Assembly (NCBI GenBank): GCA_019058445.1
Contig: JAHPZA010000010.1
Location: forward strand, 512,001 to 576,000
Length of the DNA: 64,000 bases
Direction: 5' to 3'
Source of the DNA: Promethearchaeota archaeon
GTDB lineage: Archaea; Asgardarchaeota; Lokiarchaeia; Sigyniarchaeales; SOKP01
Positions 1 through 64,000 of this stretch are shown in pieces. The notes beneath the pieces are model-generated. The model was not told where the DNA came from. It saw only the letters and a program-made list of their open reading frames with translations, and did not search any database. Every line of letters starts with the position of its first letter. Within the stretch, counting starts at the first letter, position 1. The position numbers and the translations under genes were made by a program.

Positions 1-852
1 TATATCAATACTCCTTTTGATATTCCCCATACAGAGGTCAATAAAGAATTTATAGCAGTTGCAGGGGAAAATCATCGTAAGGCAACGTGGGCAGGAATAT
101 CTGGAGAGTTGTTCTATAGATTTAAGGGAGGTCCAGATTCTTCTTTAATAACAAATAAGTGGTTAAGAGACAATATCCGGAAGGATCATGGTCCCTTAGG
201 TAAAGTTTATCCAAGAACGTTATTTGCAATGGAAACAGATACACAGACGTATCTGTGGCTTATTCCCAACGGCTTAAGAAGCATTCAGAGCCCTACTTTT
301 GGAGGGTGGGGCGGAAGATATGAACTCCGTCAACCTAATAGAGAAAAAAGACCAATTTTTACGGATTCCTGGGATGAGGTAGTGGTTGGAGATGGTCCAG
401 GAGAACTTAAAGGGGATGTTCCTGGAGTATATCGCTCGAATCAGGCGACAATTTGGCGCTGGAGGGAGGGGTATCAGCATGACTTTGCCGCACGCATAGA
501 CTGGGCAGCTACATCGAATTATAACAAAATAAACCATCCTCCTAAAGTTGTTGTTAAAGGTGATTTGGACAAAGAAGTAAATGGGAATGATATCATTCAA
601 TTGGATGCTACTGAAAGTTCAGATCCCGATGGGGATGACCTTCATTTCCACTGGTTCTATTATAAGGAGGCAGGAACCTATTCAGGTGATGTAAAGATTC
701 GAGAGCCCTTTAAAGCGAAAACTACGATATCATTTGAAAATACCAAAAAGTCAGGTCTCGTTCACATCATTTTAGATGTGAAAGATAATGGTAAACCATG
801 CCTTCACAGATATGCACGTTTTATTTTATTAGTTGAGGAGAGTAAAATATAA
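1..852 (+). CDS. DUF1593 / nucleoside-hydrolase-like protein with C-terminal Ig/PKD-like domain (5' partial)
   Basis: Frame is open from base 1; motifs GGWGGRY, TIWRWR..YQHDFAARIDW, NHPP, LDA..SSDPDGD.L.F.W. Confidence 0.75.
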   Translation, partial: YINTPFDIPHTEVNKEFIAVAGENHRKATWAGISGELFYRFKGGPDSSLITNKWLRDNIRKDHGPLGKVYPRTLFAMETDTQTYLWLIPNGLRSIQSPTFGGWGGRYELRQPNREKRPIFTDSWDEVVVGDGPGELKGDVPGVYRSNQATIWRWREGYQHDFAARIDWAATSNYNKINHPPKVVVKGDLDKEVNGNDIIQLDATESSDPDGDDLHFHWFYYKEAGTYSGDVKIREPFKAKTTISFENTKKSGLVHIILDVKDNGKPCLHRYARFILLVEESKI

Positions 853-904
853 TTTAACTTATTCCAAAATAAATGTGATGAATAGAAAAGGAGAGAAAAT
901 TTAA

Positions 905-2236
905 TTAAGTACCTTTTGCCAAATCTCTACGCATTAATTTAATTTTCTTTTTGAGATCAACTAATTCGTTATCCTTTTCATCTAGTTTTGTTTCAAGTTT
1001 TAAACTTTCATCTTTAGCTTTTTGTAAATCATTCAATATTTTATCTTCAATTCTTTCTGACTCATATAATTTTTTGCTTAGTTCATCATTTTTTTGGTTT
1101 AGCGAATCTATCTCAGAATCTTTTTCTTGTATCATTTTGTCTTTTTCATTCAATTGAATATCAAATTGAGCTGAACCTTTCTGAGTATTATCAAGTTTCT
1201 CTTCAATATGGCGGATTAACTCTTCATTTGCAATTAGTTTTTGGGTTTTTTCTTCAATTTCAATAGCCAATGATTTAATTCGTTCTTCTTTTTTTTCTAA
1301 GTCCTTTTTTAATAGATTAAAAGTTTCTAATTGCTGCTGCAGATCAGCAATTTTTTGATTTGCTGAAGTCAGATTTTTTTCATTTTCAAAAATAGCTTTT
1401 TCTTTCTCTGTGATAATTTCATCTTTTTTCTCTAATAATAGCTGGGTCTTATCGAATTTAGATTTTTGAACCGTATCCTTTTCGAGATAACTAATTTGTT
1501 CTTCTAAAGTTCTAATTTTTTTCGCTTTTTCTTCTAATTGCTTAATTAAGTTTTCATTTTCAACTTTATTTTGATTAATTTGAGTGGTTAAATCTTCAAT
1601 TTTTTGATTTTGATTAGTTATAGTTATATTTAAATTTTCAAGTTGAGCAATATGATCTTCCATAACCTTAATTTTATTATCTTTTTCCTGAAGTGATGAG
1701 TATATCTCTTGGATATATTTTTGCTTATCTTCAACTGAAATACTTAACTCCTCAATTTTATGAGATTGTTCATTTATTAAAGAAGTCAAATTCATTATTT
1801 CTTCATCCTTGTGCTTTATGATTTCATTTAATTCATGGATGGCTTGAACCTGAGCTCCACTTGCCTCGTTACTTTTTGAGTAATTTTGAATTTCATTTTC
1901 TAATTGTTGAATTCTTACATTCCTTTCAGCTATAACTTTATCTTTATCTTTTAAAATTTCAATATTAGCCTCTCTATGATCCTTTAAATTCCTCTTAATT
2001 TCCTCGATTTCACCTTGCAAATTTGTGTTTTTTGTCTCTAACGCTTCCTTCTCTTTAAGAACGTCATTTATTTGATCAGTTAACTTCTCATTTTGCTCAG
2101 TTAATAAATTGAGCTGTTCTTGAAGAGGTTTTTCGGATTTAATTTGTTCTCCTTTGTCCTTTTCTTCTTCAACCCATCCTAGGGCAGAGAGTGCTTCAGT
2201 GATAGATTTTTCCTCACTTTCACGGTCATCTGGCAA
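905..2236 (-). CDS. Long coiled-coil protein, function unknown
   Basis: 443 aa E/K/Q/L-rich heptad pattern throughout; no ATPase motif; TTG start after GAGG. Confidence 0.7.
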   Translation of the reverse strand: MPDDRESEEKSITEALSALGWVEEEKDKGEQIKSEKPLQEQLNLLTEQNEKLTDQINDVLKEKEALETKNTNLQGEIEEIKRNLKDHREANIEILKDKDKVIAERNVRIQQLENEIQNYSKSNEASGAQVQAIHELNEIIKHKDEEIMNLTSLINEQSHKIEELSISVEDKQKYIQEIYSSLQEKDNKIKVMEDHIAQLENLNITITNQNQKIEDLTTQINQNKVENENLIKQLEEKAKKIRTLEEQISYLEKDTVQKSKFDKTQLLLEKKDEIITEKEKAIFENEKNLTSANQKIADLQQQLETFNLLKKDLEKKEERIKSLAIEIEEKTQKLIANEELIRHIEEKLDNTQKGSAQFDIQLNEKDKMIQEKDSEIDSLNQKNDELSKKLYESERIEDKILNDLQKAKDESLKLETKLDEKDNELVDLKKKIKLMRRDLAKGT

Positions 2237-2461
2237 ATTTATATCCTCTCTTTTAACACTATATTCTTAACAAATAATTACAATTGATTATATCGTAATT
2301 AAATCTATTAAATTTTTTCATTCTTATTTGTAATTTACACCTAAAAAGTCATAATTTACGAATGAGAATCTTTCTACTCATCATCTAATTTGAATTTTAC
2401 TTCTAATATATCTTTCTTTATTTGTTTGAGCTCTTTATATTCACATTTCTTGTTTATTTAG

Positions 2462-2956
2462 CTATTTTAGTATAAAAACGTACTTGCGATCTAATAGGAA
2501 TTTAGTTAAGTAACCACAAGATAAGGCTACCACCATACTTATTTCTAATGGAGTGTGTAAGAAATTAGTCATTAGAAACTGTATCCCTATATTCTCAATA
2601 GTAGTAATAATAGCAAAAAAGAAATATTTAAAGAACTCCTCCGAAGTTTCTTTTAATTGAAACGCAGTACTTTTAAAAACTATAAACTTATCTAATATGA
2701 ACTTTACGAGGTATGTTACTCCTACGGCAACGATCGAACCAATCAATTCAGGCATATTATATGGACTAGTTGAACAATAAAAATTTTGAATAAAATCAAT
2801 ATCACTAAAATTTTGACAAATAATTGGAGCAAAATACAATTGATTTGATTTTTGAATTAAGTAATTTAAGCAAATCATAGCTATAGCAAATGAAAAGTAG
2901 AGAATCATTTGCTTTTTAATATTTTCATGATTTTCAATATCTTTGTTTTCTTGCAT
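2462..2956 (-). CDS. GtrA-like membrane protein
   Basis: Four hydrophobic segments; repeated KF.LD(K/R).(I/Y)VF helix ends. Confidence 0.7.
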   Translation of the reverse strand: MQENKDIENHENIKKQMILYFSFAIAMICLNYLIQKSNQLYFAPIICQNFSDIDFIQNFYCSTSPYNMPELIGSIVAVGVTYLVKFILDKFIVFKSTAFQLKETSEEFFKYFFFAIITTIENIGIQFLMTNFLHTPLEISMVVALSCGYLTKFLLDRKYVFILK

Positions 2957-2959
2957 ATT

Positions 2960-3262
2960 TTACCTCATTTCATCATTATTTAGCTTAGCACCACAATGAT
3001 AGCAAAATTTAGCAACTGATTCTTTGATTTCGCCTCCGCATACAGGACACTTTCTTAAAGTTTGAACATACGGTTCATAAAGAGATTGCTGTGTAGCGTA
3101 GGGCCGGCTTCTCTTTTTAAATAAAAATGGTAACCAACAGATTATGGGCAAAAAGAAAAAAGGAATTGCATACCATACATTAAGTATTAAGGATAATACC
3201 AAAAAAAAGATAGTTATTATAATAAATATAATGTTAATGAGTATAATTCGTCTTCTATTCAT
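2960..3262 (-). CDS. Small membrane protein with C-terminal zinc ribbon
   Basis: Two N-terminal TM segments; CPVCG..AKFCYHCG. Confidence 0.75.
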   Translation of the reverse strand: MNRRRIILINIIFIIITIFFLVLSLILNVWYAIPFFFLPIICWLPFLFKKRSRPYATQQSLYEPYVQTLRKCPVCGGEIKESVAKFCYHCGAKLNNDEMR

Positions 3263-3292
3263 TTTTATAGCTTTTACTTCTGTAATTCTTAA

Positions 3293-3919
3293 TTATTCAT
3301 CTTTTATTTTATCTTTCCAAGATTCAGTTTGCTCATTCTCATCTGGTTCTTGAGCTTCCATATCAACAAGAGGAAGTGTTTGAGAATCAGAATTTTCTAA
3401 GGTTGTATCTTGGATTGGGCTTGATACATGAAATGGTCCCATTCCTTGTTGAGTCCCTCCTAAAGAGCCCATAAGATCTCTAAATTGGTCTTTCTTGGAT
3501 TCTTTTCCAGTGAGTTTCAAAACCAATTTCCTTATTCCAAACGCTAATAAGGAAAATCCTAAAGAAAAGCCAAAATAAACCCAAAACCAGTATTCATACA
3601 TTCCAAATTGAAAAGAGAGTAAAGCAAATATCCCCAAAAATATAACGCATCTAATAGCCATAGGAGCTAATTGCTTTTTTAACATAGTTTTCATTAATTG
3701 CATTGTTTCTTGCTGCAATTGAAGCATAAGAGTTTGATCTCCTAAAATTTGAGCCTGTCGTAATCGTTGTTGAAGATTTCGTGCATCATCCCTTATTTTT
3801 TTCATCACGTCTGGTTTTAAACCAAGTATCCAATTCAAGATATATCCAAATAAGACTAATCCAATGGAAATCCACATTAATTGAAAAATGATATCCGTTG
3901 TTAGTGGTTCAAGAGCCAT
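3293..3919 (-). CDS. EMC3/TMCO1 (DUF106, Oxa1 superfamily)-like membrane protein
   Basis: TM1, cytoplasmic coiled coil rich in Q/M (LQLQQETMQLMKTMLKKQLAPM), two further TMs with WFWVYF. Confidence 0.65.
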   Translation of the reverse strand: MALEPLTTDIIFQLMWISIGLVLFGYILNWILGLKPDVMKKIRDDARNLQQRLRQAQILGDQTLMLQLQQETMQLMKTMLKKQLAPMAIRCVIFLGIFALLSFQFGMYEYWFWVYFGFSLGFSLLAFGIRKLVLKLTGKESKKDQFRDLMGSLGGTQQGMGPFHVSSPIQDTTLENSDSQTLPLVDMEAQEPDENEQTESWKDKIKDE

Positions 3920-4033
3920 AATAAAATCACTATATTAAAGAAATTAGTATAAAATAATAATTTTTGTATAAAGTACTACCAGAACTTAAGATTTTAAGCT
4001 AAACGTATTGCTTTCTATTAACTGTATCATGAT

Positions 4034-5059
4034 TTATCTTAAGTTTCCTGATAAGTAGCCCATTAAATATTTGGAATAAAGAGTTTTAAATTTAGTAGGT
4101 ATTGAAGCCATTATAGCACACCCTAACCGGCATCCGTCACAAAAATCAAAATTATCATGATTTTTCATGATTTCTGTTACTTCTTCACTATTATAGACAT
4201 TGGAAAGCGTATGATTAAACGGATTAAAGCTTAATATTGGATGAATTTTACATGGATAATCTATGTCCCCATTATGCCTAATAAACATATATGTTTCAGC
4301 GACATGGCAACGCAGAATTTTTTGATGCTTTGGAACTCCACCAAACCCCCCTTTTTCTACAATCTCAATACTTACAGGATCAGTTAAGATATTTCTAAAT
4401 TTGGTTCTCAACTCTCGGATCTTATTTGCCCAAATAGACAGATCTGGAATTAATTCTTGTATATGTTCTACTCGATAACTCTCTCCTGAAATGTCCCAAA
4501 CGATATCTTCTGCGGGATATAATTCTACAGAACACGCTAACTTTTCTGCTAATTCACAGATATTTTCTAATAAATGTAGATTATCTTTCATTACTACGGT
4601 GCTTATAATGACTTTGATATCTTTTTTGTTAGCTATGTTAATGGATTCAATAACTTTATCGAATACTTTAATTCCCCTTGATTTGTTATGCATTTCTGCT
4701 GTTGGATAATCTAGTGATGTTAATATAAAGTCTAATCCTTCCAATTTTGGTAATATTTTTGGAAGTAAATAGCCATTAGAAGTGATTCCATTAATAAAAT
4801 TATGCTCAACTCCCATATGATAGACTATTTCAGGGAGATCTTTTCTCAATGTAGGCTCACCTCCAGTTATGGAGAGGGTATTTACTCCGATTTCAGCCAA
4901 TTGATCTATTAGATTTTTTATCTGTACTGTATTCATCTCATTGTGTATATATGATTCTGGTAGGGAACTTACAGTACAAAATGAGCAATAAGCGTTACAC
5001 CTTAGAGTGATCTCAATTTGGGCTGAATACGGTGTTTTTCTACTTGAAATGTGATTCAA
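4034..5059 (-). CDS. Radical SAM protein with C-terminal SPASM/twitch-like Cys cluster
   Basis: CNAYCSFC, TGGEP, C-terminal C..PC..CDGCRLGC; frame stays open about 25 codons upstream of the TTG. Confidence 0.85.
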   Translation of the reverse strand: MNHISSRKTPYSAQIEITLRCNAYCSFCTVSSLPESYIHNEMNTVQIKNLIDQLAEIGVNTLSITGGEPTLRKDLPEIVYHMGVEHNFINGITSNGYLLPKILPKLEGLDFILTSLDYPTAEMHNKSRGIKVFDKVIESINIANKKDIKVIISTVVMKDNLHLLENICELAEKLACSVELYPAEDIVWDISGESYRVEHIQELIPDLSIWANKIRELRTKFRNILTDPVSIEIVEKGGFGGVPKHQKILRCHVAETYMFIRHNGDIDYPCKIHPILSFNPFNHTLSNVYNSEEVTEIMKNHDNFDFCDGCRLGCAIMASIPTKFKTLYSKYLMGYLSGNLR

Positions 5060-5308
5060 TAAGTAGGTTCTTAAGTATTGTAAGTAAGTTTTTAACCGAA
5101 TATGTGGAATATGATAACACCGTACTTTTTTGAATTAAGATAATTTAGTCTGTTAAATTTAAAAAATTTTATTTGAGAGGTATTAAAAAAATTGCTATTA
5201 AACTACTTAAATATAATTTTAATATATTATTCTTAGAATTTGATAAAAGATTATTAGTAAAAAAGGAAAAAAAAGAAAATAAATTTAACCTAGAGTGCTT
5301 TAAAAGCC

Positions 5309-5656
5309 TTAAGATTCATTTCCACAACTTTTACATATATAGCGTTTAGCATAAATCTTGATTCCTCCCATCTGGTGGAGGACATTGCTCTTATCTTCCT
5401 CTGTCTTGAAAGCTGTACCACCGCATTTTGTACATACTCTTCTCCCCTCTACAGGTGGCTTTTCTTTCATTTTTTCTTCTTCCTCTTGTTTTTCAACAAG
5501 AGCTGAAGGTTTAACAGTAGAAGCTGCTGATGCTGTACTTGTAGCAGCGGGTGTTGGTTGAGGAGCAGGCGCTTTACTTCCCATCTCCAGGACTTTATCA
5601 AGCTTTTGATCTATTTTTTTTAACATTTCTATTACTTTTTCTTCGAACTCTGACAA
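5309..5656 (-). CDS. Small protein: N-terminal helix, Pro/Ala/Ser linker, C-terminal zinc ribbon
   Basis: CTKCG...CKSCG; TTG start with GAGGAG upstream. Confidence 0.75.
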   Translation of the reverse strand: MSEFEEKVIEMLKKIDQKLDKVLEMGSKAPAPQPTPAATSTASAASTVKPSALVEKQEEEEKMKEKPPVEGRRVCTKCGGTAFKTEEDKSNVLHQMGGIKIYAKRYICKSCGNES

Positions 5657-5887
5657 AATTAGTCTCCTCTTTTTTTTAAGAATTTTGTTTCTAAAAAAGA
5701 AGTAATAGAAGTTTTTTAAAAATTTAAGTAAAAAGAAAAATGGGATTTTGTGAATTAAATAAGAGAATATAATTTAGAAAACCACAAAGAACGCATTAAA
5801 ACATTAAAGATATAAATAGTGAGAAAACAAACTTTATTTAATATCAATTTAAATGTTTAAACTATAATAAAATGGAGTAAAAACACA

Positions 5888-6547
5888 ATGTTTTTAATGA
5901 CTGAAGCATCAGGAAAAGCGCTTAGTGGTTTAAGGGATCTGACCATGTTAAAATGGTATTGGATTCCTTTAATGGTGATTGTAATGTATATCTATGCCAA
6001 TGAGATGAAGAAAGCGAGAGAATCAGGGGACTGGAATGCTATATATTCCGGATTGACCGTATTTGGACTGGATTTTTTCAATGAGACATGGAACGGATGG
6101 GTATTTGCCATTACACAACACTCTGCGTTTTGGACAACGCCAGGAGATACCGCATTTCGCGTAATGGTTGGTTGGAATATTGAAATAATCTTTATGTTTC
6201 TAATAGCAGGTATTGTTTTCTATAATATGCTAGATGAAGACAAAGATAAAAAGATGTTTGGATTACCTAATCGCTGGGCAATGGCTATCGGATTTGCTGC
6301 ATTTGCTGTGTTCATCGAATGCATATTAAACATAGGTGGTCATCTTGTGTGGGAATATCCATGGTGGAATCTTTCTATTATGGGAATATGGTTAATTTTT
6401 ATTATCGGTTATTTCTTCTTTTTTGCAGGCGCTGTTATAGTTATTAATATGGATGAAGACAAGCATAAAAAGATAGCACTAGCTATTATTTATGCAGTAC
6501 CAATCATTATGAATATTATAGCACTTGGTCTTGGTTTGCATTATTAA
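5888..6547 (+). CDS. Conserved-looking polytopic membrane protein, function unknown
   Basis: About six TM segments, Trp-rich motifs (DFFNETWNGW, GWNIEI, VWEYPWW); GGAG upstream. Confidence 0.75.
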   Translation: MFLMTEASGKALSGLRDLTMLKWYWIPLMVIVMYIYANEMKKARESGDWNAIYSGLTVFGLDFFNETWNGWVFAITQHSAFWTTPGDTAFRVMVGWNIEIIFMFLIAGIVFYNMLDEDKDKKMFGLPNRWAMAIGFAAFAVFIECILNIGGHLVWEYPWWNLSIMGIWLIFIIGYFFFFAGAVIVINMDEDKHKKIALAIIYAVPIIMNIIALGLGLHY

Positions 6548-6573
6548 AATTTTATAAATATTATAAAAAAATC

Positions 6574-6616
6574 AGGGTGAAGGAGATATTATTCACCTTT
6601 TCTTTTTTTCTTTTTC
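6574..6616 (+). terminator. Hairpin plus T-tract, putative terminator
   Basis: GGTGAA-N10-TTCACC stem followed by a long T-rich run just after the 5888-6547 stop. Confidence 0.5.
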
Positions 6617-6674
6617 TAATAATTTTTTTTTTGATCAACAAAATTATAAAAATAAACAGAATAAATGATTAACT

Positions 6675-7877
6675 ATGGCATTTAAAGGTCTTTTTCCGAA
6701 ATTACATCCCATTAAAGAATTGAAAAATTCTCGGTTAATGGAAATTGCTCCCGATGTTTGGGAAATAGAAGGTTATATTTCTACACAATTTTTTATAAAA
6801 CCTGCATCTAGTAATATTTTTATCTTTAAGGATAATGATGATGTCCTGTTACTAGATACTGGACTGTATCCTTATTATCGAAAAATAATTATTGATGTCC
6901 TCTCAAAATTTAAAAGCCAAGGGGCAAAAAATCTAACATTATTAGTATCCCAGGGTCATTTTGATCATGTAGCAAATAATGATGTTATATTAGAAGCTGG
7001 TTATGATAATGTGCGATTTTTACTGCCTAAAATTGAATTGGGAACAATTGATTTATTTAATCATTTTACTGGGGATTTTGAAGAACTTGAAAATTATTAT
7101 AATCCCTATTCGATGCTTCCATTGCCTGTAAAGATGGCGAGTAAGATTTCTATAAAATTCGCTCGATCATTAATAGTACGTATGACTAAAAAACTGTTTA
7201 ATGGTATTGAAACTCTGGTCGATAAAGCAGAACTTCTTTCAATGGATTCTCGAGTAACAAAAAAAATTGGAGAGGTTGAATTTATGGGATGGGATGTTGG
7301 TCGATTTTTTGCGATTCATGATGGTGCTCATAGCCCAGGTCATATTTCTTTATATGATCCTAAAAATAAACTGTTAATGACTGGTGATTCTACTATTGAG
7401 ATTAATCCCCCCTTTTTCAATAGTAGGTTAGTAAAATGTATAGAGCTCATGGAAAAGTTTCGCAAAATAGCAGAACAGGGTTATGTTAATATTGCAATTG
7501 ATTCCCATCACAGCTCTACCTATTTTAGAAAAATTTTTGATAAATTTAATATCGATCCTTTACATCCTATTCAAATTGCAGATCTAGCTCATGGTAAAGA
7601 TGAATGTGTAGCATATTTTACTATGTTTGAAAATTATTATAGAGATTTGAAAGATGAAATACTCGCAGCACTTTCAAACCTAAAAGAAGCAACAATTCCC
7701 GAATTAGTGAAGGAATTCAAGAAATCTGACAATGAAGCTGTGAAAATGAAAATAGCTATGAAATTTCCAAATTTTCCCTCTCGCTTAGATGTGCTAATTG
7801 CTGTAGTATTAGATGAACTCAAAGTGCCGTATAGAAGAAAAGGTAAAAAAGTAATATTTACATCAATTAGTTCCTAA
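6675..7877 (+). CDS. MBL-fold metallo-hydrolase with C-terminal helical/wHTH-like extension
   Basis: LLDTG, SQGHFDHV (variant HxHxDH), HSPGH, TGD. Confidence 0.8.
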   Translation: MAFKGLFPKLHPIKELKNSRLMEIAPDVWEIEGYISTQFFIKPASSNIFIFKDNDDVLLLDTGLYPYYRKIIIDVLSKFKSQGAKNLTLLVSQGHFDHVANNDVILEAGYDNVRFLLPKIELGTIDLFNHFTGDFEELENYYNPYSMLPLPVKMASKISIKFARSLIVRMTKKLFNGIETLVDKAELLSMDSRVTKKIGEVEFMGWDVGRFFAIHDGAHSPGHISLYDPKNKLLMTGDSTIEINPPFFNSRLVKCIELMEKFRKIAEQGYVNIAIDSHHSSTYFRKIFDKFNIDPLHPIQIADLAHGKDECVAYFTMFENYYRDLKDEILAALSNLKEATIPELVKEFKKSDNEAVKMKIAMKFPNFPSRLDVLIAVVLDELKVPYRRKGKKVIFTSISS

Positions 7878-7940
7878 AAGAGGGATTTTGGAAGTTGATT
7901 TGTGTTTTAGGATTATAAAATGTAATCTACTATTTTTTTA

Positions 7941-10268
7941 TTAATTTCTTTGTTTTACTGGGTTTAAGACATTGAAAAAATCTCGTCTTACATTCACATT
8001 TGCTTGAAATTTAACAATAATCTTATTTCCTGAAAGAGTAGTGGCTAGAAAGTTTTTATAATTACTTCCGAATCTCGAGAATGAAATTATATCACCATCT
8101 TTTAACTTTGAATCCAATCTCGAAGCATCCTTGACCCTAAGATACATCCCGGGTTTTAAATCATTTAAATCATTAATATTATGAATACTAGAAAAGGAAT
8201 AAGAACCTGAATAATTTTCTACTATATAATCATATAATTGCTTTAAGGGTTTTTTTTCTAATTTGATTATCTCCCCTTTTAAGCCTCTTTTAGCAATAAG
8301 AAGCGCTGCAATCGCATGATCTACAAATCCTTTAGATCTTACTTCACTCACTAATTCACCTTTCTGCAGATGAAACAACGCTTCTTTAGTGGTTTTAAAC
8401 TCATCAACCAAGAAAATCTCGGCAGGAGCAAAACGATTCTTAGCATTTATGTCCGATTCCTCATATTCTTTAACAGTAGATAAGTCAGTTATTACACATG
8501 AGTTATCCTCACAGGGAATATTGAAAAATTCGATAAAAAAATCAATAATGAAATCTGAACCAGGTCCATTTCCAACAAAGATCTTATTAATTAAATCTCT
8601 TTCATTTCTTAAAAAACTCGTCAATTCCATATTTAATTGTCTTTTTAGGATATTATGGCTTCGAAGATTTTCTATATTGTTTTTCAGATTTACAAACCAT
8701 AGTGAAGGTAATTCACCTTTTTCAATTAAACAAAATCCGAAATGTCGAGTCCCAGGATCAACTGCGAGAATCACGTCATTCTGTTCGAATTTAAATAGAT
8801 GAATTTCAGCTCTTCCCTCAGATACTTTCATTAAAGAATTAAAAAAATTCTCGAAGTGATCATTCTTCACCTGCAAAAAAAAAGTATCTGTTTGGGATTG
8901 AAATAGAACCTCTATATTATATTTTTCAATTAAAGGAAACACATCAGTATAATTTTCTATTTTTATTATGATGTCTTGAGAAGGAACAATTTTGAGTATT
9001 TTTACCTTCTCAATTGCTTTTGCGATTGCTTGAGCGATATCGTCTTCATTTTTCCCTGAATATATGTCTACATGGAGCCCATCTAAATGAAATGCTTCGC
9101 AAGCAGCAGTGGCGGCTAAAATATCGTAAAGTTTCGTTACCTGATTATGTTCTCTTGATACTGTTAGTGCCTTTCTACATCTTGGAACAACACGGACAGA
9201 AGCAGATTTATGAGTTCCTTTACTGACTTTGTTAATAGTTATGATTCCTTTTATTTTTGAGCCAACCACTTTAAAGTCTATCAAGTCTTCAAGCCTTTCT
9301 TTAATAAATTCAAATTGTAAATCACCTACGACTAAGAGATTTATTATATTTCGTTCAGTATAATAATCGAATGGAATAATTCGTTTTAATTTTTCAAGAA
9401 TTTCTAAAGATAGTTTAAACTTATGAGAATCATTAATCTCAATAAAAAATTCCTTCCTTGGAAGAACCTCCGCCATTATACTTTTTATTTTTGGAGATAT
9501 AAACTTTCCATGATAATATTTAGTACCTAAACTGAATTTAGGATCAATATTTAGTAATAGTTGGACTATTTCTCCTTCAGAGGCTTGTTTAAGCGGTCTT
9601 CTCTTTAAGGAATAAATGGCCTTGGTTTTTACTTCGGAAGTTAGAGTCCTTTTAGATTCTAATTCTCCTGAAAGAATTCCAACATTAATTATATTTCCAA
9701 GTCCTTTCCTATATACATAACCTAGAATGATAAATGATAAATCTTCTTCTATTTTTTTCCTATGTGTTGTATAAATTGAGATTTTGGAAATTAATTCTTC
9801 AATCCCTATATTTTCTCTGGCAGAAGTTTGAATTATTGATATCGCGCGAGCATTAAGTTTTTCCAAATCTTTTTTTATTTTATCAACGTTCGCAGTTGGT
9901 TGGTCCATTTTTGTAGCTGCAATTATGATTGGTATATTCTTTTCCTTTGCTTTTTCAAAAAGCCAGAATGTTCTTGCTTGAAAACCCTCCGTGCCAGAAA
10001 CTACTAAAACTAATAAATCAGCAAATTCAAGCCCTAATGCCGGACTGGCTTTAAAATCGGAATGTCCAGCAGTATCGAGTAGATTTAACAAAAGTTTTGA
10101 TTTTTTTATTTCGAATTGAATTACTTTTAGACTTACAGTTGTTCCATGGGCTAGTTCAAAATCAAGATTATCAGGAAATTTACCTACAATTACCTCTATC
10201 AAAGAGCTTTTTCCTGCTTGGGCATGTCCTGCAAAAAGTACATTAAGGACTCTATACTTTTGTTCCAT
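7941..10268 (-). CDS. EF-G/EF-2-like translational GTPase fused to YqgF/Tex-like RNase H-fold domain
   Basis: G1 GHAQAGKS, G2 HGTTV, G3 DTAGH, G4 TKMD, G5 TSA; GDLQFEFIKERL; LMKVSEGRA; ILAVDPG..VGNG..VDE..VDHAIAALLI. Confidence 0.75.
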   Translation of the reverse strand: MEQKYRVLNVLFAGHAQAGKSSLIEVIVGKFPDNLDFELAHGTTVSLKVIQFEIKKSKLLLNLLDTAGHSDFKASPALGLEFADLLVLVVSGTEGFQARTFWLFEKAKEKNIPIIIAATKMDQPTANVDKIKKDLEKLNARAISIIQTSARENIGIEELISKISIYTTHRKKIEEDLSFIILGYVYRKGLGNIINVGILSGELESKRTLTSEVKTKAIYSLKRRPLKQASEGEIVQLLLNIDPKFSLGTKYYHGKFISPKIKSIMAEVLPRKEFFIEINDSHKFKLSLEILEKLKRIIPFDYYTERNIINLLVVGDLQFEFIKERLEDLIDFKVVGSKIKGIITINKVSKGTHKSASVRVVPRCRKALTVSREHNQVTKLYDILAATAACEAFHLDGLHVDIYSGKNEDDIAQAIAKAIEKVKILKIVPSQDIIIKIENYTDVFPLIEKYNIEVLFQSQTDTFFLQVKNDHFENFFNSLMKVSEGRAEIHLFKFEQNDVILAVDPGTRHFGFCLIEKGELPSLWFVNLKNNIENLRSHNILKRQLNMELTSFLRNERDLINKIFVGNGPGSDFIIDFFIEFFNIPCEDNSCVITDLSTVKEYEESDINAKNRFAPAEIFLVDEFKTTKEALFHLQKGELVSEVRSKGFVDHAIAALLIAKRGLKGEIIKLEKKPLKQLYDYIVENYSGSYSFSSIHNINDLNDLKPGMYLRVKDASRLDSKLKDGDIISFSRFGSNYKNFLATTLSGNKIIVKFQANVNVRRDFFNVLNPVKQRN

Positions 10269-10419
10269 TTTAATTATTAAAATGAAATATGAAATCTAAA
10301 AATATGTAATAATGTAATTTTGAAATTCAATACAAAATTATAAAGACAGTCATGCAATTTAAGATATAAGGAACGCTTTTTAATAATTGACGTTAAATGG
10401 GATATTGGAGTTCTATTAA

Positions 10420-11535
10420 ATGCCACTTGAAAAAATAACTAATTTACCTAGAGCCGTAACACTCCAATTAACAGAAGCATGTAATCTCCGTTGTAGAATG
10501 TGTTATTATTGGGGTGACACAGGTTGTTATTCTAATGCTGAAGCTGGAATGAAACCAAAAACACTAGAATTTGAACTCTTGAAAAAAGTTATAGATTATT
10601 TAGCCCCTGCAAAACCTTTTTATAGTCTTTTTGGTGGAGAACCTCTGCTATATCCGGAATTAGAAGAATTAATTCTTAAGATAAAAGGTTTAGGTTCAAT
10701 TATAGACACACCGACTAACGGAACGCTGTTAACAGAATTTGCACCTATGATCGTGCGGTATGGATTTGATTCTGTGAGAGTGTCCATTGACGGACCCCGT
10801 GAAATTAATGATTCCCAAAGGGGCAAAGGAAGTTATGATAAAGCGATGGCAGGAATTGAAGCACTTTACCAAGAAAAAATAAGAACTGGAAAACGCATTC
10901 CATATATTGATATAATATATACGATAACTCCTACAAATTATCAATCAATCAAACAATTTTTTCTACAAGAACTCAATCTTTCGGCCATTGATAGAGTATC
11001 AATTCAAATGGAAAATTTTCTAACAGAGGAAATGGGGCAACAATATTCACAATTTCTTAAATCCGAATTCGGTCTCACAAGTGAGAGATATTGGAGAGGG
11101 CTATTACGTTCTCCTGAAGATTTCAAAACAATAGATGTGAATTTGTTGGCAACCCAAGTGAATTCGGTTTGTAAACGCTTAAGTGGTCTTGGAAAGACTA
11201 TTATGCTATTGCCCCCAACTTTTTCTCAAGAGAATCTTTCTGCGTATCTTAAAGCGGATTGGAAAAATATGACTGATCAATATCATAGTTGTTTAGTTCC
11301 TTGGTTTGGAGTAGATATAACGGCTAACGGAGATTTAGCTCCATGTCATGTATTTTATGATCTCGTAATGGGTAATCTGCATGAACAGACTTTTGAAGAA
11401 ATATGGAATGGAGATAATTATCAAAGATTTCGAGAATATATGCTGCAAAATAAATTTTTAAAAATTTGCCGAGGTTGCTGCATTCTTTATCTGGCAGGGA
11501 AGAAAAAAAGAAAAAGAGATCTCAAAAAGCAATGA
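10420..11535 (+). CDS. Radical SAM/SPASM domain protein
   Basis: CNLRCRMC, FGGEP, TNG, VSIDG, CLVPW..GDLAPC..GNL..EIWNG..CRGCC. Confidence 0.88.
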   Translation: MPLEKITNLPRAVTLQLTEACNLRCRMCYYWGDTGCYSNAEAGMKPKTLEFELLKKVIDYLAPAKPFYSLFGGEPLLYPELEELILKIKGLGSIIDTPTNGTLLTEFAPMIVRYGFDSVRVSIDGPREINDSQRGKGSYDKAMAGIEALYQEKIRTGKRIPYIDIIYTITPTNYQSIKQFFLQELNLSAIDRVSIQMENFLTEEMGQQYSQFLKSEFGLTSERYWRGLLRSPEDFKTIDVNLLATQVNSVCKRLSGLGKTIMLLPPTFSQENLSAYLKADWKNMTDQYHSCLVPWFGVDITANGDLAPCHVFYDLVMGNLHEQTFEEIWNGDNYQRFREYMLQNKFLKICRGCCILYLAGKKKRKRDLKKQ

Positions 11536-11550
11536 AAAAAACTTAAGTTA

Positions 11551-11601
11551 GAACCATTTTGAAATTGATTTAATCTTACTCTCATTTCTTAAAATGGTTT
11601 C
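11551..11601. repeat. Imperfect inverted repeat (hairpin)
   Basis: AACCATTTT-GAAA-T-TGA ... TCA-TTTC-TT-AAAATGGTT. Confidence 0.6.
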
Positions 11602-11644
11602 ATTAAAAACTAAAATTTAATATTTACAGTAAATATTTTGCATT

Positions 11645-12331
11645 ATGAAACGAGATGAAGGACTTTTTAATCACTTTTTATTTAATTGCAAGTTAGAATT
11701 AAAAAAATTGCTTAATTTCCCCCATAGAATTACTCGTAGATCTAAGATTAAGAAATATTATAAGACTCATGATGAGATAAAGATCCACTTTGGAGGGGGA
11801 AAAGATAAGTTAGAGGGATTTCTCAATACGGACATTATTGGAAAGATTCCAATTAATATCACAAAAAAATTGCCTTTCCCTTTAGAATCAGTTAATATAA
11901 TTTACTCTTGTCATGTTATAGAACACCTTTTTTATAAACATTTTAAAAATTTTTTAAAAGAATCCTTTAGGGTATTGAAAAAAGATGGAAAGCATATCAT
12001 CATGACTCCATCTTTAACACGCTTAATCAATGCCTTGTATTATGAGGAGGATTTAAAATCTCCTCTATTAAAAGGACATGAAAAATTAGCAGGTGTTGAG
12101 CTTGATCCAGCACTATTATTAAACCGTATGATGAATACTTATTATGGTCATAGATTTATTCATGATTTGGAATCAATAAATCGCGTTGCAGAAAAGATTG
12201 GATATTCTGAAATAAAAATAATTAAGATCCCAGATATCCCTGACGAAATCATAAAAAAATATGCAATTATGAGGGAGAATAAGGGCGAAAGATGGAAAAT
12301 TGAAACAGAAACATATTTACTCATTAAATAA
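11645..12331 (+). CDS. Class I SAM-dependent methyltransferase (type 11-like)
   Basis: IHFGGG, NTDI, LPF..SV..IYSCHVIEH, RVLKKDG. Confidence 0.8.
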   Translation: MKRDEGLFNHFLFNCKLELKKLLNFPHRITRRSKIKKYYKTHDEIKIHFGGGKDKLEGFLNTDIIGKIPINITKKLPFPLESVNIIYSCHVIEHLFYKHFKNFLKESFRVLKKDGKHIIMTPSLTRLINALYYEEDLKSPLLKGHEKLAGVELDPALLLNRMMNTYYGHRFIHDLESINRVAEKIGYSEIKIIKIPDIPDEIIKKYAIMRENKGERWKIETETYLLIK

Positions 12332-12341
12332 TAAAATTAGT

Positions 12342-12803
12342 TTAATAATTTCTTCTATACCCTTCTATTGATTCAAGATAATCTAAAATAGATTCTCGTA
12401 TTTCAATGGCAGGTAATATCTGATGCGACTTCCATACATAATTCATAGCATCACGCCAGCTCCATGAAGGATTTTCTTTTAATAACCACGCGACTACTAA
12501 TCCTCCACTCCGTGATATACCCATTGCACAGTGCACTAAAACCTTCCCTTTCTTTTCTTTAATATGTTTATCCATGAAAGCTAAAATATCTTTAATAAGT
12601 TCATGAGGTGGATATGTATTATCTGGAAATCCTTTATATAAGTAAGCATATCTTCGAAAAGGAGGCATATAATGTTTTTTTTCCATCAAGTTTACAATCG
12701 CAGTAATGCCTTCTTGTTCCAACTTATCAAAATTTAATCTTGGCCAATAAGCACCTATATAAAGGTTCTCAATAACTTTATATATCTCATCCATATCAGG
12801 CAT
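12342..12803 (-). CDS. Dual-specificity protein phosphatase
   Basis: NLYIG, GITAIVNL, VLVHCAMGISRS (CX5R). Confidence 0.9.
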   Translation of the reverse strand: MPDMDEIYKVIENLYIGAYWPRLNFDKLEQEGITAIVNLMEKKHYMPPFRRYAYLYKGFPDNTYPPHELIKDILAFMDKHIKEKKGKVLVHCAMGISRSGGLVVAWLLKENPSWSWRDAMNYVWKSHQILPAIEIRESILDYLESIEGYRRNY

Positions 12804-12932
12804 TAATTAATAAAAAGAATTTTCTAAGAAAATTAAATTTTTTGAGTATTAATTTTAGTAATCATTCTTAAAGCAGATTATAAGATATGAAAATGCAAAA
12901 AAATAAAAAATTGATATTATCTATAAACTTAT

Positions 12933-13319
12933 TTATTGAATTTCACTTAAATCGCGACTAGCTATTATATTGGCACCAGAACCTAAAATATTTTCAATTA
13001 AAATGTCACCGGCTTTTATAGGAGCTTTTATCTGTTTCACAGCAATTTCTTTTACAGCTTCTTCAAGTTTATCTTTCAAAATAGGCACATCCGTTCTAAC
13101 AGGAACTAACGGCAGAAATCCATTTTGAACTCTCATGGTTGTCGTCAAAATCCTTTTTGGTTCATAATATTCTTGTTGTGCATATTCTAAACCTCTCTTG
13201 CATGTATATCCCTCAAAACTGATATCTCCACTCTCATTTTTTTTCACTTGAATTTCACAACCTGTAGGACATACGATACAACGGATCACCCGGACTACAC
13301 TTTGGCTACTTTCTTCCAT
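12933..13319 (-). CDS. DUF1667 / CxxC small subunit of G3PDH-like complex
   Basis: CIVCPTGC, GYTCKRG, P.RILTTT; last gene of the three-gene operon. Confidence 0.85.
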   Translation of the reverse strand: MEESSQSVVRVIRCIVCPTGCEIQVKKNESGDISFEGYTCKRGLEYAQQEYYEPKRILTTTMRVQNGFLPLVPVRTDVPILKDKLEEAVKEIAVKQIKAPIKAGDILIENILGSGANIIASRDLSEIQ

Positions 13320-13325
13320 CTTTTA

Positions 13326-14639
13326 TCAATCCTCCTCAATTAATACTTCAGGTCGAGGTATAACTTCGATTTCAATGCGTTTACAATCCTTATTTAAACC
13401 GATTTCTTCCAAATTTAGATTTAATTCGATCATTTCACTTGGTATAACATAAATTTTCTTTTTTTTATAGATAACTCCATTTTCGTCTTTAAATTGAATA
13501 AGCACTCTTCTATCAGGATATCTTACTCTAAAAGTAAATATGATCTCTTTTGCTATATCACTTTTATTTATTACATCCGGTTTGACGTAATTAACATTTT
13601 CTCCGGCAATACATTTTATTTGTCCGTTCTTTTTTGTATCATTTCCATATCTATTATTAATATAATCAATAGCATAGTTCCCCGCTCGTTTTGCTTCTGC
13701 AGTTACTAAATCAACTAAATCATGTACTTGTAGTACATTTCCGCAAGCGAAAACTCCTTCTATTGTTGTTTCCAAATTGTTATCGACAATTGGACCATTA
13801 TTAGAGGAAAGTTCTGCTCCTGCGTTGAATGTCAATTCATTTTCGGGAATTAGTCCAACAGATAACAAAAGCGTGTCACATTCTATAAATTTATCTGTAC
13901 CAATAACTCTATCAAAATTTCGGTCGACTTTTGAAATTGTGACTCCTTTTATCCTATTTGCACCGTGGATCTTTGTTACCGTATAGTTTGTAATTAGGGG
14001 AATATCATAATCTTCTAAACATTGTACTTGATTTCTTAATAAACCACTGACGTATGGCAGAATCTCAACAACTGCCTTGACTTTACAGCCCTCCCAAGTT
14101 AATCTTCGCGCCATAATCATCCCAATGTCTCCGCTTCCTAAAATCACGTATGTTTTTCCAGGCAACCACCCCTCCATATTTACAAATCTCTGGGCTTGAC
14201 CAGCAGTGTAGATCCCTGAGGGTCTAAAACCAGGTATATTGATTGCGCCTCTTGGTCTTTCACGACATCCCATTGCTAAAATTACGGCTTTTGCTTGTAT
14301 ATTAATAACTCCTTCTCGTTTATTTATAGCAATTAATGTTTTATATTGTTTCTCAGGCGTTCCCGGCTTTATTTCAATAACCATAGTATCAAGTTCATAG
14401 GGGATTTGTAATTTATGAACTTCATTGATAAATCTTTGAGCATATTCAGGACCAGTTAATTCTTCATTAAACTCTTTTAATCCAAAACCATTATGAATGC
14501 ATTGCAAAGTAATACCCCCCAATTCTCTATCTCTTTCTAATATTAATACACCTAGCCCCGCTTTTTTAACTTCAACTGCCGCTGCAAGACCTGCCGCTCC
14601 TGATCCGATTACTGCGACATCAGTTTCATATTTAATCAA
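13326..14639 (-). CDS. NAD(P)/FAD-dependent oxidoreductase
   Basis: GSGAAG, QCIHNGFG..ELTGPEYA, GCRER, GSGDIG, ACGNV. Confidence 0.9.
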   Translation of the reverse strand: MIKYETDVAVIGSGAAGLAAAVEVKKAGLGVLILERDRELGGITLQCIHNGFGLKEFNEELTGPEYAQRFINEVHKLQIPYELDTMVIEIKPGTPEKQYKTLIAINKREGVINIQAKAVILAMGCRERPRGAINIPGFRPSGIYTAGQAQRFVNMEGWLPGKTYVILGSGDIGMIMARRLTWEGCKVKAVVEILPYVSGLLRNQVQCLEDYDIPLITNYTVTKIHGANRIKGVTISKVDRNFDRVIGTDKFIECDTLLLSVGLIPENELTFNAGAELSSNNGPIVDNNLETTIEGVFACGNVLQVHDLVDLVTAEAKRAGNYAIDYINNRYGNDTKKNGQIKCIAGENVNYVKPDVINKSDIAKEIIFTFRVRYPDRRVLIQFKDENGVIYKKKKIYVIPSEMIELNLNLEEIGLNKDCKRIEIEVIPRPEVLIEED

Positions 14640-16108
14640 TCTTCGACCCCTCCCTGTTCCATGTTTTTCAGGATAAAATCTTTTGTTCTTCCTACTAAGA
14701 AGTTAGTATCTTCTCCTCTTTTCGTAACCTCATCATAAGGAATATTTAATTCTCGTGAAAGTATTTCAATCACGCGTGGCCGACAAAATCCACCTTGACA
14801 TCGACCCATCCCAGGTCTACACCTAAACTTCACACCATCTACCGTTCTTGCCCCTACCGGAGAATGAATTGAGTCAATAATTTCTTTCTCAGAAACAGTC
14901 TCACAACGGCAAATGATATTACCCCACGCAGGATCGTCTTTAATTTTTTGATCAAGCTCTTCCATAGTAAAGTCATGAAACCGTTCAGGTTTAGGCCTAA
15001 AAGGATTATAAGTTTCTTTTATTTTTAATTCTTCTCCGAGCAATTCAAGAAAACTTTCGACTTTTTCGGCGATTGCAAAACAGGAAGTTAAACCAGGAGA
15101 TAAAATTCCTGCTACATTAATAAAGCCATATACATCTGTATTGTCAATAATAAAATCATAAGTATCTGGGACAGCTCTAAGACCAGCAAAATTTCTGATA
15201 GCACTCCGTTCTGGGATATTTGGAACCAAACTTCTGGCGCCTTCCAGAATTTCTTTTAATCCCGCCGTTGTAGTTGCGATATCTTTTTTATCAGTAATAT
15301 TTTGGGCATTTGGACCAACAAATGTATTTTCATGAATCGTAGGACATACTAAGATACCTTTTGAGATTTTAGTGGGAGTCGGAAATAAGATTTTATTTAG
15401 ATGAAGAACATTTCGATCGAATAAGATATATTCCCCTTTTCTGGGCATAATATCAAAATAATCAAGACCTACCATTTTAGAAATCTTCCTAGCATATATT
15501 CCAGCGGCATTTATGACATTACGCCCTTCAAATTCATCTTGTTTTGTTTTAACCGTGAAAGTGTAATCAGAATGACTTATCTTTGAGACCTTATGGTTTC
15601 TGAAGAACTTAACACCATTCATCGCGGCGTTTTCTGCCAAAGCGAAAGTCATTTCATAGGGACTTACAATTCCAGCCGAAGGCGCATGCAAAACTCCCAC
15701 AACTTCCTCTGTTAAGCTGGGTTCCATATGTAATATTTTTTTCTGATCTAAAATTATCTCTAATCCGAGAACACCATCCTCCGTTCCTTTTTTTCTATAT
15801 TCTTCCAAAGTTTTTATTTGGTTATCTTCTAAAGCAACCACAAAAGAGCCAATTCTTTTAAAAGGAAAATTTAGCTCTTCTGCTGCTTGAGTATACATTT
15901 TATTACCTTTAATGCATAAGTTTCTTTTGACATACTCTCTTTCAGCAGCATATCCCGCATGAACAACACCAGAATTCGCTTTAGTAGTTCCCGAAGCTAA
16001 GTCTGCTTCTTTTTCTAATAAACATATTTTCAGATCATATTTTGATAAAGTACGTGCGATGGTGCAGCCGCTAATTCCTCCACCAATAATTATAACGTCA
16101 TAGATCAA
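14636..16108 (-). CDS. GlpA/glycerol-3-phosphate dehydrogenase-like FAD oxidoreductase with BFD-like [2Fe-2S] domain
   Basis: GGGISG, TTKANSGVVHAG, SPGLT, ICRCE..GMGRCQGGFC; 4-bp overlap with next gene. Confidence 0.85.
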   Translation of the reverse strand: MIYDVIIIGGGISGCTIARTLSKYDLKICLLEKEADLASGTTKANSGVVHAGYAAEREYVKRNLCIKGNKMYTQAAEELNFPFKRIGSFVVALEDNQIKTLEEYRKKGTEDGVLGLEIILDQKKILHMEPSLTEEVVGVLHAPSAGIVSPYEMTFALAENAAMNGVKFFRNHKVSKISHSDYTFTVKTKQDEFEGRNVINAAGIYARKISKMVGLDYFDIMPRKGEYILFDRNVLHLNKILFPTPTKISKGILVCPTIHENTFVGPNAQNITDKKDIATTTAGLKEILEGARSLVPNIPERSAIRNFAGLRAVPDTYDFIIDNTDVYGFINVAGILSPGLTSCFAIAEKVESFLELLGEELKIKETYNPFRPKPERFHDFTMEELDQKIKDDPAWGNIICRCETVSEKEIIDSIHSPVGARTVDGVKFRCRPGMGRCQGGFCRPRVIEILSRELNIPYDEVTKRGEDTNFLVGRTKDFILKNMEQGGVED

Positions 16109-16315
16109 GTTTTTTTAACCCCCACGATGGAATTTTTCAATGATTTAATATTAAATACCACTATTTTAATTATTAAATTACAATATATCTTTAAAACTTA
16201 TTTGAAGGGAGAATGTTTTCCTATTGATAAGATTAATTTTAAAGAAATTTTTTCTCTAAAAGTTAAGAATTTATTTTATTACATTTTGGACTACGATATC
16301 TTTCCTAAAGGCAAT

Positions 16316-16600
16316 CTATGGGATGAAAAGTAGAAGTAACCAGATGAGGTTAAAAATAATTGTTATGAGGATGAGAACTTTTGTTACGGGATTAAATAAT
16401 GTATTTTTTAAGGATTTATTAATTCTCATTTCAAGATCACCATTTAATAAATTCTCTACAGAGCTGAAATTACTCACTAATTCTTTATTCATGTGGATAG
16501 AGCCTAAAAATCTTGGTTTTGATAAATTATTTATAGAATTGGCGAGTGCATCTGAAGTGAAAAGACCGTTAGGTCTCTTTTTCTTATCAGTTTCTTTCAT
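16316..16600 (-). CDS. Small putative tail-anchored membrane protein
   Basis: 94 aa, soluble N-terminus, single hydrophobic helix at the extreme C-terminus. Confidence 0.55.
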   Translation of the reverse strand: MKETDKKKRPNGLFTSDALANSINNLSKPRFLGSIHMNKELVSNFSSVENLLNGDLEMRINKSLKNTLFNPVTKVLILITIIFNLIWLLLLFIP

Positions 16601-16714
16601 TTTAACTTTTTAAATTTTCTGTATATTCAAGAGAAAGTAATTCTTTTCTTCTTAAATTATTTACGATTGTGAAATATAAAAAACCATAAATCGGGTAAAA
16701 CAGTTAATATTAAT

Positions 16715-17125
16715 TTACCAAAATGCTTTTTGAAACTTCTTTAAAGTGTCTTCTAAACTATCTTCAATATCTTCATTAAAGTTAGCAAAAACGTTTACGT
16801 CAGAATCCCAAGATTCTAAAATAGTTGAATATTTATTAAAAAACTTTTCTGCTATGATCTTGAGTTCTTCTTGCACTCTTTTCTCTTTAACCTTTTTCCC
16901 TGAGTTTGCGACAAATAAATAACCCTTATCTTTATAAATTGTAAATCTTATAGAACTCAGTTCAAAATTAGAAAGTCCTCCTTTAGCTAGTTCAGTTGCG
17001 AATGAATTTAAAGCAGTCATTAGTGCGCCAAAAAGCTGTTCATTTACCTTAGGATTAAACACCCTGCTAAATACTACTATCCCACTTTCGTTAAGAATCC
17101 ATATATCTTGAAGGACTTTTACCAA
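16715..17125 (-). CDS. Stand-alone longin-like domain protein
   Basis: IWILNESGIVVFSR, LFGALMTALNSFATEL, LFV, IAEKFFNKY..W..D...F..F pattern of Asgard longin-fold proteins. Confidence 0.7.
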   Translation of the reverse strand: MVKVLQDIWILNESGIVVFSRVFNPKVNEQLFGALMTALNSFATELAKGGLSNFELSSIRFTIYKDKGYLFVANSGKKVKEKRVQEELKIIAEKFFNKYSTILESWDSDVNVFANFNEDIEDSLEDTLKKFQKAFW

Positions 17126-17291
17126 CTGTATCCCCGCACTTAATTGAGCATTTTATTTATTTTAAAGTTATAAGATGATAGAAATAAAACATTTATATAA
17201 ATTTTCTTTTATGATTATAAATGATAATTAGACACTTAAAATAAGAACAAAGCTCATTTTTCATGGAATTGTTTAGGATATACAGATGAAA

Positions 17292-18608
17292 CTAAGTCAA
17301 TTTTGTGATAGTAATATTATCAATTAAGTAAAGGGGTCCAAAATCGTTAGGCATCCCCCAGGATTCTAAAGAGATAGTCATTTTTGCAATTTCTTTCTTT
17401 ACGTCAACGAGAATAAAATGATAAGCTTCTTCTTTTTCTGCTATAAAATCATAATTATAAACAGAATATAAAGGGGCCCCAGCACCACCTGTGACTATAT
17501 AGATTGAATCATTTAAGTTTGTATAATTATATTGTTCTGAATTATCATAATCATCTAACTTACTAGAATTAATCATAGGATAACTGCGCTCATAGTGATG
17601 ATTATGTCCACATAAAATAAGAGAAACATTATATTTATCAAAGAGCGGCTTCCAATGTTCTTGATGGTAGTCAGAAGATCTACTCGTGTGCAATAAGGGA
17701 TGATGCAAAAACACAAAATTGAAAGTATTTTCTTGAGATAGCTGAATTAGGGTTTGGTTTAGCCAATTTGTTTGATCATCATCGCCTACAGTATAATCAT
17801 TTGAATTAAGAATAATAAAACCTACTCCTCCATAATTAAAGTAGTAATAACGTTCAGTGTCAGTGCCATACATAAGTAGATTATTATACATCTTAGTAGA
17901 CAAGCCACCTTCATGATTACCCTCAACGTATACTCCTTGTTTATAAGCAGTTAAAGCTTCTGTATCATCAAAATATTCATTCCATTCATTTTGTTCTGTG
18001 CCTATTTCTACTATATCTCCCGTATGAACAATGAACTCGAAATTATTTCTAAATGATGCCATTATTTTTTCTACTAAAGTTCTTCGTTCAAGCCTCTGTG
18101 TTCTACTATCTCCATAAACTAAGAAGGATATATTTGATATGTCTCTATTTGCTAATGTAGTAAAGTTCATGATTTCTCGTTTAGTAATATTGTCTGAACG
18201 CACTTGATAATGATAAGTAGTATTGGGCGATAAATTAACAAGTTCAGCATAATAAATATAAGTGGAACTTGTGAGTTGCGTAGAGTTTGGTGTGATTTCT
18301 GTAGCTGAAGACAAATCTGCACTCATAGAATATGATAATTTTGGTTCTGTTGCGTTTTTTTCCGTATACCAAGAAATTACAATCGAATCATTATAGTTAT
18401 AAATAAAAGTTAACCTTATTCCTTTTGGTGTAAGCGTTAAGGGTGATAAAATTATTGAGTCTGAATCATCATCATTACTAGAATTAGATTTTGAATGTGT
18501 TTCATTTAAAATTGTTATATAATAAATTGTAGAAAAAATTAATAAAAAAGAGATAAATCCAATAGCGATTATTTTTTTTAATCTCGTAGGACTAACTGAA
18601 ACATTCAA
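17292..18608 (-). CDS. Membrane-anchored purple acid phosphatase-like metallophosphoesterase with FN3-like domain
   Basis: N-terminal TM; L.PNTTY.Y.V; GDS, HTGD, GNHE, HHP, GHNHHYERS. Confidence 0.88.
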   Translation of the reverse strand: MNVSVSPTRLKKIIAIGFISFLLIFSTIYYITILNETHSKSNSSNDDDSDSIILSPLTLTPKGIRLTFIYNYNDSIVISWYTEKNATEPKLSYSMSADLSSATEITPNSTQLTSSTYIYYAELVNLSPNTTYHYQVRSDNITKREIMNFTTLANRDISNISFLVYGDSRTQRLERRTLVEKIMASFRNNFEFIVHTGDIVEIGTEQNEWNEYFDDTEALTAYKQGVYVEGNHEGGLSTKMYNNLLMYGTDTERYYYFNYGGVGFIILNSNDYTVGDDDQTNWLNQTLIQLSQENTFNFVFLHHPLLHTSRSSDYHQEHWKPLFDKYNVSLILCGHNHHYERSYPMINSSKLDDYDNSEQYNYTNLNDSIYIVTGGAGAPLYSVYNYDFIAEKEEAYHFILVDVKKEIAKMTISLESWGMPNDFGPLYLIDNITITKLT

Positions 18609-18754
18609 ATTTATCTATTCATACCAAACTTATCACTTCTTAAAAATTTATGCGCTAATTTTTTTAACCACGAAATAGAATAAATTTATTTTCAATTATA
18701 TATTAGCCTCTACTTTAAGGTTGAAAAAAAAATAAGAAGTTTAATCACAAATTT

Positions 18755-19501
18755 TCACTCTTCGGTTGCTTTAGGGCGAATATACCCAAGGTAAGCTCCT
18801 AAGAATCCAATAACAACGAAACTCCATGCTAAATAATAGAATATTGTAAAACCTTGACTTCCCATGATAATTGTTATACGGTCGATTAAAACGAATATAA
18901 ATGTTAAAATGAAGCTAAGATTCATAATTGCCAATGATAGAAATGCCCTTTTATACATAGGATCGTTAACAGTCTTATAAGCACTTATTAATCTAATAGT
19001 GAAGGAAATGTAAATTACACCCATAAATATTAAAATATTTAAAAAATTAATCGCATCCAATAATGTGTTCCCACGTTCATAGATAAAAATTGTAAAGAAT
19101 ATAACATAGCTTCCAAATACAAAAACTAGGATTCTTTGATTTTTGTTATAATCTTTCTCAAAGACCCCTACTTTTAAGAAGTAGGAGTAGATTACAGAGA
19201 TGGTTACGAATAAAATAGTAATTCTAAAGTCTACAATCCTAAAAAGAAACCAATTTAAAGGTGTATTTGGGAATTTAACATTAGGTTGATTATACACATA
19301 ATCAATATCAGTAGTGAGTACAATTATTTTTGAAATCCAAGCGAATACTATTGCGATTACCATGCTAATAAAGATTATAAATAAGTATAATGTGAGTTGA
19401 TGTCTCTTAATCAAATACTTTCTAAGTATTAACCATGAAATAATAGCTCCAATTATTGAAACTATCATTTCAAAAATCATTCCTACAAAAACGGGGTTCA
19501 T
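18755..19501 (-). CDS. Seven-TM membrane protein, function unknown
   Basis: Seven hydrophobic segments, no soluble domain. Confidence 0.7.
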   Translation of the reverse strand: MNPVFVGMIFEMIVSIIGAIISWLILRKYLIKRHQLTLYLFIIFISMVIAIVFAWISKIIVLTTDIDYVYNQPNVKFPNTPLNWFLFRIVDFRITILFVTISVIYSYFLKVGVFEKDYNKNQRILVFVFGSYVIFFTIFIYERGNTLLDAINFLNILIFMGVIYISFTIRLISAYKTVNDPMYKRAFLSLAIMNLSFILTFIFVLIDRITIIMGSQGFTIFYYLAWSFVVIGFLGAYLGYIRPKATEE

Positions 19502-19616
19502 AGATTGACTATAATAGATTTTTTATTTAAAATTTTTTATTTTTCTTTATGTGCTTCGTATTTCAATTTGATATTTTAAAAAAATATTTAAGTTTAAAAG
19601 GAGAATAAATGTTATT

Positions 19617-20465
19617 ATGAAGTTAGATTATGATGAAAAGTTCATAATTGTAATAACGCTTTTTTTTGCGCCCGTCGTAGTTATTTCAACAATAGTACAT
19701 CATTTGTTTCCGGAGGTTTTAGGAGTTCCAAATGTTCTCGGACCATACTTTATTGAACCGATATGGGTAGACTTAGTGATAGAGGATTTAATTACCGCAA
19801 TTTTGGCAGCTATAGTAGTATATCACGGAATTAAAACGCAAGGGAAATACAAAACTATGTGCTTTCTTTATGGAGCGATTATATTTGCTGGTCTTGAAGA
19901 AATACAATGGATATTGCTAGGCAGATTCAATCTTACACCAACTGAGACATACTTTTTTACGAGAGGAGGATTATGGTTTGTTGCAATTCCTATTTATACT
20001 TGCTTGAGCTGGTTTATACTTGCCTGGTGCTGTAATTACGTATCGGAAGTGATTTTTCCGAACAAGAACTATATGTTTCACGCTTTTATTGCAGGAATTA
20101 TAGCAGTTTCCCTCGATCTCTGGATAGATCCTGTAATGGTTAATCTTGGTTCTGCTTCAATATATTCCAATTCCGCTGGAATGTGGGTGTGGTCAGGAGA
20201 TCCAAAAGATACATTTTCTGTCTTTTCAATACCATTCTTCAATTTTGTAGGCTGGTTCTTAGTAATAATGTTATTTTTAATTCTTTATGGTTATGCCTTA
20301 AATGATAAAAAGATTGAAATACAGGGCAAAACAAAATCCGCTCTCATTTTCTTCGGATTGATCCCAGTGTTCATAGCAATCACTACTAGTATTCTTTATT
20401 TGGCAAGTGCATTTACTCCTCCTTTTTTAATCGGAGTTGATGTAATCCCTATTAAATTATTGTGA
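19617..20465 (+). CDS. CruF-like (carotenoid biosynthesis family, DUF422) membrane protein
   Basis: AIP...LSW, DLWIDP, MWVW, IPFFNFVGWF motifs. Confidence 0.7.
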   Translation: MKLDYDEKFIIVITLFFAPVVVISTIVHHLFPEVLGVPNVLGPYFIEPIWVDLVIEDLITAILAAIVVYHGIKTQGKYKTMCFLYGAIIFAGLEEIQWILLGRFNLTPTETYFFTRGGLWFVAIPIYTCLSWFILAWCCNYVSEVIFPNKNYMFHAFIAGIIAVSLDLWIDPVMVNLGSASIYSNSAGMWVWSGDPKDTFSVFSIPFFNFVGWFLVIMLFLILYGYALNDKKIEIQGKTKSALIFFGLIPVFIAITTSILYLASAFTPPFLIGVDVIPIKLL

Positions 20466-20478
20466 AAAGGAGATAATA

Positions 20479-20670
20479 ATGAAAAAAAATGAAAAATATA
20501 TTCCTATCGTTATTTTAATCATATTTTATTTAAACGTGTTAAGAAGCGCAGTTGATGTAGCAATCGCCCAAAACAACATTTCCTTCATTATTTTAGGAAT
20601 TACTGCTCCAATACCGTTCCTTATTGCCATATTCATTGCTTTCATAAAGCTCATTAAAAAAGAGAATTAA
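20479..20670 (+). CDS. Small two-TM protein
   Basis: 63 aa, AGGAG upstream, 13 bp after preceding stop. Confidence 0.6.
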   Translation: MKKNEKYIPIVILIIFYLNVLRSAVDVAIAQNNISFIILGITAPIPFLIAIFIAFIKLIKKEN

Positions 20671-20790
20671 TAATGAATCTTATATTTAAAATAATTAAGT
20701 TTTTTATTATTGAACCGTGAAGAGATTGACTTGGAAAAATCAAAACACCATTTGAATTAAAAAGAGATTAGAGATCAAAGATAAAAAAAA

Positions 20791-21231
20791 TTATTTTAAA
20801 TCATAATCCGTGAGATTACTAAGTATTCTAGATAAATATTCTTCAAAAATATCTATTTCAATATTTGAGAACCCTTTGTAGAAGATACCGTTCATTTTTT
20901 GAGAGATTTTAACAAAATTATCAGATAAATTCCTATTTTTCTCAGTAAGTTCAATTAAGATTTTCCGTCTATCTGTTTTTGAATGCACACGTTTAATATA
21001 GTTCATGTTTTCAAGTCTATCAAGCATTGATGTCAAAGTAGATTTACTTAAGGAAGTTTTTTTTGCTAATTCTTTAATTGCAAGCCTTTTATTTTGCCAA
21101 AGAACAAATAAAATTCTCCCTTGAGCAGAATTAATTTCAATTTGATAATCTTTCAATATTTTATTAAAAATGCGACCTCCAAGTTGATGAATTTTAGCGA
21201 TTAAGAATCCACCTGAACGTATTTCCTTCAA
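20791..21231 (-). CDS. MarR family transcriptional regulator
   Basis: QGRILFVLW, ELA..TSLSKSTLTSMLDRLE, DRR..LIELT. Confidence 0.9.
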   Translation of the reverse strand: MKEIRSGGFLIAKIHQLGGRIFNKILKDYQIEINSAQGRILFVLWQNKRLAIKELAKKTSLSKSTLTSMLDRLENMNYIKRVHSKTDRRKILIELTEKNRNLSDNFVKISQKMNGIFYKGFSNIEIDIFEEYLSRILSNLTDYDLK

Positions 21232-21468
21232 TTTTTATCCCTTACCTCAATTATATATGTTTGTAATCTATAAAATGCCTTAATATAGTTTGAGATCAAC
21301 TGAATTAAAGTGAAATCCGGATCTTCTATACCTTTTGAATAATAGATTTTCATACGCTTTTCCCATATTTTTTTCTTAATTTCGAGGTTACTTTCAATTT
21401 CAGCGTATCCTCGCTTTGGTTCTTGTCATTAAATCAAGCGTGAATTTTCTTAATTCTTAATAATTCAT
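21228..21468 (-). pseudogene. Degraded pyridoxamine 5'-phosphate oxidase-like (general stress protein 26-like) gene
   Basis: MNY*ELRKFTLDLMTRTKA, then frame change to RGYAEIESNLEIKKKIWEKRMKIYYSKGIEDPDFTLIQL...*; central part missing; its TGA overlaps the marR TTG. Confidence 0.65.
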
Positions 21469-21499
21469 TTTTATCACTCAAAATAGCTTAATGGCAAGT

Positions 21500-21967
21500 C
21501 TAATTACTAATGTCATAATACTCTCTCTCTGCTTTCTGTTCATTTATAAAAAGGAACTCTCTCAATGGTTTTTTGTCGATGTTTTTCCATAAAGTAATTA
21601 ACCTTGGCTCAATTGTAATTACTACAGAATTTTCGAGATGCGAGTATAACTGAAATGAGTAAGGATGGTCTTTTTTATATAATTCTATAAATTGCTTATT
21701 TGATTCATCAAGGGGATGTTTACCTAATTTAGCAATTCCTTCAATTTGAACATTTTTAGCACATAAGGCTACATTTGGATTTATCATTATTTGTTTGTAT
21801 TTACCAGACCTTTTATCAGTTTCAAACATCATTTTTAACCCGATATTAACACAATCCATTGATCTTGCCGAAACTATATTATTAGCAGACGTTGCTAATA
21901 CAAAATTCTTATTCTTCTTAAAAAAATTTAAAATTTCCATTTTTAATTCATTATATTCAATATTCAT
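21500..21967 (-). CDS. Pyridoxamine 5'-phosphate oxidase family (split-barrel flavin-binding) protein
   Basis: VLATS..VSARSM, FETD..SGK..QI..NPNVAL, VQIEG.A. Confidence 0.85.
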   Translation of the reverse strand: MNIEYNELKMEILNFFKKNKNFVLATSANNIVSARSMDCVNIGLKMMFETDKRSGKYKQIMINPNVALCAKNVQIEGIAKLGKHPLDESNKQFIELYKKDHPYSFQLYSHLENSVVITIEPRLITLWKNIDKKPLREFLFINEQKAEREYYDISN

Positions 21968-22002
21968 ATTAATTTCACTATTGTTTTTTATATTTTAATA
22001 AA

Positions 22003-22035
22003 TTGTTCTATATAGGATAGTACTATATAGTATAA
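22003..22035. promoter_or_regulatory. Tandem palindromes, candidate MarR operators
   Basis: CTATATAG at 22008-22015 and perfect TACTATATAGTA at 22021-22032, upstream of the operon that ends in marR. Confidence 0.5.
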
Positions 22036-22243
22036 AAATTTTCATATTTTCATTTTTTTTCGATGTACTAAAGAACATTAATGATGTAGCTAATGTTGAA
22101 AAAACATTTCCTACATTATTATAAAAAAATCAGCTCTAATACATTTCCTTTTTGCCATCATTAGAGTTATAATAAAGCTTTTTAAAAAAAGAATTAATAT
22201 TGAATCTAATATTTATAGTAATTACTTCTTTTATTTAGGATCC

Positions 22244-23155
22244 GTGAAAATATTGATTTGGAAAACAAAATTAACAGAGATGATGGGAACGAAGTACCCC
22301 ATAATCATGGGTGCTTTCGCTATTATTGGAAAAGCAGAATTTGCTGCTGCATTTTCCAATGCGGGAGGATTTGGAATTGTAACTGCAATAAATTTTCGTA
22401 CAAACGAAGAATTCCAAAGCGAACTTGAAAAAATGAATACTCTAACAGATAAACCATGGGGAGTAAACTTTTCCGTTATGCCACCTTATGTTGTTAAAGA
22501 TAAACAAAAAGGCAGTTGGGTAAGAGATGAAGATTCTTATTTAGAATTTGTCGATATCGCCATAGATGCTGGGGTAAAAGTTTGTACTACATCAGCTTAT
22601 CAGGCCCCGAAAATCGGAAAAAAATTGCATGACGCGGGGTGCTATTGGTTTCATAAATGTGCTACAATGAAACATGCAATCTCAGCAGAAAGTTTAGGAG
22701 TTGATGCTGCTACTATCGTGGGGCTTGAAGGCACGGGTTTTAAAAATCCAAATCAAAATACTACCCTCGTGAATGTTACAATGGCAAAAAAGTTGCTTAA
22801 GATTCCAATAATAGCAGCAGGAGGGATTGGAGATGCCAGAGGATTTCTTGCAGCGCTTGCCATGGGTGCAGACGCAGTTTGTTTTGGAACTGCAATCATG
22901 ACTACAAAAGAAAGCCTTGCGTCAAATATATGGAAAAAAAGGATTATAAATCAAGATATATTCGATAAAGATTATTATAAAAAAATATATCATTTACAAT
23001 TAAGAGATTCACCAGTACATTCTATGGCGGCAGGACACTGCGACGAGATTCTCTCTATGAAAGAATTTATAGAAGAGAAGATCATAAAAAAGGCAGAGGA
23101 TATATTAAGATCTTGGGGTTTTGGCAGTAATGAAGTGAATACCACTTCCGTATAG
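22244..23155 (+). CDS. Nitronate monooxygenase / FabK-like flavin oxidoreductase
   Basis: YPII.G, SNAGGFG, TDKPWGVN, IIAAGGIGDARG..AALAMGADAV. Confidence 0.85.
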   Translation: MKILIWKTKLTEMMGTKYPIIMGAFAIIGKAEFAAAFSNAGGFGIVTAINFRTNEEFQSELEKMNTLTDKPWGVNFSVMPPYVVKDKQKGSWVRDEDSYLEFVDIAIDAGVKVCTTSAYQAPKIGKKLHDAGCYWFHKCATMKHAISAESLGVDAATIVGLEGTGFKNPNQNTTLVNVTMAKKLLKIPIIAAGGIGDARGFLAALAMGADAVCFGTAIMTTKESLASNIWKKRIINQDIFDKDYYKKIYHLQLRDSPVHSMAAGHCDEILSMKEFIEEKIIKKAEDILRSWGFGSNEVNTTSV

Positions 23156-23440
23156 TGAAGTATTCTTATAAATTATAAGAAATAAAATTATTAACTTATA
23201 TGTCCACTTAATCTCTAGAAAGCCCCACCCCCTATTGGTGGGAAAAAGTGGGGAAAAATAAGTTTGTTACGACCACTACAACAAAGTAAAAGTAAAAAGT
23301 TTTTAAATATTGGCGTGGTATATATTAGCATTAGATAACAAAACTATTAAAATAGTAAAAATAGTTTTTAAAAAAAAATAAAAACTGACTAAAAACAACA
23401 AGAAAAAGTACCAACTTGATCAATAGAGGAATGTAAGAAA

Positions 23441-24361
23441 ATGGCAAATAATTATAGAGATCGATTGCGCTCTAGTCGCGATACACCAACCACCGCAGAT
23501 TCATGCTGTGATAATCCATGCATTGAATCTCGAGAAGGTGACAACGTTTGTCTTAATTGTGGAATGATCATCGGCCGAAATCTCGTCGGAAACGAGAGAA
23601 GGGCCTATACTGTCGAGGAAGTTAATAAAAGGAGACGCACGGAACCTCGATGGAGAGAATTCGGACCCCGAACAATGCTACCTAATAGTAAAATAGATTC
23701 AAAAGGAAGGCTCATCGGGGCCAAGGGGAAAACCCTTTTTAGTCGTCTATCTAAAATTCAAAACTCACTTATCTCTTCAATTGAAAGAAATTTTTGGGAA
23801 GCAAAACCTAAGCTTAAGATGCTCACTAGCAAAATGAATATTCCTGAGTATATTAAAGAAACGGCATGGAAGATATACTCAGTTGTGGCAAAAAAGAAGC
23901 TCACAATGGGCAGATCCATTGATGGATTTATTGCCGCTTCACTTTATGCTGCAATAAGAGTACACGAATTTCCACGCTTACTTGAGGAGGTATGTGATGC
24001 GTCTATGACTCCAAGACGCACTGTACACCGTTCCCTTGGAATGGTGGTAAAAGAAGTTTTACCAGAGTTAAATTTAAAATATAAACCAATTACCGCAGAG
24101 CAACTTGTCTTTAGATTTGGTAATGATTTAGGACTTCCAATGGAGGTTCAAAAGAAGGCAATTAACATGCTTGTTCAAGCATCCAAAAATGGCCTTTTAC
24201 GAACAGGAAAAGATCCTAAAGGATTAGCAGCTTCTGTAATTTACATGGCAGCTAAAGCAAGTAATTGTCGTAAAACTCAAGCTGAAGTTTCCGAAGTTGC
24301 AAAGGTGACAGAGGTCACTTTGAGAAGTAGGTCTAAGCAAATTAAGGGCAAATTAGTATAA
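23441..24361 (+). CDS. tfb: Transcription initiation factor IIB
   Basis: Zn ribbon (CC..VCLNCG), ERRAY B-reader, two cyclin repeats (GRSID..AASLY; GKDPKGLAA; TQAEV..VAKVTEVTLR). Confidence 0.93.
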   Translation: MANNYRDRLRSSRDTPTTADSCCDNPCIESREGDNVCLNCGMIIGRNLVGNERRAYTVEEVNKRRRTEPRWREFGPRTMLPNSKIDSKGRLIGAKGKTLFSRLSKIQNSLISSIERNFWEAKPKLKMLTSKMNIPEYIKETAWKIYSVVAKKKLTMGRSIDGFIAASLYAAIRVHEFPRLLEEVCDASMTPRRTVHRSLGMVVKEVLPELNLKYKPITAEQLVFRFGNDLGLPMEVQKKAINMLVQASKNGLLRTGKDPKGLAASVIYMAAKASNCRKTQAEVSEVAKVTEVTLRSRSKQIKGKLV

Positions 24362-24459
24362 AATTGGAGTCGTTACAAATAGATAAAAAGGAAATTGGCA
24401 AGTTTCTTTTTATTTGTTTATTATTCTTTTTTTTTAATTTTTTACAGCGTCAAAAGAGT

Positions 24460-24825
24460 TTATTTTTTAAGTTTATAATAGTCTAAGACTTTTAAAGCGA
24501 ATCGGCTGGCAACTGTTGCAGGTCCGCCACCCATTTCGATACCTACTTCAATTGTTTCGATAATTTCTTCAAAGCTTGCACCTGATTTTAAAGCCTCATT
24601 AGTATGCCATTCCATGCAAGATTCACAATTTTTAACTATCCCGATTCCTAATGCTATTAATTCTTTATATTTTTTTGGAAGTTCTCCATCAGAAAATGTA
24701 TTCTGCTCTAAATCAACAAAAGTGCGATAAACTTTTGAATTTTTTTGAAAGAAATCATGAGCATACTTTCTTTCCTTGATAATACTCTCAATTTTTTCAA
24801 AATCTTTATTAACCATAATTTGCAC
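24460..24825 (-). CDS. AhpD/carboxymuconolactone decarboxylase family protein
   Basis: L..KYKELIAL, CESC..WH, GAS.EEI.E. Confidence 0.88.
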   Translation of the reverse strand: MQIMVNKDFEKIESIIKERKYAHDFFQKNSKVYRTFVDLEQNTFSDGELPKKYKELIALGIGIVKNCESCMEWHTNEALKSGASFEEIIETIEVGIEMGGGPATVASRFALKVLDYYKLKK

Positions 24826-24902
24826 AAATTTTCAATTCTAAAAAATAAAATAAATTAGAAATTCAAATCTTTGATTTTTTTTAAAATCTATTTTTTTTCT
24901 AT

Positions 24903-25319
24903 CTAGGCTTTACAAAGATCACAATTTCTATACACATCAATACGCTGACTTATTGGCTCAAAATCAAATTCATTTTTTAATTTTGACCAGAATTTAACCA
25001 CATTATCAGAATGATAATCTTCAATCTTTCCACAAATCGGACAAATTAGATTTACATGAGGTGTTTTATTAGTTTCAAACCTTGAACTTTGATTGCCAAA
25101 TTTCAATTCCGTAATTTGTCCTATATCTTGAAGTAAGTGGAGTACTTGATAAACAGTTGATAAGCTTATACTTGGAAACTTTTTACTAATTTCATTATAT
25201 ATTTGTTCGGCAGTTGGATGTTCGATGCTTGATAAAATTATTTCAAAAATCGCTAATCTTTGTGGAGTTGCCTTATAACCATTTTTTCTTAAAACCTTAG
25301 CAAGTTCCTTTCTATTCAC
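24903..25319 (-). CDS. Fur family regulator, PerR-like
   Basis: TPQR, HPTAE, SLSTVY, H.NLICPICG, CDLC; divergent from a peroxiredoxin. Confidence 0.9.
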   Translation of the reverse strand: MNRKELAKVLRKNGYKATPQRLAIFEIILSSIEHPTAEQIYNEISKKFPSISLSTVYQVLHLLQDIGQITELKFGNQSSRFETNKTPHVNLICPICGKIEDYHSDNVVKFWSKLKNEFDFEPISQRIDVYRNCDLCKA

Positions 25320-25321
25320 AC

Positions 25322-25345
25322 ATAAATTATAGTTTTATAATTTAT
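25322..25345. promoter_or_regulatory. Perfect 10-4-10 inverted repeat, candidate Per/Fur box
   Basis: ATAAATTATA-GTTT-TATAATTTAT directly upstream of the fur/perR start. Confidence 0.5.
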
Positions 25346-25466
25346 AAAATTAGTTTTTAAATAATATAGATTTTTAGTTAGTAATAGTTATTAATTAAAA
25401 TTAATCTAATCAAAAGTAAATAGTTTACAAATAAAAGAACGAAAATTAAAAAGAGTGATAAAAGAT

Positions 25467-26129
25467 ATGAGTGGTGAAGAAACAGTAGGTATACCTCTTA
25501 TAGGAGATAAATTTCCGAAAATGGAAGTTACTACTACATTCGGGCCAATAACTCTGCCTGATGACGCTATTAAAGGCGGAAATTGGTTTGTGTTATTTAG
25601 CCATCCAGCTGATTTTACGCCTGTATGTACTACTGAATTTCATGCTTTTGCAGTAAGAAATAACCAATTTCAAGAGCTCAATACTAGATTAATCGGACTT
25701 TCAATTGATCAAGTCTTTTCTCATATTAAATGGACTGAATGGATAAAGGATAATTTGGATACGGAAATACCATTTCCAATTATCGCAGATCATGGCGCTG
25801 TAGGCAAAAGACTTGGGATGATCCACCCGGAAAAAGGGTCTAATACAGTAAGAGCTGTATTTATTGTAGATTCGAATGGAATTATCAGATTAATTATTTA
25901 TTATCCTCAAGAAATCGGCAGAAATATGGACGAGATCGTAAGAGCTGTGAAAGCTTTACAATTAGCAGATAAGGAAAAAGTAGCGATCCCCGCTAATTGG
26001 CCTAATAATGAATTAATCGGAGATCATGTAATAATACCTCCTGCTAAGGATGTAAAAACTGCGCAAGAGAGGCTTAAATCAAAGGAATTTGAATGTTATG
26101 ATTGGTGGCTCTGCCATAAAAAATTATAA
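25467..26129 (+). CDS. Peroxiredoxin, archaeal Prx6-type
   Basis: [29 protein letters not shown]-terminal CYDWWLC. Confidence 0.93.
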
Positions 26130-26199
26130 TTAATTTACTTTATAACTTTTTTTTTATTTGATTAATGTTATAAAGGACTGTATTCATTCTATTTATAGG

Positions 26200-26943
26200 A
26201 TGAGTTACATTGAGAATAAATATCATCAAAAAATTCACGAGATTTTTAAAGAATTACCTGAAAAAGAAGGAGATCTCCTTGAACTTTTAAATAAGAAGTC
26301 TTTAACAATTTCAGATGATATTGCGAAGTTGTGCGCCCACTTTAATAAAAATATTAATCAAATCCTTAAAAAATTTTATCCAGAAATAAAAAATATGGAT
26401 GATAAGTTGGATATTAAGTCCACCTTAAAATTTTATTATGATTTAATTGATAAACTAACTGATTTCATACGAATAATAGAAAATTTTCAAAAGATTGATG
26501 ATAATTATTATGAGGCACTTATAGATTTTATAGAGGATAAAGAAAATTTAATTTCAGGAAAATATAGGCAAATTTGTAGACGAGAGTTAACTGCGTTTTA
26601 TGATAAACGTTCACGAGACCATTTAGAAAAGATTATAGCTGCTAAATTCGAGAGAAGGAGTAGGCAATTCTTCACTATGGGTCCTTTAGAAGAAGAGATA
26701 AAAAAAATCGCAAAAACTGCTGGCGCTGATGAGGTATATATTGATCTCGCAAAAAATTTTGATAAATCTGATTCATTTGAGTCAGCTCAATCTGTTATAA
26801 AATTTGCTACTTCCCCTGAAGATCAAAACAGACTAAATAGAGTGGGAGAGGAATTAAGAAAGTATTTAGAATCTAAAAAATATAAAGTAGAAGTAAAATC
26901 CAGTTTAGTGATAACCGATGCAAAACTCCTTCCAGATAATTGA
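26200..26943 (+). CDS. Hypothetical helical protein
   Basis: Long open frame, no recognised motif; ATG at 26200 preferred over TTG at 26158. Confidence 0.6.
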   Translation: MSYIENKYHQKIHEIFKELPEKEGDLLELLNKKSLTISDDIAKLCAHFNKNINQILKKFYPEIKNMDDKLDIKSTLKFYYDLIDKLTDFIRIIENFQKIDDNYYEALIDFIEDKENLISGKYRQICRRELTAFYDKRSRDHLEKIIAAKFERRSRQFFTMGPLEEEIKKIAKTAGADEVYIDLAKNFDKSDSFESAQSVIKFATSPEDQNRLNRVGEELRKYLESKKYKVEVKSSLVITDAKLLPDN

Positions 26944-26960
26944 TACTGTAACTTGATTTT

Positions 26961-27503
26961 CTAATTGTTGTTCAGAACAATTTTATGGGTAAATTTATGA
27001 GAGCGCAGAAAAGTGCCTCCCACTGGGCAAACTTGCTCTACTCGTTCTAAAACTTTTTTAATTGTACTTAATTTTTCAGTCGAATCAATAAACCAAGTTT
27101 GAGTTATATTAAAGAATCCCGGTAAAGGAGCCTTTTTACTTAACATCGCGGATCGTTTATCTAAAGTAGCTTCAACCCTTACCTTAATAGAATTTGCCTT
27201 AATATTCGAAAATGAAAAATAGAGAAGGGTGGTAATTTCTAAGCAGTTCGCGTAGGTTGCCAGTAACGATTGCATAGGAGAAGGATTTCCACTCTTCCCT
27301 CCCAGGTCTTGAGGTCCATCATTTTCAATTTCAAGATCATTAATTTTTGCTTTTACATGTAAATTCTCAATTTGTTCAGATTCAGCAACCAATTTTGAAA
27401 TAAATACTTTATCTCCCTCTTCAGTGAACCCTAATTCTTGCATTTTATTAAATCTATTTATATAGGCAGTTCGAGATTCCTCTGTTATTAATTTTTTACT
27501 CAT
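26961..27503 (-). CDS. OsmC/Ohr family protein
   Basis: D.P..LGG...PSP...LLA..ANC and second Cys in VCPV. Confidence 0.85.
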   Translation of the reverse strand: MSKKLITEESRTAYINRFNKMQELGFTEEGDKVFISKLVAESEQIENLHVKAKINDLEIENDGPQDLGGKSGNPSPMQSLLATYANCLEITTLLYFSFSNIKANSIKVRVEATLDKRSAMLSKKAPLPGFFNITQTWFIDSTEKLSTIKKVLERVEQVCPVGGTFLRSHKFTHKIVLNNN

Positions 27504-27550
27504 AACCGATTTAATTAAAAGAAAAATTAATAATTTTTGAAATAACTGAT

Positions 27551-28072
27551 TTAGTCTTTCTTAAGATTAAGCGGTTGTTTTGCCAAGAATTCTATTATTT
27601 TTTTACGATACTTCTTAGTGTATTCATTACTTGGCCTGGACTTGCATGATCTGCATTGAAAATCGTAAGCAGAATTTATTGTGCCACATTTAGCGCAAGA
27701 ATAATAATCCTTCATATCATCCAGCCATTTCTCATATCCCTTGGTTTTGATTTGTTCTTGTGCATCCCATAAGTCAAATCGATGTGGTGCTTGAGCTTGG
27801 AATTCTTTTATATCATCGCAGGGATATTCATCACATTCACCACAGAAATCTATTCCTTTTTCCTTAACACAGGGATATAGTTTACACATTGTATCACAAT
27901 ATGGAAGACGTTTATCAGATCGACAACCATTACACTTTATTTCTTCTTCAGTGAAGCCAAATTGTTTAGCAAGAAATTTAAGACGGACTGGATCCTCTTG
28001 TGTAGCAATAAATATTGAGCAGCCTGGACAATAAAGACCACAAACAGCCGCATGTGTCTTGTCATATTTCAT
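27551..28072 (-). CDS. DUF3795 Cys-rich protein
   Basis: CGLYCPGC, CNGCRS, C...KGIDFCGECDEYPC, C-terminal zinc ribbon. Confidence 0.85.
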   Translation of the reverse strand: MKYDKTHAAVCGLYCPGCSIFIATQEDPVRLKFLAKQFGFTEEEIKCNGCRSDKRLPYCDTMCKLYPCVKEKGIDFCGECDEYPCDDIKEFQAQAPHRFDLWDAQEQIKTKGYEKWLDDMKDYYSCAKCGTINSAYDFQCRSCKSRPSNEYTKKYRKKIIEFLAKQPLNLKKD

Positions 28073-28233
28073 AGTAAGAACTAATTTTTTCTGTAAATTT
28101 AATCTTATCCTTTATTCTGATAATTTTATTATTCAAAAATAAATTTATATCCCTAAATTAAACATTTTTTTTGAATACTTTGAGACAAGACATTAAATAT
28201 TTAATTTTTGAAATATTTTAATGGTTGATTGTT

Positions 28234-29709
28234 ATGGCAAAAAAGAAAAAAGAAGCGCCTATTACGGGAATTACAGTTTCGAAAGACGAGGATTTTTCTG
28301 CGTGGTATACTGAAATAATTGAGAAAGCTGAATTGGCAGATATTAGATACAATGTAAAAGGGTTTGTATGTTATAGACCGTGGGCAACTATTAGCATTAG
28401 AAAGATGTATAGAAAATACGAAGACCTTCTGGAAAAAAATGGACACTTACCACTCACAATGCCTTCCTTAATTCCCGAAAGCAATCTTATGCTAGAGGCT
28501 GACCATGTGGAAGGTTTTGCTCCTGAAGTGTTTTGGGTAACCGAGGCAGGAAGCTCTGGTCCTTTAAGCGAGAAATTAGCGCTTCGCCCTACTAGTGAAA
28601 CGGCGCTATATCCAATGTATAGCATTTGGATTAGAAGTTATAAAGATTTACCATTCAAAAGATACCAATCGTGTCAAGTGTGGCGATATGAAGGGAAAAT
28701 GACTCGTCCGTTTTTTAGAGGTAGGGAATTTCATTGGATAGAAGCCCACGATGTTTTTGCAACTGAGGAAGATGCAATGGCTCAAGTTCATGAAGATATG
28801 GAAATGACTTATCAAATGCTTCAAGATGAATTCTGTATTCCAGTAATCTTTTTTGAACGCCCACAATGGGATAAATTTTCGGGAGCAGAAAAAACTTTCG
28901 CAGCAGACGCGCTTATGGGATCTGGAAAAGTACTTCAACTCCCTTCAACTCATTTACTTGGTCAGAACTTCTCTAAACCATTCAATGTAAAATTTATTGA
29001 TAAAGATGGAAAGGAAAAATATGGTTATCAAACTTGTTACGGTCCCGCTATAAGTCGGATTTACGGTGCAATGATAGCTTATTTAGGAGATGATAAAGGT
29101 TTAATCTTACCGTTCGAATTAGCACCTACTCAGATAATAATCATACCAATCCTAGTAAAAGGAAAAGAAAAAAAAGTATTGGAAAAGTGTGAAGAAGTTT
29201 ATGAAAAGCTTAAAGAAAAATATATAATAAAATTGGATGATTCCGATGAATCACCTGGAAGTAAATTCTATTATTGGGAGATGAAAGGTGTTCCTTTTAG
29301 AATTGAAATTGGACCAAAGGATATCCAGAAAAATCAAGTGGTAATTGTAAAAAGGCATGATGGACATAAGTATTTCGTAAGCGAAAAGGATTTAGAAAAT
29401 AAAATTGAAGATCTTGCTAAAAATTATACCAAGGAGATAAAAGAGAAGAAATTACTTGATTTTGAAGATCAAATCGAACTATGCTATGAGCGAGATTCTG
29501 CGAAAGAAGCCATTGAACAAGGTAAAATTGTGTGCTGCGGGTTTTGCTCAATTGATATGAAAGCCTATCACTGTGCTGAAGTTATTGAAAAAGAGGTTGG
29601 TGGTTTTGTAAGAGGAAAGCGGGTTGATGAAGAAAAGCACGAATTCGCAAGTTGTATAATTTGTGGAGAACCTGCCACTTGCACAGTCTATATTGCTAAA
29701 AGTTATTAA
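28234..29709 (+). CDS. proS: Proline--tRNA ligase, archaeal/eukaryotic type
   Basis: DFSAWY, HVEGFAPE, LRPTSET, FFRGREFHWIEAH, HLLGQNFSK, WEMKGVP.RIEIGP, C-terminal AKSY. Confidence 0.96.
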   Translation: MAKKKKEAPITGITVSKDEDFSAWYTEIIEKAELADIRYNVKGFVCYRPWATISIRKMYRKYEDLLEKNGHLPLTMPSLIPESNLMLEADHVEGFAPEVFWVTEAGSSGPLSEKLALRPTSETALYPMYSIWIRSYKDLPFKRYQSCQVWRYEGKMTRPFFRGREFHWIEAHDVFATEEDAMAQVHEDMEMTYQMLQDEFCIPVIFFERPQWDKFSGAEKTFAADALMGSGKVLQLPSTHLLGQNFSKPFNVKFIDKDGKEKYGYQTCYGPAISRIYGAMIAYLGDDKGLILPFELAPTQIIIIPILVKGKEKKVLEKCEEVYEKLKEKYIIKLDDSDESPGSKFYYWEMKGVPFRIEIGPKDIQKNQVVIVKRHDGHKYFVSEKDLENKIEDLAKNYTKEIKEKKLLDFEDQIELCYERDSAKEAIEQGKIVCCGFCSIDMKAYHCAEVIEKEVGGFVRGKRVDEEKHEFASCIICGEPATCTVYIAKSY

Positions 29710-29878
29710 ATTTGTTAAATAAATACTGTATTTCTTTAAAGAATTCATCCAGTTAATGAAAAAACAATAATTTAACACCTAAAAAATAAGAAAAAATTAA
29801 TGAATTAAAGGCGGAAAGCGAAAACTATCCAAAGAAGATATTCAAGATTTAGAATTTAAAGAAAAATAGAATCATCGC

Positions 29879-30052
29879 TTAGGTTGGGCGTTTTGGAAGA
29901 GGTGTTAGTGAAAGTCTTTTATCTTCTTTTTTAAAGAAATCTTGTTCATCCCCTCTTTTACCGCACTTTAAGCACTGGTAAATTAGAGGTGGAAAATGGA
30001 TAATTATTTTAGGAGTTTCTTGGCTCCCACATTCAGGGCATTCATACTTCAT
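29879..30052 (-). CDS. 57-aa CPxCG zinc-finger microprotein (copy 3; not in ORF track)
   Basis: MKYECPECGSQETPKIIIHFPPLIYQCLKCGKRGDEQDFFKKEDKRLSLTPLPKRPT; homologous to two neighbours. Confidence 0.8.
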   Translation of the reverse strand: MKYECPECGSQETPKIIIHFPPLIYQCLKCGKRGDEQDFFKKEDKRLSLTPLPKRPT

Positions 30053-30194
30053 TTCTTTTTAATCACTTTTAGCTTTTAAAATACATATATAATAGATCAT
30101 TCTATCAACATGATTGTTGGGATAAATTAAATAATTTATAAAATATGTTATTATTTGTTAAAGTAAGAATATCATTTGTTTTTTTATATTTTAT

Positions 30195-30386
30195 TTAAGA
30201 AATATAGTGAATAGGTGCTGCTCTAGCTTGATCCTCTTTAATAAACTCCTTTTCAGATCCTTTTTTTTTGCATTCTATACATTCAACTATTATTGGAGGG
30301 TAATATTGAACTATTTTTGGTTTTTTCATACACCCACATCTAGGACATTGATATCTCATTGTTTTTTGATCACTTTTTTTTTTCAT
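30195..30386 (-). CDS. CPxCG zinc-finger microprotein (copy 2)
   Basis: YQCPRCG..PKI...PP...ECIECKKKG.E.EF.KED. Confidence 0.75.
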   Translation of the reverse strand: MKKKSDQKTMRYQCPRCGCMKKPKIVQYYPPIIVECIECKKKGSEKEFIKEDQARAAPIHYIS

Positions 30387-30831
30387 AATTAGAATTATTT
30401 TAAATGAACCTTATTGAGCCCAATAAATTTTATATAATGCACATTTAAAATATGCGATTTTTTTCTTAAAACATTTAAATTAATCATAATCGTTTGTTTC
30501 AATATTTAAAACCATCTATAAAATTTTTGAATGATTAACTTTTCATAATTCAATTCAAATCAAATTCTTTAAAAAGTTCGCTAAATAAGAGGAGTTGCTT
30601 AAAGATTTTATTAAAATGCGAATATAAATTACAATTTTTTAGATATAGTATTAAAATTAACCTAACTATCCTTAGAGAAATTTTAACCTTTTCAAATATT
30701 CCATATTAAATCCAACTCTTTCTCATCAATTATTAGATAATAGTGCTCTCTGAAGAAATATAATTATTGGTTAATTGAAATTACATAATCTTTCATATCA
30801 GCTAACTTTCAATTTTAAAAAAAAGATAAAA

Positions 30832-31005
30832 TTAAGAAGGACGTTTAGGGAGGGGTGTAAATTGAGGGGTTTTATCCTCCTTTTTAAAGAATTCTTTTTC
30901 ATCTCCTTTTTTACCACATTCTACACATTGATAAATTGGAGGAGGAAAATGACTAATTATCTTGGGTGGTTCTTGGCTCCCACATTCGGGGCATTCATAC
31001 TCCAT
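30832..31005 (-). CDS. 57-aa CPxCG zinc-finger microprotein (copy 1; not in ORF track)
   Basis: MEYECPECGSQEPPKIISHFPPPIYQCVECGKKGDEKEFFKKEDKTPQFTPLPKRPS; AGGAG upstream. Confidence 0.8.
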   Translation of the reverse strand: MEYECPECGSQEPPKIISHFPPPIYQCVECGKKGDEKEFFKKEDKTPQFTPLPKRPS

Positions 31006-31360
31006 TTTTTTTAATCTCCTCTATCTTTTACAAACACATTTAATATTAAACCTTTTTATCCATACCATCTATTTAAACCAAAAAGTGTTTTAAGTAACCT
31101 TGCTTTATCCCATTAACCCTTACTTAATGGTTTTATACTGAAGAAATATGAGTATAAAGTTTTATTTATAGTTTTGTCTTTGTTTTTGAAAAGCATCTTG
31201 ATTTGTCCTTGATTAAGATATATACGTTTTCTAATCAAGTTTTAAAATTGAATATAAAAAATTTCATTTGTGTAAAATTGTTTGTTATACTATAACAAAA
31301 TGTAAAAAAAAAGTGTGTCAATAAAAACTCCAATTAATTTTATACTAGTAAGAGAACTTA

Positions 31361-31939
31361 ATGGTAACTATACGAATGATAACTACAATATCTAACGACC
31401 TAAAATCAGTGTTTCTTGAAGATTATACTTGTGAAAAATTAGGATTAATTTTATCAAAATTAGAAATTCCGCCTTTTTTAGGCTGTTTTGTAGCGGATAA
31501 AAATGGTAAGACATTAATCAAATTCGAGATATTTGAAGGAGCTTTAGATTTCTTTATAAAAAAAGGTTTAAATAATAGAGAGAAGAATAATTGCCTTGAC
31601 ATCGAGCTTATTCCTATGTTTATTAGCGCCCTTGAACGGTTTTCAGCGGAAATAAATATTAAAGACTTAGCTGGCTTCAAATTAGAGGGCAAAAACATCA
31701 AACTTCAAACTTTTTTTGATTTTGAAGATTATTCTGTAATTTTTTTATTGAATCCTGAAGTTGATATCAAATTGGTAGATTCACAGATAAGGACCTACTT
31801 TTCCTTTCTATTCGAAGTATATCATACTGAATTCCAGAATTTTAAGAAAATGAGTTCAGTGGATTATGTTTCGCATTTAGAATTAATCGGAAGGATCTGG
31901 TTAAAAGATTTAAATAAGATTTATTTACAGAATAGCTAA
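31361..31939 (+). CDS. Longin/roadblock-like domain protein (divergent)
   Basis: CFVADKNGKTL, LIPMFISALERFSAEI, followed by beta strands and a C-terminal helix. Confidence 0.55.
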   Translation: MVTIRMITTISNDLKSVFLEDYTCEKLGLILSKLEIPPFLGCFVADKNGKTLIKFEIFEGALDFFIKKGLNNREKNNCLDIELIPMFISALERFSAEINIKDLAGFKLEGKNIKLQTFFDFEDYSVIFLLNPEVDIKLVDSQIRTYFSFLFEVYHTEFQNFKKMSSVDYVSHLELIGRIWLKDLNKIYLQNS

Positions 31940-32078
31940 ATAGAGCTATAGAACAACAAATATTAGCCATTAAATTTCATAACTCTATTTGTTTAGTTTT
32001 TTACTTCTTTTCAAAAAACAAAAATTTAAGATAATTGGTAATTTCTCCTTTTTTAACTCTTGGAAAAAGTGGATATCT

Positions 32079-32978
32079 ATGCCCGAATTTATAAAAGCTT
32101 TATCAGATGAGTTTGAAAACATCTATTATATTGAGGGAGAACGAAAGGGAGGGTATCCTTATTCAAACTCTATGCTAATAGGGGATTATTTAATTGACAC
32201 GGGAATTTCAAGTGGACATATTAGGAAATTAAAAAGACAATTTGAGATTACTAGTGTTATCCTAAGTCACTGGCATGAAGATCATATTGCCGGAAATAGA
32301 TTGCTAAAAAATGCTAAATTTTTATGTCATAGTGAAGATAAACATATTGTTGAAGATGTTGATAAAATTTTTCCTTATTATGGTCTAAAACCAGAAGATC
32401 TACCTGATTTTGTGGAATTACTTGAAGGATTCAGAATGAATAATACAAAAATAGATAGAACAATTGAACATGAAGAAATCATTGAAATAAATGATATGCG
32501 GTTGAAAGTGATTCATACTCCTGGACACACTGCGGGTCATTGTTGCTTTATTGAAGAAAATTCGAGAATTGGTTTCCTAGCAGATATTGATCTGACTAAT
32601 TTTGGTCCTTTTTATGGAGGAATCGATTCGAGTGTGATTGATTTTGAAGAATCAATCGAAAAATTGGAGAAATTGAATATGGAAATTGCCATTTCGGGGC
32701 ATAAAGGACTATTTCAAGGAGTTAAACTTATAAAAGAAAGCTTGAATAGATATAAATCAAAAATCTACGAATATGACGAGCGAATTTTGTCATATCTCTC
32801 CGAAAAGAATCCATTGAACTCGAATGATTTAATAAAAAAGAATATCATTTATAAAAAATATGGACCCTGGAAAGTCTTTGAAATTACCGCTGAAAAAATA
32901 ATGATCGAAAAGCATTTTGAGAAATTCCTTATAAATAAAGTAATTGAAAAGAGAGATAATGGCTATATTTTGAGTTAA
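32079..32978 (+). CDS. MBL-fold metallo-hydrolase
   Basis: LIDTG, SHWHEDH, HTPGHTAGH, LAD, SGH. Confidence 0.9.
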   Translation: MPEFIKALSDEFENIYYIEGERKGGYPYSNSMLIGDYLIDTGISSGHIRKLKRQFEITSVILSHWHEDHIAGNRLLKNAKFLCHSEDKHIVEDVDKIFPYYGLKPEDLPDFVELLEGFRMNNTKIDRTIEHEEIIEINDMRLKVIHTPGHTAGHCCFIEENSRIGFLADIDLTNFGPFYGGIDSSVIDFEESIEKLEKLNMEIAISGHKGLFQGVKLIKESLNRYKSKIYEYDERILSYLSEKNPLNSNDLIKKNIIYKKYGPWKVFEITAEKIMIEKHFEKFLINKVIEKRDNGYILS

Positions 32979-32983
32979 TCCCT

Positions 32984-34156
32984 TTATTTTTTGATGCTAG
33001 TCATCATTTTAGTTACAGCTTCAATGAAACTGTCAGCTGGTTTTACATCACGCACTTTTTTTAAAGCTATAGATTCAGATGGACAATTGGATGCACATAA
33101 TCCACATCCAATGCAAATATCTTCTCTCAATTGTATTTTATCATCAGATTTATCTTCCTTCTCTCCAGTTATATAAGAGATTGCATAAAAAGGACATATT
33201 CTAACACATTTTTTACAATGCTTACATGTCTTCATATTAAAAACTGGCACATAATCAGATTTCTGGAACATACTTGGAAGGTTATATTTCTTTGCAGTAG
33301 ATAGAATACCACAACAACATTCGCAACAATTACATATAAAACCATGCCTGTCTACTGTATTCTGAGAGAGGTGGACTAACCCTTCTTTCTCTGCTTGCCT
33401 TAAAATCTCGAGCGTTTCATCTACATTAATATAATGACCGATTCCTTGTTCAACAGTATATCTTGCAGGTATACCAAAAGTTAAACAATTAGTTACTGTT
33501 CTTTTACATTCTGGATTAGTTTTTAGCATCATCGACATACTACGACAGGTACAGGGTAGTACTGCGATATTATTTTCTAATTTGCCAGCTTCTTTAACAA
33601 TTTTCTCTACATCTTGATAAGTAAAAACTTGAGATTTATCTACTTCTAGTTTTTCTCCAACTTGTATTAATCGTGAGTCAGTACCAGGTTTTAATGTGGG
33701 AATTATTCTAAACACACTGAAATCTGATTTTCTTGATAAAATCCCCGTAAATTCGGGGTCACCATGAAATCGCTCAACAAATTTTCGTCTTTCATCAATA
33801 TTGACATTTGGATTTATAATAAAATACTCAACTAATCCTGGAAACAATGGAGGTATCATATATTTCTTTGTTCCATCCTTTCTGCTGACATAATAAAATA
33901 ACACTCCCCTATGTGCCAATCTTTCAAAAGTCTCCCTTACTAATTCGACCGGTAAATTAGCCTTTTCTGCGTAGTCTTCAATTGTATATCTATCCCTCCC
34001 AATAATTTTGAAGGGCCCTGCCATTAAGACCTTAATATCTTCTGGAGTATACCATATTTTTAAAATATCTATTGAAGACTTGCTTTTAGGCATCATTAAG
34101 ATGTCTCTTAATTTCCTAAAGCCATCCTCGGCTTCTATGTCTGACATATTTCTCAC
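32984..34156 (-). CDS. 4Fe-4S ferredoxin-domain protein with N-terminal HTH-like region
   Basis: CTCR, GLVH, ICNCCECCC, two CxxCxxCxxxCP motifs. Confidence 0.85.
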   Translation of the reverse strand: MRNMSDIEAEDGFRKLRDILMMPKSKSSIDILKIWYTPEDIKVLMAGPFKIIGRDRYTIEDYAEKANLPVELVRETFERLAHRGVLFYYVSRKDGTKKYMIPPLFPGLVEYFIINPNVNIDERRKFVERFHGDPEFTGILSRKSDFSVFRIIPTLKPGTDSRLIQVGEKLEVDKSQVFTYQDVEKIVKEAGKLENNIAVLPCTCRSMSMMLKTNPECKRTVTNCLTFGIPARYTVEQGIGHYINVDETLEILRQAEKEGLVHLSQNTVDRHGFICNCCECCCGILSTAKKYNLPSMFQKSDYVPVFNMKTCKHCKKCVRICPFYAISYITGEKEDKSDDKIQLREDICIGCGLCASNCPSESIALKKVRDVKPADSFIEAVTKMMTSIKK

Positions 34157-34505
34157 AAAAAAAAATATAATTTACTTTGAAATAAGATAACTTTATATAT
34201 TAAACTAGAGATTAAGATGGAATTAATTAATTACCTAAAAGATTATCATTCAAGAATTTATTATAGTTTTTATTGCTTTTTCAATAATATTAGAATTTCC
34301 TCATAAAGGAGTGTGATAAAACAATGAATGAAAATTTTTTACATATTTAATTTTAACTTAAATCTTAAACTAGTGTGATGATTTGAAATAAGAGATAGAT
34401 AACTGTGATAAAAGTGAAAATATTATCATACTAAATTGAAAGCATAATTAAGAATAAGAAAAATAAAAAAAAAATGAGTATTGGTTAAGTATATTATATT
34501 TTTTT

Positions 34506-35972
34506 TTATTCTGACTTTTCATGTGCCATTCTTTCAAGCTTACTTGGAGGTTTCGTATCGAAAGTTATTTGTTCTGGCCAACCACTAACAACTTTATCTA
34601 AATCAATGCCTCGTCTCTTTAGTACCGCCTTCCTAATCAAATAAACGATGACTCCTATACCTGCATAGGGAAAAACTATTAAAATTATAATGAGTCCTGC
34701 ATCAGGATCAGTAACTAGCAATAAAACAAACGCTATAGAAGAAACCACACCTAATATACTCATGATTTTAATACTCCTTATGGAAGGTTTAAAACCTGAT
34801 TTTTCATGTAATTCTGGAAACTTTTTGTGTAGTCGAATAGCAGCAATACATAATGGAACCTGTAAAATAAGAACCACGACACCAGTAACGGCACTTAATA
34901 ATACTGCAGTTGTTGCGATCCCGAATTGAGGACCAAACAGCGGTATAAAGGTTACTAAGAAAATTATACCCACGATGAGAAGGAGTATCAAGCCAGGGAT
35001 TGGCGTTCTATATTTTGGGTGGAGTTCGGCAAATTTTTTGGGAAATACCTCATCTCTTCCAGCCATTAAGAAATCCCTCGAAAAAGCTAAGTATAAAGGA
35101 TGTAGAGTTGATGCGATCGCGAGAGCAATGAGTATAGTGATTATCACCAAAAAACCAGCAGGAAGAATGCGTTCAGTAAGTATAATTTCTGTTACTGTTC
35201 CTACCGGTTTATTATATGGATGGATTCCTGCAACCATCAATGCTTGTAGTGTATATAATATAACAAGAAGAGGTATACTTATCAAGAGAGCTCGTGGAAT
35301 ATTTTTTTGAGGATTTTTCACTTCACCAGCAACATCGAGTATTAAAGTAAAACCGGTATATGAAAAGAAAAAGATAAGTGCTGCGAATAATACAGGTGAG
35401 ATTCCAAGAGGGAACATAGGTTCAAAATTTCCAGAATTAAAATGAGGGGCTGCTACTACAATAAATATTATCATAACTAAAATGTCTCCGACGATTGTAA
35501 TAATCATTTCTACTAATCCAGATATTTCTACATGTAATATATTTAAAAGGAAAAATGCTATCAATACCGCAATACCGACTCCTACCACAAACCCTAATCT
35601 ACTCTCCTCTGGGATCATAAAAATTTCTGCTATAAATAGCGCAAAAGTAGCAGCTAAAAAGGCTAAAGCCGCACAAACAGCTAATATAATCATCCATACA
35701 ACCATAAAACCGGTAAACTTCCCCATTAATCTACTACTTACCATGTACGATCCTCCTCCAACAGGAATAGCCGAACCTATATATGCACAGCAATAAGCTA
35801 CGAAAATCCCAGGAATTACGGCTAACAAATAAGCAATATATATCGCAGGTCCTGTTCTTGATAAAATAGCTGCGGGTGCTATCCATATAGACGATCCGAT
35901 AACCATACCTACGATAATAAAGATTGCCATCGGTAGCGTAAGACCACGCTTTAATTCTTTATCTTCAGCCAT
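34506..35972 (-). CDS. APC family amino acid permease
   Basis: LKRGL, GMVIGSSIW, P.GGGSY, FFSYTGF..AGEVKNP.KNIPRA, about 12 TM. Confidence 0.92.
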   Translation of the reverse strand: MAEDKELKRGLTLPMAIFIIVGMVIGSSIWIAPAAILSRTGPAIYIAYLLAVIPGIFVAYCCAYIGSAIPVGGGSYMVSSRLMGKFTGFMVVWMIILAVCAALAFLAATFALFIAEIFMIPEESRLGFVVGVGIAVLIAFFLLNILHVEISGLVEMIITIVGDILVMIIFIVVAAPHFNSGNFEPMFPLGISPVLFAALIFFFSYTGFTLILDVAGEVKNPQKNIPRALLISIPLLVILYTLQALMVAGIHPYNKPVGTVTEIILTERILPAGFLVIITILIALAIASTLHPLYLAFSRDFLMAGRDEVFPKKFAELHPKYRTPIPGLILLLIVGIIFLVTFIPLFGPQFGIATTAVLLSAVTGVVVLILQVPLCIAAIRLHKKFPELHEKSGFKPSIRSIKIMSILGVVSSIAFVLLLVTDPDAGLIIILIVFPYAGIGVIVYLIRKAVLKRRGIDLDKVVSGWPEQITFDTKPPSKLERMAHEKSE

Positions 35973-36120
35973 AAATTTTCATCTTTTTTACAAATTTTTA
36001 AAGTTTTACTTTTTATTTTTTTTATTTACAAAAGGTATTAATTTTAAATTTAGCCTAATAATTATTTAAATGTTTGAATTTGCAATCATAAGTTAACCTA
36101 ACAAATTTAGCAGATATCAT

Positions 36121-36999
36121 ATGAAAATCGGAACTAAGTATGTAAATACTCCATTGAAAGATTATTCTGTTAAAATACATTGGAGGAATACCATGAATTA
36201 TGCAGCTTCTTTAAATGATAACAATCTAATTTATTTTGATGACGAAAGGAAAGATGGAATCGTCGCTCCACCAATGTACGCAGTTGCAATAACTTGGCCT
36301 GTAATAGAGAACATCCGTGATTTCATGATTGGGAATAAATTCTCAAATAGGATTATGGCTACTATGGTTCATTATAGTGAACATCTCACCTTCCATCGGC
36401 TTATCAAATCAGGTGATGAATTAACAATAAAAGGAAAAATCGCTGCTATCTTGCCACATCGTGCAGGGACACATGTTATTATACGATTGGATGCGTTAGA
36501 CCAGAATGAATCCCCAGTATTTACAGAACATATCGGGGGTATGCTTCGAGGTGTTGAATGTTTAGGTGAGGCAATGGGAGAGGAAAGTCTTCCAAAAACA
36601 CCTCAAGAAAAGGATAATTCAAGTACCCTATGGAAGGAAACTGTAGATATTGATAAACTCCAGACTTTTATCTACGATGGTTGTACAAATATATATTTTC
36701 CAATACATACTTCAAAAAAATTTGCTCATATGGTAGGGCTACCTAACATCATTTTACAAGGTACGGCTACTCTTGCATATGCTGTTAAGGTAATTACAAA
36801 TAAAGAAGCGAAAAGAAATCCATATCATATCAAAGAAATAGCGTGCAATTTTGGAGCTATGATTTTGCCAGGAACAGATATCGAAATCCACTTAAAAAGC
36901 AGAAACAAATTAAAGGGTGATATGAATTTATTTTTTGAGGTTTATAATAATGAGCAGAAAAAGGCAATTCGAAGTGGATATATAAAAATTAAAGAATAA
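36121..36999 (+). CDS. Double hot-dog MaoC-like (R)-hydratase/dehydratase
   Basis: MVH.SE...FHR, FPIHT...FA..VGLP.IILQG. Confidence 0.8.
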   Translation: MKIGTKYVNTPLKDYSVKIHWRNTMNYAASLNDNNLIYFDDERKDGIVAPPMYAVAITWPVIENIRDFMIGNKFSNRIMATMVHYSEHLTFHRLIKSGDELTIKGKIAAILPHRAGTHVIIRLDALDQNESPVFTEHIGGMLRGVECLGEAMGEESLPKTPQEKDNSSTLWKETVDIDKLQTFIYDGCTNIYFPIHTSKKFAHMVGLPNIILQGTATLAYAVKVITNKEAKRNPYHIKEIACNFGAMILPGTDIEIHLKSRNKLKGDMNLFFEVYNNEQKKAIRSGYIKIKE

Positions 37000-37084
37000 T
37001 ATATCAATTAATTAAGTGATTTTTTTCGAAATAATAAAAAATTATTTTATATTTAAATTTTAAAAGCAGGTGATAAAGAGAGAA

Positions 37085-38713
37085 ATGAAATTACCAAAAT
37101 TCAAACTTTTCTGGAAATATCCAGAATATTGGGCAGAAAAAAAACCAGAATTTCCAATTGTAAGATTCAAGAAAAAAGTTATTACAACAAAAGAATTAAA
37201 CAAGATTTCGAATAAGCTAGCTATGGCCTTTTTAGATATGGGAGTAAAAAAAGGGGACACAGTTGTTACCGTTCTTCCGACAATTCCGGAGTATATAATT
37301 ACGTTTATAGCTGCAAGTAAAATAGGCGCAATAACAATCCCCATGGACAAAGAGTATAAGAAAGCAGATTTTAAACTTTTAATTCCACATTCTAATCCAA
37401 AAGTTATAGTTACAATTGATAAGTGGCAAAAGAACAAAATAGCTGATAATTTAATGGAATTAAGTACCGAATTTGGAGATATTCAATATGTAATGGTTGG
37501 AAAACATGCTTTAGGTACTCCATTTGAAGATATAATAGCAAAGGAATATATTCTTGATGAAAAATTAAAAATTGCTAAAGAAAATCAAAGTCCAGAGGAT
37601 TGCACTCTAGTAGTATGGACAGGAGGAACTACAGGATTTCCTAAAGCAGTTGAATTATCTCATACAAATATTATTGAGATGTGTCATATTGAATATAATA
37701 CGCTAATGGATTTTTTCATCAGTAAAGGTTACATGAAAGAAGATGAACACCCCGTATGGTTGATTAATCTACCTTTTAGCCATGTTGGTGGAGCTGTTGA
37801 ATTACTTGGAACGGGCATTATAGGTGGAGCAGAAAATATTCTTCAAGCATCCTGGTCTCCTTGGGATTCATTAAAAGCAATGCAAAAATATAATATTAAA
37901 GTTTTTGGAGGTGTCCCTACCATGTTCAAGATTTATCTTTCTTTGCCTGATCTCGATACTTATGAGCCAAAGAAATATTTAAAGATAGTACTTCTCTCGG
38001 GAGAAAAAGTTCCATTAGATCTATTGAAAGGCATTCATAAACGTCTCTGTGAAAATATCATTATTGGATATGGAAGCACCGAAGCCGGAGCAGAAGCAAC
38101 TTTTACAGAACCAGGAGATGACTTCGAAAAAATTGCAAAAGGTTATGTAGGAAAAGCACTTCCGGGGATGGAAATTAAAATTATAGATGAGGAAGGAAAA
38201 GAGCTTTCTCCCGGAGAAATAGGTGAAGTCCTGACTAATGGCCCCTTAGCTAGCAAATCATATTACAAAATGCCCGAGGAAGATAAAGCAGGATTTACTT
38301 CTGATGGTTATTGTAAAACTGGAGACTTAGGATACCTAGATGAGGAGGGAGGATTATATATTACGGGAAGAATTAAAGAGATTATGCGTGTGGGAGCCTA
38401 TACGGTTCTTCCTGCAGAAATAGAGGATCTTGTTATTTCACACCCCAAAGTGGCAATTGTAGCCGCATTGGGAGCTCCTGATGAAATACACGGAGAAGTT
38501 GTGTGGCTTGTGATAGGACCAGAGCTTGGACAAAATTTTGATGAAAATGATAAAGCAGAAATTATGAAGATATGCGAAGATAATTTAGCTAAATATAAAG
38601 TTCCAAAAAAATTAATAATTTATCCTCTCGATCCCAATGATCTTCCGATTACGAGAATTGGAAAAGTTGATCGTGTAAGGTTGAAAAAGGAACTATTACC
38701 TCCTCCTAAATAA
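37085..38713 (+). CDS. Acyl-CoA synthetase (class I adenylate-forming)
   Basis: WTGGTTGFPKAV, GYGSTE, KTGDLG, GRIKE, P.TRIGK. Confidence 0.92.
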   Translation: MKLPKFKLFWKYPEYWAEKKPEFPIVRFKKKVITTKELNKISNKLAMAFLDMGVKKGDTVVTVLPTIPEYIITFIAASKIGAITIPMDKEYKKADFKLLIPHSNPKVIVTIDKWQKNKIADNLMELSTEFGDIQYVMVGKHALGTPFEDIIAKEYILDEKLKIAKENQSPEDCTLVVWTGGTTGFPKAVELSHTNIIEMCHIEYNTLMDFFISKGYMKEDEHPVWLINLPFSHVGGAVELLGTGIIGGAENILQASWSPWDSLKAMQKYNIKVFGGVPTMFKIYLSLPDLDTYEPKKYLKIVLLSGEKVPLDLLKGIHKRLCENIIIGYGSTEAGAEATFTEPGDDFEKIAKGYVGKALPGMEIKIIDEEGKELSPGEIGEVLTNGPLASKSYYKMPEEDKAGFTSDGYCKTGDLGYLDEEGGLYITGRIKEIMRVGAYTVLPAEIEDLVISHPKVAIVAALGAPDEIHGEVVWLVIGPELGQNFDENDKAEIMKICEDNLAKYKVPKKLIIYPLDPNDLPITRIGKVDRVRLKKELLPPPK

Positions 38714-38746
38714 CCTTAATCCCTATTTTTTTTAACAATTTATATT

Positions 38747-39727
38747 CTAATTTTTAGGCAATTTCTTTCTTAAAAGCTTAAAAAACTCTGAAAGGTCAAT
38801 ATTCCCTCCGCTAATTATAACACCTATCTTTGCACCTTTAGTCCATGACGAAATTTCTTCATTATACAGCAATCCTGCCAGAGAAACTGCACCTGAAGGT
38901 TCGACTACTAATTTCATTCTTTCCCAGTAAAATTGCATTGCGTCAACGATTTGTTCTTCAGTAACAGTAATAATTTTATCAACCTTTTCTAAGATCACTT
39001 TAAAGGTATTTTTTCCTAATGATGTACGAAGCCCATCTGCAATAGTATTAGGATTTACAGAGGGATATAATTTTTTATCATAAAACGATCTGAAAGCATC
39101 GTCGGCATTTTTCGGCTCAACAGCAATTACTTTAATATCAGGACACAATCCTTTAGAGGCAATCGAGCTGCCGCTCAATAATCCGCCACCACCTACTGGT
39201 ACAAACAACAAATCTAATTGTCCAACTTCTTCAATTAATTCATAAGCGGCAGTACCTGCTCCTAAAAAGACATTTTTATTATCGTGAGGGTGCACTAATG
39301 TATATCCCTTTTCTTGTACTAAATCATCTGCAAGTTTTTCGCGATCGCTTGGATCATTGCCGCTTATCACGATTTCAGCCCCATAATGGCTTGTTGCTTC
39401 TTTTTTCACTTGTGGCGCATTTTCAGGCATGACGATTACTGATTTCACTCCTAATGATGTGGCTGCCAATGCCACGGCTTGAGCATGATTGCCTGATGAA
39501 TGTGCTATTACTCCCTTTTCTTTTTCCTGCTCGGATAAGCAATTCAAAGCATTATATGCCCCCCTAAACTTAAAAGAACCTGTACGTTGGAAATTCTCAC
39601 ATTTTATATAAACTTTAGCATCGCCTACCAAGGAATTAAGAGTGCGACTTGTCATAACGGGAGTTTTATTAGCACCCTTTTTTACTCTTTCATATACTTC
39701 TTTATATTGTTCGAAAATTTTTACCAA
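38747..39727 (-). CDS. PLP-dependent Ser/Thr dehydratase / serine racemase family enzyme
   Basis: KCENFQRTGSFKFRGA, SSGNHAQ, PVGGGGL, TIADG, EPSGA, SGGN; no ACT domain. Confidence 0.92.
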   Translation of the reverse strand: MVKIFEQYKEVYERVKKGANKTPVMTSRTLNSLVGDAKVYIKCENFQRTGSFKFRGAYNALNCLSEQEKEKGVIAHSSGNHAQAVALAATSLGVKSVIVMPENAPQVKKEATSHYGAEIVISGNDPSDREKLADDLVQEKGYTLVHPHDNKNVFLGAGTAAYELIEEVGQLDLLFVPVGGGGLLSGSSIASKGLCPDIKVIAVEPKNADDAFRSFYDKKLYPSVNPNTIADGLRTSLGKNTFKVILEKVDKIITVTEEQIVDAMQFYWERMKLVVEPSGAVSLAGLLYNEEISSWTKGAKIGVIISGGNIDLSEFFKLLRKKLPKN

Positions 39728-39896
39728 CCTTTAAGAAATAATAAGATAACCAATATTAATGTTAAATTTATAAATTGTGTAATCTCAAAAAGGATTTTGA
39801 AATGAATCTAACGAAATCAATTTGGTTTTATAAGGAAAAAACGTTTTTCAACATATTAAAATATTAAAAAATGTAAAACTATTGGAGGTAAACACA

Positions 39897-40664
39897 TTGG
39901 AAAATGTTGTAATATATGAAAAAAAAGGCAACATAGGGAAAATCACACTTAATAAGCCAGATCAGCGAAATTCTTTAGATTTAATCACAGTTCAAAAATT
40001 GATTGAAGCATTTAAGTAAAGCGCTCAAAATGAAGATATATGTGTAATTTTCACAGCTGAAGGGAAACATTTCACTGTAGGTGATGATCTTAAATACACC
40101 TATGAGTTACTCAATGATGTCGAAAAATTACCTGAAGCTATGGTATTTATTGGGTGCTTTCAGGAGTTAACCAGAGTAATGTTAGCTCATCCGGGAGTAA
40201 TAATTGCAGGGCTCCATGGTTGGGTGATTGGAGGGGGTTTGGAAATGCTCTTATCTTGTGATTTAAGGATTGCTGCTACCGATACAAGAATCATGCTACC
40301 CGAGTTAAAAGTCGGACTCTTTTTTTCAAATGGTTCCACAAAATTATTACAAATCATAGTAGGGCAAGGACGTGCGAAAGAACTTATGTTTTTAGGGAAA
40401 GAAATTAACGCAGAACAAGCTTTCAATATTGGATTAGTCGCTGAAATTTGTAAACCAGAAGGATTAAATAGAATCCTTAAGAGAATAGCTAACACTATTT
40501 TACAGAATTCTCATATCGGGGTTCGTATAGCCAAAAAACTGTTAAATGAAAATCTTGATAAAGATATGGAGGGTGTTCTGGATAGCGAAATGCTTGCGTT
40601 AATGGAGACGGGGCAATCTAAAGAAGGGAAGCGAAGAATAGGACAGTTTTTGAAAAATCACTAA
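39897..40664 (+). pseudogene. Enoyl-CoA hydratase/isomerase paralog interrupted by in-frame TAA (40017-40019)
   Basis: GGAGGT then TTG at 39897; same-frame translation is collinear with 41396-42163; TAA where the paralog has GAA. Confidence 0.85.
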
Positions 40665-40797
40665 GCAGAAGGAAAATTCACTTCAAGACTTAAACATTTT
40701 TTAATTTTTCTTTTTTTAAATATTCAAAACCTCCTAGAAGCTTTTCCAATGTAAATTTTAATATAATTTTAAATAGCGTTATATTTATGAGGTTATT

Positions 40798-41253
40798 ATG
40801 AGACAAGATAAGAGTAAGGAAAGTTTGTTACAATACATCAATATTCTCGTGGACTCTTTTGATGTTAGTTTATCAGATATTTATAATAAATTCTTTCATG
40901 ACTTCAATGATGGTATAGAGATGGATGATGGGCTAACTTTAATAGGTATTAAAGGTCATTTAAAAAGCCATCAAGAGGGAGATATGGTAGTATCTAACAT
41001 GTAGTTTGAGTATTCTATTTTAAAGGAGCCATATTCGGAGCGGGAAGAAGCTCATGAAGTCCAATGGCATTCTATATTAGATAAAGATTTGAGTCATCAA
41101 TGTTCTATTAGACAGTTAGAGAGAAATTTCGATGTTATCAAAAAAAGAATCAATAATTTTTATTTATTTACCCCTAATCTTATATCTCAATTTGCCAATA
41201 TAGAAGTTGATGTTAAAATTGGTTCAAAAGTATTTCATCGATCAATAGAATAA
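40798..41253 (+). pseudogene. 151-codon hypothetical frame interrupted by one in-frame TAG (41002-41004)
   Basis: GAGGT + ATG; frame stays open 82 codons after the TAG until TAA at 41251-41253. Confidence 0.55.
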
Positions 41254-41395
41254 CCAATATATATATTTAAAAGGCTTATAGAAATTTTGTCTATATTTTT
41301 CTAAATAAAACACTTATAAAAAGAAAATCCTTATTCTGAAATATACTAAACAATAAAAACAATATGATCAATATATAGGAGTGATAGATAAAATT

Positions 41396-42163
41396 ATGGC
41401 AGAAGATGCTGTGTTATATGAAAAAAAGGGTGATATTGGCACCATTACGCTAAATAAACCCGAACAGCGAAATACTTTGGATTTACAAACTAACAATTTA
41501 TTAATAGAAAAATTCAAAGAAAGTGCTGAAAATGGCGATGAATGCGTAATTTATGCCGCAAATGGAAAACATTTTACCGTAGGGGCAGATCTTAAGTATG
41601 GATACGAGTTAGTATGCAATACTGAAAGACTGGCTGAGGGTGTAGAGTTTATGGAATCATGGCAACATATAACGAGAGCCATGTACGCTCATCCAGGAAT
41701 TATTATTGTAGGTTATCATGGCTGGGTCATTGGTGGAGGGTTTGAACATACGCTTGCCAGTGATTTACGTATTGCCGCTACTGATTCTAGGATAATGCTT
41801 CCGGAAGTGGGGGTCGGACTGTTTTTTTCAAATGCTTCAACAAAGATATTGCCACGAATAATAGGAGAAGGTAGGGCTAAAGAGCTGATGCTTTTAGGTA
41901 AAGAAATATCAGCAGAACAGGCTCTCAACATGGGATTAGTGAGTGAGGTCTGTAAGCCTGAATCACTTAAAAGAATACTTAAAAAAACAGCTAATAGTAT
42001 TGTACAAAAAGATCATCTCGCAATCAGACTCACAAAACAATTCATTAATGAAAATCAAGATATCGACGTTGAAGGGGTTTTAGCAAGGGAATCCGTTGCG
42101 ATGATAACAACAGGACAATCTGAGGGGTTAAAAGAAAAATTAAAGAAATTTGTTGAACATTAA
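41396..42163 (+). CDS. Enoyl-CoA hydratase/isomerase (crotonase family)
   Basis: ITLNKP..RN, FTVGADL, IGGGFE..LASDLRIA, PEV.VG, A.QAL.MGLV. Confidence 0.92.
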   Translation: MAEDAVLYEKKGDIGTITLNKPEQRNTLDLQTNNLLIEKFKESAENGDECVIYAANGKHFTVGADLKYGYELVCNTERLAEGVEFMESWQHITRAMYAHPGIIIVGYHGWVIGGGFEHTLASDLRIAATDSRIMLPEVGVGLFFSNASTKILPRIIGEGRAKELMLLGKEISAEQALNMGLVSEVCKPESLKRILKKTANSIVQKDHLAIRLTKQFINENQDIDVEGVLARESVAMITTGQSEGLKEKLKKFVEH

Positions 42164-42341
42164 AATTGAGATCCAAATTAAAGCTAATATCGTCTATTTA
42201 TTATTTCTATTCTTTTTTCTTTATGCATATGTTTTTAAGAGTATTTTTAAGAGATACTTTCTCACAAATTAATAACTAATTTTTAGTTTTAGACATTCTA
42301 ATATTTAATAATGAAAAGTTATGATTTAAAGTGAGAAAAAA

Positions 42342-43535
42342 ATGAGTTTTACTATTAAGGATCCCACAATTTTGGATGAGTTAGGGCCTGAGAGAATTGT
42401 ATTATTACGAGATCCAAATGTAGGTATGACAGGAATCTTTGTAATAGATAATACCGCTATAGGTTGGCCTGCGGGTGGCATCCGAATGGCTCCAGATATT
42501 ACTATCGAAGAGATAGCGAGATTAGCTCGAGCAATGACTTATAAATTTGCTTCTTATCGGCTCAAGGTTGGTGGTGCCAAGGCAGGCATTATGGCAGATC
42601 CCCGTTCAAAAAATAAAGATTTATTAATTGCCAGTTTTGCGGAAGCTATAAAGACTTATATAATAGAGGATCGATATATATGCGGTCCAGACATGGGTAC
42701 TTATGATAGGGATATAGAAAGAATTTTTAGTATTATTGGTAAACCCGGATTAGCCCCTAAACCATTAGGAATGAAAAGAAATGGATTTCCTGTTGAGGAA
42801 TTATTCACTGGATATGGCGTATGTTATTGTATAGAGGCAGTTTTTAATCACTTAAAAAATAGAGGGGTATTTGAACAGGACTACAAACCAAAAATTATCT
42901 TAGAGGGATTTGGAAAAGTCGGAGTAGGTATAGCAATGGGTTTGCAAGAAATAGGATTTAAATTAACGGGGGTTTCAACAATAAATGGAGCGATCTTCAA
43001 TGAAGATGGACTTGACTTGGCAAAATTATTAGAATTAAAACTTCAATATGGAGATGATTTAATTAATCAATATGAGGCTAAAAATCTAATAAAAATTGAA
43101 AAGGAAAAGCTATTTGAACTTTCATCAGAATACTCTACCGACTTTATTATTCCTGGAGCAAGACAGGATGTAATTAATTCAAAAAACATTGATAAGATTG
43201 ATGCTAAAGCAATTGTTCCGGCATCTAATATCCCATATGAAGCGGGAATAACCAAAACTCTTAAAGAAAAAGGCATAATCGATTTTCCAGATTTTGTTGC
43301 GAACGCTGGAGAAATTTTGGCTATTGGTATAAATAAAGTAGCAAAGCATCCAGATGAAATATTTGATTATGTTAAATCACAAATTGATGAAAAAGCCATG
43401 GAAATTGTTAAAGGAGCTTTAGAAAAAGACCTCTCCGCCTACCATTATGCTATTGAAGATGCTCTTAGCTATGTCAAGAAATATTTAAATAGAAGGTCCA
43501 AAAGAATAGAGAAATTAAATAAGAAGTATCAGTAA
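42342..43535 (+). CDS. Glu/Leu/Phe/Val dehydrogenase
   Basis: GGIR, LARAMTYK, GGAKAG, GPDMGT, TGYGV, GFGKVG, PDFVANAG. Confidence 0.92.
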   Translation: MSFTIKDPTILDELGPERIVLLRDPNVGMTGIFVIDNTAIGWPAGGIRMAPDITIEEIARLARAMTYKFASYRLKVGGAKAGIMADPRSKNKDLLIASFAEAIKTYIIEDRYICGPDMGTYDRDIERIFSIIGKPGLAPKPLGMKRNGFPVEELFTGYGVCYCIEAVFNHLKNRGVFEQDYKPKIILEGFGKVGVGIAMGLQEIGFKLTGVSTINGAIFNEDGLDLAKLLELKLQYGDDLINQYEAKNLIKIEKEKLFELSSEYSTDFIIPGARQDVINSKNIDKIDAKAIVPASNIPYEAGITKTLKEKGIIDFPDFVANAGEILAIGINKVAKHPDEIFDYVKSQIDEKAMEIVKGALEKDLSAYHYAIEDALSYVKKYLNRRSKRIEKLNKKYQ

Positions 43536-43668
43536 GGATTGAAAATTATTATTATTTCTTTTATTTCATTTTTTTTCCCAAAATTAATGTTTTAAGTATT
43601 GGAAAGGATCCTTATCCATCATTCTTAGGATAAGAAATTTTTTTTAATGAGTTACAATTTTATCACCT

Positions 43669-44958
43669 ATGGAAATTAAGGGACCAATTTTATTTGAGGC
43701 ATATCCTAGTCTTAAGAAAAAAATTCCTTGGATGCCTTTACTTACGAATCTACCAACTTCCGTGGATCGTCTAACTGAGTTAGAAAAAGAGCTCAATTTG
43801 AAGAATGGAGAGATCTATATAAAACGAGATGATAAAAATCATCATATTTATGGGGGAAATAAGCTAAGAAAATTCGAGTTTATATTTGCAGAAGCGATGA
43901 GGAAAAAAAAGAAAGGAATGATTACGTTAGGAGGCATAGGAACGAATCATGGGATAGCATGTGCAATTGTAGCTAGGGAACTGGGATTAAAATGTTATTT
44001 ATTTTTATCTCATCAACCATTGACTTGGCATGTCCAGCGTTCATTATTACTTTATGATTATTTTGGCGCAAAGTTGCATCTTAGTAAAAGTTTTGAAGTT
44101 GGGATATTGAAGAGCCTATTCTTCAGACTATTTCATCCGAACTATTATTTAATGTCAATTGGTGGAACACCACTTTTTGGTATAGGAACGTCATTAGGTT
44201 CAATCGGTTTTATTAATGCAATGTTTGAACTAAAAAAACAAATTGACCAAAACATTATTCCTGAGCCAGATGTAATTTTTGTTGCGGGAGGATCTACGGG
44301 AACAGGAGCTGGGTTAATCGCAGGTTGTAAGTTATTAGGATTAACTATAGATGTAAAAATTGTCAATGTTTCCAAGGATATCATCGTTAATAATTCAGCT
44401 GTTATGAAAAACGCGAATAAAGCCATTAAATATATGAGAAAATATGATAAAACTATTCCTGATATCAGTATTACCTCAGACGATTTTGAAATTGTACAGG
44501 GATATGTCGGATCTGATTATGGTGTTAAAACACATAGGGCTCAAAAAGCAGTTGATCTAATAACCGAACTTGAGGCGAAAAATAAGAATTTTAAATTAGA
44601 AACTACATATACAGGCAAAACTATGGCTGCGATGATTGACTTTCTTAAGGAAAAAGAAAATAAATCTAAAAAAGTTCTCTTTTGGAATACTTATAATTCG
44701 AATGATCTGGATAAATACCTCAAAGAAACTCAATTTGATTATAAAAAACTTCCCACTAAGTTTCATAAATTTTACGAAGATACTTCATTCCAATGTTGGC
44801 AAATTGTTGGTTGTCCCAAGGAATTAAGAGAAAAATGTCCCGCGTTTTTAAATCATGAATATAGATTTTGGAAAGTTTCAGAATGCTCTCTTGACTCAGA
44901 AAAAATAAAAAAGGCAAAAGAAGAATTAACTCAAGTTATAGAGTTAGAAGATGCGTAA
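43669..44958 (+). CDS. D-cysteine desulfhydrase/ACC deaminase family PLP enzyme with C-terminal Cys-rich extension
   Basis: IKRDD, GGNKLRK, TNH, GSTGT.AGL, LETTYTGK, LFWNT; tail CWQ..GC..CPA..C. Confidence 0.88.
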   Translation: MEIKGPILFEAYPSLKKKIPWMPLLTNLPTSVDRLTELEKELNLKNGEIYIKRDDKNHHIYGGNKLRKFEFIFAEAMRKKKKGMITLGGIGTNHGIACAIVARELGLKCYLFLSHQPLTWHVQRSLLLYDYFGAKLHLSKSFEVGILKSLFFRLFHPNYYLMSIGGTPLFGIGTSLGSIGFINAMFELKKQIDQNIIPEPDVIFVAGGSTGTGAGLIAGCKLLGLTIDVKIVNVSKDIIVNNSAVMKNANKAIKYMRKYDKTIPDISITSDDFEIVQGYVGSDYGVKTHRAQKAVDLITELEAKNKNFKLETTYTGKTMAAMIDFLKEKENKSKKVLFWNTYNSNDLDKYLKETQFDYKKLPTKFHKFYEDTSFQCWQIVGCPKELREKCPAFLNHEYRFWKVSECSLDSEKIKKAKEELTQVIELEDA

Positions 44959-45062
44959 TTGAGATACTATGGAAATTTCACGTAGATTAATTATTATAAA
45001 ATCAATATTTTAAAATGCATTTGATTTATAATATTTAATCGATCTCTAAATATAATCTTAAA

Positions 45063-46016
45063 GTGTTTGAAATGAATGATAATAATAATTCTATATCTGA
45101 GTCAAATTTAACTAATGATGAATCAAGAATGCCCTCTCGATATAAATCGGGGATTAAATCACACATCAAAATACTTCCTTTTATATTAATAATTTATATT
45201 ATTTATGGTATTTATTTGTCAACAACTCTTACTTCAACAGAGGAATTAGTACCACTTATCATAGGCAATGCATTCACCGATATGCTGATACTTTACTTTT
45301 TAATACCGCTTTCTTGTTTTTTATTAATAATTATCAGTCCCTTTATAGCATTGATATATTACAAAATCTACATTAGAATTTTTAGAGATTCAAAGCTCTA
45401 TTTTCTGGATATGCGAGTGCAGCTTGGTGAATGGTCAACTGGCAATGTAGTTAAGCGAGCAATTCTTCCGGGATTGATGATTTGTGCGCTATCCCAGATA
45501 TTTGTAAATGCTTTTGGTATTTTATTGTGGGTTCCAGGAGATTTGCGAAATAATTTAGGTCTTGCTTTATTTAACGCTGCTTTTATTGTATTTCCTTTAG
45601 TAATAGTTCTCTTAGTACCTCTCTGGTTATTATTTGATGCGGGGGTTATGAGCAAAACGAAACCAGAGGTAATATATCAGAAACGTACACCTGAAACAAT
45701 TGAACCTGTCGAGCAGTTTTTTCTAACTCGATATCGGGGATTTGGAGGGCTTGCGTTTTTATTAAGCTTTTTTTCAATGATTATACAAATAGGTTTACAA
45801 GCAATTTCTCCATTAACGATATTGTTTATGATTTTCGTGCCTTTTTTAGGTATTGCTTTATTTATCCCAGCACAAGTAATGTATGAAAAGATATTACCCT
45901 TTATGACAAGAATGATTCATAAATCGACTAAACTCCATGATTCTGAGCTCTCTATAGTTACAGCAGAACAATGTCCTGCATGCAATCCAAGGTATAAGAA
46001 GAAAAATTCTAAATAG
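45063..46016 (+). CDS. Polytopic membrane protein, function unknown
   Basis: About six TM segments; C-terminal CPAC. Confidence 0.65.
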   Translation: MFEMNDNNNSISESNLTNDESRMPSRYKSGIKSHIKILPFILIIYIIYGIYLSTTLTSTEELVPLIIGNAFTDMLILYFLIPLSCFLLIIISPFIALIYYKIYIRIFRDSKLYFLDMRVQLGEWSTGNVVKRAILPGLMICALSQIFVNAFGILLWVPGDLRNNLGLALFNAAFIVFPLVIVLLVPLWLLFDAGVMSKTKPEVIYQKRTPETIEPVEQFFLTRYRGFGGLAFLLSFFSMIIQIGLQAISPLTILFMIFVPFLGIALFIPAQVMYEKILPFMTRMIHKSTKLHDSELSIVTAEQCPACNPRYKKKNSK

Positions 46017-46035
46017 TCTTTCTTGTTTATCAAAA

Positions 46036-46881
46036 TCATCTAATTTTTGGCGGTCCTTTTTGTATTAGAGAACGCATTTCTTCGAAAGATCCCCTTAGTC
46101 CATAAATCCCTTCAATCCACCATGTTACTCCCGCTTCCGCAAAAGAAGTAATCAATTCTACTGCTTTCTCTGGATCATCTGGTAAATCAGTGCCAAGACA
46201 TACATCAAAAGAACTGGAAGAAGTTCGATATCCCTCAATATAGCTCATCATATCTTTTACATCCTTATGTGTTAATTGTTTTGGCCAGTCTGCGTGTATT
46301 GGGACTACTCCATCCCATTTTGCTGCTCTCCGAAATGGTGCCTTAGCAGGCCAACCACCTCCAACCCATATAGGAATTCTAGTGCTTTGAATGGGTTTTG
46401 GTAAGAATTTTACTTTTTTTAATTGATAATGTTCTCCTTTATAGCCAAACAAATTACCACTCCAGAGCCCTGTTATGATATCCAATCCCTCATCAAGTTT
46501 TTTCGCAAGTATTTTTGGATCCGGATTTTCTCCAAAAGTCGCATATTCTGTTTTAAAGGGAGCTCCAAGCCCTACACCGAGAATTAGACGCCCGTTAGAT
46601 AAATGATCAAGGGAAATGGTCTCTCGAGCTAATTTCCAAGGCCGACGACGTGGAATAGGAGTAATCATTGTGCCAATTCGTATTTTCTCTGTTTTCATTG
46701 CAACTGCTGCGAGAGCAATCCACGGATCTACCATTTCATAGTTCCCGCTTCTCTCAAATAGCATATGATCCCATAAGAAAAATCCATCCCAACCCGCTCG
46801 CTCCGCTTCAAATGCTAAATCTGCCAATCTTCTTGGATGGAAATAATCACCAAAGTTTGTAATACTTAAAGCAAATTTCAA
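46036..46881 (-). CDS. LLM-class flavin/F420-dependent oxidoreductase
   Basis: AE.AGWDGFFLWDH, DPW.ALAA.A..T..IRIG, LDHLSNGRLILGVGLG, PIWVGG. Confidence 0.92.
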   Translation of the reverse strand: MKFALSITNFGDYFHPRRLADLAFEAERAGWDGFFLWDHMLFERSGNYEMVDPWIALAAVAMKTEKIRIGTMITPIPRRRPWKLARETISLDHLSNGRLILGVGLGAPFKTEYATFGENPDPKILAKKLDEGLDIITGLWSGNLFGYKGEHYQLKKVKFLPKPIQSTRIPIWVGGGWPAKAPFRRAAKWDGVVPIHADWPKQLTHKDVKDMMSYIEGYRTSSSSFDVCLGTDLPDDPEKAVELITSFAEAGVTWWIEGIYGLRGSFEEMRSLIQKGPPKIR

Positions 46882-46922
46882 GTCTCATCACAGCTCATTC
46901 AATTTCATATTACAATTAGTAG

Positions 46923-47429
46923 TTATTTTATAATTCTAGTTATTTCTCCTAAACTTTTTCTGGGTATTGATTTAGGGATCTTTCCCTTTATATATCCCGC
47001 CGCTAAAACTGTTAAGAGAAAATCATTCTTTCCAAGACCTAATAATTCTTTAGCATATTCTCTATCCATGCTTCCAATCCAGCACATACCGATATTTAGA
47101 GTCCAGGCCATAAGCATCATATTCATAGACGCTAATGAAGTATCTTGGATATACCAATTTGGATTTTCCAGTTTTTTACCTATTATAGCAATGCCCAAGG
47201 GAGCATTTTTAAGAGGTAATCCATAAGCACCTGTTTTAGATATTTTTTGCAAAATCTCTCGATTTTTTATTACAATAAATTCCCATGGTTGCCTATTTGA
47301 AGCACTTGGAGTCCATCTTCCTGCCTCTAAAATCATTTCAATATGTTCTTTAGTGATTGGTTTATCTTGATAATTACGTATGGTTCTCCTTTTTTTTAAA
47401 AACTCTAAAAATTCCTCTGGTTTAGTCAT
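46923..47429 (-). CDS. Nitroreductase family protein
   Basis: RRTIRNY, PSASNRQPWEF, NMML.AW...IG.CWIG, RK. Confidence 0.92.
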   Translation of the reverse strand: MTKPEEFLEFLKKRRTIRNYQDKPITKEHIEMILEAGRWTPSASNRQPWEFIVIKNREILQKISKTGAYGLPLKNAPLGIAIIGKKLENPNWYIQDTSLASMNMMLMAWTLNIGMCWIGSMDREYAKELLGLGKNDFLLTVLAAGYIKGKIPKSIPRKSLGEITRIIK

Positions 47430-47618
47430 GTTATTGCCTCATCCTCATTCTTAACAATTTCATAAAAATTATAGGATATGAATTTCTTAAATCATTTTAG
47501 TTTATTAATTATAATCCTTTTAAAATATTGTTTCTGATTCATTGAAATTTGTAGACTTAAATATTTAAAATAATTCATATTATCTAAATCAAAATTATAA
47601 GAATTAAAGGTAAAAATA

Positions 47619-48785
47619 ATGAATAGTAAACTAAAAGCAATTAAAGACCCCCCAAGTAAACAAGAGCTTTCTAATCGAATAGAAAAAGTTAGAGATTTAA
47701 TGAAACAACAAAATTTGGATTATTATGTTTGCTATGATCCGGTGAATATTTATTATCTGACAAATTTTGCTTTTTATGTTCATGAGAGACCCTTTATTTT
47801 TGTTATACCAAAAGAAGGCCTTCCAAAAATGATCATTCCCCTCCTAGAAAAAGGACATTTTGAACAAAGAGCAAAAATTGATTATGAGATGGCTTTTTAC
47901 TATGAATTTCCTGCTCTTAGTGGTGAAAATTGGTATGACATCTATCATAAAATTATTGATAATGATTCAAAGGTGGGTATAGAATCCGCTATGCCTATGG
48001 GAATTGCCAATAAAACACCGGGAAAGAAAGTGGTAACCGATATTGTTGAGGAAGCTCGTTTAATTAAAACAGATTATGAAATCGGACGTACTATACATGC
48101 ATGTAAAGTAATAAATAAAGGGCATAAAGTATTGCTTAAAATGTGCCGTCCTAAAGTGTTACTATTTGCTCTCTACCGTGAAGTTTCTAATGCTATGACA
48201 TCTAAAATAGTTCAAGATATCCCTAATGCCAACTTTAGAGTTGTTGATACAATGGGAATAGTGTGGCCTCCATCTATTTCTCATGATCCACATTTAATTC
48301 CACATATTTTTGATGAGGTGGAGGAAGGCGGACCCCATGTTTCTATTGTTCAAGCTCAGGTTGATGGATATGGTGTAGAAATTGAGAGAACATTCTTTCT
48401 AGGTCATATTCCTGAAAAAGCTAAAAAACCCTTTGAAACTATGTTCCAAGCGAGGGCAATGGCATATGATTTACTAAAGCCTGGAACTATTATGAGTGAG
48501 ATTGATAAAAAAGTACGTAATTTTATAAAGGATAATGGTTATGGTGATTACATTCTCCACAGGACAGGTCATGGGTTAGGAATCACGGGGCATGAGGCAC
48601 CTTATCTTGCAGAAGGGTATGATCGTGCACTTGAACCAGGAATGATAGTAAGTGTTGAGCCAGGGATCTATATTCCGGGAGTTGGAGGTTTTCGGCACTC
48701 TGATACAGTTTTGATAACTGAAGATGGGTATATGAAATTATCCAAAGCTCCAGAAGAACTCGATGATTTAATAATTTCTATATAA
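47619..48785 (+). CDS. M24 family Xaa-Pro peptidase/creatinase-like protein
   Basis: NIYYLTNF, R.IKT..EI, HRTGHGLG..HE.P, SVEPGIY. Confidence 0.88.
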   Translation: MNSKLKAIKDPPSKQELSNRIEKVRDLMKQQNLDYYVCYDPVNIYYLTNFAFYVHERPFIFVIPKEGLPKMIIPLLEKGHFEQRAKIDYEMAFYYEFPALSGENWYDIYHKIIDNDSKVGIESAMPMGIANKTPGKKVVTDIVEEARLIKTDYEIGRTIHACKVINKGHKVLLKMCRPKVLLFALYREVSNAMTSKIVQDIPNANFRVVDTMGIVWPPSISHDPHLIPHIFDEVEEGGPHVSIVQAQVDGYGVEIERTFFLGHIPEKAKKPFETMFQARAMAYDLLKPGTIMSEIDKKVRNFIKDNGYGDYILHRTGHGLGITGHEAPYLAEGYDRALEPGMIVSVEPGIYIPGVGGFRHSDTVLITEDGYMKLSKAPEELDDLIISI

Positions 48786-48832
48786 AAAATATTACTGAGA
48801 ATTAAGATTTTTGAAATAGAGAAAGTGATATC

Positions 48833-50032
48833 ATGACACAAAAAGATAAAGCGTATAAAATTATCCATAAGACGATATCTCAACCCGTAAACCATTCAGA
48901 ACCAGATGGTACAAAATTTACACAGCATATAGACATTCTCATACCTGAAGATGTTCCTGTTGATGCTCCAGTATTTTTTCATTTGGGGAATGAACAACAG
49001 CTCGATGAAGATAAATTAATTTTATTGTATGATGCATATGGTAAAAGAAATGATATAGTTTATCTCCATGCTGAACATAGAGGATACGGTCAAAGTCTAA
49101 CTTTAGACAAAGATCAGTCCATACCCTCATATGTGCGTATAGACCAAACTCTTGCGGATTATCATCATGTCATTCAAGCACTGAAAGAGGAATATACTGG
49201 TCCTTGGATGGGAGCAGGATATAGTTATGGGGGAGGTTTGGTAATAAATTTCGCCTCCGAATACCCTGATGATGTGAATGCCATTTTATCTTCAAGCGGA
49301 GTTGTCGACTGGCCATTCATAATGGATACTTACGACCATCAGATGAGAATAAATTTTAGTGAGAAACTCTATCAAGGTTTTGTCAAACACATCAACAATC
49401 TTGAACCTAAGGAACTATTTGATGAAAATTGGTTGAATAGGGAATTCTTAATTGCATATTGCCATGGGCTCGCTCAAAGAGAGGAACTCAAGAGGGTTCA
49501 AAAATCAATTGAAAATTTAATTACCACACTTCCTACAGAAGAGTTACTTGAAAGATTGCATCAAATTGACAATGAATTAGCAGAAGGAGAAGGCTGGCAA
49601 TATGCTACATCGAACGGTAAATTAACTTTAACCCGAGAGGAAGCATTAACCGCAAAATACACATGGAGGGTATGGCGTTATCAACAATGGTTGGAAACAG
49701 GTATTTTTGAGGTTTCAGAAAAACCAAACGGAGTTTTTACAAGAACATATAAAGATTTTATCGAAGAGGGAATTGCATTATTCGGTGAAGAACCTCCATC
49801 AGCGAAAAATCCCGAATGGTCTCCTCGAAGTATGGTTCAAAATTTAAAAGTTCCATTAGTTTATGTGTGCGGTGGTATGGACCCTTGGAGAGGGCTCTGT
49901 CTAGAACCGGATTACAACATTAAAAATGGACAATATTTCTATTATCCGGAGGGTAGACATTGTCCTGAGAAGGATAAATTACGTCGTGGCAGAGAAGTTA
50001 TGGATTGTTTATTAAATTTTGCTCAGAAGTAA
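48833..50032 (+). CDS. S28/S37-like serine peptidase (alpha/beta hydrolase)
   Basis: F.Q, AEHRGYGQS, Q.LAD, GYSYGG nucleophile elbow, G.DPW, RHC. Confidence 0.8.
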   Translation: MTQKDKAYKIIHKTISQPVNHSEPDGTKFTQHIDILIPEDVPVDAPVFFHLGNEQQLDEDKLILLYDAYGKRNDIVYLHAEHRGYGQSLTLDKDQSIPSYVRIDQTLADYHHVIQALKEEYTGPWMGAGYSYGGGLVINFASEYPDDVNAILSSSGVVDWPFIMDTYDHQMRINFSEKLYQGFVKHINNLEPKELFDENWLNREFLIAYCHGLAQREELKRVQKSIENLITTLPTEELLERLHQIDNELAEGEGWQYATSNGKLTLTREEALTAKYTWRVWRYQQWLETGIFEVSEKPNGVFTRTYKDFIEEGIALFGEEPPSAKNPEWSPRSMVQNLKVPLVYVCGGMDPWRGLCLEPDYNIKNGQYFYYPEGRHCPEKDKLRRGREVMDCLLNFAQK

Positions 50033-50081
50033 TTCTTAAAATTTCAAAATTTATTTTTATAATTTTTTCTTATTATTATTA

Positions 50082-51491
50082 ATGCCTTTGGCTGATCTAA
50101 AAACAACATTTTCCATTAAAGAGCTTAGGGGTAGCTCTAGCATTGCTTCTGAAAAGCGTGACTTTATGAGAAAATATTACCCCTCTATACGTCACGATCC
50201 TCATGAAGGCTTTCTTTATGGATTTTTATGCTTAATTTATGACGGAGTAAATAAAATTGAGGATTTGAAAAATAAAATGCGCTTATTTTTCATTTCCGCT
50301 TCAAAACAAGTTGTTGTGGAGGATCAAGACGTCGAAGAGTATTTACAATATGCTAGAAAAAAACAACTGATTAAGGAGGATACTGATGGGACTATATACC
50401 TCACGGAAAATGGTGAAAAATTAGTAGAATTGAGCTATTATTCTACTTTACATGCTTCTTATTGGATGAATTTAATATTTAATGAAAACATTATGCTAAT
50501 AACCACGGCTATTTTTTTAATGATATTAGCATCTATGAAGATATTTGTAGGGATGCAATTAGCATCCCAAGGCATGGTATATGAAGGATTTGAAAATCTA
50601 ACCGATCTACTTAAGGTTGCGATAATTTTTTTGGTTGGATTCAAATTGAAGAGGGATAAAGTCGCTAGTATCATAATTATTGGGATAATGATGTTTACAG
50701 GAGTCATTCTAATATGGTCCGGTATTGAAGCTTTACTGAATCCGACGCCGATTATACCAACAGTTCAGGCGTATATGATCTGTTTTTTTTCCGTTATCCT
50801 GAATTTAGCATTAATGTTTCTGAAAAGCTTGGTTGGCCGTACTTCTGGAAATCTTTCATTACTAAGTGATTCTAAAGACTCTGGTTTAAACGTAAAAATA
50901 TCATTGGGAGTGGCAATCGGTCTTACGTTTGCTATCTTTAGAATTTATTTTGTAGATGCTCTTATAGGCATAATAATAGCAATATTAATTTTTAAGGAAG
51001 GAATTGAAGTTTTAAGGGAATTATTGGGGCCTGAAGAGGATTTTGATATCACCGCAATAAAAGTTTTGGCAGATAATATCTATGATGATCGGCTCACAGG
51101 ATATATCTTAGGAAGTATAAGACGAGAAACATTAACAAAAGAAGATATTCTAAGAAATTTTGAAGAAGGCTTATATTTAGGACGCCTTTATTATGGTGGA
51201 TTTGCAGATTTCTTTTATCATAATTTAGGGGCGGAGATTGCGGAAAAACACTTACATAAATTAATAAAAGGTAAACTGATTGAAACATTAGGTGAATCTA
51301 TTATAATAACTTCAAAAGGGTTACAAACATATTATAGAGCGAAAGCGAAGGAATATAACAATCGCGCTAAAAGAGTTTATGTGGGTCCCCGAGTTCCTCG
51401 TGGTTTGATATATTTCATAGCATTTATAATTGCATTCATATTATTGATAATTTTTGCTAATGATATTAATCAATGGTTAATGAGCTTTTAA
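50082..51491 (+). CDS. Cation diffusion facilitator-like transporter flanked by winged-helix-like domains
   Basis: Central six TM with K..VG...SQG..EGFENLTD and LLSDSKDS; flanks end in YLTENG and IITSKG wing motifs. Confidence 0.65.
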   Translation: MPLADLKTTFSIKELRGSSSIASEKRDFMRKYYPSIRHDPHEGFLYGFLCLIYDGVNKIEDLKNKMRLFFISASKQVVVEDQDVEEYLQYARKKQLIKEDTDGTIYLTENGEKLVELSYYSTLHASYWMNLIFNENIMLITTAIFLMILASMKIFVGMQLASQGMVYEGFENLTDLLKVAIIFLVGFKLKRDKVASIIIIGIMMFTGVILIWSGIEALLNPTPIIPTVQAYMICFFSVILNLALMFLKSLVGRTSGNLSLLSDSKDSGLNVKISLGVAIGLTFAIFRIYFVDALIGIIIAILIFKEGIEVLRELLGPEEDFDITAIKVLADNIYDDRLTGYILGSIRRETLTKEDILRNFEEGLYLGRLYYGGFADFFYHNLGAEIAEKHLHKLIKGKLIETLGESIIITSKGLQTYYRAKAKEYNNRAKRVYVGPRVPRGLIYFIAFIIAFILLIIFANDINQWLMSF

Positions 51492-52716
51492 AGTAATCTG
51501 AATCAAAGTTAGGATATATTTTTTTTCTACGTCCCTCCTTTTTTATGATGACTAATTTAAGATCAATTAACTTCTTTATATGGTAATGAATAGTTTTATG
51601 ATCTACTTTTTTTCTCTTGGTAATTACGCTATTCCAGATACCTGGCTCTTTTTCAATCATTTCTAATATATCTAAGGTTAATTTACTTTTACTTAATTTT
51701 AAGTCTAAATTTGAGATTGGATTTTTTTGATAGTAGGGGAAATATGCAATATAATTTCCGATTCTCTTTTTTCCAATGACCTTATATGTTTCTAAAATAT
51801 CCAGATGCCATACGAGATTTCCTGGTGCGAGTTCTGACTTACGCAGCAACTCATTAAAGTGAATTCCAGGCTCATCTAATATCAGATCAATAATTTTATT
51901 TCTATTTTCATTTTCTAATACCTCTTCTAGGGTTAACCGATGAGCTCCTTTCTGAATTGAGGTAGATCTTGTTCTTAAATATTGAAAATAATCTTTTTTG
52001 GATATAATAACAACAACTGATAAAATAGCGAAAGCAAGAATAATAGAACTGATAATCAAAATGTATGAAAAATAACTTACTTCATAAATAGTAATATAAT
52101 ACTCTGTATCCTTGTCAAGTTCCGATATTGAGCTTTTTAGATAAATTTCTGAATTATCAGATACCTCTTCTGTTTCCAATAATTCCCAAGAATCATCATC
52201 TTCCTCATATAGAGCAATAGAATATTCAGTATATGTATTCAATCCATATTCTGAATCTTTTTTAAAAGTTATTTTTATTTTATCAATTGAACTGTTTGAT
52301 TTTATGCGATAAATGCATCTATATTCAGATCTTAATTGAATTGATCCTTGTTGTGGAGCATTAGGATTTTTTGAGTATCCAAAATTTTCCATACTTCTTT
52401 CAACTTTTATATCAAGTGAGATTGGATTGTCATTTTTTATATCCATGGAAACCTCACGATTTTCAATTCTTTCATTATATTTAATCTTAAGTTCTGTAAA
52501 GACTTCTGTGTCAATTTCAAAATGAATATTGTTCGAGAAATGATAAGAAACGCTTTCATCTCCCTTTATTTCTGTTTTTTTTGAAAATCCTGAAACGTCT
52601 TTATCTTTTTTAGCAATTCCATAAACTATAAATAAATTAAATTCAAGAAGAAAGAAAATTAAAAGTAATAAGGAAAAATTTCGTCTATTTAGTTTATTAA
52701 GAAATTTATATTTCAA
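51466..52716 (-). CDS. Membrane-tethered transcription regulator: signal/TM, beta-rich ectodomain, TM, double winged-helix
   Basis: VLENENR.KI..LI..EPGIHFNEL....LAPG.L.WHL..LE and second EPGI..S.I....DH.TI.YHI.KL. Confidence 0.8.
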   Translation of the reverse strand: MKYKFLNKLNRRNFSLLLLIFFLLEFNLFIVYGIAKKDKDVSGFSKKTEIKGDESVSYHFSNNIHFEIDTEVFTELKIKYNERIENREVSMDIKNDNPISLDIKVERSMENFGYSKNPNAPQQGSIQLRSEYRCIYRIKSNSSIDKIKITFKKDSEYGLNTYTEYSIALYEEDDDSWELLETEEVSDNSEIYLKSSISELDKDTEYYITIYEVSYFSYILIISSIILAFAILSVVVIISKKDYFQYLRTRSTSIQKGAHRLTLEEVLENENRNKIIDLILDEPGIHFNELLRKSELAPGNLVWHLDILETYKVIGKKRIGNYIAYFPYYQKNPISNLDLKLSKSKLTLDILEMIEKEPGIWNSVITKRKKVDHKTIHYHIKKLIDLKLVIIKKEGRRKKIYPNFDSDYFKSSLTID

Positions 52717-52789
52717 ATATTTTCAATCTCATTCGTTTTTCATTGAACATTTTAAAAAAAAAAAATTAAAATTATAATTTTATTATTCT

Positions 52790-53488
52790 TTATTTCCTTC
52801 TCTTTATAAATAATATTGCGATTCCTGCTAGAACTATTGCTCCGATTATAGATCCAATAATTAATAATAGAGTATAGTCAAATTCTGGTACTAATATTGT
52901 CCATGTCGAAAAGTGATCTGTTTCACATTCTAAATATCCATTTTTAGATGTGGTTTCAACGGTAACCCATTCTTCATTTTTCTTATCATAATAAGCCCAT
53001 GTGCCTCCTCTGTTTTCTTCATTTTCCTCTATTCTAAGCTTTGCTTCAATATCATCTTCACTAGAATCTATATCTACTACAAATCCTTCTTGATATCTAT
53101 ATCGATTTCGATTTCTTGCTGTATAAATGTTTCCTTTTTGAAGCCCAATACTATTCTGCTCTTCTCTACATTTCATTGTTAAATTTAGTTTATCATCTGA
53201 TTCTATTTCGATTTCAAAATCTTTATCCCCAATTTTTTTAGCATCACAATCAATAGAACAATTAGCTTTTTCATTACTTTCTACTGTTATTCTCGTTCTC
53301 TCCCTAAATCGAAATCTTACTCGTTCATTAGCACGAAGTTGTTCTTGAACATGATCGCTATCATCAATGTTGATTTTTTCATCATCACTAGCAGCATTGA
53401 CGGGAGTAGAGTTGTAGACCATAATCATTGAAAAGAGCATTGATAAAACCAAGAAAGAAAACACGATTTTTTTAGAATTTTTTTTCAT
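52790..53488 (-). CDS. Single-pass surface protein with juxtamembrane HFS motif
   Basis: Signal peptide (MKKNSKK..VNA), beta-rich domain, WAYYD...EW..V.T...GYLECETDHFSTWTIL, C-terminal TM + KRRK. Confidence 0.8.
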   Translation of the reverse strand: MKKNSKKIVFSFLVLSMLFSMIMVYNSTPVNAASDDEKINIDDSDHVQEQLRANERVRFRFRERTRITVESNEKANCSIDCDAKKIGDKDFEIEIESDDKLNLTMKCREEQNSIGLQKGNIYTARNRNRYRYQEGFVVDIDSSEDDIEAKLRIEENEENRGGTWAYYDKKNEEWVTVETTSKNGYLECETDHFSTWTILVPEFDYTLLLIIGSIIGAIVLAGIAILFIKRRK

Positions 53489-53724
53489 AAATTTTAACAC
53501 CTTAATTAAATAATGAAATAGAATAATATTCATTTAAAAAGGATTAAGGAACACTTTTCCCCATATATTAATCTTTTTATTGAGTGAGAAGAACAATTAA
53601 AACAAACTTTGATTATCAAATCCAAGAAATAAGCTTATGTTTAATTTAACAAATTTATATCATATCTTTTTATAATTTTATTAATTACCTATTTTACTAA
53701 TTTTCACTGATATCATCTCTAAGC

Positions 53725-55149
53725 ATGACAGAAAAGAATTCTAATTTTCATGATAGCATACCCCAAAAAGAACTAAGAATATTATCGACAAGCAAAGCAA
53801 TAATTTATACATTACCAAATATGGGCTTAACTGCATTGTTGGCAATAATTGTATTCTTTACGTTTTTATTTTACATTAATATCATGGGGCAGCCTCCATT
53901 AATCATTGGTGCTATTTTTTCTGCCACTATCTTCGTTTATGCTGTATTCTGTCCGATTTGGGGGGTAGTAGCTGATAAAATAGGAAAGAAAAAGTTACTC
54001 TTATTTTCAGGTCCTATCCTTGCCATAAGTTTTATTTTCATTTGGACTCCGCCTATCCCTACTGGCGCATATGGTGAACTGTATTTACCTCTTATACTCT
54101 GGTTGATATTCTTTGGTTTCACATTTAGAATAATGATCGCGGCATTTCAACCAATAATTTATTCTTTACTTCCAGAATTGAGCACAGAAGAGCAGAACCG
54201 AGTCAAGATCTCAATGATAAATATGATAATGATCATTATAGGAACTGTTATAGGAACGATTGGACCTATAATTTTAATGGGAGATGTTACTAAAAATCTT
54301 TCAAGAGAAGACCCTAAACTTTATTATCCTATTTCCTTAATTGGTAAGATAATATTTACTCAAATATTCTTCTTCGCAACATTAATAAGTATAATATTTT
54401 GTATTTGTCTTATTTTAATGCTATTATTCATAAAAGAGCCCCCCAAACAAACAGTTACGAAGCTTTCATTTAAAGAAATGGTTAATGATTTACTAGGTCC
54501 GTTTAAGGATAAAAATTACGGATTATTTTTGATTGTATTTTATTTATTTTGGATCCCTTTAGTGTCCTTTCAATTTTTAGTTTTAAATTTAGCCACATTT
54601 GTAATCTCCATGAGAGGAAATGAATTTATATTAATGGCTATAGTGGTAATCATGTTTGCAGCAGTGTCATTTATAGCATGGAAGAATCTCTCTGAAAAAT
54701 ATGGTTTGAAAGAAACACTTTCAATTTGTCTTATTTTCTCGATATTTTCTTTTATACTTTTTTCGTTATTGCTAGTACCTATGCCAGGTGAAGTGGGTAT
54801 AATTGTAGGGATTTTATTAATTTCACTAAGTTTTTGCAGTTCTGTAGGAATAATGGTATTTCCTTTTGCAATAATGAGTGATCTTATTGATAACGCCGAA
54901 ATAAAAACAGGAAAAAATTTAAGCGGATCCTATTCAGGTGCTTTTATCATGATGGGATCTTTAGCCTCTGCAAGCTCAGTGTTAATTATTTCAGTAAATC
55001 TCGAATTATATGGACCAGAAGCTGCACTTGGATATATTATAATTTTGTCTATTATTGGTCCCATCCTATTATTTGCCGCTTTACTAATTTTTCAAAAAGT
55101 TCAGGTTAAAGGCACACGTAAATTAGTAAAAAAATCAAATGAATACTAA
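53725..55149 (+). CDS. MFS transporter, GPH/MelB-like
   Basis: About 12 TM; G..ADK.GKK, SLLPELS...R, MSDLID..E.KTG....G.Y.G. Confidence 0.88.
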   Translation: MTEKNSNFHDSIPQKELRILSTSKAIIYTLPNMGLTALLAIIVFFTFLFYINIMGQPPLIIGAIFSATIFVYAVFCPIWGVVADKIGKKKLLLFSGPILAISFIFIWTPPIPTGAYGELYLPLILWLIFFGFTFRIMIAAFQPIIYSLLPELSTEEQNRVKISMINMIMIIIGTVIGTIGPIILMGDVTKNLSREDPKLYYPISLIGKIIFTQIFFFATLISIIFCICLILMLLFIKEPPKQTVTKLSFKEMVNDLLGPFKDKNYGLFLIVFYLFWIPLVSFQFLVLNLATFVISMRGNEFILMAIVVIMFAAVSFIAWKNLSEKYGLKETLSICLIFSIFSFILFSLLLVPMPGEVGIIVGILLISLSFCSSVGIMVFPFAIMSDLIDNAEIKTGKNLSGSYSGAFIMMGSLASASSVLIISVNLELYGPEAALGYIIILSIIGPILLFAALLIFQKVQVKGTRKLVKKSNEY

Positions 55150-55313
55150 AAAATTGATTTTATTTTTCTATATGTAAAAGTTTTAAAAGCAAAATCATTA
55201 TAAAAATATTATTAAGTTCTTTAGAACAAAATATTAATAACCCAATTCTTATAAAATTTAATTTGAACTAGACTTCGAATTAATTTTAAAACTAACTATG
55301 GAGTAAAAAGAAT

Positions 55314-57569
55314 ATGTCATTAAAAGAATTCACCAAAGAAGTTTTCACTCGCTATGGCTTAACTGAAGATGATATAAAAGTTTATCTAATGTATTTAAGA
55401 ACTCCTAGAGCGACAATTTCTGAAGCGTATCTCTCGTTTGACGAAGGTGAAATTGAATATACTAGAGTAGAAGAAATAACTAATATGTTAGTAGAGAAAA
55501 ATTTCTTGAAACAGATAGAAGGTATTGTTAATAGATACTTACCTCTAGAACCTTATTTTGAATTATTTACTAACGAGTCAGAATTATTTAGAAATGAAAT
55601 TGCGAAAATTAAGGATAATGTTCTTGCTGATCAATCCAATAGATTTGATAAGCTCGAAGCAATTCAGAATAAAACTATTGAAGAAGTTGAGAATGCCGTT
55701 AGTTCTCAAGTTAAAGAGTTCTTCGAAGATTCTGACAGTAAAAATCAAAGTAAAAAGGAAAGAATTGATAGTGCAACTGCTCGATTTACTGAGACTTCTA
55801 AAGCATTGGAAGCAAATCTTCATAGTATAAATGACAATTTAAATGCAGAGCTAAAAAAAATCTCTCAATCATTTGTAAGCGATAATGAAACTGAAATAAA
55901 TCGGGCAAAGGATGATCTAACGAAATTAATTGCAGAGTTATTGAGTGATTTTTCTAATAGAATAAATGATTTAGAAAAAGAATTGAAAAAAGATTTAGAT
56001 GGTCATGTAGATAGACATCAAACTATCTCAAATGAACTTAAACCAAAAATGGAGCAGATTCTTGAGAAATACCTTGAACGTATGGATAAAGTTATTACCG
56101 ATCTTAAGAAAAGAATTTCGAATTTGCTTACTGAGCACACAAGTCATGTGAAAAGTACGACAGGTAAAGTTGAATCAGATATTCACATACAAGTGGATGA
56201 TAGGCATTTAAAGTTAAGAGAGCAGGTAAATACTTACCGAGATAGAGCATTAACGCTACTTGAGAATTTATTGAGCACATCCAATATGTTTAGCAACTTT
56301 TCCGAAGAAATGGCAAACCAAGGGATATTCTTTTTCAAAGGAAAGAGACAAAAATATGTTGACAGATGGAATCGAATAGAAAAAGAAGTTGCCTCAATAT
56401 CAACACCATTTAAAGATGATTATATTAATGATTGTAATGAATATATTAGAACTACACAAACTACCGTAGATGATTTAAAAACAGATATTACTAATGTTAT
56501 GGCAAAGGAAAATAGTTCACTTGCCACTGAAACTACAGATCTTGATAAAAAGGCACAGGACGAGATTAGCGCAGAATTAGAAGCGTTAGCAACAGATATG
56601 GCAGGTGAAATCGACAACACCTTACAAGGTGGAGTTAAAGATTGTAGTGATACCTCAATAAAATTAAAAGATTCTTTAGAAAATTCCTTAAAACAACATA
56701 ATAGACAATATGATGAGGCAATTAATAGACACAAGGATGACTCGTTAAAATCTTATGATAATTTCGATGGAGAAATTAAAACGAAGAATCAAAATTGGAC
56801 AAGCAATGTCGATGGCAAATTTTCTGAAGGAAAACAAGATAGTTCTGAAAAAATCGATGCTGAAATTACTCTTTGGAATGAAGAATCAGCGGATATGAAC
56901 CAGATGCTAGCAAACATGCTTGAAGATCATAAGAATAAATATAAAACTAATGCTGAAACCCTTCAAAATAGTTTATCAACTACTACTCGGGATAATATTC
57001 AAAACATAAAAGATGCAATTGCCGATTTCACCCTTCAATTTATGAACTCAATTGATGATTCGACGGAATTAGCTGAAACAAACGAAGATAAATTGAAAGA
57101 TATCCATACAGCTTCCAGTGCAATCCCTGAAATTAGTCAAGTCACAACATGGCACACGATAGGGCGAGATGCATTAATTGCCGCAATAAAAGACGCAATA
57201 TACAGAACAAAATCATCAGTTATAATAGTTACCCCCGTTGTAATACCAGAAATTTTGCAGATTTTATCTGAGTTCGCTTACCAAAGAAAAGCTGCTCGAT
57301 TCATGCTCACGAGTCACTGGGATATGCAAGCCTATGGTGATATCGTTAAAAAAATGATGCAATTAGGGAATATACAATTCCGCAATCTGACGTCTGCGGG
57401 AGAATATTTTGCACTTACACGTGACGCCGAGGAAGTCGTTCTTGCACCATATTCAGATAAAGACGCAGAGATTATTAGCATTGTAAGTAATCATCCTGCT
57501 TATGCAAGGTTATACAGTCAATTTATAGGGCCGATTTTTCAAGCGAATAGTCGCCCAATAAAGCTTTAG
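55314..57569 (+). CDS. TrmB-like wHTH + long helical/coiled-coil region + PLD-like C-terminal domain
   Basis: GLTEDDIKVYL..L...AT..E, L.EK.F, RY.PLEP; C-terminal G..A....I...I.RTKSSVIIVTP and RDAEEVVLAP. Confidence 0.7.
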   Translation: MSLKEFTKEVFTRYGLTEDDIKVYLMYLRTPRATISEAYLSFDEGEIEYTRVEEITNMLVEKNFLKQIEGIVNRYLPLEPYFELFTNESELFRNEIAKIKDNVLADQSNRFDKLEAIQNKTIEEVENAVSSQVKEFFEDSDSKNQSKKERIDSATARFTETSKALEANLHSINDNLNAELKKISQSFVSDNETEINRAKDDLTKLIAELLSDFSNRINDLEKELKKDLDGHVDRHQTISNELKPKMEQILEKYLERMDKVITDLKKRISNLLTEHTSHVKSTTGKVESDIHIQVDDRHLKLREQVNTYRDRALTLLENLLSTSNMFSNFSEEMANQGIFFFKGKRQKYVDRWNRIEKEVASISTPFKDDYINDCNEYIRTTQTTVDDLKTDITNVMAKENSSLATETTDLDKKAQDEISAELEALATDMAGEIDNTLQGGVKDCSDTSIKLKDSLENSLKQHNRQYDEAINRHKDDSLKSYDNFDGEIKTKNQNWTSNVDGKFSEGKQDSSEKIDAEITLWNEESADMNQMLANMLEDHKNKYKTNAETLQNSLSTTTRDNIQNIKDAIADFTLQFMNSIDDSTELAETNEDKLKDIHTASSAIPEISQVTTWHTIGRDALIAAIKDAIYRTKSSVIIVTPVVIPEILQILSEFAYQRKAARFMLTSHWDMQAYGDIVKKMMQLGNIQFRNLTSAGEYFALTRDAEEVVLAPYSDKDAEIISIVSNHPAYARLYSQFIGPIFQANSRPIKL

Positions 57570-57703
57570 AAGATTTTTTTTATAAACTAGAGTTTTTTTA
57601 TTTCTTTCTTTAATTTTTTAATGGAAATTAATCAAATTAAAATATACTCCAAAATATTCTGTTAAAATTTAAAACAAATAGAAAAAAAGAAATTTTAATT
57701 AAA

Positions 57704-58990
57704 TTAATCCCACTTTGGGCCTCCACTTTTTTCAATAGAATTATCGTCATCCTCAGTGTGAATTCTCTTTAAGTCGATATCTGCATATCCAGGCAAGGAA
57801 TTTAACAATAATCTCATAGCATTCTCTATATCTTTCGAGGATGTGATAAATCTACCCACAATGAGGATATCTGCTCCCATATCAAGCGCATATTTAGCAG
57901 AACGGTGGTCTATCCCACCTGCAACAGCTACCAATACACGATCTCGCCCTGAAGCTAATTTTTTATCTTTATATAACTCTTTAATTTTTGGGATATTTTG
58001 CCAAGCTAGCTTTTGTACATCATCTGTTCCTGAGGCTGCGGATTCAGCGTCGATTGCTCTATGAAGGATTACTACATTAGGAATTTGTTTTAACTTACTC
58101 AATTTCTCAACAGGATTATCTAATTCCATAGTATCTACAAATCCATAAATCCCCATTCGTTGGGCTTCCAATAAAAATTTATCAATTGAGGAAATAGAAG
58201 CAAGACCACTTGCAACTGCAGCATCTGCGGTTGCATCAAACGCGAAATCAACCTCCAATTTCCCTACATCAAGTGTTTTTAAATCGGCAACAATAAACTT
58301 TTCGGGTGCAAGTTCTCGAATTTTTTTGATTGCTTCTACACCATATTTCTTCAAGAATGGAGTACCAATTTCTAAAATGATTCTATCGCTTTTTGGAAGC
58401 TGTTTAACAACTTTCATATGGTGAGACAATTCAGGATGATCCAAAGCAACTTGAATATAAGGAGGTCTCCATAACCTCGGAATTCTCATACCCGCTACAG
58501 GGTGTTTTGCTCTATCTTTATCATAAAAGATTTTTTCGATTGGAGGATAACTCTTTAATGCCCTTGTAAGAGCTAATTTAACAGCACCATAGTTATACTG
58601 ATAGATTTTTCGATAATCGCTTGCTTCAGGGTGGATGAATACACTTACAATGACAAGCCAATCATCCAATTTATTCATAGGGATGATACCTTCTTCCACG
58701 GCATCTGCAATTCCCTTCGCAACGGCAGCTTGTGCAGGTCCAAAAATCTTATTAGCATCTTCCATCTTGGCGACTGTTACTTTCGGAATAATAAGAGTAT
58801 ACGGTTTAGGTACAAGATTAGGTCGTATACATGCTAAAAGACCTCCATGTCCCATGCTAGGTGAACTAATTGCGTTAGCAAAGGAAACCCCTATAGGTCC
58901 GTCCTTGGAACCTATTACTAAATCTAAGTGAGCAAGGTTTGGAGCCTCACCGATAAGTGCCTCACCCACATAATACTCTGCTTTCGCCAT
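57704..58990 (-). CDS. fae-hps: Bifunctional formaldehyde-activating enzyme / 3-hexulose-6-phosphate synthase
   Basis: VGEALIG..AHLDL.IG, FGPAQAAVAK, FIHP, NYGA; QVALD, EIGTP, VADLKTLD, LHRAID, AVAGG, VGR. Confidence 0.92.
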   Translation of the reverse strand: MAKAEYYVGEALIGEAPNLAHLDLVIGSKDGPIGVSFANAISSPSMGHGGLLACIRPNLVPKPYTLIIPKVTVAKMEDANKIFGPAQAAVAKGIADAVEEGIIPMNKLDDWLVIVSVFIHPEASDYRKIYQYNYGAVKLALTRALKSYPPIEKIFYDKDRAKHPVAGMRIPRLWRPPYIQVALDHPELSHHMKVVKQLPKSDRIILEIGTPFLKKYGVEAIKKIRELAPEKFIVADLKTLDVGKLEVDFAFDATADAAVASGLASISSIDKFLLEAQRMGIYGFVDTMELDNPVEKLSKLKQIPNVVILHRAIDAESAASGTDDVQKLAWQNIPKIKELYKDKKLASGRDRVLVAVAGGIDHRSAKYALDMGADILIVGRFITSSKDIENAMRLLLNSLPGYADIDLKRIHTEDDDNSIEKSGGPKWD

Positions 58991-59206
58991 TTTTAATCTT
59001 GTTTTTATTTTATTTTCTATAATTTAATTAATTCTTGTGGTATTTCATATTTTTTAATGCTTATATTTTGCAGATAATATTTTAAAAACTCTTTCTACAT
59101 GTAATTAAAGAAAATACTCATTATTAAAATTACCATACAATATATTAATTTCCTGTTATTAATAAAGGAGATCTTCAAAATAAGAAAGAAAATTTATTAA
59201 ATTCTT

Positions 59207-60043
59207 TTAGGCGTCTTTTTGATCTTGAATTAAATTTTGGTTTTTTACTTCTTCTGGTAAGTCTTCAGGTATCTTAAAAGCAGATTCCACATTAGATATA
59301 TCTCTGGCTTTAGCGAACCTCTCATCTGAAAATATCGGAATCTTTAACTTAAGGATTGGAATTTTAGCTTTATCCTTTTCATGGATATATAATTCAATTC
59401 CTTGAATTTGTCTATCATTAATAATTATTCGTGTAGAATAATCATAATCACTAAAAAAAGTAAAACCCCTATTGAGAATGCCCATCTTTACAGGTTTTTT
59501 GACAGTCTTTTCTTCTTGAACAAATGATTCTACGAAATCTTCTTCAGTATATACATTTCCGCTAATTAAAAAGAATTTACGTTCATAGTTCTCTGGAGGT
59601 GGAATGTCGTTAATATAATCAATCGCTTTATTAATATCAATATTAGTGGCGACAGTTATATCTAATCTCGCGCTGGAACCATACGTTTGCTCCATAAAAT
59701 CCTTTTTGTCAAATGGTTTTGCAATGCCCCCTCCTAATGATTTTTCCATTGCACCTTGGTATTTTTTATCTTCTTTAGAATAAGCATTTAAGGATTGTAC
59801 TCGGTAAAATAGTCGAAGTTGCTGTCTCATCTTTCTTGCTAAGATTCCCCCATAAATTTGCAATTTAAAAGAACTCTTTTGGCCATTCCATATAAAGATA
59901 GTTTTAGAATCGTGATCAATAGCTAAGAAGACTTTGTCTTTATTATCACTATTTAGAATGTCTTTTACAATTTCTCCCTCTACAATTTCCTCAATAGCCA
60001 TATGAGGAAATTCTTTTAATTCAAGAACTTCGAATACTTGCAT
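59207..60043 (-). CDS. Gelsolin-like domain protein with unknown C-terminal domain
   Basis: LNSD..KVFLAIDH..KTIFIWNG.KSS followed by a long helix (G..LA..MR). Confidence 0.6.
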   Translation of the reverse strand: MQVFEVLELKEFPHMAIEEIVEGEIVKDILNSDNKDKVFLAIDHDSKTIFIWNGQKSSFKLQIYGGILARKMRQQLRLFYRVQSLNAYSKEDKKYQGAMEKSLGGGIAKPFDKKDFMEQTYGSSARLDITVATNIDINKAIDYINDIPPPENYERKFFLISGNVYTEEDFVESFVQEEKTVKKPVKMGILNRGFTFFSDYDYSTRIIINDRQIQGIELYIHEKDKAKIPILKLKIPIFSDERFAKARDISNVESAFKIPEDLPEEVKNQNLIQDQKDA

Positions 60044-60215
60044 AGCTTTGTCGGTAACTTATATATAATTTTATTTATTAATTTTCTCTAAAATAAATTT
60101 TGCCATTTTTTTTATATTTATTCCGTAGAAAAGGAAAAAAGTATTCAAGATCGATAAAATATTTAAGTTTTAAGACATTTAATATCTCAATTTTCCTTTT
60201 GTAAATTTGATAAAC

Positions 60216-60623
60216 ATGAGTTCTGAGAAAAGAATATACAAGTTGAATATATCTGGAGGCACCTCTGGACCGGGAAAGGGCTTGTCTAAACTCATAGAGA
60301 TTGATGAGAAGAAATTTCGCTTCGAAGGTATGAAAATAGGTGATATGATAAAAGGAGGGCTTATAGGATTTCCAAATTACGAATTCCAAATTACCGGTGG
60401 GAGTGATTCGTCTGGATTTCCAATGCGCAAGGATGTTCATGGTCCCGTTAAGAAAAAGATACTGGTATCAAAAAGGGGAATTGGATATAAGCCAACGAGA
60501 AAAGGGCAGAAAAGGCGTAAAACGGTTAGAGGAAATGAAGTAACCTATGATATGACCTTGATTAACCTTTTAGTTACTAAATATGGAGAAGTTGAGCTCT
60601 TTAAAACGAAAGAGGAAGGGTAA
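60216..60623 (+). CDS. rps6e: 30S ribosomal protein S6e
   Basis: G.KIGD.I.G..IG, ITGGSDSSGFPMR.DV.G, G.KRRKTVRGN. Confidence 0.96.
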   Translation: MSSEKRIYKLNISGGTSGPGKGLSKLIEIDEKKFRFEGMKIGDMIKGGLIGFPNYEFQITGGSDSSGFPMRKDVHGPVKKKILVSKRGIGYKPTRKGQKRRKTVRGNEVTYDMTLINLLVTKYGEVELFKTKEEG

Positions 60624-60674
60624 AATTAGAAATCAACAATTAATAAATAATTGACTCAAACAGGTGATTATTCG

Positions 60675-60857
60675 ATGGTAAAAGTGAAAAAATGTAGTTT
60701 CTGTGGATATGATATACCAATTGGACGTGGTCTTATGTTTGTAAGGAGAGACGGAACTATTTTTAATTTCTGTACAAATAAATGTAGAAAAGCGATGTTA
60801 AAATATAAAAAGAATCCAAGAAAAACTCGTTGGACTACGTTTTATGGTAAAGAATAA
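60675..60857 (+). CDS. rpl24e: 50S ribosomal protein L24e
   Basis: CSFCG..I..GRG.MFVR.DG....FC..KC, NPRK..WT; AGGTGA upstream. Confidence 0.96.
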   Translation: MVKVKKCSFCGYDIPIGRGLMFVRRDGTIFNFCTNKCRKAMLKYKKNPRKTRWTTFYGKE

Positions 60858-60934
60858 TATAATCTAATTTTATGATAAGTTAATCTAAGAGAAAATAATT
60901 ATACGTTAGTTTTATTTCGTTCAAAGCTCTTTTG

Positions 60935-61465
60935 TTATTCTGTTTCTCGGGGTAATTGTAATCCTTTTATACAAGCCCCAATTATTGATAAGGAGGATCC
61001 TAATATTATTCCAATAACTCCAAATCCAAAAGTGTTATACGCCCAAAATCTATATGTTGTAGTAGTGGTAGTTCTTAATGATTCATCTTTCTCAATAGTA
61101 GTTATAGAATATGTTATTAAATAATGAATTGAAAACGCCCAAAAGACGATTACCACAATTATTAAAAATCCCATTAGAAACCATATTCTTTCAACAAACT
61201 CGATTTCATTTTCAGAGCGTCTAAAGTTTAGTGCGGTTATAATAATTCTTAAGGCACAAAGCGAGATTACTATTGTACAAATAATTGAAATAATTAGTGC
61301 TGTGATATTGCTCATTAAAGAGAATGAACCATGAAAAGATAAACCCCATATCCAAATAGTTTCTGTATCTTTTAGAGGTACTGACGCAGGTGTTAAAAAG
61401 GAGATAAAAATTAAAAATCCTCCTATAAGAGGAAATAGCCAAGAAGATTCCTTTAATTTACTGAT
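60935..61465 (-). CDS. Four-TM membrane protein, probably with non-canonical ATC start
   Basis: Frame is open 50 codons upstream of ATG 61315 (ISKLKESSWLFPLIGGFLIFISFLTPA...IWIWG); ATC at 61465 follows GAGGT. Confidence 0.6.
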   Translation of the reverse strand: MSKLKESSWLFPLIGGFLIFISFLTPASVPLKDTETIWIWGLSFHGSFSLMSNITALIISIICTIVISLCALRIIITALNFRRSENEIEFVERIWFLMGFLIIVVIVFWAFSIHYLITYSITTIEKDESLRTTTTTTYRFWAYNTFGFGVIGIILGSSLSIIGACIKGLQLPRETE

Positions 61466-61534
61466 CTAACCTCAACTCAAAATGTTTTTAAATTATTATA
61501 ATTTTATTAAAAACTAAGAAGATACACGGAATTA

Positions 61535-61735
61535 TTATTGTAGTCGAGGAAATTTAAGTAGATCATCAATCAAATCAACATGACTAACAATCATTCTCTT
61601 ACAACAGAACCTTTCAATTCCTAGGCTTTTAAACGCATCTTCAGCACTTTCCCCCTTTTCAATTGCTTCCAAGTAGGGTTTATATATATGTGCAATCAAT
61701 TTCCCGCACGAAAAACATCTTATCGGTATGATCAT
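61535..61735 (-). CDS. rpoN: RNA polymerase subunit Rpo10 (N)
   Basis: MIIPIRCFSCGK, LG..RFCCKRM..SHVDL. Confidence 0.97.
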   Translation of the reverse strand: MIIPIRCFSCGKLIAHIYKPYLEAIEKGESAEDAFKSLGIERFCCKRMIVSHVDLIDDLLKFPRLQ

Positions 61736-61975
61736 CTATATTTCTCCTCTTTTTGGTAAATATTTTTTATTAAATCTATTTTTTAGCTATTTTTTAACGA
61801 GATAAAATATAAAGATTAGAATTTAAATAATAAAAACATGCAAACTAAAAAAATTTTTAGGTTTTAAACTATACAAAGCAAAAATTTTATTTGAAATCCT
61901 TTACTTATTTTCTCATTAAAAATCGATGATTAATGATAATATATTTGAATAAAATATATGGAATGAGAAAAAAAA

Positions 61976-62347
61976 ATGAGTTATATTAAATATAAAGTAC
62001 CAGATAAATTAAAAGACCAAATCAAAACCGCGCTAACCACAATAGCAGAAACTAAGGATAGCAAAATTCGTAGAGGTATGAATGAAGTAACAAAATCAAT
62101 TGAGAGAGTTCAAGCAAAGCTTGTTATAATGGCTGAAGATGTATCCCCGCCAGAGATTTTATATCATGTGCCTTTACTTTGTGAAGAAAAAAATGTTCCG
62201 TATGCGTACCTTTCGACGAAAAAGAATTTAGGAAAAGCAGTGAATATTAATGTAGGTTCCTCTTCAATAGCAGTTGAAACTGTTGGGTCCGGAAACGAAA
62301 ATATATTGGCTGATATTTTAAAACAAATTGCGGCATTGAAAAAATAA
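61976..62347 (+). CDS. rpl7ae: 50S ribosomal protein L7Ae
   Basis: KIRRG.NEVTK.IER..AKLV..AEDV.PPEI..H.P.LCEEK. Confidence 0.96.
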
Positions 62348-62360
62348 TGAGGTGTTTTCT

Positions 62361-62600
62361 TTGGTAAAAATTGAGAAGGGTAAAGGTATTGATATTGAGG
62401 ATATGTCAATACCAGCTGAAGTAATTGACATTATTGGGCGTACAGGACTTACTGGTGAGATTAGTCAGGTAAAAGTTCGTGTTCTAGAGGGAAGAGACAA
62501 AAACAGGATTCTTACCAGGAACTTAAAGGGACCTGTAAGACTTGGAGATATCATCATTCTCAGAGAAGTAGAACGTGAAGCTCGAAAGATTCGAAGATAA
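62361..62600 (+). CDS. rps28e: 30S ribosomal protein S28e
   Basis: [40 protein letters not shown]; GAGGTG before TTG 62361. Confidence 0.96.
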
Positions 62601-62688
62601 TTTCGAACTAAATCCTCCCATAACAAAGTAAAAGTGAAACATAACTATTACAGTTAATTAAAAAAATCAATTTAGAATAAAAGTGGTT

Positions 62689-62895
62689 TTATTCTTCTTT
62701 TTCGAAAAAACCTAATAAATCCAAATTAGTATTATATTCGTCATGAAGAAATTCTCGAAGCGCAGTTCTAATTGCTTCAGATCGAGACGGAATTAATTTT
62801 CTTTTTATAAGCCATTGAATTCTTTTATCATAGAGATCTGGAATATTAATTGTGATGTTTTTCATTGGTATTTTTTTTTTATTATCCTCGTTCAT
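62689..62895 (-). CDS. Ribbon-helix-helix (CopG/NikR-like) DNA-binding protein
   Basis: ITINIP...I..LI....PSRSEAIR.ALREFL; GGAG upstream. Confidence 0.88.
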   Translation of the reverse strand: MNEDNKKKIPMKNITINIPDLYDKRIQWLIKRKLIPSRSEAIRTALREFLHDEYNTNLDLLGFFEKEE

Positions 62896-63209
62896 TTTAA
62901 ATACTCCATTTAGAATACTTATCAAAAGGGAACTCGTTGAGTATATCTAAAGTGCACTAGAACTACAGAGGTTGCCCTGTAATATATTCTTTAATTTTTC
63001 AAATATGATAATAATAATAAGTCGAGCTTATTATTAAATCTAATCTAAGTGTACATTATTTTAATTGTATTTGAATGTAATTGAACGATATCTTTTCATA
63101 TTTATAATTTTACTAAACAAATTTTATTATTAATTAAAATCCATTTCGAGTTGGTAAGATTTTCTCTTAAAATTAAAAATAACGTAAATTCTTAGGAATC
63201 AAGGAAGCG

Positions 63210-63884
63210 TTATAGTCTTTCCTCTTTTTTAATATATCTTCCTCGAGTTTCGATGACAGATATGTTCTTTATTATTGCTTTACACTCATCTGGATTAGCA
63301 TCCAAATAACCATTCTGATAACCCTCAAGAAATGCATTAAAACATAACTTCCAATCTGTACCATGGGATGAGATTAAGACTCTTTTTAGCAAATGCAGAT
63401 CAACACTCTTATCTTCAATTGAATCCGAATACTCATGAAGACCAAAATCAATAAGGAAGATCTCTTCATAATCCGTGATAATAATATTGCTGGTAGTGAT
63501 ATCTCCATGGATATGACCATTTTTATGTAAAAAAGCTATAAAACATCCAATTGTTTCAAAATACTGATGTTTTCTTATATCATCCAGTTCATTTAAAAGA
63601 CCTTTTAACTTTTTTCCATTAATATATTTCATTATTATAGTTGAGCTTGAAATATCTATTTCATAAACTTGAGGTACATTGACTCCGTAATCTTTAACTT
63701 TGATTAGTGCTTTAGCTTCGTTCAGTGTTCGTGCTCTTCGAATGGTTTTATCTAAATCTTCAATACGGTATTTTTTAGGAATACGACATTTAAAAATAAC
63801 CTCTTTACCAAACCAGTGTCCGTAATGAAGGTTTGCTTCAGCGCCTTTACGGATAACTTTTTCTTTTACAATATCAGAACTCAT
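63210..63884 (-). CDS. bud32: KEOPS complex kinase Bud32
   Basis: GAEA, K.R..K.YR...LD..IR..RT..EA, HGDITTSN, IDFGL, EDK.VDL, RGRY. Confidence 0.93.
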   Translation of the reverse strand: MSSDIVKEKVIRKGAEANLHYGHWFGKEVIFKCRIPKKYRIEDLDKTIRRARTLNEAKALIKVKDYGVNVPQVYEIDISSSTIIMKYINGKKLKGLLNELDDIRKHQYFETIGCFIAFLHKNGHIHGDITTSNIIITDYEEIFLIDFGLHEYSDSIEDKSVDLHLLKRVLISSHGTDWKLCFNAFLEGYQNGYLDANPDECKAIIKNISVIETRGRYIKKEERL

Positions 63885-63892
63885 TTTTTTGC

Positions 63893-64000
63893 TTAAGACC
63901 TCCATGGGATTGTAATCTGATCCATTCTTTCTTTCGGTTTGATATTAGTTTCAGAGATCTCATGTCCTCCTTCCAATTTATATCTTAAAATTCCCGTCCA
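63893..64000 (-). CDS. kae1: tRNA t6A transferase Kae1, 3' end (partial)
   Basis: WTGILRYKLEGGHEISETNIKPKERMDQITIPWRS*, matching the Kae1 C-terminal pattern, directly upstream of bud32. Confidence 0.75.
   Translation of the reverse strand, partial: WTGILRYKLEGGHEISETNIKPKERMDQITIPWRS

Follow-up and report, generated by a model that had tools for sequence, protein, structure and literature searches.

In a 64,000-nucleotide window of the genome of a Promethearchaeota archaeon (GTDB Lokiarchaeia; GenBank assembly GCA_019058445.1, contig JAHPZA010000010.1, positions 512,001 to 576,000), a single gene encodes a protein in which an EF-G-like translational GTPase is joined to a YqgF/RuvX-like nuclease domain and a small beta-barrel (Table 1). 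The fusion is real and conserved. In the explanation that we prefer, and hold at about even probability, an EF-G-like GTPase body is combined with a YqgF/RuvX-type nuclease and a barrel of nucleic-acid-binding type, so that the nuclease is brought to the ribosome.

Table 1. Positions in the window of the fusion gene, its domains, and two neighboring genes.
Feature	Residues	Position	Strand	Basis
Whole gene, EF-G-like GTPase/YqgF-nuclease fusion (P0001)	775 aa	7941..10268	-	ORF list and translation; stop codon included
G domain	1-170	9759..10268	-	Pfam GTP_EFTU, aa 6-164, E 6e-26
Domain II beta-barrel	~175-262	9483..9746	-	VIA-align to EF-Tu/EF1A/IF2 domain 2
Domain III (predicted)	~268-340	9249..9467	-	Model secondary structure; VIA and hhalign to EF-G domain III
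Shortened domain IV (predicted)	~341-428	8985..9248	-	VIA alignment, hhalign columns, EF-G invariant columns
Domain V (predicted)	~429-494	8787..8984	-	Model secondary structure, VIA, hhalign
YqgF/RuvX-like RNase H-fold domain	~497-668	8265..8780	-	hhalign; Pfam RuvX in relatives; fold matches
Variable insert in nuclease domain (IPCEDNSCVITD...)	~588-617	8418..8507	-	Alignment A5 columns 609-640; low pLDDT
Tail	669-775	7944..8264	-	Model pLDDT 80-90 over barrel; Foldseek; VIA
Dual-specificity phosphatase gene (HCxxGxxR)		12342..12803	-	Pfam DSPc, E 2.8e-17
Zinc-ribbon protein (CxxC...CxxC)	115 aa	5309..5656	-	Translation; no Pfam match

The GTPase Domain and the EF-G-Like Body

The reading frame is exactly that given in a preliminary description of this DNA, and its start Met is also the start Met of the full-length homologs in the alignment. 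All five GTPase motifs that had been reported for aa ~1-170 are present, namely G1 GHAQAGKS (aa 14-21), G2 with T44 in ELAHGTTV (aa 38-45), G3 DTAGH (aa 65-69) with the catalytic H69, G4 TKMD (aa 119-122), and G5 TSA (aa 148-150), and the motifs quoted from beyond the G domain also lie where they had been placed. The protein thus has the hallmarks of the translational GTPase superfamily: G1-G5, the switch-II His (DxxGH), and a beta-barrel domain II straight after the G domain. Partial NCBIfam matches of the G domain are to IF-2, LepA, Tet, RF3, and EF-G. Judged from the sequence, such a motif set in one ORF is far beyond chance expectation. The motif residues show no variation in an alignment of 33 homologs, and most are still invariant in relatives at 30-37% identity. 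The Asp of the GHVDHGK P-loop aids catalysis in translational GTPases. Lokiarchaeial members have GHAQ or GHSQ in the P-loop and are without that Asp, so GTPase chemistry may differ in their clade.

An AlphaFold2 model of aa 168-500 was built without the G domain, and the C-terminal part was modeled separately. In a Foldseek search with the model of aa 168-500, the top ~50 PDB matches were EF-G/EF-2 (E 2e-15, ~380 columns), and VIA aligned 312 residues of the body to EF-G 304-674 (domains II-V). Domain II matches domain 2 of EF-Tu, EF1A, and IF2 (VIA Z 11-12, rmsd ~2 A, 80-88 aligned), and in relatives it is recognized by Pfam EF-G_D2 (best E 2.1e-7) and GTP_EFTU_D2 (E 1.8e-4). VIA-align further places aa 268-494 onto S. 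aureus EF-G 404-673 (domains III-V; Z 12.6, 223 aligned), in agreement with the earlier proposal that EF-G-like domains follow one another in order and that aa 270-495 fold like domains III-V. At the sequence level, the link of domains II-V to EF-G is weak: hhalign against eight bacterial EF-Gs gave a single colinear alignment (293 columns, E 1.5e-4, probability 51%). This alignment reproduces the motif pairs that had been noted between the protein and EF-G domains III-V. PDB sequence-profile searches with the middle part and the C-terminal part returned chance-level matches only (protein kinase C, Mx1). Taken with the weak hhalign match, the model indicates that domains III, IV, and V probably come after domain II in EF-G order.

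Domain III is predicted to have the topology beta-alpha-beta-beta-alpha-beta and contains GDLQFEFIKERL; VVGDLQFEFIKERL occupies aa 312-325. The domain IV segment LDGLHVDIYSGKNEDDIAQAIAKAIEK aligns to the EF-G motif DGSYHxVDSSExAF, and AIEKVKILKIVP is found at aa 418-429. Domain V, also predicted as beta-alpha-beta-beta-alpha-beta, has IVPSQD aligned to EF-G LLEP and FNSLMKVSEGRA (aa 476-487) aligned to EF-G LRSxTxGRA, and one relative is matched by Pfam EFG_C (E 0.013). Two deletions had been suggested in comparison with EF-G. The G' insert is indeed absent, whereas domain IV, thought to be mostly deleted, is instead ~40 residues shorter than that of EF-G. The EF-G loop-I motif GGxGQ was not found in this domain, and in the hhalign alignment the invariant Q-GG-GQ columns face a shorter, unrelated loop. 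H399, which corresponds to the conserved His/diphthamide site in the tip loop of EF-G/aEF2, is retained only in the Lokiarchaeial clade. The domain IV translocation tip loops of the EF2 family are therefore not present in the fusion protein.

Relation to Known Translational GTPases

In a tree of the G domain and domain II, the family forms its own clade (100/99) beside EF-G/aEF2, LepA, and TypA (89/68, moderate) and lies inside none of them; it falls outside EF-G+aEF2. NCBIfam EF-G models score 28-55 bits, far too low against their cut-offs of 513-890 (55 bits compared with 583-659 for the EF-G/EF-2 families), so neither the curated cut-offs nor the tree places the protein within EF-G or aEF2. 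It may well stand for a subfamily of its own among the translational GTPases, one not described before, a judgment that shares the even, joint probability of the preferred explanation as a whole.

EF-G and aEF2 have in common with the fusion the catalytic His of the G domain and the order of the domains II, III, IV, and V behind it, and the paired motifs include GDLQFEF in the fusion and GELHLEI in EF-G, DGLHVD..G..E..IA and DGSYHxVDSSExAF, and SEGRA and TxGRA. The fusion differs from them in lacking the G' insert and the GGxGQ tip loop, in its shorter domain IV, and in a C-terminal extension of ~280 aa that comprises nuclease and barrel; it also coexists with a normal aEF2. The genome encodes aEF1A, aEF2, an EF-2 paralogue, and aIF5B. 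The reading as a translocase or as a second EF-2 was considered and rejected; the missing tip-loop motif in domain IV makes the protein unlikely to be a translocase.

LepA (EF4) and BipA/TypA also belong to the EF2 family, have no G' insert, and end, beyond domain V, in a C-terminal domain of their own. By sequence, the G domain finds one of its best matches in LepA (PDB 2ywe, E 3e-16; NCBIfam lepA, 71 bits). Unlike the fusion, however, LepA and TypA have no domain IV, and neither ends in a nuclease domain. In VIA, only 217 residues of the fusion align to LepA compared with 300+ to EF-G, and on the tree the family is not nested with LepA/TypA.

The YqgF/RuvX-Like Nuclease Domain and the C-Terminal Tail

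An RNase H fold with the acidic pattern of YqgF/Tex had been proposed from aa ~499 onward, and profile comparison upholds this. Against 10 bacterial RuvX proteins, hhalign matches aa 494-672 with a probability of 95.1% (E 3.2e-8, 114 columns) and pairs D504, D622-E623, and D650 with the RuvX invariant D7, D92-E93, and D119. These residues lie in the motifs ILAVDPG (D504), VDE (E623), and VDHAIAALLI (D650), and a further motif, VGNG, is found at aa 565-568. All three carboxylates of the YqgF/RuvX family are thus in place, with an Asp on beta-1, a Glu after beta-5, and an Asp on the last helix. The invariant residues of the domain within the family are D504, G566/G568/G570, D622-E623, and D650-H651, and the carboxylate triad and the G motifs are unchanged across Lokiarchaeial, Odin-type, and Methanopyrus forms (30-37% identity). 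Pfam RuvX (PF03652) matches 12 of 20 family members at E <= 0.1 (best E 3.5e-7); the protein itself scores 13.7 bits, under the 29.2-bit cut-off, and a six-frame search of its own genome with PF03652 gave no match at E <= 1. In bacteria, YqgF is a protein of its own (~140 aa), whereas here the RNase H-like domain with its three carboxylates is linked to a GTPase, and the Lokiarchaeial copies contain an insert of 20-30 aa that is absent from the Odin-type and Methanopyrus relatives.

The model of the C-terminal part has the order beta-beta-beta-alpha-beta-alpha-beta-alpha, as in an RNase H-like core, with low confidence over aa 624-675 (pLDDT < 50), the catalytic half of the nuclease model. Foldseek matches this model to RuvX 7ess and RuvC with probability 1.0 and also to an integrase core. 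VIA aligns it to YqgF (1vhx, Z 7.3; 1nmn, Z 6.8) and to Tex and Spt6 (Z 7.2-7.7, with Tex at 7.7), but in a wide VIA search pantothenate kinase, ParM, and Hsp70 reached Z 8-9.7 compared with ~7 for YqgF, with generic RNase H/ASKHA matches at Z 7-10. Since VIA fails to tell YqgF apart from other folds of the RNase H/ASKHA type, the assignment to the family is based on the motifs and on profile comparison.

The tail consists of two short helices followed by a five-strand beta-barrel (aa ~709-771) with the basic end PVKQRN, and it contains LKPGMYLRV...LKDGDII. Foldseek matches the C-terminal model to a retroviral integrase core with its SH3-like C-terminal domain, and VIA matches the barrel to a small barrel protein (Z 6.7); an ESM Atlas feature search with the tail gave no usable match. 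Of the KOW/SH3-like look once ascribed to the tail, a small beta-barrel after a helical linker stands, while its type could be SH3, KOW, or S1.

Members of the YqgF family are RNases tied to processing of the 16S rRNA 5'-end on 70S ribosomes: E. coli YqgF is reported to process pre-16S rRNA only in 70S ribosomes, and the D. radiodurans protein, an RNase dependent on Mn, requires D22, E106, and D122 (PMC9601230), the residues that match D504, E623, and D650 of the fusion. A rather unlikely alternative is that the protein is a GTPase that binds the ribosome but uses its YqgF domain and barrel to bind RNA rather than to cut it, as in Tex and Spt6, and that it acts as an assembly, hibernation, rescue, or remodeling factor gripping rRNA, mRNA, or tRNA. 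Tex and Spt6 do combine a YqgF-like domain with helices and a small barrel, their YqgF domains are those matched by VIA above, and the tail of the fusion recalls the HhH and S1 modules of Tex. In an ESM Atlas shape search with the C-terminal model, Tex-family clusters (YqgF, HhH, S1) were the best matches, although at a TM of only 0.37-0.39, and no Pfam matches to HhH, S1, or Tex_N were found in the protein or the family members searched. As of 2014, nuclease activity of Tex or YqgF had not been corroborated (Majorek et al., 2014; PMC3985635), but RNase activity of YqgF has been shown since (PMC9601230). YqgF retains three carboxylates whereas Tex is without the third (PMC3985635), and in the fusion family all three are invariant down to relatives at 30% identity. 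Unless the triad serves catalysis or binds metal, such invariance is difficult to account for.

Proposed Action on the Ribosome

The switch-II His of this superfamily is activated by the sarcin-ricin loop. Given the fold and the invariant switch-II His, the GTP form of the EF-G-like body would dock in the ribosomal factor-binding site, thereby putting the YqgF domain beside mRNA, tRNA, or rRNA in or near the A-site and intersubunit region. The D504/E623/D650 site, with its triad intact, would cut that RNA with a divalent metal, and GTP hydrolysis would then free the factor. We infer both ribosome binding and nuclease activity from sequence, models, and analogy, and a GTP-gated nuclease acting on ribosomes is by analogy a reasonable reading. 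To our knowledge, some members of the translational GTPase superfamily, such as CysN and Snu114, bind no ribosome. The presence of a separate aEF2 and the absence of the gene from most Asgard genomes suggest an accessory role, more likely a conditional one: quality control of ribosomes or mRNA, rescue or decay, processing of ribosomes linked to stress, or their inactivation.

On the ribosome, the translational GTPases described so far act by moving, delivering, or displacing ligands, and we know of none with a catalytic nuclease. A catalog of the superfamily from 2015 likewise lists no such member (PMC4342817). The fusion could, tentatively, constitute a new class of translation factor, in which a GTPase with the docking mode of EF-G delivers a built-in endonuclease that cuts the mRNA, tRNA, or rRNA of chosen ribosomes (stalled, immature, or surplus). 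If so, archaea would have, in a single polypeptide, a counterpart to the ribosome-coupled cleavage of RNA for which separate factors are needed elsewhere, and the occurrence of the fusion in both Asgard archaea and Methanopyrus would suggest a pathway that is old in archaea and has been lost repeatedly. Cleavage of RNA on the ribosome would link GTPase proofreading directly to RNA cutting and would make the protein a candidate nuclease for those steps of ribosome-associated decay or rRNA processing in archaea that still lack an assigned enzyme. It would also offer a physical explanation for a ribosome-dependent YqgF enzyme such as that reported for E. coli (PMC9601230). Because Methanopyrus is a cultured hyperthermophile, its orthologue makes the idea directly accessible to biochemistry and cryo-EM.

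Distribution and Gene Neighborhood

Approximately 90 full-length homologs with the same uninterrupted architecture were found in Lokiarchaeial MAGs (NCBI, JGI, ENA, and Logan assemblies), and identity across Lokiarchaeia is 57-89%. More distant relatives, likewise full-length and at 30-37% identity, are encoded in Odin-, Baldr-, and "Asgardarchaeia"-type Asgard archaea and in the Methanopyrus lineage. The fusion is a single gene throughout, present in 36 of 400 Asgard genomes and in all 6 Methanopyrus-lineage genomes searched, one of which has a contig of >1.58 Mb, and the frames of all homologs are open without stops. Among 1.84 billion cluster representatives no stand-alone form of the non-GTPase part was found, and the short matches look like fragments. 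The gene is present in 4 of 9 genomes of its own genus and in 11 of 42 and 2 of 54 genomes of two other genera, and several genomes that are 98-100% complete are without it. This patchy distribution among Asgard archaea marks the gene as accessory and argues against a core role in ribosome maturation, which had been among the functions first suggested.

In other Lokiarchaeia, the phosphatase gene lies directly upstream of the fusion gene (L001, L096, L099, L107) and the zinc-ribbon gene directly downstream (L001, L092, L093, L098, L101), both on the same strand; in the window, two inserted genes part each of them from the fusion gene. The phosphatase and the zinc-ribbon protein are at most putative functional partners of the fusion. 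These neighbors are conserved within Lokiarchaeia only, as are a dCTP deaminase and a small MBL protein within the Methanopyrus lineage only; no neighbor genes shared between lineages were found, and the neighborhoods give no functional hint that lineages share.

Patchiness within genera, complete genomes without the gene, and local gene insertions on both sides of the locus would suit a ribosome- or tRNA-directed nuclease that serves as a conditional toxin or defense effector, for instance by shutting down translation upon infection or stress, with the same chemistry as in the preferred explanation. This is improbable given the well-conserved sequence across Lokiarchaeia and the stable synteny, with metabolic genes rather than defense islands as neighbors. 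The gene is, moreover, in every Methanopyrus-lineage genome searched, and no partner resembling an antitoxin or an immunity protein is conserved from one lineage to the next.

It is quite improbable that the protein is instead a DNA enzyme, a RuvX-type nuclease for Holliday junctions or branched DNA in which the EF-G-like body has found a new use off the ribosome, either as a regulatory module driven by GTP or as one that mimics nucleic acid. Junction resolution requires dimerization. Some RuvX/YqgF proteins, those of M. tuberculosis and H. pylori, do act on Holliday junctions as resolvases (cited in PMC9601230, PMC11466669), an Odin-type fragment of the family carries the name 'Holliday junction resolvase RuvX' at NCBI, and RuvC and the integrase core are among the Foldseek matches. 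Conservation of the switch-II His, all translational GTPase motifs, and the full II-V body would nevertheless be unexpected if ribosome binding had been lost, and DNA-repair genes were not found nearby. An assembly chimera or a mis-called ORF joining two unrelated genes has a negligible probability, being ruled out by the recurrence of one architecture, with open frames, in so many independent database proteins and assemblies.

The preliminary description knew of no characterized EF-G/YqgF fusion, and a literature search found no paper on one either. In databases, the protein is annotated only as "GTP-binding protein." A scan of the genome contigs with a generic P-loop pattern gave, among the matches listed, mostly bacterial GTPases and two true relatives.

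G Domain and EF-G-Like Body

P0001, the GTPase-nuclease fusion, is encoded by a single open reading frame flanked by two opposite-strand genes, one coding for a metallo-beta-lactamase-fold protein and the other for a radical-SAM/SPASM protein. Every motif quoted in the preliminary description was found in the translation at its assigned residue number. Pfam GTP_EFTU covers aa 6-164 (E 6e-26). Against solved structures and NCBIfam, this part of P0001 scored best with the G domains of LepA, IF-2, Tet(M), RF3, SelB, and EF-G, in every case well under the full-length family cut-offs. The five translational GTPase motifs and catalytic His reported earlier are invariant in 33 homologs (G1 GHAQAGKS, switch-I Thr44, G3 DTAGH with His69, G4 TKMD, and G5 TSA), and G19, K20, S21, T44, D65, G68, H69, K120, D122, and S149 remain so when relatives of 30-37% identity are included. 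Since the G domain spans just ~170 aa, it lacks the G' insert, as had been proposed.

By sequence profiles alone, aa 168-500 found no match in the PDB. Modeled by AlphaFold2 without the G domain, this region gave a mean pLDDT of 73.6 and a pTM of 0.37, so the individual domains are confident and their mutual arrangement is not. The model proceeds from a beta-barrel through a beta-alpha-beta-beta-alpha-beta unit and four strands with two helices to a second beta-alpha-beta-beta-alpha-beta unit. Its top ~50 Foldseek matches in the PDB are EF-G, EF-G2, mitochondrial EF-G, and archaeal or eukaryotic EF-2 (E 2e-15 downward; 370-415 columns). In VIA, aa 268-494 (model residues 101-327) align with Staphylococcus aureus EF-G 404-673 (domains III-V; Z 12.6, 223 aligned), model residues 5-327 with Thermus thermophilus EF-G 304-674 (domains II-V; 312 aligned), and domain II alone with domain 2 of EF-Tu, EF1A, and IF2 (~2 Å, Z 11-12), whereas the alignment to LepA, which lacks domain IV, covers only 217 residues.

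Comparison of 20 family sequences with eight bacterial EF-Gs by hhalign produced a single colinear 293-column alignment (EF-G 318-670; E 1.5e-4, probability 51%), which is weak taken alone. It recovered the pairings drawn in the preliminary description: GDLQFEFIKERL opposite GELHLEIIVDRL in domain III, LDGLHVDIYSGKNEDDIAQAIAKAI opposite EF-G DGSYHxVDSSExAFKIA in domain IV, IVPSQD opposite LLEPIM, and FNSLMKVSEGRA opposite LRSxTxGRA in domain V. Foldseek, VIA, and hhalign agree on the predicted order of EF-G domains. Against the suggestion that much of domain IV is deleted, domains III-V are just ~40 residues shorter than in EF-G by VIA. The invariant domain IV loop of EF-G, Q-GG-GQ, has no counterpart in the family in the hhalign comparison. 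Because of the missing loop and the shorter span, the body is, as modeled, an EF-G-like architecture without one translocase hallmark.

Nuclease Domain and Barrel

The model of aa 488-775 (mean pLDDT 69) is good at aa 499-600 and 709-775 and poor at aa 624-675, with low confidence at the putative active site. It has an RNase H-like order of strands and helices, followed by two helices and a five-strand barrel. Foldseek returned a retroviral integrase core with an SH3-like C-terminal domain (E 3e-5), as well as RuvX 7ess, RuvC, and YeaZ (probability 1.0). An independent VIA search gave generic RNase H/ASKHA matches only (Z 7-9.7), scoring Tex at 7.7, Bacillus subtilis YqgF and Spt6 at 7.3, RuvC at 6.9, and Escherichia coli YqgF at 6.8, and the closest ESM Atlas shapes were Tex-family clusters at low TM. 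As these matches are generic, the fold alone reads as RNase H-like plus a small barrel.

For family assignment, 20 sequences of aa 494-672, divergent relatives included, were compared with a set of ten RuvX proteins, drawn from five phylum-level groups of bacteria. The hhalign alignment (probability 95.1%, E 3.2e-8) covers RuvX positions 2-128 of 133 and sets D504 opposite the invariant beta-1 Asp, D622-E623 opposite the D-E after beta-5, and D650 opposite the Asp of the last helix, which at the sequence level supports the proposed YqgF-type RNase H fold with D504, E623, and D650. YqgF is defined by three carboxylates, those paired here with D504, D622-E623, and D650 (PMC3985635), and the RNase activity of Deinococcus radiodurans YqgF requires the equivalents D22, E106, and D122 (PMC9601230). 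Pfam RuvX matches 12 of 20 family members (best E 3.5e-7); P0001 itself reaches only 13.7 bits, and the NCBI pipeline names an Odin-type family fragment "Holliday junction resolvase RuvX."

Distribution and Phylogeny

A word-indexed search found ~90 full-length homologs (760-786 aa, 56-89% identity), all from Promethearchaeota/Lokiarchaeia assemblies and, where named, mostly annotated "GTP-binding protein." Exhaustive HMMER of 1.84 billion cluster representatives with the non-GTPase part alone returned just 14 proteins. Apart from fragments, these were the Lokiarchaeial cluster and five full-length but divergent clusters (735-744 aa); named divergent relatives are labeled Odinarchaeota, "Asgardarchaeum/Asgardarchaeia," or Methanopyrus, and a 330-aa fragment Baldrarchaeia. 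Neither a stand-alone nuclease nor stand-alone domains II-V occurred among these representatives; the fusion is a true single gene, not two separate ones. A survey of Asgard genomes, suggested earlier, located it in 36 of 400 (11 of the 90 high-quality ones). In the family to which the window's genome belongs, 33 of 134 genomes have it. The gene is patchy inside genera and missing from several 98-100% complete genomes. All six genomes of the GTDB phylum containing Methanopyrus carry it, one with a contig >1.58 Mb. Since the window's genome also encodes aEF1A, a 729-aa aEF2, an EF-2 paralogue, and aIF5B, P0001 is an extra, accessory factor.

Phylogeny against other translational GTPases, likewise suggested earlier, used the G domain and domain II (42 sequences, 278 columns, IQ-TREE LG+C20) without RF3, SelB, Tet, eukaryotic factors, or the genome's own eIF2-gamma, whose frame is apparently incomplete. 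The family forms a single clade (100/99) outside IF2/aIF5B (100/99) and outside EF-Tu/aEF1A, with EF-G+aEF2, LepA, and TypA as sister at moderate support only (89/68). The Methanopyrus sequence lies outside all Asgard sequences (100/99). A recent origin from the host's EF-2 is ruled out, since the family is not nested within aEF2 or EF-G.

The eIF2-gamma-like match begins at profile position 43, and its reading frame opens with PWYDNVV... and no P-loop; the N-terminus may be interrupted or encoded in another frame. The EF-2 paralogue lacks the diphthamide-site HRGGGQ motif and has an in-frame TAG in a short insert directly before switch-I ERGITI (...MTDIDKGKLYLL*SDDEEQERGITI...), which could mark a recoding site, stem from a sequencing error, or mean that the gene is a pseudogene.

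Proposed Function

The translational GTPase fold with its catalytic His is ribosome-activated in nearly all known members. YqgF is a published RNase, and the E. coli enzyme is reported to process pre-16S rRNA solely when it is part of 70S ribosomes (PMC9601230). On these two grounds, and beside the observed architecture, conserved GTPase and nuclease residues, conserved fusion, and accessory status, P0001 may be a ribosome-docked RNase: it would dock at the ribosomal factor site, its nuclease domain would take RNA as substrate, and GTP would gate cleavage. This proposal has roughly an even chance; the other half is shared among a non-catalytic RNA-binding factor, a DNA nuclease, and a role in defence or as a toxin.

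In agreement with the preliminary description, which knew of no characterized fusion, literature searches found no paper on a GTPase/YqgF fusion, and no archaeal family of this type appears in a 2015 catalogue of translational GTPases (PMC4342817). Both parts individually are of known kinds; what is new is their combination and the distinct GTPase lineage.

Gene Neighborhood

Coordinates of the fusion gene, its neighbors, and related features
Feature	Location	Strand	Remark
219-aa ORF (no Pfam match) and 400-aa metallo-beta-lactamase-fold gene	window 5888-7877	plus	between GTPase-nuclease and zinc-ribbon genes
GTPase-nuclease gene	window 7941-10268	minus	single 775-aa ORF
Radical-SAM/SPASM and methyltransferase genes	window 10420-12331	plus	between phosphatase and GTPase-nuclease genes
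DAO/BFD-type FAD oxidoreductase, pyridine-nucleotide-disulphide oxidoreductase, DUF1667	window 12933-16108	minus	three-gene cluster
eIF2-gamma-like GTPase	G000:C4:384272-384808 (window's genome)	minus	
EF-2 paralogue	G000:C10:682046-684310 (locus L122:47-2311)	minus	outside window
227-aa ORF	L104:10229-10912 (Methanopyrus locus)		no Pfam match

Several Lokiarchaeia share an order of glycerol-3-phosphate-dehydrogenase-like genes, dual-specificity phosphatase, GTPase-nuclease, and a 115-aa zinc-ribbon gene, the last three often on one strand. Compared with these, the window locus has two genes inserted on each side of the GTPase-nuclease gene. The radical-SAM/methyltransferase pair looks like a local insertion, because the phosphatase and GTPase-nuclease genes adjoin in Lokiarchaeial loci L001, L096, L099, and L107; the zinc-ribbon gene directly follows in L001, L092, L093, L098, and L101. 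The three-gene cluster, which resembles an anaerobic glycerol-3-phosphate dehydrogenase set, keeps its position beside the phosphatase gene in both L001 and L107.

In the Methanopyrus lineage, a dCTP deaminase and then a small MBL-fold gene follow, and on an Asgardarchaeum contig the neighbors differ again. As no neighbor was found common to the Lokiarchaeia, Methanopyrus-lineage, and Asgardarchaeum loci, the context offers no functional lead. The 227-aa ORF overlapping the GTPase-nuclease stop codon, absent from other Methanopyrus-lineage loci, occurs in Methanopyrus genomes only and is 77-80% identical in loci L108 and L109.

Follow-up and report, generated by a model that had tools for sequence, protein, structure and literature searches.

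The window analysed here, a 64,000-nucleotide stretch of an archaeal contig, contains two neighbouring genes, A and B, which raise the question of whether a self-cleaving surface protein could be the sensory partner of a membrane-tethered transcription factor. A preliminary description of the locus had proposed such a receptor pair in an Asgard archaeon, with related ectodomains on both chains, a putative H-F-S autoproteolysis site on one and two winged-helix (wHTH) domains on the other. Overall, we lean slightly towards an explanation in which A is a self-cleaving protein of the MAIN type (Microbial Autoproteolysis INducing domain; Brogan and Rudner, May 2026 preprint, bioRxiv 10.64898/2026.05.12.724683) and B a pseudo-MAIN regulator, the two making up one sensor-output unit. 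The Asgard assignment holds, because homologs of A and B are named Promethearchaeota, Lokiarchaeota, Hermodarchaeota and Thorarchaeota; gene A has 96 homologs, and all the named ones are Asgard.

Architecture of the two proteins

The open reading frames bore out the description of two co-oriented genes 73 bp apart (Table 1). Gene A starts with ATG at 53488 and gene B with TTG, in line with the N-termini of homologs of A and with the orthologs of B, respectively. A is predicted to be secreted and anchored at the surface C-terminally of its domain, as judged from an N-terminal signal sequence (basic N-terminus, hydrophobic helix 5-25 and an A-x-A-type site), a C-terminal transmembrane (TM) helix and a basic tail. 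The MAIN domain is its whole ectodomain, and there is no passenger domain. In the AF2 model (pLDDT 83.6 overall and above 90 across the domain), H192-F193-S194 occupies the turn that connects strand 185-190 to strand 195-201, the last two of the sandwich. As had been noted earlier, the protein ends shortly after this motif, with TWTILVPE, the TM helix and KRRK, and has no cytoplasmic domain. The TM helix carries a conserved small-residue (G/A) pattern, IIGxGIGAAVL in the alignment, and a basic tail of 3-7 residues follows it in most family members. The NCBIfam CTERM models for PGF/PEF-CTERM sorting signals gave no match in A, though V-P-E-F precedes its TM helix. Tandem-MAIN relatives terminate in PGF-like tails.

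Gene B encodes a homologous ectodomain (AF2 model pLDDT 84.8) that continues through a TM helix into two wHTH domains, as proposed before. Its N-terminal hydrophobic segment may be either a signal peptide (YGIA/KK) or a signal anchor. K240, Y246 and L247, at and after the end of the TM helix, are invariant in the B alignment. The first wHTH matched PF24266 (E 6.7e-16, 58.6 bits vs a cut-off of 31) and the second PF13412 (E 4.5e-9, 36.2 bits vs a cut-off of 21.9); both scores exceed the gathering threshold and place the cytoplasmic part among the HVO_0163-type/HTH_24 winged-helix regulators. The first wHTH also matched NF033788 (E 2.5e-7) and PDB entry 5duk (E 6.5e-4). Membership of B in the ArsR/SmtB family was rejected, the NF033788 score of 30.4 bits lying below the NCBIfam cut-off of 55. 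The PGF-pre-PGF domain model TIGR04213 matched B residues 138-197 only weakly (E 0.32).

Table 1. Features of the A-B locus and its flank, with positions counted from the first letter of the window
Feature	Positions	Strand	Remarks
Gene B, pseudo-MAIN ectodomain, TM helix and tandem wHTH regulator	51466-52716	minus	416 aa
B second wHTH (HTH_24, MarR-like), residues 345-386	51559-51684	minus	PF13412
B first wHTH (HTH_HVO_0163_N, ArsR-like), residues 269-328	51733-51912	minus	PF24266
B TM helix, residues 216-240, then invariant SKKDYxxYL	51997-52071	minus	Helix 216-241 in model
B turn ELDKDT, residues 199-204, equivalent to the DHFS turn of A	52105-52122	minus	Catalytic motif absent
B ectodomain homologous to A, residues 37-215	52072-52608	minus	Same fold, without H-x-S/T
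B N-terminal hydrophobic segment, residues 1-36	52609-52716	minus	Helix 11-35 in model, and sequence
A-B spacer with T12 run	52717-52789	minus	73 bp
Gene A, minimal MAIN (GAIN-B-like) protein	52790-53488	minus	232 aa; ORF and translation
A TM helix and KRRK tail, residues 205-232	52793-52876	minus	Helix 205-231 in AF2 model
A last beta-strand STWTILVPE, residues 194-202	52883-52909	minus	DSSP strand 195-201
A HFS (H192-F193-S194), predicted cis-autoproteolysis site	52907-52915	minus	Predicted scissile bond F193/S194, from sequence and model
A MAIN/GAIN-B-like beta-sandwich ectodomain, residues 33-204 (about 170 residues)	52877-53392	minus	Structure searches and family profile
A predicted signal peptide, residues 1-32, ending VNA/AS	53393-53488	minus	From sequence
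TrmB-like coiled-coil gene	55314-57569	plus	Pfam TrmB at N-terminus

Fold, motif and the relation to MAIN domains

The by-eye alignment of the two ectodomains proved weak in pairwise comparison (BLASTP E 0.099, 20% identity over 194 collinear residues) and significant at profile level (hhalign probability 98.1%, E 8.7e-14, 174 columns); on this sequence evidence the ectodomains of A and B are paralogs. In structure searches with the A model, the top Foldseek matches were GAIN domains (CD97, BAI3 and BAI2, probability 0.90-0.98). VIA-align against 48,161 chains placed the GAIN domain of BAI3 best for A (Z 6.9, rmsd 4.1, 132 aa), followed by CELSR1 (6.8), CD97 (6.6), CARD8 FIIND (5.8) and ankyrin ZU5 (5.8), and gave BAI3 GAIN (Z 6.3) and ankyrin ZU5 (5.8) for the B ectodomain; these values are middling (below 8), a range which, as VIA-align warns, can reflect a common beta-sandwich arrangement, and dextranase and other glycosidase sandwich domains scored just behind for both proteins. 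A comparison of Atlas models matched A to wHTH-bearing clusters at TM 0.70. The models support a GAIN-B/ZU5/FIIND-like fold for A; the earlier reading had anticipated GAIN and ZU5.

The position of the motif agrees with this fold. The alignments of A to chains that are cut at the cleavage site end at F193, namely at residue 1212 of NLRP1 (6x6c_E) and at residue 382 of GPR56 (5kvm_A). The published cleavage sites are F1212/S1213 in NLRP1 and H381-L382/T383 in GPR56, and F193 of the A model is in register with both P1 residues, so that HFS occupies the known scissile position. Pfam models for GPS/GAIN gave no match at E up to 1 in A, B and the family members scanned, and ZU5 (PF00791) matched none of the 32 members scanned at the same threshold, against structural Z scores of 5.5-5.8. 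Assignment of A to the eukaryotic GAIN domains proper of adhesion GPCRs and PKD1 was rejected, as A has only beta-strands between signal peptide and TM helix, a single TM helix and no Pfam GPS/GAIN match.

A closer relationship emerged from profile searches. The family profile of A (A5), run against 1.8 billion proteins, reached the bacterial SLH protein P0245 (E 2.1e-6), whose repeats (880-1300) match positions 1256-1351 of the YfkN-family model NF006937 (E 5.7e-16); A itself matches positions 1242-1331 of that model (E 0.007), and the sequence link from A to YfkN is a transitive one via bacterial repeat proteins. Another protein, P0278, matches the GBS IgA-binding protein BAC (E 1e-3). In Bacillus subtilis YfkN, the MAIN domain cleaves at HF/S, as determined by Edman degradation, and the S1346A substitution abolishes cleavage; nearly all bacterial MAIN domains tested in the same preprint were cleaved (Brogan and Rudner, 2026). 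Its structure-based domain annotation calls MAIN domains ZU5. Since the family profile reaches YfkN-like repeats and YfkN MAIN cleaves at HF/S, we propose to regard A as a minimal MAIN protein from archaea and B as a pseudo-MAIN, membrane-tethered regulator. Going by profiles and models, MAIN is the closest family of A, an assignment more specific than the GAIN, ZU5 and Nup98 domains named previously. The role given to MAIN in the preprint is release, with no signalling associated, and we found no Asgard, PF13412 or PF24266 entries in its available text and supplements (Brogan and Rudner, 2026). As A has no passenger domain, this release-of-cargo role is no direct guide to its function.

Across the 149 profile hits, each unit of tandem arrays included, conservation is highest in the element T-x-H-[FL]-S-x-W-T, and almost every full-length hit has the motif. 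H192, F193 and S194 are all invariant in a 32-sequence alignment (A3); in a 30-sequence alignment (A1), this holds for S194, with conservation of 90% or more for H192 and F193. Variants in the alignments are limited to P0089 and P0096, which read V-L-S, the serine being the least variable of the three residues. W196 and T197 are invariant in the family alignment. Conservation in orthologs, which the receptor reading had called for, was found: among 73 A orthologs, 70 retain H-x-S, as against none of 80 orthologs of B. In one small clade, the A orthologs carry E/D-F-S in place of H-F-S and keep the remainder of the protein. In B the turn equivalent to the catalytic H-x-S/T reads E199-L200-D201 by structure or D-T-E by MAFFT, which pairs TDHFSTWT of A with DTEYY of B, and the VIA-align alignments of B to cleaved GAIN N-terminal fragments stop at residue 200. 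B shares fold and ancestry with A but lacks the catalytic motif, and is therefore regarded as a pseudo-MAIN protein.

Gene order, fusions and neighbouring genes

In 73 of 76 testable species representatives of Promethearchaeota, the gene directly upstream of B is A; conservation of gene order in other Asgard genomes was a check named in the preliminary description. At the level of loci, A was directly upstream of and co-oriented with B in all 27 testable ones, and in 9 of 12 in other families. Of 134 genomes of the same family, 129 have an ortholog of B, as do all 18 from two further families of the order; A and full-length B have the same order-level distribution. A few genomes carry A and B unlinked (G138 and G280), and a second copy of B in G132 is likewise unlinked. 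A-type genes apart from B comprise tandem and Cys-rich paralogs and the gene in G138.

Rare natural fusions of the two genes were also identified. P0040, P0041 and P0043 share 63% identity with A past HFS and into the TM helix; the sequence after it is about 85% identical (by eye) to the cytoplasmic part of B, and the fused gene stands alone in its contig. A distant GC-rich contig carries an A-like gene and, after it, the regulator P0201, which has retained HFS in its own ectodomain. The output module of B (TM and wHTH) is also found, in the same taxonomic order, on unrelated larger ectodomains (ORFs of 306-854 aa) with no A partner.

The spacer between A and B contains a conserved oligo-T tract: a T-run of at least 8 within 70 nt after the stop codon of A was present at 106 of 110 loci, compared with 11 of 550 random 70-nt windows from the same loci. 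As judged from the sequence, it is probably an archaeal terminator or attenuator, and A and B may therefore not form a simple operon; the tract suggests separate or attenuated transcription instead of a tight operon. In 15 related loci (tblastn), a divergent TrmB-like gene lies directly upstream of A, and such a gene adjoins the fused form in L054. In the genus studied here, an MFS gene (53725-55149) is inserted between A and the TrmB-like gene, which is the divergent neighbour of A elsewhere. A Cation_efflux (CDF-type) gene converges on B and adjoins it in only 4 related loci. S2P-type intramembrane proteases are encoded in the genome.

A possible cleave-and-hold receptor and its relation to known systems

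We propose the following mechanism. A would be secreted, held by its C-terminal TM helix, and cut itself at F193/S194, a cleavage that is quite probable by homology to the tested MAIN domains. The N-terminal fragment of about 160 residues would stay non-covalently on the last beta-strand (STWTILV) of the TM stub; the strand STWTILVPE, remaining on the membrane fragment, would be the equivalent of a tethered peptide. B, as a paralog after loss of the H-x-S triad, would be a membrane-tethered one-component transcription factor, and A its labile 'cleave-and-hold' element, whose N-terminal fragment might be lost through force, ligand or envelope damage and the loss read out by B. A functional coupling of the two proteins seems moderately probable, and they would most likely bind each other via the ectodomains and TM parts that they have in common by homology. 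Once the fragment is lost, B could become accessible to proteolysis and be released by cleavage within the membrane, or its DNA binding could change otherwise; between release by intramembrane proteolysis and DNA binding at the membrane, we regard the chances as evenly balanced.

Several observations fit a different picture, in which A sheds its own ectodomain, e.g., as a coat protein or adhesin, B senses its own ligand via a dead copy of the fold, and their adjacency results from tandem duplication, perhaps with shared regulation. The oligo-T tract suggests separate transcripts, A-type genes exist away from B (the tandem and Cys-rich paralogs and G138), the TM-plus-wHTH module of B occurs on unrelated ectodomains without A, and the published role of MAIN is release and not signalling (Brogan and Rudner, 2026). 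Such independence is nevertheless unlikely, given that 73 of 76 species and the distant GC-rich lineage have the same order and orientation, that fusions place the A ectodomain on the B output domain, that the retention of H-x-S in A and its loss in B are strictly complementary, and that A has no cargo to release.

Somewhat less likely still is that HFS plays a structural role only and that an uncleaved A acts as a ToxS/TcpH-like accessory, stabilising the B ectodomain or controlling its oligomeric state. Some eukaryotic GAIN domains that carry the motif stay uncleaved, ankyrin ZU5 has the same fold without cleavage, and one clade of A orthologs has Glu or Asp for His with the rest of the protein kept; the near-complete conservation of H192 and F193, with S194 invariant across deep divergence and in all tandem units, speaks against it, as does the cleavage of nearly all bacterial MAIN domains tested (Brogan and Rudner, 2026). 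A metal sensor at the cell surface, finally, is very improbable. The resemblance of the first wHTH to ArsR/SmtB metalloregulators (NF033788), the Cation_efflux gene convergent on B and the CxCxC repeat inserts of some A-like paralogs hint at one, but the ArsR match is below the family cut-off and cytoplasmic, the CDF gene stands beside B at only those 4 loci, and the Cys-rich paralogs lie away from B, with no such inserts in A and B themselves.

Returning to the sensor-output unit, we tentatively suggest an Asgard receptor built on a GAIN-like domain, in which shedding of the N-terminal fragment might lead to gene regulation, most simply via intramembrane release of the wHTH part. With similar reserve, its usual form could be a cleaving chain plus a non-cleaving paralogous regulator, and its rare form a single chain with HFS domain, TM helix and two wHTH domains. 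If true, this would give MAIN its first signalling role, with the A-B pair as possibly the first link between a prokaryotic MAIN domain and transmembrane signalling, and the 'cleave-and-hold' logic of adhesion GPCRs, Notch and RsgI would be present in close archaeal relatives of eukaryotes. Of the receptor pair proposed in the preliminary description, the paralogous ectodomains, fold, motif register, synteny and membrane-tethered double wHTH stood, whereas ToxR/ToxS, Notch and adhesion GPCRs turned out to be analogies and not memberships.

ToxR/ToxS, TcpP/TcpH and CadC-type systems combine a single-pass regulator carrying a cytoplasmic DNA-binding domain with a small accessory membrane protein encoded beside it, a layout that A and B share. 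Membership was rejected, A being a MAIN domain and the wHTH domains of B being C-terminal and of HVO_0163/MarR type; there is no homology, the topology is opposite to the N-terminal OmpR-type wHTH of ToxR, and ToxS/TcpH-type accessory proteins are neither paralogs of the regulator's sensor domain nor autoproteolytic. Among archaeal regulators with HVO_0163-type HTH (PF24266) and HTH_24, to which its cytoplasmic part belongs, B differs by the TM tether to a GAIN-like ectodomain. With the GAIN/GPS domains of adhesion GPCRs and polycystin-1, A would share, on sequence and model grounds, the subdomain B fold, the H-x-S/T register, a hydrophobic strand after the cut just outside the membrane and the cleave-and-hold logic, but it lacks the helical GAIN-A subdomain and the 7TM region, the GPS Cys pattern is largely absent, and a paralogous chain with wHTH domains, not a G protein, would provide the output. 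ZU5/FIIND domains (PIDD, NLRP1, CARD8 and UNC5CL) and Nup98 are cut at HF/S or SF/S where a ZU5-type sandwich ends, much as predicted for A, but these domains are cytoplasmic and eukaryotic and continue into UPA and death-fold domains. The MAIN proteins YfkN and the S. agalactiae IgA Fc receptor resemble A in the GAIN-B-like sandwich, H-F-S in the turn before the last strand, signal peptide and C-terminal surface anchor; in contrast to them, A carries neither an enzymatic nor an adhesion passenger, has a TM helix as its anchor in place of sortase or SLH, and is paired with, or rarely fused to, a TM-linked transcription factor. SEAL-domain RsgI anti-sigma factors have a self-cleaving domain outside the cytoplasm, adjoining a single TM helix, and act on transcription from the cytoplasmic side, an arrangement that the fused forms would share; according to the discussion in the preprint they undergo autoproteolysis, force-driven dissociation and then intramembrane proteolysis (Brogan and Rudner, 2026). 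By analogy, they would be the most suitable model for how fused forms with HFS might work; RsgI has a SEA-like fold and a sigma/anti-sigma output, whereas in A and B the putative cleaving domain and the output are mostly on two paralogous chains.

The A-B gene pair and the fold of its ectodomains

The preliminary description had proposed a two-gene module, in which an HFS-bearing surface protein (A) accompanies a paralogous ectodomain mounted on a membrane-tethered double wHTH (B). ORF and Pfam analyses bore out two co-oriented genes 73 bp apart, an HFS motif before the transmembrane (TM) helix of A, and the double wHTH of B. Protein A comprises a signal peptide (ending in VNA, with AS following), an all-beta ectodomain of about 170-172 residues, the stretch LECETD-HFS-TWTILVPE, a TM helix and KRRK. 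Protein B begins with a hydrophobic segment and continues through an ectodomain of 180 residues and a TM helix into two winged-helix domains, which match PF24266 at E 7e-16 and PF13412 at E 4.5e-9, above the Pfam cut-off in each case. All named homologs of A and B were from Promethearchaeota (Asgard); the genome assembly is 4.6 Mb and 92.6% complete.

Coordinates of the A-B locus, its neighbours and related features (window positions unless a locus is named)
Feature	Location	Strand	Remarks
Gene A	52790-53488	-	232 aa
HFS of A (H192-F193-S194)	52915-52907	-	predicted cut between F193 and S194
A-B spacer	52717-52789		73 bp; T12 run
Gene B	51466-52716	-	416 aa; TTG start shared with orthologs
Cation_efflux (CDF)-type membrane protein	50082-51491	+	N-terminal wHTH; converges on B, overlapping its 3' end by 26 nt
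MFS transporter gene	53725-55149		inserted between A and the TrmB-like gene in this genus
TrmB-like gene	55314-57569	+	coiled coil of ~500 residues
Two tandem A copies ahead of one B gene	L039 (genome G143) 1870-4836		HFS in both copies
Cys-rich A-like paralog (example)	G176:C18:65491-65838
Output module on other ectodomains	L036 2591-4126; L037 7555-9105; L041 2864-5206; L047 2920-5481; L049 3565-5421; L050 874-2979		ORFs of 512-854 aa

The by-eye alignment of the two ectodomains in the preliminary description proved right. The pairwise BLASTP match was weak (E 0.099, 20% identity), being collinear across the ectodomain and TM helix; the alignment of the A-family and B-family profiles reached a probability of 98.1% (E 8.7e-14, 174 columns), and the A model matched ESM-Atlas clusters of wHTH-bearing Asgard proteins (TM 0.70).

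The proposed likeness to GAIN/ZU5 domains was found by Foldseek for A and by an independent exhaustive aligner for both proteins, using AlphaFold2 models with mean pLDDT values of 83.6 (A) and 84.8 (B) and above 90 within the sandwich of each. The best Foldseek rows for A were the GAIN domains of CD97, BAI3 and BAI2, followed by ankyrin ZU5, NLRP1 FIIND and CELSR1 GAIN, with weak E-values (8.5e-3 and above) and probabilities up to 0.98. The exhaustive aligner placed BAI3 GAIN first for A (Z 6.9 over 132 aa), then CELSR1 (6.8), CD97 (6.6 and 6.2), CARD8 FIIND (5.8) and ankyrin ZU5 (5.8), and gave Z 6.3 for BAI3 GAIN and 5.8 for ZU5 with B, middling values that, according to the aligner's own warning, could mirror a common sandwich arrangement. 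For B, GAIN headed only this list, whereas dextranase-type sandwich domains led the Foldseek list. The values for A gain weight because the register of the cleavage site matches: alignments to chains that end at the cleavage site, namely NLRP1 (6x6c_E, ending at 1212), GPR56 (5kvm_A, 382), GPR110 (566) and GPR97 (249), stopped exactly at F193 of the A model. The published cut sites are F1212/S1213 in NLRP1 and H381-L382/T383 in GPR56. In the model of A, strands 185-190 and 195-201 are the last two, and HFS sits in the turn that joins them; this predicted placement is the geometry of a GPS site. A Pfam scan of A and 32 family members gave no GPS, GAIN or ZU5 match, and a PDB sequence search with the family profile returned only chance-level picornavirus VP2 rows.

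Assignment of A to the MAIN family

Searching 1.8 billion representatives with a profile built on the A ectodomain retrieved 149 proteins. Most were of the Asgard type, in which one domain is preceded by a signal peptide and followed by a TM helix and a short basic tail; the others included tandem arrays of 2-3 domains, some with PGF-like tails, and bacterial SLH proteins with VEVDHFTKFAV repeats. The element T-x-H-[FL]-S-x-W-T was the most conserved across the matches and was present in every tandem-array unit. The bacterial repeats matched the C-terminal positions 1256-1351 of the NCBIfam YfkN-type nucleotidase model (E 5.7e-16), A itself matched the same part (E 0.007), and another repeat matched the group B streptococcal IgA-binding protein; the link of A to YfkN thus rests on the NCBIfam model. 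Exactly this domain was named MAIN (Microbial Autoproteolysis INducing) in a May 2026 preprint by Brogan and Rudner, in which Edman degradation placed the cut of YfkN between F and S of HFS, S1346A abolished cleavage, the fragments remained associated, and the IgA receptor was counted as a member (bioRxiv 10.64898/2026.05.12.724683). On the basis of these profile links and the preprint's definition of MAIN, A is, as judged from sequence, a minimal archaeal MAIN protein without a Pfam model.

Several relatives depart from the layout of A. Five proteins (P0141, P0191, P0209, P0215 and P0225) are tandem arrays of 2-3 MAIN-like domains with HFS in each, some with PGF-like C-terminal sorting tails, and these arrays may correspond to the NCBIfam PGF-pre-PGF domain, to which the match was weak. 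If every unit cleaves, such a protein would split into several non-covalently held pieces. A second A-like paralog (P0075, P0083, P0089, P0091 and P0096) carries, between the sandwich halves, a long CxCxC-rich insert of up to ~140 residues with CDCECKCDPEC repeats; its genes do not adjoin B, and P0089 and P0096 have NVLSTWT in place of DHFSTWT. An archaeosortase signal in the V-P-E-F and TM tail of A found no support from NCBIfam models, and the family HMMs did not bear out weak matches elsewhere in the same genome (L002 and L003, contig C4).

Linkage, fusion and surroundings of A and B

Of 134 genomes from the same family, 129 encoded full-length B, as did all 18 from two other families within the order, and A had the same order-level distribution; outside the order full-length B was not found, and the wHTH part alone matched. 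The adjacency seen in the preliminary description proved to be conserved: across 80 GTDB species representatives, 73 of the 76 testable loci had A directly upstream of B and co-oriented, a count that takes in two loci (L116 and L132) overlooked by the automatic gap rule. Within the family this arrangement held at 27/27 testable loci, and in other families at 9 of 12, one of them with two A copies; in a few genomes A and B are unlinked. In A the motif was likewise conserved, H-x-S being kept in 70/73 A orthologs and in 0/80 B orthologs. In a small clade of A orthologs (L029, L058, L119 and L126), Glu or Asp replaces the His (ETSEFSYWT, ETSDFSYWT), with the Ser and the adjoining B retained; these are possibly non-cleaving forms, or they possibly use an alternative catalytic base.

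Three proteins (P0040, P0041 and P0043) join both parts on one chain. They share 63% identity with A from the ectodomain via HFS into the TM helix and, from SKRDYF on, ~85% identity (by eye) with the cytoplasmic part of B. The crossover falls within the homologous TM helices; the fused gene stands alone, adjoined by neither A nor B. Furthermore, on a 61%-GC contig a gene for an A-like protein (NHFSTYAIL) precedes that of P0201, a regulator of 481 aa. The ectodomain of P0201 retains TSHFSTFTLL, and the protein had no close relative in the genome contigs searched or in a 5.8-billion protein set. Since both members of this distant pair carry HFS, the ancestral A-B pair probably had two active domains. 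The TM and double-wHTH output module also occurs on larger ectodomains unlike A or B (E 1e-60 to 4e-81), and in this Asgard order the predicted membrane-tethered wHTH regulators make up a broader family.

In archaea, oligo-T tracts signal the termination of transcription. A T-run of at least 8 (8-12) lay within 70 nt past the A stop codon at 106 of 110 related loci, not all independent, compared with 11 of 550 random windows (2%). The run in the spacer is probably an oligo-T terminator, or an attenuator setting the A:B ratio. Because this conserved tract lies in the spacer, A and B may be transcribed separately or at unequal levels and may not form a simple operon. A scan for sigma-70 promoters and hairpin terminators carries no information in an archaeon that is AT-rich. 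On the other side of A, 15 related loci keep the TrmB-like gene as the divergent neighbour of A, and L054 has it likewise beside the fused gene; the TrmB-like product is possibly a target or partner of the regulator. Only 4 related loci retain the convergent CDF-type gene. A reading of the pair as a metal sensor was dropped because this neighbour and the Cys-rich inserts do not follow the pair from genome to genome.

Proposed mechanism and comparison with known systems

Cleavage of A between F193 and S194 would probably be constitutive, with the N-terminal fragment held on the STWTILV strand. As A carries no cargo, its function has to reside in the MAIN domain. The single-chain forms are most simply read on the RsgI/SEAL and Notch model: loss of the N-terminal fragment would leave a stub of ~13 residues, which would suit intramembrane proteolysis and so free the wHTH part; S2P-type proteases are encoded in the genome. 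In the two-gene form, A and B would associate through their ectodomains and TM helices, which are homologous, and B would read out the loss of A's N-terminal fragment; the TM helix of A shows a conserved small-residue pattern. As to output, B is about as likely to be released as to bind DNA while still in the membrane. The locus is partly supported as a MAIN domain coupled to a membrane-tethered regulator: the receptor-pair reading of the preliminary description is favoured by A-B paralogy, the GAIN-like fold, motif conservation, synteny and the fusions, while self-cleavage and the control of B we infer.

The locus and its relatives offer a concrete, widely conserved candidate for the use of MAIN in transmembrane signalling, and a natural dissection, with a predicted cleaving chain, a regulator chain that lacks the cleavage motif, and fusions that join both parts in one chain. 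Moreover, the small ectodomain (172 residues) permits direct tests of cleavage, partner binding and DNA targets. GAIN domains are a hallmark of animal adhesion GPCRs, and the A-B locus bears on the pre-eukaryotic origin of cleave-and-hold mechanosensing. The prokaryotic counterparts, MAIN domains, were first described in 2026 as surface-cargo release devices only, with no known signalling role, and the preprint's text and parts of its supplements make no mention of Asgard archaea, PF13412 or PF24266 (bioRxiv 10.64898/2026.05.12.724683). What is new here, relative to those devices, is that MAIN is tied to a membrane regulator by synteny, complementary motif fate, fusions and a distant pair.
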